From positions 1-13,306 of the forward strand of contig JBJKRS010000019.1 of NCBI GenBank assembly GCA_046704525.1: 13,306 nt of DNA. The letters run 5' to 3'. How positions within the stretch are numbered: position 1 is the stretch's first letter; every line of letters starts with the position of its first letter. Below the pieces are notes generated by a model. The model made no database searches. It was not told where the DNA came from and worked only from the letters and a program-made list of their open reading frames with translations. The stretch is from Thermoplasmataceae archaeon (GTDB taxonomy: Archaea > Thermoplasmatota > Thermoplasmata > Thermoplasmatales > Thermoplasmataceae). Below are positions 1 through 13,306 of the stretch, in pieces. A program made the translations under genes and the position numbers.

Positions 1-255
1 GGTATATTCAACCTCCATTACTACGCTTTCATGGCGGCTGGGGCAATAGTAGTCATACTCCTGATACAGGGACTCGGCATATTCCTCCCCAACGAGGTGA
101 GGATATTCCTGGAACTCAGGAAGGACAACCCTGATACTGACCGAATCTCAAGGCTCGGGATGTTAAATTTCAGGCTGTCCGGATCACAGGCATTCTTCCA
201 GATAGCACTGATATTCGTCATGGCTAACATAGCCACGATGCATCTCAACTTCTGA
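1..255 (+). CDS. 3' end of an unidentified, probably membrane, protein that begins upstream of the window. The frame is open from nt 1 and ends at TGA 253-255.
   Basis: Frame 1 has no stop from position 1. It ends with hydrophobic segments (AIVVILLIQGLGIF, FFQIALIFVMANIA). No family was recognised. Confidence 0.3.
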   Translation, partial: GIFNLHYYAFMAAGAIVVILLIQGLGIFLPNEVRIFLELRKDNPDTDRISRLGMLNFRLSGSQAFFQIALIFVMANIATMHLNF

Positions 256-260
256 AGCCA

Positions 261-1409
261 TTATTTGGAGAGGCTCAACTGGGCTGCCTCTACACCTGAG
301 CCCGGACTCACGCTCTCTCCTGATTGCCTGAGTGCCCTCTCGAGCACAGACAGCGCCCTGAGTATGTGGTGGTCCTCGACCCAGCCCATGTGGCCTATCC
401 TTATGTAGTCAGGCTTCACGCCCTTATGTACGCCTGAGCCGAATTCAACACCCAGGGAAAGTGCCTTCGAGAGCACATCCTTCTGGTTTGACCTGGAAAG
501 CCTGAGCCCTGTGACAGTGTTGCTCCTGTACTCCTTTCGCGCGACAATGTCCATTCCCATGCCCTCTATTCCAGATCTAAGTGCATCCGCCATTTTCCTG
601 TGGCGTTCAGCCCTTTCACGGACTCCTTCCTCCGAGATGAGCCGGAAGGCTTCCCTGATTGAAAAGACAGTGTTTATGGGAGGCGTGGCGAAGTAACCCC
701 CTTTTCCCTCTGCCATTCCCTTCATTATTGGAAGCCAGTTCATGAGGTTGAGGGAATACCCTGCAAGTGATTTTTCATCAAGGCCAGCCATTGCGCGTTC
801 AGATGCCACGAGGAGCCCAGCTCCCGGAGGGGCGCCAATAGCCTTCTGGCTTGCAGTCAGGAATATGTCAACTCCCCGCTTCTCCGCATCTGCCACCTCT
901 CCTCCGACTCCGGCCACTCCATCCACGGTGATCAGGTCAGACATGCCCTTCAGCACAGGAAGCAGTTCATCCAGCGGTGCTCTCACGCCTGTGCTGGTCT
1001 CCACCTGTGTCATGAACGCCATTTTGTAATGCTTGCCTGACGTTCTTTCTTTGACCATTTCCGGGGTCACGGATTCTCCTGCCTCTGCACGGATAACATC
1101 GAGTTTGACCCTGTACCTGGAGAAAATGGCCTCCCACCTGTCTCCAAACACTCCGTTCGTAAGTATCAGCAGGTCATCTCCTTCGTGAAGGAAGGATGCA
1201 ACACTCTCCATGGCAGAAGTGCCGCTTCCAGGAATAATGAAAGGCTGGTAGCTCTTCCCTGCCCCCATGACTGCCCTGAGACCCTCAAGTGAATCTCCCA
1301 TGGCCCTGATGAATTCCGGTGAAGCGAACCCAATGTTGGCTTTTGCCCCTTCCAGGAGCACATCTCTGTTTCCTATTGATGGCCCGACATGCATGAGAAG
1401 TCTGCTCAT
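261..1409 (-). CDS. Class V PLP-dependent aminotransferase (serine-pyruvate/aspartate aminotransferase type, MJ0959-like)
   Basis: 382 aa from ATG 1409. The N-terminus MSRLLMHVGPS matches M. jannaschii MJ0959 MKLLMIPGP, and GSGTSAMES and FGDRWEAI motifs typical of this class follow. The longer ORF beginning at GTG 1439 is less likely. TAA stop. Confidence 0.8.
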   Translation of the reverse strand: MSRLLMHVGPSIGNRDVLLEGAKANIGFASPEFIRAMGDSLEGLRAVMGAGKSYQPFIIPGSGTSAMESVASFLHEGDDLLILTNGVFGDRWEAIFSRYRVKLDVIRAEAGESVTPEMVKERTSGKHYKMAFMTQVETSTGVRAPLDELLPVLKGMSDLITVDGVAGVGGEVADAEKRGVDIFLTASQKAIGAPPGAGLLVASERAMAGLDEKSLAGYSLNLMNWLPIMKGMAEGKGGYFATPPINTVFSIREAFRLISEEGVRERAERHRKMADALRSGIEGMGMDIVARKEYRSNTVTGLRLSRSNQKDVLSKALSLGVEFGSGVHKGVKPDYIRIGHMGWVEDHHILRALSVLERALRQSGESVSPGSGVEAAQLSLSK

Positions 1410-1516
1410 GCTTGAGGAACGGGTATTATTAGTTAACACTTGCGTGAACCCATGGCTCGGTTTTCTTGCGGCTCTATGGCAGGTTTATTAAGCGACCTTG
1501 AACATGCGTTTCCAGA

Positions 1517-2665
1517 ATGGACCCACGCAGTGCTGCGCTATCCGTTGCAAAATTCTCAAGATCCTTCTCCCTCAGCATGCTTGCTGTGCTTACTCCGTAC
1601 TATCTCTCCTCCCTCGGCCTGGAGTCAGCCTACTACATAGGCGCAGTTATCGTCCTCGCCGCTGGAGTCTCCACAGCGTTCGTATATGCATTTGCATACC
1701 TGAAGATTGCACTCAGGAACCGCTTGCTTATCCTGGCATCTCTTTTCACAGCTTCAATGTCAGTTATAGCCATCTTCCATGGGATCCTCCCATTCATAGC
1801 GGCAATCATCTTAGGCGGCATTACACTTTCAGGCAGGGACTTGACTCCGAACGAGACAGTTGAGAAATTTTCCATCAGCACTTACGAATCCGAACAGAAG
1901 AGCAGGAACCTCGCTTTTTCAGTCTACAACTTCTCCTCCTACATAGCTGGAACTGCAGCCTCCCTCATTCTCTTCATTTTCGGCTCCCTCCACATGTATT
2001 CCTATTTTTACCTCGATATTGCCTTTGCACTCGCCCAGTTTATCCCGTACCTGGCTGTAAAGCTGCCAGAGAAGATCGAGCGGGAATCACCCAGGAAGTT
2101 TGATAAGGAAACACTTGCCCATGTAAGGAGACTCACCCCCCTCTTCGCAATGGATGCTTTTGGGGGCGGCATAGTTGTGACATCTGTCATAGCGCTCTGG
2201 TTCAAGTCGGTGTACGGAATCTCCCTCTCGCAGGCAGGGCTGATGTTCGTAATAGTAAATGTCATCACGGCAGCCTCTATTATTGCAGTCTCAATGATAT
2301 CAAACAGGCTGGGGCTAATACGCACGATGGTATATACTCACCTGGTCAGCAACGCATTTCTTGTCATGGTGCCGATTTTCCACACTCTTGCACTAAGCCA
2401 GTTAATGCTGTACCTGCGGCAGACGACGAGCCAGATGGACGTACCGGGCCGGGATAGCTTCATAAATACTGTGATACCGCAGGAACACAGGGTGCGAAGC
2501 AATTCCCACTTTCTGGCAGCCCGCAGCATCTCAATGGTACCGGGGCCGGGCATAGCTGGCCTCCTCATAGAATTTTCTTCCGCCTCTACGTTCTTCCTCG
2601 GCGGTGGTGTGAAAATCATCTACGACTTGCTTCTATTCGCCAGGTACAGGAATTACAGAAAATGA
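1517..2665 (+). CDS. Major facilitator superfamily (MFS)-type transporter
   Basis: 382 aa with about 10-12 hydrophobic helices and an MFS-like N-terminus (FSRSFSLSMLAVLTPYYLSSLGL). Divergent from the aminotransferase gene. TGA stop. Confidence 0.6.
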   Translation: MDPRSAALSVAKFSRSFSLSMLAVLTPYYLSSLGLESAYYIGAVIVLAAGVSTAFVYAFAYLKIALRNRLLILASLFTASMSVIAIFHGILPFIAAIILGGITLSGRDLTPNETVEKFSISTYESEQKSRNLAFSVYNFSSYIAGTAASLILFIFGSLHMYSYFYLDIAFALAQFIPYLAVKLPEKIERESPRKFDKETLAHVRRLTPLFAMDAFGGGIVVTSVIALWFKSVYGISLSQAGLMFVIVNVITAASIIAVSMISNRLGLIRTMVYTHLVSNAFLVMVPIFHTLALSQLMLYLRQTTSQMDVPGRDSFINTVIPQEHRVRSNSHFLAARSISMVPGPGIAGLLIEFSSASTFFLGGGVKIIYDLLLFARYRNYRK

Positions 2666-2671
2666 AGAACT

Positions 2672-3007
2672 TCAGTACTCTATGTCGTACTCATCCGTTA
2701 TGGATACCTTGACCCTGTTGCGCCCTACCCGGACTATTTCCTCAATAGGCTCCCTGAGCCTGTAGATGTGCTGCGATCTCCCGGCCCCCCTTCCCTCCTT
2801 CTTTTCCATCCTCTGCACAAATCCCTGCGAGAGGAGGTAGTTGAGTGTCTGGCTTGCCCTTGAGGAAGATATTCCAAGAAGGCGGGAAATGCTCTGGAGC
2901 CTGGCACCCTTGACCTGCTCCAGGAGAGCAAGGATCTTGGCCTTGTTTCTGCTGTAACCTGCATTGCGAAGCAGGTCATAGATCCCATTTGCCCTCTCGG
3001 TGTCCAT
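2672..3007 (-). CDS. Small winged-helix transcriptional regulator (ArsR/MarR/TrmB-like wHTH)
   Basis: 111 aa. An HTH-like segment (LQSISRLLGISSSRASQTLNYLLSQGFVQR) is followed by a basic wing. ATG at 3007, TGA stop. Convergent with the MFS gene across a 6-nt gap. Confidence 0.55.
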   Translation of the reverse strand: MDTERANGIYDLLRNAGYSRNKAKILALLEQVKGARLQSISRLLGISSSRASQTLNYLLSQGFVQRMEKKEGRGAGRSQHIYRLREPIEEIVRVGRNRVKVSITDEYDIEY

Positions 3008-3028
3008 AAGGAATATATTAACAAGAGC

Positions 3029-3042
3029 ATATTTATATTTTC
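3029..3042 (-). promoter_or_regulatory. Archaeal TATA box for the wHTH gene, positioned for a leaderless transcript
   Basis: aaatataaat on the minus strand lies at -24 to -33 relative to ATG 3007. Confidence 0.4.
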
Positions 3043-3101
3043 CCCAAGAGGTTCTGACATTGCGTGCAGAAAGTCGCTTCGGGCCCAGCAGCGGGCGGAG
3101 T

Positions 3102-3124
3102 GAAAAAACATTAAGGCTTATAAT
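3102..3124 (+). promoter_or_regulatory. A/T-rich TATA-like region upstream of hisS (divergent from the wHTH promoter)
   Basis: aaaaaacattaaggcttataat ends about 15-35 nt upstream of ATG 3140. The exact box is ambiguous. Confidence 0.3.
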
Positions 3125-3139
3125 GGCTTACAGCCCTTG

Positions 3140-4426
3140 ATGAAAGTAGAGAGGATCAAGGGCTTCAGGGATCAGTTCCCGGAGGACATGGGTCCAAGGA
3201 AGAAGCTTCTCAGGATCGCAGAGGAAAGGGCGGAGAGATTCGGATTCAAGAAGATCGATGTCCCTAGCCTTGAGTCTCTTGAACTCTATCGAATCAAGTC
3301 AGGCGAAGAACTCATATCACAGACATATTCATTTGTTGACCGGGGAGGCCGGGAAGTCACAATGATCCCGGAATTTACCCCCTCGGTGGTGAGGATGCTT
3401 ACCTCACGCAAGGATATCCCCCGTCCTGTAAGGTGGTACGGGACGCCAAAGCTCTGGAGGTATGAGGAGCCCCAGGCCGGAAGGCTCAGGGAGCACATCC
3501 AGTTCAACGCTGACATCTTCGGCCCTGACACTCCTGAGGCTGATGCAGAAATCATAGGTCTGGCCTGCTCAATACTGGACTCGCTCGGTCTTGGCGGGGA
3601 ATATGAGGTAAGGATGAGCAACAGGAAAGTCACAGAGATGCTTCTGTCCTCACTGGGAATAAAGGCTCCGGAGAAGGCATTCCCCGTTATCGACAGATTC
3701 CGGAAAGTCACCCGGGAGGAGTTCCTGGACAACATAAAGCAGCTGGGCGTCTCTGCCGGCAACGCCGAGTCGCTTGCAGACATGGTTTCTGAGAATTTTG
3801 ATGTAGAAGAGCTTAAGGAGCGCCTGTCAGGACAAATGGGAAACCACTTCGACAAGGGCCTGGTCGACAGTGTCATCGAAACAGGCAGGCTTGTCAGAAC
3901 GTTCACTTCTTCTGGAGTGAAGTACGACTTCTCCATTGTACGCGGGCTCTCATACTACACAGGAACTGTTTTCGAGGCATTCGACATAGGAGGAGAATTC
4001 CGTTCCATACTGGGTGGAGGAAGGTACAACAACCTTGCTGCGCTCCTGTCCGAACAGGACATACCTGCTGTTGGATTCGGCATGGGGGACGCTGTTATCG
4101 AGCTGCTGATGAAAAGGGCGGGCAAGTGGAAGCCTGACGACGGGAAAGATACCTATTTTGTAGCATGCCTTGGAGCCAGGGCAAGAGAATATGCATTCAG
4201 CATAGCGAATGAGATCAGGAAGTCAAGTAATGCGATCACCGAACTCTCAGGAAGGGGACTTTCCAGTCAGCTCAAAAGTGCTGCTGCAAGCGGATGCACA
4301 CATGCCGTCCTGATTGGGGAGAGGGAAGCTGGTGAAGGAACTGTGACCATCAGGGATATGAACAGCGGAGAGCAGTCTACTATGTCCAGGGCTGACTTCA
4401 TGGCGATACTGGGCACCGGTGCATGA
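3140..4426 (+). CDS. hisS: Histidyl-tRNA synthetase
   Basis: N-terminal KGFRDQFPED is the HisRS KGTRD-type motif, and the class II aaRS core and C-terminal domain are present. The ORF track starts at TTG 3137, but the true ATG is at 3140. TGA stop. Confidence 0.9.
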   Translation: MKVERIKGFRDQFPEDMGPRKKLLRIAEERAERFGFKKIDVPSLESLELYRIKSGEELISQTYSFVDRGGREVTMIPEFTPSVVRMLTSRKDIPRPVRWYGTPKLWRYEEPQAGRLREHIQFNADIFGPDTPEADAEIIGLACSILDSLGLGGEYEVRMSNRKVTEMLLSSLGIKAPEKAFPVIDRFRKVTREEFLDNIKQLGVSAGNAESLADMVSENFDVEELKERLSGQMGNHFDKGLVDSVIETGRLVRTFTSSGVKYDFSIVRGLSYYTGTVFEAFDIGGEFRSILGGGRYNNLAALLSEQDIPAVGFGMGDAVIELLMKRAGKWKPDDGKDTYFVACLGARAREYAFSIANEIRKSSNAITELSGRGLSSQLKSAAASGCTHAVLIGEREAGEGTVTIRDMNSGEQSTMSRADFMAILGTGA

Positions 4427-4493
4427 TCTCATTCTGCCCTATGCCCAACCACCTGAATCTGCGAAAAATGCAGGGAAATACGGGAAGAGGAAA

Positions 4494-4505
4494 TCTTTAT
4501 AAACA
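4494..4505 (+). promoter_or_regulatory. TATA box (tttataaa) upstream of the RAM-domain gene
   Basis: Centred about 36 nt upstream of GTG 4536, and ggtga precedes that start. Confidence 0.4.
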
Positions 4506-4535
4506 AAATAAAGCTTAAAGAAGCAGTGGTGAAAA

Positions 4536-4769
4536 GTGTCCATAGCGTTCGTTCTGGTAAGCACTGTTCCGGGCAAGGAGCATGAAGTATACAACAAGAT
4601 CTCGAAAGTCAACTACGTTGTAGAGATACACCCCCTCTTCGGCGAGTACGACCTTATTGTGAAGATAGACGCTAAGGACTACAGCGAACTCGGGAAGACT
4701 GTTGTCGAACAGATTCGCACAATCGAAGGGGTAATAGACACAAAAACACTTACCGGCATAAAATTGTGA
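4536..4769 (+). CDS. Stand-alone RAM domain protein (Lrp/AsnC C-terminal ligand-binding domain, no DNA-binding domain)
   Basis: 77 aa. MSIAFVLVSTVPGKEHEV...GEYDLIVKIDAKD matches the beta-alpha-beta-beta-alpha-beta RAM fold signature of about 75-aa archaeal stand-alone RAM proteins. GTG start, TGA stop. Confidence 0.7.
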   Translation: MSIAFVLVSTVPGKEHEVYNKISKVNYVVEIHPLFGEYDLIVKIDAKDYSELGKTVVEQIRTIEGVIDTKTLTGIKL

Positions 4770-4778
4770 GGTGAATAA

Positions 4779-5087
4779 GTGATCACGGATTTTACATGGA
4801 ACTGGCATATATTTCTACTGGTGATACTGGCTCTTCTGGCACTTTCGCTGATTATACTTGGGGTACTGACATCATACTTCGGAAGTGGCAAAAGCAGGGC
4901 TGTTGGTGTTGTCCTGCTCGTTGTCGGCGTAGTGATAGGCATTCTGACAATAGTAGTCTCAGACTATTCGTTCCACACCAGCTTCATAAGGGATGTGGTT
5001 GTTCCGACAATCTTCTATGTTGTGGCAGCCATAATTGGTGCAGTCATTGGGCTGCTGGTCTTCCTCGGCGCAATAATGAAGACCTGA
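4779..5087 (+). CDS. Small membrane protein with 3 predicted TM helices, translationally coupled to the RAM gene
   Basis: GTG start 10 nt after the RAM stop, preceded by gaggtga. Strongly hydrophobic helices. The overlapping frame at 4796-5125 gives a W/C-rich nonsense product. TGA stop. Confidence 0.5.
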
Positions 5088-5117
5088 ACCATTCATTTCC
5101 CCACCCTTTTCCGTATC

Positions 5118-5129
5118 AATTTTAAATCA
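5118..5129 (+). promoter_or_regulatory. TATA box (aattttaaat) for guaAB, leaderless spacing
   Basis: Centred about 26 nt upstream of ATG 5149. Confidence 0.45.
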
Positions 5130-5148
5130 TAATCCCATATCCCACTGT

Positions 5149-6090
5149 ATGTTCAACTCTCCCGAATTTGTATCGGAAGCGAAGGAGCAGATACGTTCCG
5201 CCCTGGGTCAATCCAGGGGAATTATGGCATGTTCAGGAGGACAGGACAGCACCCTGCTTGCCGTCATCGCAAATGAAGCTGCCGGGGACTCCGTTCTTAC
5301 CGTTTTCATTGAAACGGGCCTTCTCAGGCTTGGAGAGAAAGAGAGGGTAGAAAAGATATTCAAGGACTACAAGCTGAACTACCGAATAGTGGACGCATCG
5401 GACAGGTTCCTGGACGGGCTAAAGGGCGTCACTGACCCGGAACAGAAGAGAAAGATCATTGGAAAGACTTTCATCGACGTGTTTTCAGAAATTGCGGAGG
5501 AGTCCGGGGCAGATTACCTTCTTCAGGGGACAATAGCTCCGGACTGGATAGAAAGCGGCGGTGGAGTCAGGGACACAATAAAGAGCCACCACAACGTGGG
5601 TGGCCTGCCTGAGGACATGAAATTAAAGCTTATTGAGCCCCTGAGAGATCTTTACAAGGACGAAGTAAGGATGGTGTCAGAACACCTGAAACTGCCATCC
5701 AATATACAGCCGTTTCCTGGCCCGGGGCTTGCAGTCAGGGTTATTGGGGAGGTTACCAGGGAGAAACTGAAGCTCCTCAGAGGCGTGACTGCAATCGTGG
5801 AATCAGAAATAGACGGCCAGTACAGGAGCTCCAAGATACGGCCATGGCAGTTTTTCGCCGTGCTCCTACCGGTGAAGACAACAGGAGTCCATGGGGACAA
5901 GAGGTCCTACGGGCCCACAGTGGCAATAAGATCGGTGGACACCGAAGACGCAATGAGCGGCTCTTTCACAAAACTGCCTTGGGAACTTCTGGAACACATA
6001 TCAGTCAGGATAACAAACGAATTCGGCGAGATCAACAGGGTAGTTTACGACGTAACAAACAAACCTCCCGGTACCATTGAATGGGAATGA
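5149..6090 (+). CDS. guaAB: GMP synthase [glutamine-hydrolysing] subunit B (ATP pyrophosphatase subunit of the archaeal split GuaA)
   Basis: SGGQDS PP-loop. Near-colinear similarity to M. jannaschii GuaAB ([61 protein letters not shown]). Confidence 0.9.
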
Positions 6091-6115
6091 ACAGAGGCTG
6101 CTGAAACCGGCTGGG

Positions 6116-6400
6116 TCAATGCTGGATCTTCCTCTTTAGCCTCTGGTATTCTTTTTCCACTTTCTCGTCCAGGTACGCCTCACCCCTGTACACTGCCAGG
6201 AAGTGCCCTATTATTCCTATACCCCACCCGAACAGCACAAATACGAACCATGGGAATACCGATCCGTGCGGCGTAGTGGTGAAATACCAGATAGCTGCGA
6301 GAAACAGGTTTACTGCAATGTATATGCCGAAGTGGACCTGGAACCCAACTTTGTCAGCCGCGATTTTCTCGGCTCTCTTCTTCAGATCTTCATCATTCAT
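6116..6400 (-). CDS. 2TM-domain membrane protein (PF13239-like)
   Basis: 95 aa from ATG 6400 (MNDEDLKKRAEK...). Two hydrophobic helices (VHFGIYIAVNLFLAAIW and FPWFVFVLFGWGIGIIGHF) match the 2TM family pattern. The upstream in-frame extension in the ORF track is probably not translated. Confidence 0.65.
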   Translation of the reverse strand: MNDEDLKKRAEKIAADKVGFQVHFGIYIAVNLFLAAIWYFTTTPHGSVFPWFVFVLFGWGIGIIGHFLAVYRGEAYLDEKVEKEYQRLKRKIQH

Positions 6401-6419
6401 GATTAAATCAATCAGAACC

Positions 6420-6431
6420 GGATTATAACTG
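6420..6431 (-). promoter_or_regulatory. TATA box (agttataatcc on the minus strand) for the 2TM gene, leaderless
   Basis: Centred about 26 nt upstream of ATG 6400. Confidence 0.4.
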
Positions 6432-6563
6432 GGCATCCTCATCTTTATCGGACTGGAATTAAAGCCCAGGTACAGGCAGTTGTACTGAAGAGAGGGGCAA
6501 GCAGGGGGTGACATGTGGATTAAAACCGTGCAATGTATACACGTTGAGGGAAAAAGAAAAGAA

Positions 6564-6578
6564 ATAATAATTATATGA
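6564..6578 (+). promoter_or_regulatory. TATA box (aataattatat) upstream of rps2
   Basis: About 45 nt upstream of ATG 6617, leaving a short leader that contains agagtga. Confidence 0.4.
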
Positions 6579-6616
6579 GGGCAGTATCAGGAAACATTAT
6601 CCCAAAGAGTGATTCA

Positions 6617-7219
6617 ATGAACACAGAGGAACTGTTAATCTCAGAGGAGGAATACCAGAAATCCGGTGTCCACATAGGGACACAGACCAAGTCAAAGGAT
6701 ATGCTGAATTATATCTTCAAAATAAGAAACGACGGCCTTTATATTCTGGATGTCAGAAAAACCAATGACGCCCTTGTGACTGCCGGAAGGATGCTTGCGC
6801 GAATAGATCCCGCAGACATACTCGTGGTTGCACAGAGGCAGTACGCTTTCAGGCCCGTGAACAAGTTCTCGGAAGTTGTCGGAGCCAACTCCATTGTGGG
6901 AAGGTTCATTCCTGGCACACTGACAAACCCGCAACTTGAAAGCTACAGGGAGGCCAAAGTCATAGTGGTGACCGACCCTCTCGCGGATGTCCAGGTCATG
7001 AAGGAGGCTAAGAGGACTGGAGTCCCAATCATCGCTCTGTGCGATGCCAACAACAAGACAGATTTTGTCGATCTCGTAATACCAACTAACAACAAGGGAA
7101 GAAGGTCGCTTGCAGTCATTTACTGGCTCCTTGCAAGAGAGACCCTCAAGAACAGGGGAAAGATCTCTTCCAACGAGGACTTCAGCTATACAGTCGACGA
7201 CTTCGAAGTGCAGCTATAA
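6617..7219 (+). CDS. rps2: 30S ribosomal protein S2 (uS2), archaeal type
   Basis: LLISEEEYQKSGVHIGTQ...YIFKIRNDGLYILDVRKT and DPLADVQVMKEAKRTGVPIIALCDANN are canonical uS2 blocks. Start chosen at MNTEEL. ATG 6575 in the ORF track lies inside the TATA box. TAA stop. Confidence 0.88.
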   Translation: MNTEELLISEEEYQKSGVHIGTQTKSKDMLNYIFKIRNDGLYILDVRKTNDALVTAGRMLARIDPADILVVAQRQYAFRPVNKFSEVVGANSIVGRFIPGTLTNPQLESYREAKVIVVTDPLADVQVMKEAKRTGVPIIALCDANNKTDFVDLVIPTNNKGRRSLAVIYWLLARETLKNRGKISSNEDFSYTVDDFEVQL

Positions 7220-7237
7220 TTACCGCTGCACTCACCA

Positions 7238-7250
7238 ACTCTCCCTTTTT
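7238..7250 (+). terminator. Oligo-T tract (ctctcccttttt) in the convergent gap between rps2 and endA
   Basis: A pyrimidine/T run lies immediately after the rps2 stop. Archaeal terminators are oligo-T. It overlaps the endA stop on the opposite strand. Confidence 0.3.
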
Positions 7251-8172
7251 ACAGGAATGGTTCCCGCAGTCGTTGGACAGCCACGTATTTCGTGCTGTTG
7301 TTATCCGGACCAGCGAAGACCATAGTCTTGTGCACTCCGTGAGCAACCCGGACTGCCCTGCTGATCTTGTACCACTCCTCGCTCCCGGAGAGGAAATGTA
7401 TCAGGTAATCTGCATGGGACTCCATGTCTCCGGTATAAGCCCTGAAATTTGTCCCGTACTTGAATCCTGTTTTGACTATGAGCCCTCTGGCAACTAGATC
7501 GGAGTATATCCTGTAAAGAGGGTTTCCTGAGCATGCGTCTGATTCTCCTGAAGCTTCCCTGAGAAGGCATTCTTCCATTTCTGTAAGGAACCTGACATTC
7601 CTGAACCTGTTGCCGATCCAGCCGGGTACGTCATCCCCGACCAGGGCGCTCCTGTCAGAAATTCGGGGGAAGTCTGCTTGTATGTTTCCTGCAAACATGT
7701 TGTCCCCTTTCGGATCACTGCCCTCCACTCGGAAGAAAGTGATATCATTCTCGTCATCAACTGCCGCAACAAGCGACCCTTCCATGCCAATAAGCTCTCT
7801 GAAGGAAAGGCTGCTGCTTTCCCTTATAACCCTGAGGGGTCCGCTGTATTCATCCCTCGGCGATTTCCTGAAAAACAGTGAGTCCTTCTCCCTCTTCACT
7901 TGCAGCCCCTTGAGCTTGACCTTCTCGTAGACTGAATATAGAATCAGGTCTGATGGTTCAGGGAGGAGCTCGCGCATTAGATTCAGGGAATCTGTGTAAA
8001 AGGGGTTTTCCGGCTCAATTTTGCCCTTGAAGAAGAGGAACAGGCCCTCGAAAGGCGTAAGCATGAGGGTTTCCTCTGCCATTTTGCCCACTCTGTATTT
8101 GCTTACTATCGACGACGGGCCGCGTGATCCTGTTAGCCTGAAAACAATGCCTGCGGAGATGGCCCTTTGCAT
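7249..8172 (-). CDS. endA: tRNA-splicing (intron) endonuclease, alpha2 type with a degenerate N-terminal repeat
   Basis: Catalytic block GLIVKTGFKYGTNFRAYTG...HADYLIH...RVAHGVHKTMVFA resembles A. fulgidus EndA (GFVVKTGFKFGSEFRVY...RLAQNVRKRMVFA). The N-terminal LTPFEGLFL matches AF LHPLEVVYL, which favours the ATG 8172 start (307 aa) over ATG 8082 or the 336-aa ORF that overlaps the GTPase. Confidence 0.8.
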   Translation of the reverse strand: MQRAISAGIVFRLTGSRGPSSIVSKYRVGKMAEETLMLTPFEGLFLFFKGKIEPENPFYTDSLNLMRELLPEPSDLILYSVYEKVKLKGLQVKREKDSLFFRKSPRDEYSGPLRVIRESSSLSFRELIGMEGSLVAAVDDENDITFFRVEGSDPKGDNMFAGNIQADFPRISDRSALVGDDVPGWIGNRFRNVRFLTEMEECLLREASGESDACSGNPLYRIYSDLVARGLIVKTGFKYGTNFRAYTGDMESHADYLIHFLSGSEEWYKISRAVRVAHGVHKTMVFAGPDNNSTKYVAVQRLREPFL

Positions 8173-8173
8173 G

Positions 8174-8695
8174 TCATTTCCTCTTGGAGTAGAAAACGTC
8201 CAGAAGACTTTCTGTAACATGCTGGAGGAGTTCCTCAGTTCCCGCAGCTGTTTTGGCACTTACCAGGAAGTAGTCAACGCCAGTGCTCTTCTTGACTCTT
8301 TCAAAGTCATCCTCCCACACTGCTGCTTCGTACTTCAGGTCGGACTTTGTGCCGACAAGTGCAAGAACGGGACTGTCCACAACGCTGTTGAGGTACTTCA
8401 GGATATCTTCGGCAACTTCCAGCTCCTCGCCCCTCGTTATGTCGACAGTGACGAGAATGCAGTTGGATCCCGTAAGGAGTTTCTCAATTCCCTCCTCGTC
8501 CTGAAGTTCCAGAAAGAGCAGATCGGCTATCAACTTGCTGCCGGATCTCTCGAGGGACATTTTCTTCTTCATCAGTCCCCTCTGCTTAACGGGTCCCGAA
8601 TCCGAGTCGTACACTATCCTGGATACCAGTGAAGACTTCCCTGATCCAGGCTGACCAAGGACGGTGAGTTTCCAGGTGACCCTCTGAAGTTCCAT
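8174..8695 (-). CDS. Ras/Rab-like small GTPase (stand-alone, 173 aa)
   Basis: G1 GQPGSGKSS, G3 LQDEEG (DxxG), G4 GTKSDL (NKxD variant) and G5 SAK are in canonical order, and an ILVTVDIT segment follows G3 as in Ras. The TGA stop lies 1 nt before the endA ATG. Confidence 0.75.
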   Translation of the reverse strand: MELQRVTWKLTVLGQPGSGKSSLVSRIVYDSDSGPVKQRGLMKKKMSLERSGSKLIADLLFLELQDEEGIEKLLTGSNCILVTVDITRGEELEVAEDILKYLNSVVDSPVLALVGTKSDLKYEAAVWEDDFERVKKSTGVDYFLVSAKTAAGTEELLQHVTESLLDVFYSKRK

Positions 8696-8714
8696 TTAGC
8701 GAGTTATTTGTCGT

Positions 8715-8728
8715 TGTATATTATAGTT
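8715..8728 (-). promoter_or_regulatory. TATA box (ctataatata on the minus strand) for the GTPase gene, leaderless
   Basis: Centred about 26 nt upstream of ATG 8695 within the 174-nt AT-rich intergenic region. Confidence 0.5.
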
Positions 8729-8869
8729 TACGTCGCCATACTGCGCAAAAATCGTGCTAAACTATGACTGGGCAGACTACTCCATCTGGAAGGGAAATTT
8801 AGGAGGATGTGGAACGGCAGTTTCCAAAGGGATGAAATACATCTCGCTGGCATAACTCCTCTGGAAGGA

Positions 8870-9892
8870 TCAGCCCACTTCCACCCTGTTTATGACCTTC
8901 CCGGTAGTTGCGTCAACTATTACCACAGTGCTTTCTTTCTTATACCTGAACTTGGCGAACCAGTTGGGGACATGCATGAGCTCTGGATCAGAGACATCGC
9001 ACTCTGTCTCTATGCTTCGGACCATGTGATGCTCTGAATGGGCTAGGGTTGCCTGCAGCTGGTCAACGTTTGTCTTCGCCTCGTACTTCGCAGCATCCAT
9101 CCCTATATCTCCGTTTAGAACGTTGACCCCTTTTGGCAGCTTTGATTCTTCGAATTCTGCTCTCTTAGAGAGGTCAAAGCTGTACTCCCTTGGCTGGTAC
9201 TGTGTAAGGGCCTTGACGGCCACCACCGGATAGTTGTAGTTCTTGTTGATTGTGTACGACCTAATGTTCTGTCCACCCCCCATCATGCTGCCAATCATGG
9301 CGCCTCCAAGCAAACCCTGCCCTATGCCTAGGCCTCTCCCAGACCTGTTTCTCCCTCCACTCATTCCTCCGCTGGCAAGGCCTATTATGGCTGCTGTTGC
9401 TGCCACCTTTCCAACCTCTACTGCAACATCTTCTGCTGTGTAGTTCGTCCTTGCTGAAACCGGCACTATCCAGTACGGGACATACCTGAGATTCATCTCC
9501 TCTATTGTGGACCTTTCTGCTATCCTGATCCTGAATATCCCTCTGTTCAGCTCTTCCCTCATCTCTGAGAGTGCCTGATCCCTTGACTGAAGCATCAGGG
9601 GCATCATGGTATGTTTGGTAACATTCCTCCAGCCCATGTTCTGCAGTGCAACTGAGGTACCGCAGTATTCGCATGATATCACCATTTCTCCAAATTCAGG
9701 CTTGATGGGGGCACCGCATCCAGGGCATTTCAGCTCAATGACACTTGGCTCTGCAATTACCGCAGCCTGCTGCACTGTCGCCTTGCTTCCTGCTCCTCCG
9801 CCCTTCCCTTCCGGATCCCCCTGTTTTGCTCCGCATTTGGGGCAGTACAGGGCATCGTTTGGAATTTCACTCCCGCATTTCAGGCAGAACAT
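8870..9892 (-). CDS. Zinc-ribbon / glycine-rich protein of unknown function, third gene of the SPFH operon
   Basis: 340 aa. N-terminal CxxCG-x9-YCPKCG ribbon, second ribbon CPGCG...CEYCG, a Gly-rich low-complexity core (GLASGGMSGGRNRSGRGLGIGQGLLGGAMIGSMMGGGQ) and a C-terminal domain of unknown family. The ATG directly abuts the TAG stop of the SPFH gene in the same frame, with aaggtg 6 nt upstream. Confidence 0.7.
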   Translation of the reverse strand: MFCLKCGSEIPNDALYCPKCGAKQGDPEGKGGGAGSKATVQQAAVIAEPSVIELKCPGCGAPIKPEFGEMVISCEYCGTSVALQNMGWRNVTKHTMMPLMLQSRDQALSEMREELNRGIFRIRIAERSTIEEMNLRYVPYWIVPVSARTNYTAEDVAVEVGKVAATAAIIGLASGGMSGGRNRSGRGLGIGQGLLGGAMIGSMMGGGQNIRSYTINKNYNYPVVAVKALTQYQPREYSFDLSKRAEFEESKLPKGVNVLNGDIGMDAAKYEAKTNVDQLQATLAHSEHHMVRSIETECDVSDPELMHVPNWFAKFRYKKESTVVIVDATTGKVINRVEVG

Positions 9893-10147
9893 CTATTGCA
9901 CCTTTGTTCCGCAGTTAGGGCAGAACTTTACACCATCAGGAATCTCTGTGCCGCAGTTTGAGCATTTCTTCTTTTCCTGCGGTGCCGGAGATACCGATGC
10001 GCCACAGTTCGGGCAGAATTTGGCGCCATGGTGAACCTGTGTTCCGCACTTCGGGCAGGGAGTTGTAGCCACCTGCTGTTGCACACTGGCTCCACAGTTG
10101 GGACAGAAATTGCTGGTTGCAGGCACTATGGAGCCGCATTTGCTGCA
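9827..10147 (-). repeat. Tandem array of four CxxCG-x9/10-[FY]CPxCG zinc-ribbon coding repeats, three at the SPFH C-terminus and one at the N-terminus of the next gene
   Basis: The plus-strand DNA shows the repeated ccgcagtt(n)gggcagaa pattern, which is the antisense of FCPNCG. The protein repeats are CSKCGSIVPATSNFCPNCGASV, CPKCGTQVHHGAKFCPNCGASV, CSNCGTEIPDGVKFCPNCGTKV and, after the TAG, CLKCGSEIPNDALYCPKCGAK. Confidence 0.7.
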
Positions 10148-11053
10148 TGTCCTTCCGGGTGGCTGCTGCAAGCCACCGTAAAGCTGGTTTGTGAATGCAT
10201 ACCCCATTCCGGCGCCTGCACCTATCCCCACTCCCAGCCCCGCACCTATCCCAGCAGTCCCGGACGGATTGCTCGCGGCATCCACCATTGCCTGTCCAGC
10301 CTGGTACTGGAGATAATTCACCCCAAGCACGGACATCTGTGATCTTGTGTCGATAGCTTTCTGCACCTCGTCCGGAAGTGATATGTTCAGCTGCTGGAGC
10401 TTGTTTATCTCAACTCCGTACTGCCTGAAGTGGGTGGGGGCAATGGCGAGAACACCCTGCTCTATTGCCGTGAGGTTTGACGGAATATCTGTAACCTTCA
10501 TTCCTGCTTCCTTCAGTTTTCCAAGGGTGTTGTAAAGAAGTATGACAATCTGCTCCCTGAGCCTGTCTTCAACCTCGTCCGAAGTCTCTGCGTTGAATGT
10601 TCCAACAAACTGGCTGATGAAAACCTCTACATTGGATATCTTCCACCTGTACTCGCCGAAAACCTTGAGATTCACCACACCGAAAGTCGGGTCGGTGAAC
10701 TGGTACGGTGTCGGGCTGCCGAACTTTCCGTCCATGAATCTTCTCTGGACATAGTAAACCTCTGCCAGCTGCTGAACTCCGGAGAGTGCCTTGACAAGGC
10801 CGCCAACAATTGGCGCATTAATGTCGGTCAGTGCGTACCTGTTTGGCTGGTCCAGCATGGAGAGTATCTTTCCATCCCGCAGGAACACTGCTGTCTCATC
10901 CTCTCTCACGACCACGTTGTCGTTGAGGCGTATGAGCCGTGGAACTTTCCAGATGGAATTTCCCTGCTTGTACTGGCTGTCCCACTCGATTGTTGTGGAA
11001 CCAAAAAGGCTCCCTCCCTTCGATGGTATTTCAGTTGATCTTCTTCCGAACAT
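9893..11053 (-). CDS. SPFH/Band-7 family protein of the Band_7_1 (B. subtilis YdjI-like) type with a C-terminal triple zinc-ribbon tail
   Basis: 386 aa. N-terminal TIEWDSQ...VVVREDETAVFLRDGKI matches the Band_7_1 signature (IEW...RESQAAVFV). A Gly-rich zipper (SGTAGIGAGLGVGIGAGAGMGYAF) precedes three CxxCG...FCPNCG ribbons. The ATG overlaps the TAA of the upstream gene by 1 nt. The stop is TAG. Confidence 0.75.
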   Translation of the reverse strand: MFGRRSTEIPSKGGSLFGSTTIEWDSQYKQGNSIWKVPRLIRLNDNVVVREDETAVFLRDGKILSMLDQPNRYALTDINAPIVGGLVKALSGVQQLAEVYYVQRRFMDGKFGSPTPYQFTDPTFGVVNLKVFGEYRWKISNVEVFISQFVGTFNAETSDEVEDRLREQIVILLYNTLGKLKEAGMKVTDIPSNLTAIEQGVLAIAPTHFRQYGVEINKLQQLNISLPDEVQKAIDTRSQMSVLGVNYLQYQAGQAMVDAASNPSGTAGIGAGLGVGIGAGAGMGYAFTNQLYGGLQQPPGRTCSKCGSIVPATSNFCPNCGASVQQQVATTPCPKCGTQVHHGAKFCPNCGASVSPAPQEKKKCSNCGTEIPDGVKFCPNCGTKVQ

Positions 11054-11592
11054 TACTCTTCACCTCCAGGCGTAAGCAGGATATTTTCAACTGTCTGTAT
11101 CCTGGATTCCCAGGCCGTCTTGGCTTCAATGACTGCCTGAGTGATCTCCCCAAGCGACTCTTCAAGATTCTGGGAGTCGGAAAAACTGCAGAGCGACCTG
11201 ATGCGATCTGCCACGTCCAGGAATTTGAGGTCATATTCATACAGCTTCCTCAGCTTCTCTTCGTTAAGCCTTATGGCCGGTGAAATTCCAGTTGAACCCT
11301 GCGAAGCGTGTACGAGTTCCCCCTGAAATTCCTGTAGCCTGGACAAAGGCCCCGAGAGAAGGGTGAGCTTGTCGAACTTCTCCTGGCTGACCAGAGCCTC
11401 CCTTTCATTGTGTATTGAGTCAATTGCAAGCTGCAGAATCCTTCCGACCTGGTTTCTCAGGAGTTCATCCGCAACCCGTATGTCTTCAAGTTTCCTGTAT
11501 CCCCTGAATATCGGTATATAAAGCTGTATTTTCTTCAGGAGTCCCCTGTTCTTTTCAACTTCTTCCCTGATATCGGGATTGCCGGACTGCAT
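11053..11592 (-). CDS. Hypothetical all-alpha/coiled-coil protein (179 aa), first gene of the SPFH operon
   Basis: Clean ORF with ATG 11592 and TAA overlapping the SPFH ATG (TAATG). Charged helical composition, no TM segment, no family recognised by eye. Confidence 0.55.
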   Translation of the reverse strand: MQSGNPDIREEVEKNRGLLKKIQLYIPIFRGYRKLEDIRVADELLRNQVGRILQLAIDSIHNEREALVSQEKFDKLTLLSGPLSRLQEFQGELVHASQGSTGISPAIRLNEEKLRKLYEYDLKFLDVADRIRSLCSFSDSQNLEESLGEITQAVIEAKTAWESRIQTVENILLTPGGEE

Positions 11593-11610
11593 GAAAAATC
11601 ATGTCCTACC

Positions 11611-11641
11611 TTTTTTAAGCCCTTATCCTTTAAATGATAAG
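11611..11641 (-). promoter_or_regulatory. A-rich TATA-like element (gcttaaaaaagg) for the 179-aa gene, with the adjacent inverted repeat CTTATC-N8-GATAAG (11622-11641)
   Basis: The TATA-like run lies at about -19 to -30 from ATG 11592. The perfect 6-bp inverted repeat flanks a second TATA-like core (ctttaaat) immediately upstream. Confidence 0.35.
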
Positions 11642-11766
11642 CATCCTGTTTTATAAACAGTTCAAGGCAAATTCCTGGGGGCCGGTATTTTCAAGACATC
11701 GTGCAAGTGTGTGGCAGACAAAAAGGCGGAAAGAATATTTGCTTTACAGAGATGACCGGGTATATG

Positions 11767-12996
11767 GACTTCTCGCTGTCTGAAATTGTGGGTCACATGA
11801 AGCCGTCTGAGATCAGGGAGCTATCGAAGTATGCCACCAGCAATGATGTTGTATCATTCGGAGGAGGCATGCCTGACCCGGTAACGTTTCCAAGGTCGGA
11901 GATAAGGGAAATACTCGATGGCATAATTGAAAAGAGCGCAGACAAAGCCCTCCAGTACGGAAACACCAACGGGCTGGACATCTTGAGGTCCGAACTCAAG
12001 TCTTTTGTGAAGAGAAAGGAGTCGATCAGCACCAGCGAGGAGAACATGATTGTGACTGCAGGCTCCCAGCAGGGACTCTATGCAATAGGGCGAATTTTCA
12101 TAGATCCAGGAGACACAATTATCACTGAATCGCCAACATATGTTGGCGCTGTGTCAGCTTTCAACGCCAATTCCGCGAAGCTGGCCCAGATAGGAATGGA
12201 CAGTGACGGGATAATCCCAGAAGATGTGGAGAAGTCCATAGCGGACCTTTCATCAAGAGGCCACAAGCCCAAGTTCATATATGTTATCCCGAATTTCCAG
12301 AATCCCACCGGCGTGACCCTTTCCCTTGAGAGGAGAAAGCATCTCCTTGAGATCTCAGAAAAACACCAGATACCTATAGTTGAGGATAACCCGTATGGCG
12401 AGATCCGTTTCTCTGGAACAAGGATACCGACCTTGAAGAGCCTGGACAGGAATGACAGTGTCATCTACATGGGGAGTTTTTCAAAGATCATGTCTCCAGG
12501 GCTGAGGCTGGGTTACATAATAGCCCCGAAGAAGATTGTAGATACGATTGCCCTTCTCAAGCAGGCCCTTGACCTTTCCACCAACTCGCTCTCGCAATTT
12601 GTCGCGGCAGAGTATCTGAAGAGAAACATCATAGACCAGCAGGTGCCCAAATCAATTGAACTCTACAGGAAGAAGAGGGATGCAATGCTTGGCGCCCTTG
12701 AGGACAACTTCTCGAGTGTTGGAACCTGGACAAAGCCTCAGGGGGGAATGTTTGTCTGGGCAACGATGAATGGTGATGTGAACACTTCCAAGATGCTGAT
12801 AAATGCCGTGAAGAATGGAGTAATTTATGTGAGCGGCCCTGCATTTACCCAGGACAACAGCCATACCCGCTCCATGAGGCTCAATTTCACCTTCCCTTCA
12901 GAGGATAGGATTGTCGAGGGAATCAAGAGGCTCTCAAAAGTTGCCAAGGAGGAGTTCCGGCTCGTCCCGGGAGAGCAGTCATCCAAACAGGTATAA
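11767..12996 (+). CDS. Class I/II PLP-dependent aminotransferase (2-aminoadipate/aromatic aminotransferase, LysN/AroAT-like)
   Basis: Colinear with Thermus LysN: FGGGMPDP, QYGNTNG, TAGSQQGLY, YVIPNFQNPTG, and GSFSKIMSPGLRLGY with the PLP lysine. Start chosen at MDFSLSEI (ATG 11767, with an aagaatattt TATA about 30 nt upstream). Alternatives are ATG 11752 and GTG 11701. TAA stop. Confidence 0.8.
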   Translation, partial: DFSLSEIVGHMKPSEIRELSKYATSNDVVSFGGGMPDPVTFPRSEIREILDGIIEKSADKALQYGNTNGLDILRSELKSFVKRKESISTSEENMIVTAGSQQGLYAIGRIFIDPGDTIITESPTYVGAVSAFNANSAKLAQIGMDSDGIIPEDVEKSIADLSSRGHKPKFIYVIPNFQNPTGVTLSLERRKHLLEISEKHQIPIVEDNPYGEIRFSGTRIPTLKSLDRNDSVIYMGSFSKIMSPGLRLGYIIAPKKIVDTIALLKQALDLSTNSLSQFVAAEYLKRNIIDQQVPKSIELYRKKRDAMLGALEDNFSSVGTWTKPQGGMFVWATMNGDVNTSKMLINAVKNGVIYVSGPAFTQDNSHTRSMRLNFTFPSEDRIVEGIKRLSKVAKEEFRLVPGEQSSKQV

Positions 12997-13018
12997 CTTC
13001 CTCCGGCATGCACACACA

Positions 13019-13306
13019 ATGATCACCATACTCGGGGGTTCCTTCGCATTTCTTCACCCGGGCCACAAGGCCCTGCTAAGGGCGGCGGTGGAGACTGGTA
13101 ACCGGGTAGTCGTGGGCCTTACCACCGATGAATACCTTGTAAAGAACAAGCGCTACGCCACGGTCCCGTACGATGTCAGGGAAGGAAGGGTGAGGTCATA
13201 CCTTGCAGGCATCACTGACAATTTTGACATAGTGCCTCTGACTTCGCGCGAAGGACTTTCCGAGTCCGGAAAGGAGTATGGCTGCATTGTGGTATCAGAT
13301 GAAACC
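13019..13306 (+). CDS. coaD: Phosphopantetheine adenylyltransferase, archaeal type (N-terminal 96 codons, continues beyond the window)
   Basis: MITILGGSFAFLHPGHKALLRAA (HxGH nucleotidyltransferase motif)...GLTTDEYLVKNKRYATVPYDVR...CIVVSDET matches archaeal PPAT (Pyrococcus GGTFDRLHLGHKALL...GLTSDEM...ILPYELR...AIVVSEET). Confidence 0.75.
   Translation, partial: MITILGGSFAFLHPGHKALLRAAVETGNRVVVGLTTDEYLVKNKRYATVPYDVREGRVRSYLAGITDNFDIVPLTSREGLSESGKEYGCIVVSDET

Follow-up and report, generated by a model that had tools for sequence, protein, structure and literature searches.

A PspA-less archaeal operon encoding a predicted SamG/SamI-type SPFH module and a conserved helical-bundle companion

In Bacillus subtilis, the proteins SamG and SamH (YdjG and YdjH) recruit the soluble SPFH protein SamI (YdjI) to the membrane, and SamI in turn restrains SamGH signaling (PMC8581546; bioRxiv 10.64898/2026.02.06.704340). 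Soluble SPFH proteins of this type have so far been studied in B. subtilis only, always alongside PspA. Pairing of SPFH genes with partner genes is conserved across bacteria and archaea, and the soluble SPFH8/9 subfamilies are listed as having no documented members (Hinderhofer 2009, PMC2636767). On the archaeal side, Psp networks have been described as 'largely unknown' (Popp 2022, PMC9239133). Here we analyze an archaeal operon that had been linked, in an original prediction made from the sequence, to the B. subtilis pspA-ydjGHI operon.

The operon lies in a window of 13,306 nucleotides (the whole stretch of DNA analyzed) from a Thermoplasmataceae archaeon and consists of three minus-strand open reading frames, positioned as in the original prediction and its ORF list: gene A (11053..11592; 179 aa), gene B (9893..11053; 386 aa) and gene C (8870..9892; 340 aa), all operon features given below being on that strand. 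ORF coordinates and a direct reading of the sequence both confirm the predicted packing, with A and B overlapping by 1 nt (TAATG in 'gagTAATGttc') and B and C separated by a zero gap (TAGATG in 'caaTAGATGttc'). A candidate archaeal TATA box, TTTATAAAA (11649..11657), situated about 60 nt 5' of the start codon of A, probably marks the operon promoter. The neighboring genes in the window are of the housekeeping kind, coding for HisRS, GMP synthase, ribosomal protein S2, a tRNA-splicing endonuclease and aminotransferases. A Ras-family GTPase gene (PF00071, 1.5e-13; 8174..8695) was correctly placed downstream, at a distance of 174 nt; its membership in the module did not hold up, and we reject it as a fourth component since among the surveyed loci a homolog is retained only in the closest relative (L005) and the spacer contains a T5 run and a TATA-like box of its own. 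Searching the PDB with the three protein sequences returned nothing beyond zinc-ribbon noise.

Gene B codes for a protein with the layout described for YdjI/SamI (PMC8581546; bioRxiv 10.64898/2026.02.06.704340), namely an SPFH domain, a glycine-rich linker and C-terminal zinc ribbons, and its sequence marks it as a soluble Band_7_1 SPFH protein, as originally proposed. It matches PF13421 (Band_7_1) with 122.1 bits against a gathering cutoff of 24 (E 3.1e-35), the domain (residues 41-241; 10331..10933) covering profile positions 11-210 of 211; YdjI itself, which also has a zinc ribbon, scores 146.9 bits (8e-43) on the same profile. A BLASTP alignment with B. subtilis-type YdjI further spans both proteins from end to end (353 columns, 20% identity, E 2e-11). 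The SPFH domain is followed by a Gly/Ala-rich low-complexity linker (approximately residues 258-290, …GIGAGLGVGIGAGAGMG…; 10184..10282), which the alignment matches to YdjI's low-complexity region, and by three Cys4 zinc ribbons (residues 300-385; 9899..10156), recognized by DZR, Zn_Ribbon_1 and Zn_ribbon_3 in three stretches each. B has no transmembrane segment: its maximum KD(19) value of 1.28 falls in the glycine-rich linker only and is under the TM threshold.

Gene C codes for a YdjG/SamG homolog, which bears out the proposed link to pspA-ydjGHI. A profile of the C family aligns with YdjG over 155 columns (hhalign 97.2%, E 3.3e-11) with both YdjG ribbons included, and the C-terminal hairpin of C also finds a counterpart in YdjG (HMM E 1.6e-5, hhalign 47%). 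As anticipated, Pfam (Zn_Ribbon_1, DZR) and the sequence place two Cys4 zinc ribbons at the N-terminus (residues 1-23 and 54-80, joined by a variable linker; 9653..9892) and a glycine-rich core at about residues 156-207; all eight ribbon cysteines are invariant in 54 homologs. Beyond the ribbons C matches no Pfam family. Behind them it has a predicted YpeB-related, NTF2-like alpha+beta domain, which is a feature of the YdjG/SamG family (Ravi 2024). In the AF2 model and the YdjG alignment, a first alpha+beta unit (residues 86-155; 9428..9637) contains a helix (104-116), a long beta-hairpin (129-154) and a 'YVPYW' motif, and a second part (residues 208-340; 8873..9271), with the signature 'HVPNWF…DATTGKVIN', is predicted to adopt a PepSY/YpeB/cystatin-like fold. 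The internal repeat that had been thought to flank the glycine-rich core is not significant (hhalign 2%), and only a short L..VP.W motif recurs. Between the two units lie a hydrophobic helix (156-173) and a Gly/Met-rich segment (174-207; together 9272..9427), the latter with a glycine pattern conserved in an alignment of 54 homologs, and this stretch is the sole candidate for a membrane-interacting element in the operon. A hydropathy scan found no C-terminal hydrophobic segment in C, whereas divergent C paralogs in one locus (L003) do carry C-terminal TM helices (KD 2.5). Because C lacks a YdjG-type TM helix, and because its KD(19) peak of 1.62 at residues 156-174 is borderline, adjoins an Arg-containing Gly-rich sequence and is modeled at low confidence (low pLDDT), membrane anchoring of C is putative.

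The first gene, A, codes for a soluble protein that is modeled as a five-helix bundle (AF2 pLDDT 81; helices at residues 8-25, 35-69, 73-99, 111-134 and 143-173), without a hydrophobic segment in a hydropathy scan. The original description of an all-helical protein of no recognized family holds with respect to Pfam, in which A matches no family at E<=1. It does match the NCBIfam model NF047596 ('LIMLP_15305 family') with 35.3 bits (E 1e-8), a score below the curated equivalog cutoff of 210 bits, and we take A to be a distant relative of this family that stands outside its equivalog membership. The homology is supported by the fact that 46 of 47 members of the A family match the model (best E 1.3e-13). 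Like A, the LIMLP_15305 proteins, hypothetical proteins of Leptospira, are about 175 aa long, and the alignment is near full-length; the one mention of the family that we found comes from a peroxide transcriptome of Leptospira, in which it figures as a flanking gene (PMC7567364). Overall, the A family comprises 1,356 cluster representatives of roughly 175 aa from bacteria and archaea, with motifs invariant between the two, and includes one known fusion of A to Band_7_1 (P0341). No description of the A family or of its pairing with Band_7_1 was found in the literature searched, the coverage of which is incomplete.

We surveyed 83 archaeal loci anchored on C, found with the C alignment, and counted synteny by stop-codon positions. 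Genes A, B and C follow one another in this order on a single strand in 54 of the 83, spanning Thermoplasmatota, Nitrososphaeria and Bathyarchaeia, so that the predicted co-conservation of the three genes extends across archaeal phyla. Where the contig is long enough to tell, every locus with B also has A (54/54). In 14 loci A and B overlap by 4 or 1 nt, and nearly all of the others have an A/B junction of no more than 50 nt; the B/C gaps range from 0 to 49 nt. As the same order recurs in independent loci with such short or overlapping junctions, the arrangement is beyond chance. C stands alone in 18 of the 83 loci, and no alternative conserved partner was found in these, only a Kelch-repeat gene recurring in 4 of them; given also that bacterial A-Band_7_1 pairs occur without C, C is evidently not obligatory for the A-B pair. 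With respect to the remaining Bacillus components, the prediction that PspA is absent is upheld: Pfam shows no PspA_IM30 match among the window proteins, and phmmer, run with two PspAs as queries, finds none in the window and the 83 archaeal loci (+/-6 kb; 0.89 Mb in total). Likewise, neither TPM (TPM_phosphatase) nor DUF4178 was detected by Pfam search in the window proteins, no YdjH homolog was present in the 0.89 Mb of archaeal loci, and A itself does not align with YdjH (hhalign 0.08%).

The pairing of A with Band_7_1 extends beyond this operon. Genes for A-like proteins lie close to Band_7_1 genes on their upstream side in the bacterial loci L085, L086, L088 and L089, and also in L090, and in every locus examined the A gene is immediately upstream of the Band_7_1 gene or one gene away. 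A 154-aa gene between the two in L089 was considered as a free-standing DUF4178 and rejected, as it has no Pfam match. The A family is thus a conserved companion of Band_7_1 genes in bacteria and archaea, limited neither to archaea nor to this operon position.

Taking these observations together, we propose as the probable, though by no means certain, interpretation that the operon encodes an archaeal form of the sub-membrane SPFH module SamG/SamI (YdjG/YdjI) with a third, previously undescribed component. C would be positioned on the cytoplasmic side of the membrane by its putative hydrophobic element, the borderline helix and Gly/Met-rich segment between the alpha+beta units, and by analogy with the recruitment of SamI by SamG/SamH in B. 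subtilis it might recruit B. B could then oligomerize as a ring or cage of the SPFH type, organizing or monitoring a membrane patch. Translational coupling may keep A and B in a fixed ratio, and A might bind B via its conserved polar surface (IPGxxGY, ADxLLR, GYSG, LYxYD and R164) and serve it as a dedicated adaptor or regulator that, for instance, controls assembly or relays a signal, a role that we infer from synteny alone. Since such a module would work without PspA and YdjH, it would constitute a scaffold or sensor unit without an ESCRT-III-type remodeling machine.

The operon might instead specify a membrane-tethered device for signaling or gene regulation. In this view, the C-terminal modules of B-type proteins (zinc ribbons in the archaeal proteins and HTH_17 in some bacterial ones) would bind nucleic acid or a regulator, as would the ribbons of C; the SPFH assembly would withhold or free this binding activity according to the state of the membrane, with A as the switch subunit. 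Certain features of the bacterial loci and of the A family point this way: in L085 and L086 the Band_7_1 partners of A carry the DNA-binding-type HTH_17 where the archaeal proteins carry zinc ribbons, a SpoIIE-type phosphatase gene is directly downstream in L088, and some members of the A family have an N-terminal zinc ribbon of their own. Furthermore, DNA binding is known for the ribbon type found in YdjG (Popp 2022, PMC9239133), and loss of SamI in B. subtilis results in global transcriptional changes via unrestrained SamGH signaling (bioRxiv 10.64898/2026.02.06.704340). However, short Cys4 ribbons serve no less often as protein-protein or membrane-proximal modules, the neighborhoods of the surveyed loci show no conserved transcription factor or kinase beside the archaeal operon, and there is no identifiable target. 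We consider this explanation, which in part overlaps with that of a SamG/SamI module, rather unlikely.

A further alternative is that A is a structural or functional analog of PspA/ESCRT-III that polymerizes on membranes, is recruited by the SPFH protein and fills the pspA slot of pspA-ydjGHI. It is encoded first in the operon, as is pspA in B. subtilis, its all-helical model includes a helical hairpin (35-69/73-99), and the recruitment of PspA by YdjI in Bacillus (PMC8581546) provides a precedent for a soluble helical client of Band_7_1. Members of the PspA/Vipp1/ESCRT-III superfamily resemble A in being soluble, all-helical, about 180-220 aa long and genetically linked to Band_7_1 SPFH genes, but they show no similarity to it in sequence, in profile or in any specific fold. 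A has no match to PspA_IM30 or Snf7 at E<=1, and neither is among the 25 families listed of the 53 Pfam families matched by 47 relatives of A; hhalign against two PspAs gave 0.2% and 0.4%, and hmmsearch a score of -1.2 bits. Foldseek with A found nothing at E<=1e-3, ESCRT-III was not among the 50 matches listed, and the model is a compact bundle without an extended hairpin, unlike the ESCRT-III fold with its long alpha1-alpha2 hairpin and its particular packing of alpha3-alpha5. Moreover, because a fusion of A to DUF4178 occurs in L087 in one cluster with a true PspA and a gene coding for a Band_7_1-ZnR protein, A and PspA are different components. The proposed correspondence with pspA therefore stands for position and falls for function, A failing as an analog on sequence, profile and fold alike, and we regard this alternative as distinctly improbable. 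Even more doubtful is an anti-virus defense or other mobile accessory module using an SPFH protein, for although zinc-ribbon-rich multi-gene cassettes without assigned function are frequent in defense islands and phage stress is how PspA-type systems first came to notice, no PADLOC model matches A, B or C (best E 0.017), the operon is surrounded by housekeeping genes in the window, its neighbors vary by lineage without any being integrase- or defense-like, and the 376 homologs of C, at 46-64% identity across archaeal phyla, fit a core cellular function that is inherited vertically.

Returning to the SamG/SamI-type module, the occurrence of SamI and SamG homologs in a conserved operon of three archaeal lineages, with no PspA or SamH nearby, suggests that the SPFH/SamG core can work independently of ESCRT-III-type proteins. 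A more sweeping conjecture, which we offer only tentatively, is that every soluble Band_7_1 SPFH protein has its missing obligate partner in the A family (LIMLP_15305-like, without a Pfam entry and with at least 1,356 clusters). The A-Band_7_1 pair would then be an ancient self-contained sub-membrane sensing or effector machine that individual lineages extended with PspA, TPM, DUF4178, SamG, zinc-ribbon or HTH modules; in PspA-less archaea the pair and SamG might make up the entire envelope-stress system, and A might be its output subunit. In either case, this unnamed family of helical bundles presents a concrete candidate interaction partner for Band_7_1 proteins, and the locus an entry to the biology of envelope stress and membrane organization in archaea, including the ammonia-oxidizing Nitrososphaeria.

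Among known systems, the A-B pair recalls the SPFH-partner operons (stomatin/QmcA-NfeD, FloT-NfeD2/YuaF, FloA-NfeD1b/YqeZ and HflK/C-FtsH) in that translational coupling links an SPFH gene to a small gene for a dedicated partner. However, NfeD partners are membrane proteins with an OB fold, whereas A is a predicted soluble helical bundle encoded upstream, and B, unlike the SPFH proteins of those operons, is itself without a membrane anchor. The closest counterpart is pspA-ydjGHI, a sigma-W envelope-stress operon, with which the archaeal operon shares detectable homology of B to YdjI/SamI and of C to YdjG/SamG, in each case within one tight operon. The differences are that the Bacillus operon includes PspA and the TPM protein YdjH/SamH, the latter a reported direct anchor of YdjI and PspA, both of which are absent from the archaeal loci; that the gene order is A-I-G in archaea as against pspA-G-H-I in Bacillus; that YdjG has a C-terminal TM helix where C has instead a borderline hydrophobic, Gly-rich insert in mid-protein; that B carries three ribbons as against one in YdjI; and that the Bacillus operon holds no counterpart of A. 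Our verdict is that the operon represents the SamGHI-type SPFH module in a variant form that lacks PspA and YdjH and includes an obligate partner from a new family.

The three genes that we call A, B and C in operon order lie on the minus strand of the window and occupy, in the six-frame ORF list, exactly the positions of the original prediction: A (179 aa) at 11053..11592, B (386 aa) at 9893..11053 and C (340 aa) at 8870..9892. Their packing is evident on directly reading the reverse complement, with one base common to stop and start at the A/B junction (gag TAATG ttc) and a spacer of 0 at the B/C junction (caa TAG ATG ttc), and they form a tight operon whose translation is probably coupled. 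As the promoter tool used covers sigma-70 only, we infer from the sequence that the TTTATAAAA box at 11649-11657, 5' of gene A, is a candidate archaeal TATA box. For the divergent aminotransferase ORF at 11701-12996 (plus strand), the listed GTG is only 108 nt away from where gene A starts and would overlap the promoter region shared with gene A; one of the ATGs further downstream (…MTGYMDF…) is probably its real start. The window context as a whole is housekeeping, comprising class-V and class-I/II aminotransferases, an MFS transporter, HisRS, the GMP synthase C-terminal subunit, ribosomal protein S2 and a tRNA-splicing endonuclease, with no tRNA genes found in it. Between the genes for GMP synthase and ribosomal protein S2, the window also encodes a protein of 132 aa that bears a 2TM domain (PF13239, 3e-17; 6116-6514, minus strand). 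Elsewhere an Lrp/AsnC ligand-binding domain of 77 aa stands alone, without a DNA-binding domain (4536-4769, plus strand), and its gene is followed by one for a hydrophobic protein of 102 aa that matches no Pfam family (4779-5087, plus strand).

Residues 41-241 of B match the Pfam SPFH family Band_7_1 (PF13421; 3.1e-35), and are followed by a Gly/Ala-rich low-complexity stretch and three C-terminal Cys4 ribbons, with no segment of TM-threshold hydrophobicity in a hydropathy scan. As Bacillus references we used the proteins of a metagenomic B. subtilis-type pspA-ydjG-ydjH-ydjI locus (L092), retrieved by searching for DNA identical to the ydjG primer given by Scholz et al. 2021 (PMC8581546), so as to compare with the Bacillus prototype; its YdjI (SamI) combines Band_7_1 (8e-43) with a Zn ribbon and its YdjH (SamH) is a TPM protein. 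B aligns end-to-end with this YdjI (BLASTP 2e-11), and the two share the element order SPFH, Gly/Met-rich low complexity, ribbon. The Band_7_1 match, the alignment and the shared order identify B, as had been proposed, as an SPFH protein of the YdjI type, and more precisely as one of the soluble YdjI/SamI kind.

C is recognized in Pfam by Zn-ribbon models only, in keeping with the two N-terminal ribbons originally noted; its 376 homologues remain 46-64% identical from phylum to phylum, and the alignment columns average 60% identity. In the AlphaFold2 model (pLDDT 81, 54-sequence alignment) the two N-terminal ribbons lead into a first alpha+beta unit, made of a helix (104-116) and a hairpin (129-154). 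Next come a hydrophobic helix modeled with low confidence (156-173) and a Gly/Met-rich stretch that is disordered (174-207), and last a second alpha+beta part with a strand at 210-224, a helix at 265-287 and four strands at 291-339. The internal repeat that had also been described is not significant as a sequence repeat (hhalign 2%), a short L..VP.W motif being the only thing that recurs inside C. The C-family profile matches YdjG (SamG) across both ribbons and the first alpha+beta unit (hhalign 97.2%, E 3.3e-11, 155 columns), and a terminal 'VPxW…(D/N)xxxGKV' hairpin also corresponds between them (HMM E 1.6e-5). On the strength of these two matches C is a YdjG/SamG homologue, giving the suspected link to pspA-ydjGHI a second member beside B, and we regard the SamI and SamG identities of B and C, taken jointly, as highly probable. 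In contrast to YdjG, the hydropathy scan of C found no C-terminal TM helix, its sole hydrophobic element being a borderline internal segment (156-174, KD 1.62).

Using the well-conserved protein C as a synteny anchor, we scanned GTDB species genomes and confirmed at least 304 relatives, of which the closest among the matches listed is from a Thermoplasmataceae MAG (64% identity). We analyzed 83 loci, three found earlier and 80 fetched from Thermoplasmataceae, Thermoplasmata, Methanomassiliicoccales, Sysuiplasma, Nitrososphaeria/Thaumarchaeota (including Nitrosotalea and Nitrosopumilaceae) and Bathyarchaeia, scoring arrangements by profile searches and stop-codon positions. The three genes are indeed co-conserved in related archaea, with A-B-C in order on one strand in 54 of the 83 loci; four have B-C with A beyond the contig end, six have C at a contig edge, and 19 have C with at least 4 kb of upstream sequence and no in-register upstream A or B. 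A is present in 54/54 loci with B where the contig permits; the junction between A and B measures -4 or -1 nt in 14 loci and does not exceed 50 nt in almost any of the rest, and B/C gaps are 0-49 nt. The reported absence of PspA extends throughout this set, as no PspA or TPM homologue was found in the window and the 83 loci (0.89 Mb in total).

In 18 of the 19 loci neither A nor B lies within +/-6 kb. These C-only loci (among them L020, L024, L027, L028, L038, L046, L054, L064 and L067) are mainly from Bathyarchaeia, with some from Nitrososphaeria and Methanomassiliicoccales, and no conserved neighbor of C was found in them. A Kelch-repeat gene (~360 aa, with an N-terminal hydrophobic stretch) lies directly 3' of a stand-alone C in four Nitrososphaerota loci, L072 (7227-8309), L074, L081 (where it is broken into two shorter ORFs) and L084. 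The remaining one of the 19, L003, is the most divergent A-B locus, where three divergent tandem C-like paralogues (9710-11792; 244 aa, 332 aa and at least 113 aa) replace the single C, each with one Zn ribbon and a 'YxPxW' unit. In those of 244 aa and 332 aa a C-terminal TM helix is clear (KD up to 2.5), which brings their architecture nearer to that of Bacillus YdjG; the third, incomplete at the locus end, has no TM helix in the part present. An archaeal-type C gene (45-50% identity) in two assemblies labeled bacterial, L022 ('Candidatus Acidiferrales bacterium') and L052 ('bacterium isolate clean1925'), probably reflects a binning or labeling problem rather than gene transfer. The Ras-family GTPase noted directly downstream of the operon (173 aa; 8174-8695, minus strand; PF00071, 1.5e-13) is present after a 174-nt spacer (8696-8869), but its homologue adjoins the operon only in the closest relative, L005, among the 83 archaeal loci, and we reject it as a module component. 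Within the spacer, a run of five T (8747-8751) and a CTATAATATAC box (8716-8726) centered ~26 nt before the GTPase ATG suggest that the GTPase is probably its own transcription unit with a possibly leaderless mRNA.

As foreseen for a protein of no recognized family, A has no Pfam match at E<=1 and no relative was found among PDB sequences; its AlphaFold2 model consists of five helices (pLDDT 81, pTM 0.75), with no hydrophobic segment in the hydropathy scan. A weak, nearly full-length match to the NCBIfam model NF047596 'LIMLP_15305 family' (35 bits, where the cutoff is 210) recurs in 46 of 47 aligned A relatives (best E 1.3e-13), which argues for a real, though distant, relationship of A to that family. 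With a threshold of E<=1e-3, an exhaustive profile search recovered 1,356 cluster representatives, among them bacterial ones from groups such as Armatimonadota and Anaerolineales; almost all measure 170-180 aa, and several A proteins have an N-terminal Zn ribbon. Residues G31, Y32, D42, R46, G99, L114, Y118, D121 and R164, held in the motifs IPGxxGY, ADxLLR, GYSG and LYxYD, are invariant between bacteria and archaea.

In all six contexts retrieved for distant A-family members from outside this archaeal set, a Band_7_1 gene lies directly downstream or one gene away. In L089 (Armatimonadota) a 154-aa gene intervenes and in L090 the A-family member is a ZnR-A fusion; additionally, one database protein (P0341) fuses A and Band_7_1, possibly as a deletion artefact. 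Based on these contexts, the fusion and the archaeal linkage, the conserved core is the A and Band_7_1 pair, with the SamG-like C as its usual third member in these archaea. Neighboring the pair in L089 (2566-4299) is a 577-aa protein with no Pfam match; it has a hydrophobic stretch at the N terminus, a TM segment in the interior and, at the C terminus, a Cys/His-rich (ACHS)n repeat. In the Chloroflexota-like bacterial loci L085 (6537-7568) and L086 (6527-7561) the Band_7_1 protein downstream of the A-family gene is fused to a C-terminal HTH_17, a DNA-binding-type domain, where the Zn ribbons would stand.

The SamI/YdjI protein of B. subtilis lacks an anchor and depends on SamG and SamH to localize to the membrane; it assembles into higher-order structures, recruits PspA and keeps SamGH signaling in check (PMC8581546; bioRxiv 10.64898/2026.02.06.704340). 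Hydropathy predicts A and B to be soluble, and we propose that C might sit at the cytoplasmic membrane face via its hydrophobic/Gly-rich insert, which more plausibly enters as a hairpin or lies in the plane of the membrane than crosses it once, as both flanks belong to one alpha+beta module in the model. C would then recruit B, B would oligomerize into an SPFH assembly, and A would associate with B at a fixed ratio, serving as its dedicated adaptor or regulator. By analogy, we moderately favor this overall picture, with less certainty about A's role and C's anchoring to the membrane than about the identities of B and C. A partly compatible alternative is that the module is a regulator-sequestration device, to which the replacement of ribbons by HTH_17 in bacterial Band_7_1 proteins, the SpoIIE phosphatase gene that follows the pair in L088 and the Bacillus transcriptional phenotype all point; we nevertheless consider it rather unlikely. 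Still less probable is the original suggestion that A is a PspA/ESCRT-III analogue. No PspA_IM30 or Snf7 signal was found in Pfam for A, or for its relatives among the 25 of 53 matched Pfam families listed; hhalign gave 0.2% against the PspA of L087, 0.4% against a Bacillus-type PspA and 0.08% against YdjH; and Foldseek with the A model returned nothing at E<=1e-3, its best matches being talin-rod and PsbQ-type bundles with TM-scores <0.45. Most telling is the bacterial locus L087 (702-4039), which in one cluster encodes an A-family/DUF4178 fusion, a true PspA_IM30 protein and then a soluble Band_7_1-ZnR protein; since A and PspA coexist there, A does not stand in for PspA. A defense module, supported neither by PADLOC nor by genomic context, is very improbable.

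A conserved archaeal SamI-SamG operon without PspA and SamH appears to be undescribed in the searchable literature. The same appears to hold for the general linkage of A to Band_7_1 in both bacteria and archaea and for the family of A, which Pfam does not model and whose only name is that of an NCBIfam model for Leptospira hypothetical proteins. SPFH and Psp specialists thereby gain in A a concrete, testable partner protein, and the locus offers a foothold in archaeal membrane-stress biology, with existing ideas not overturned. On the soluble SPFH8/9 subfamilies, Hinderhofer et al. 2009 (PMC2636767) remark only that they lack documented members. The locus is not categorically new, since two of its three proteins, B and C, belong to the PspA-SamGHI system, which was already known from Firmicutes.
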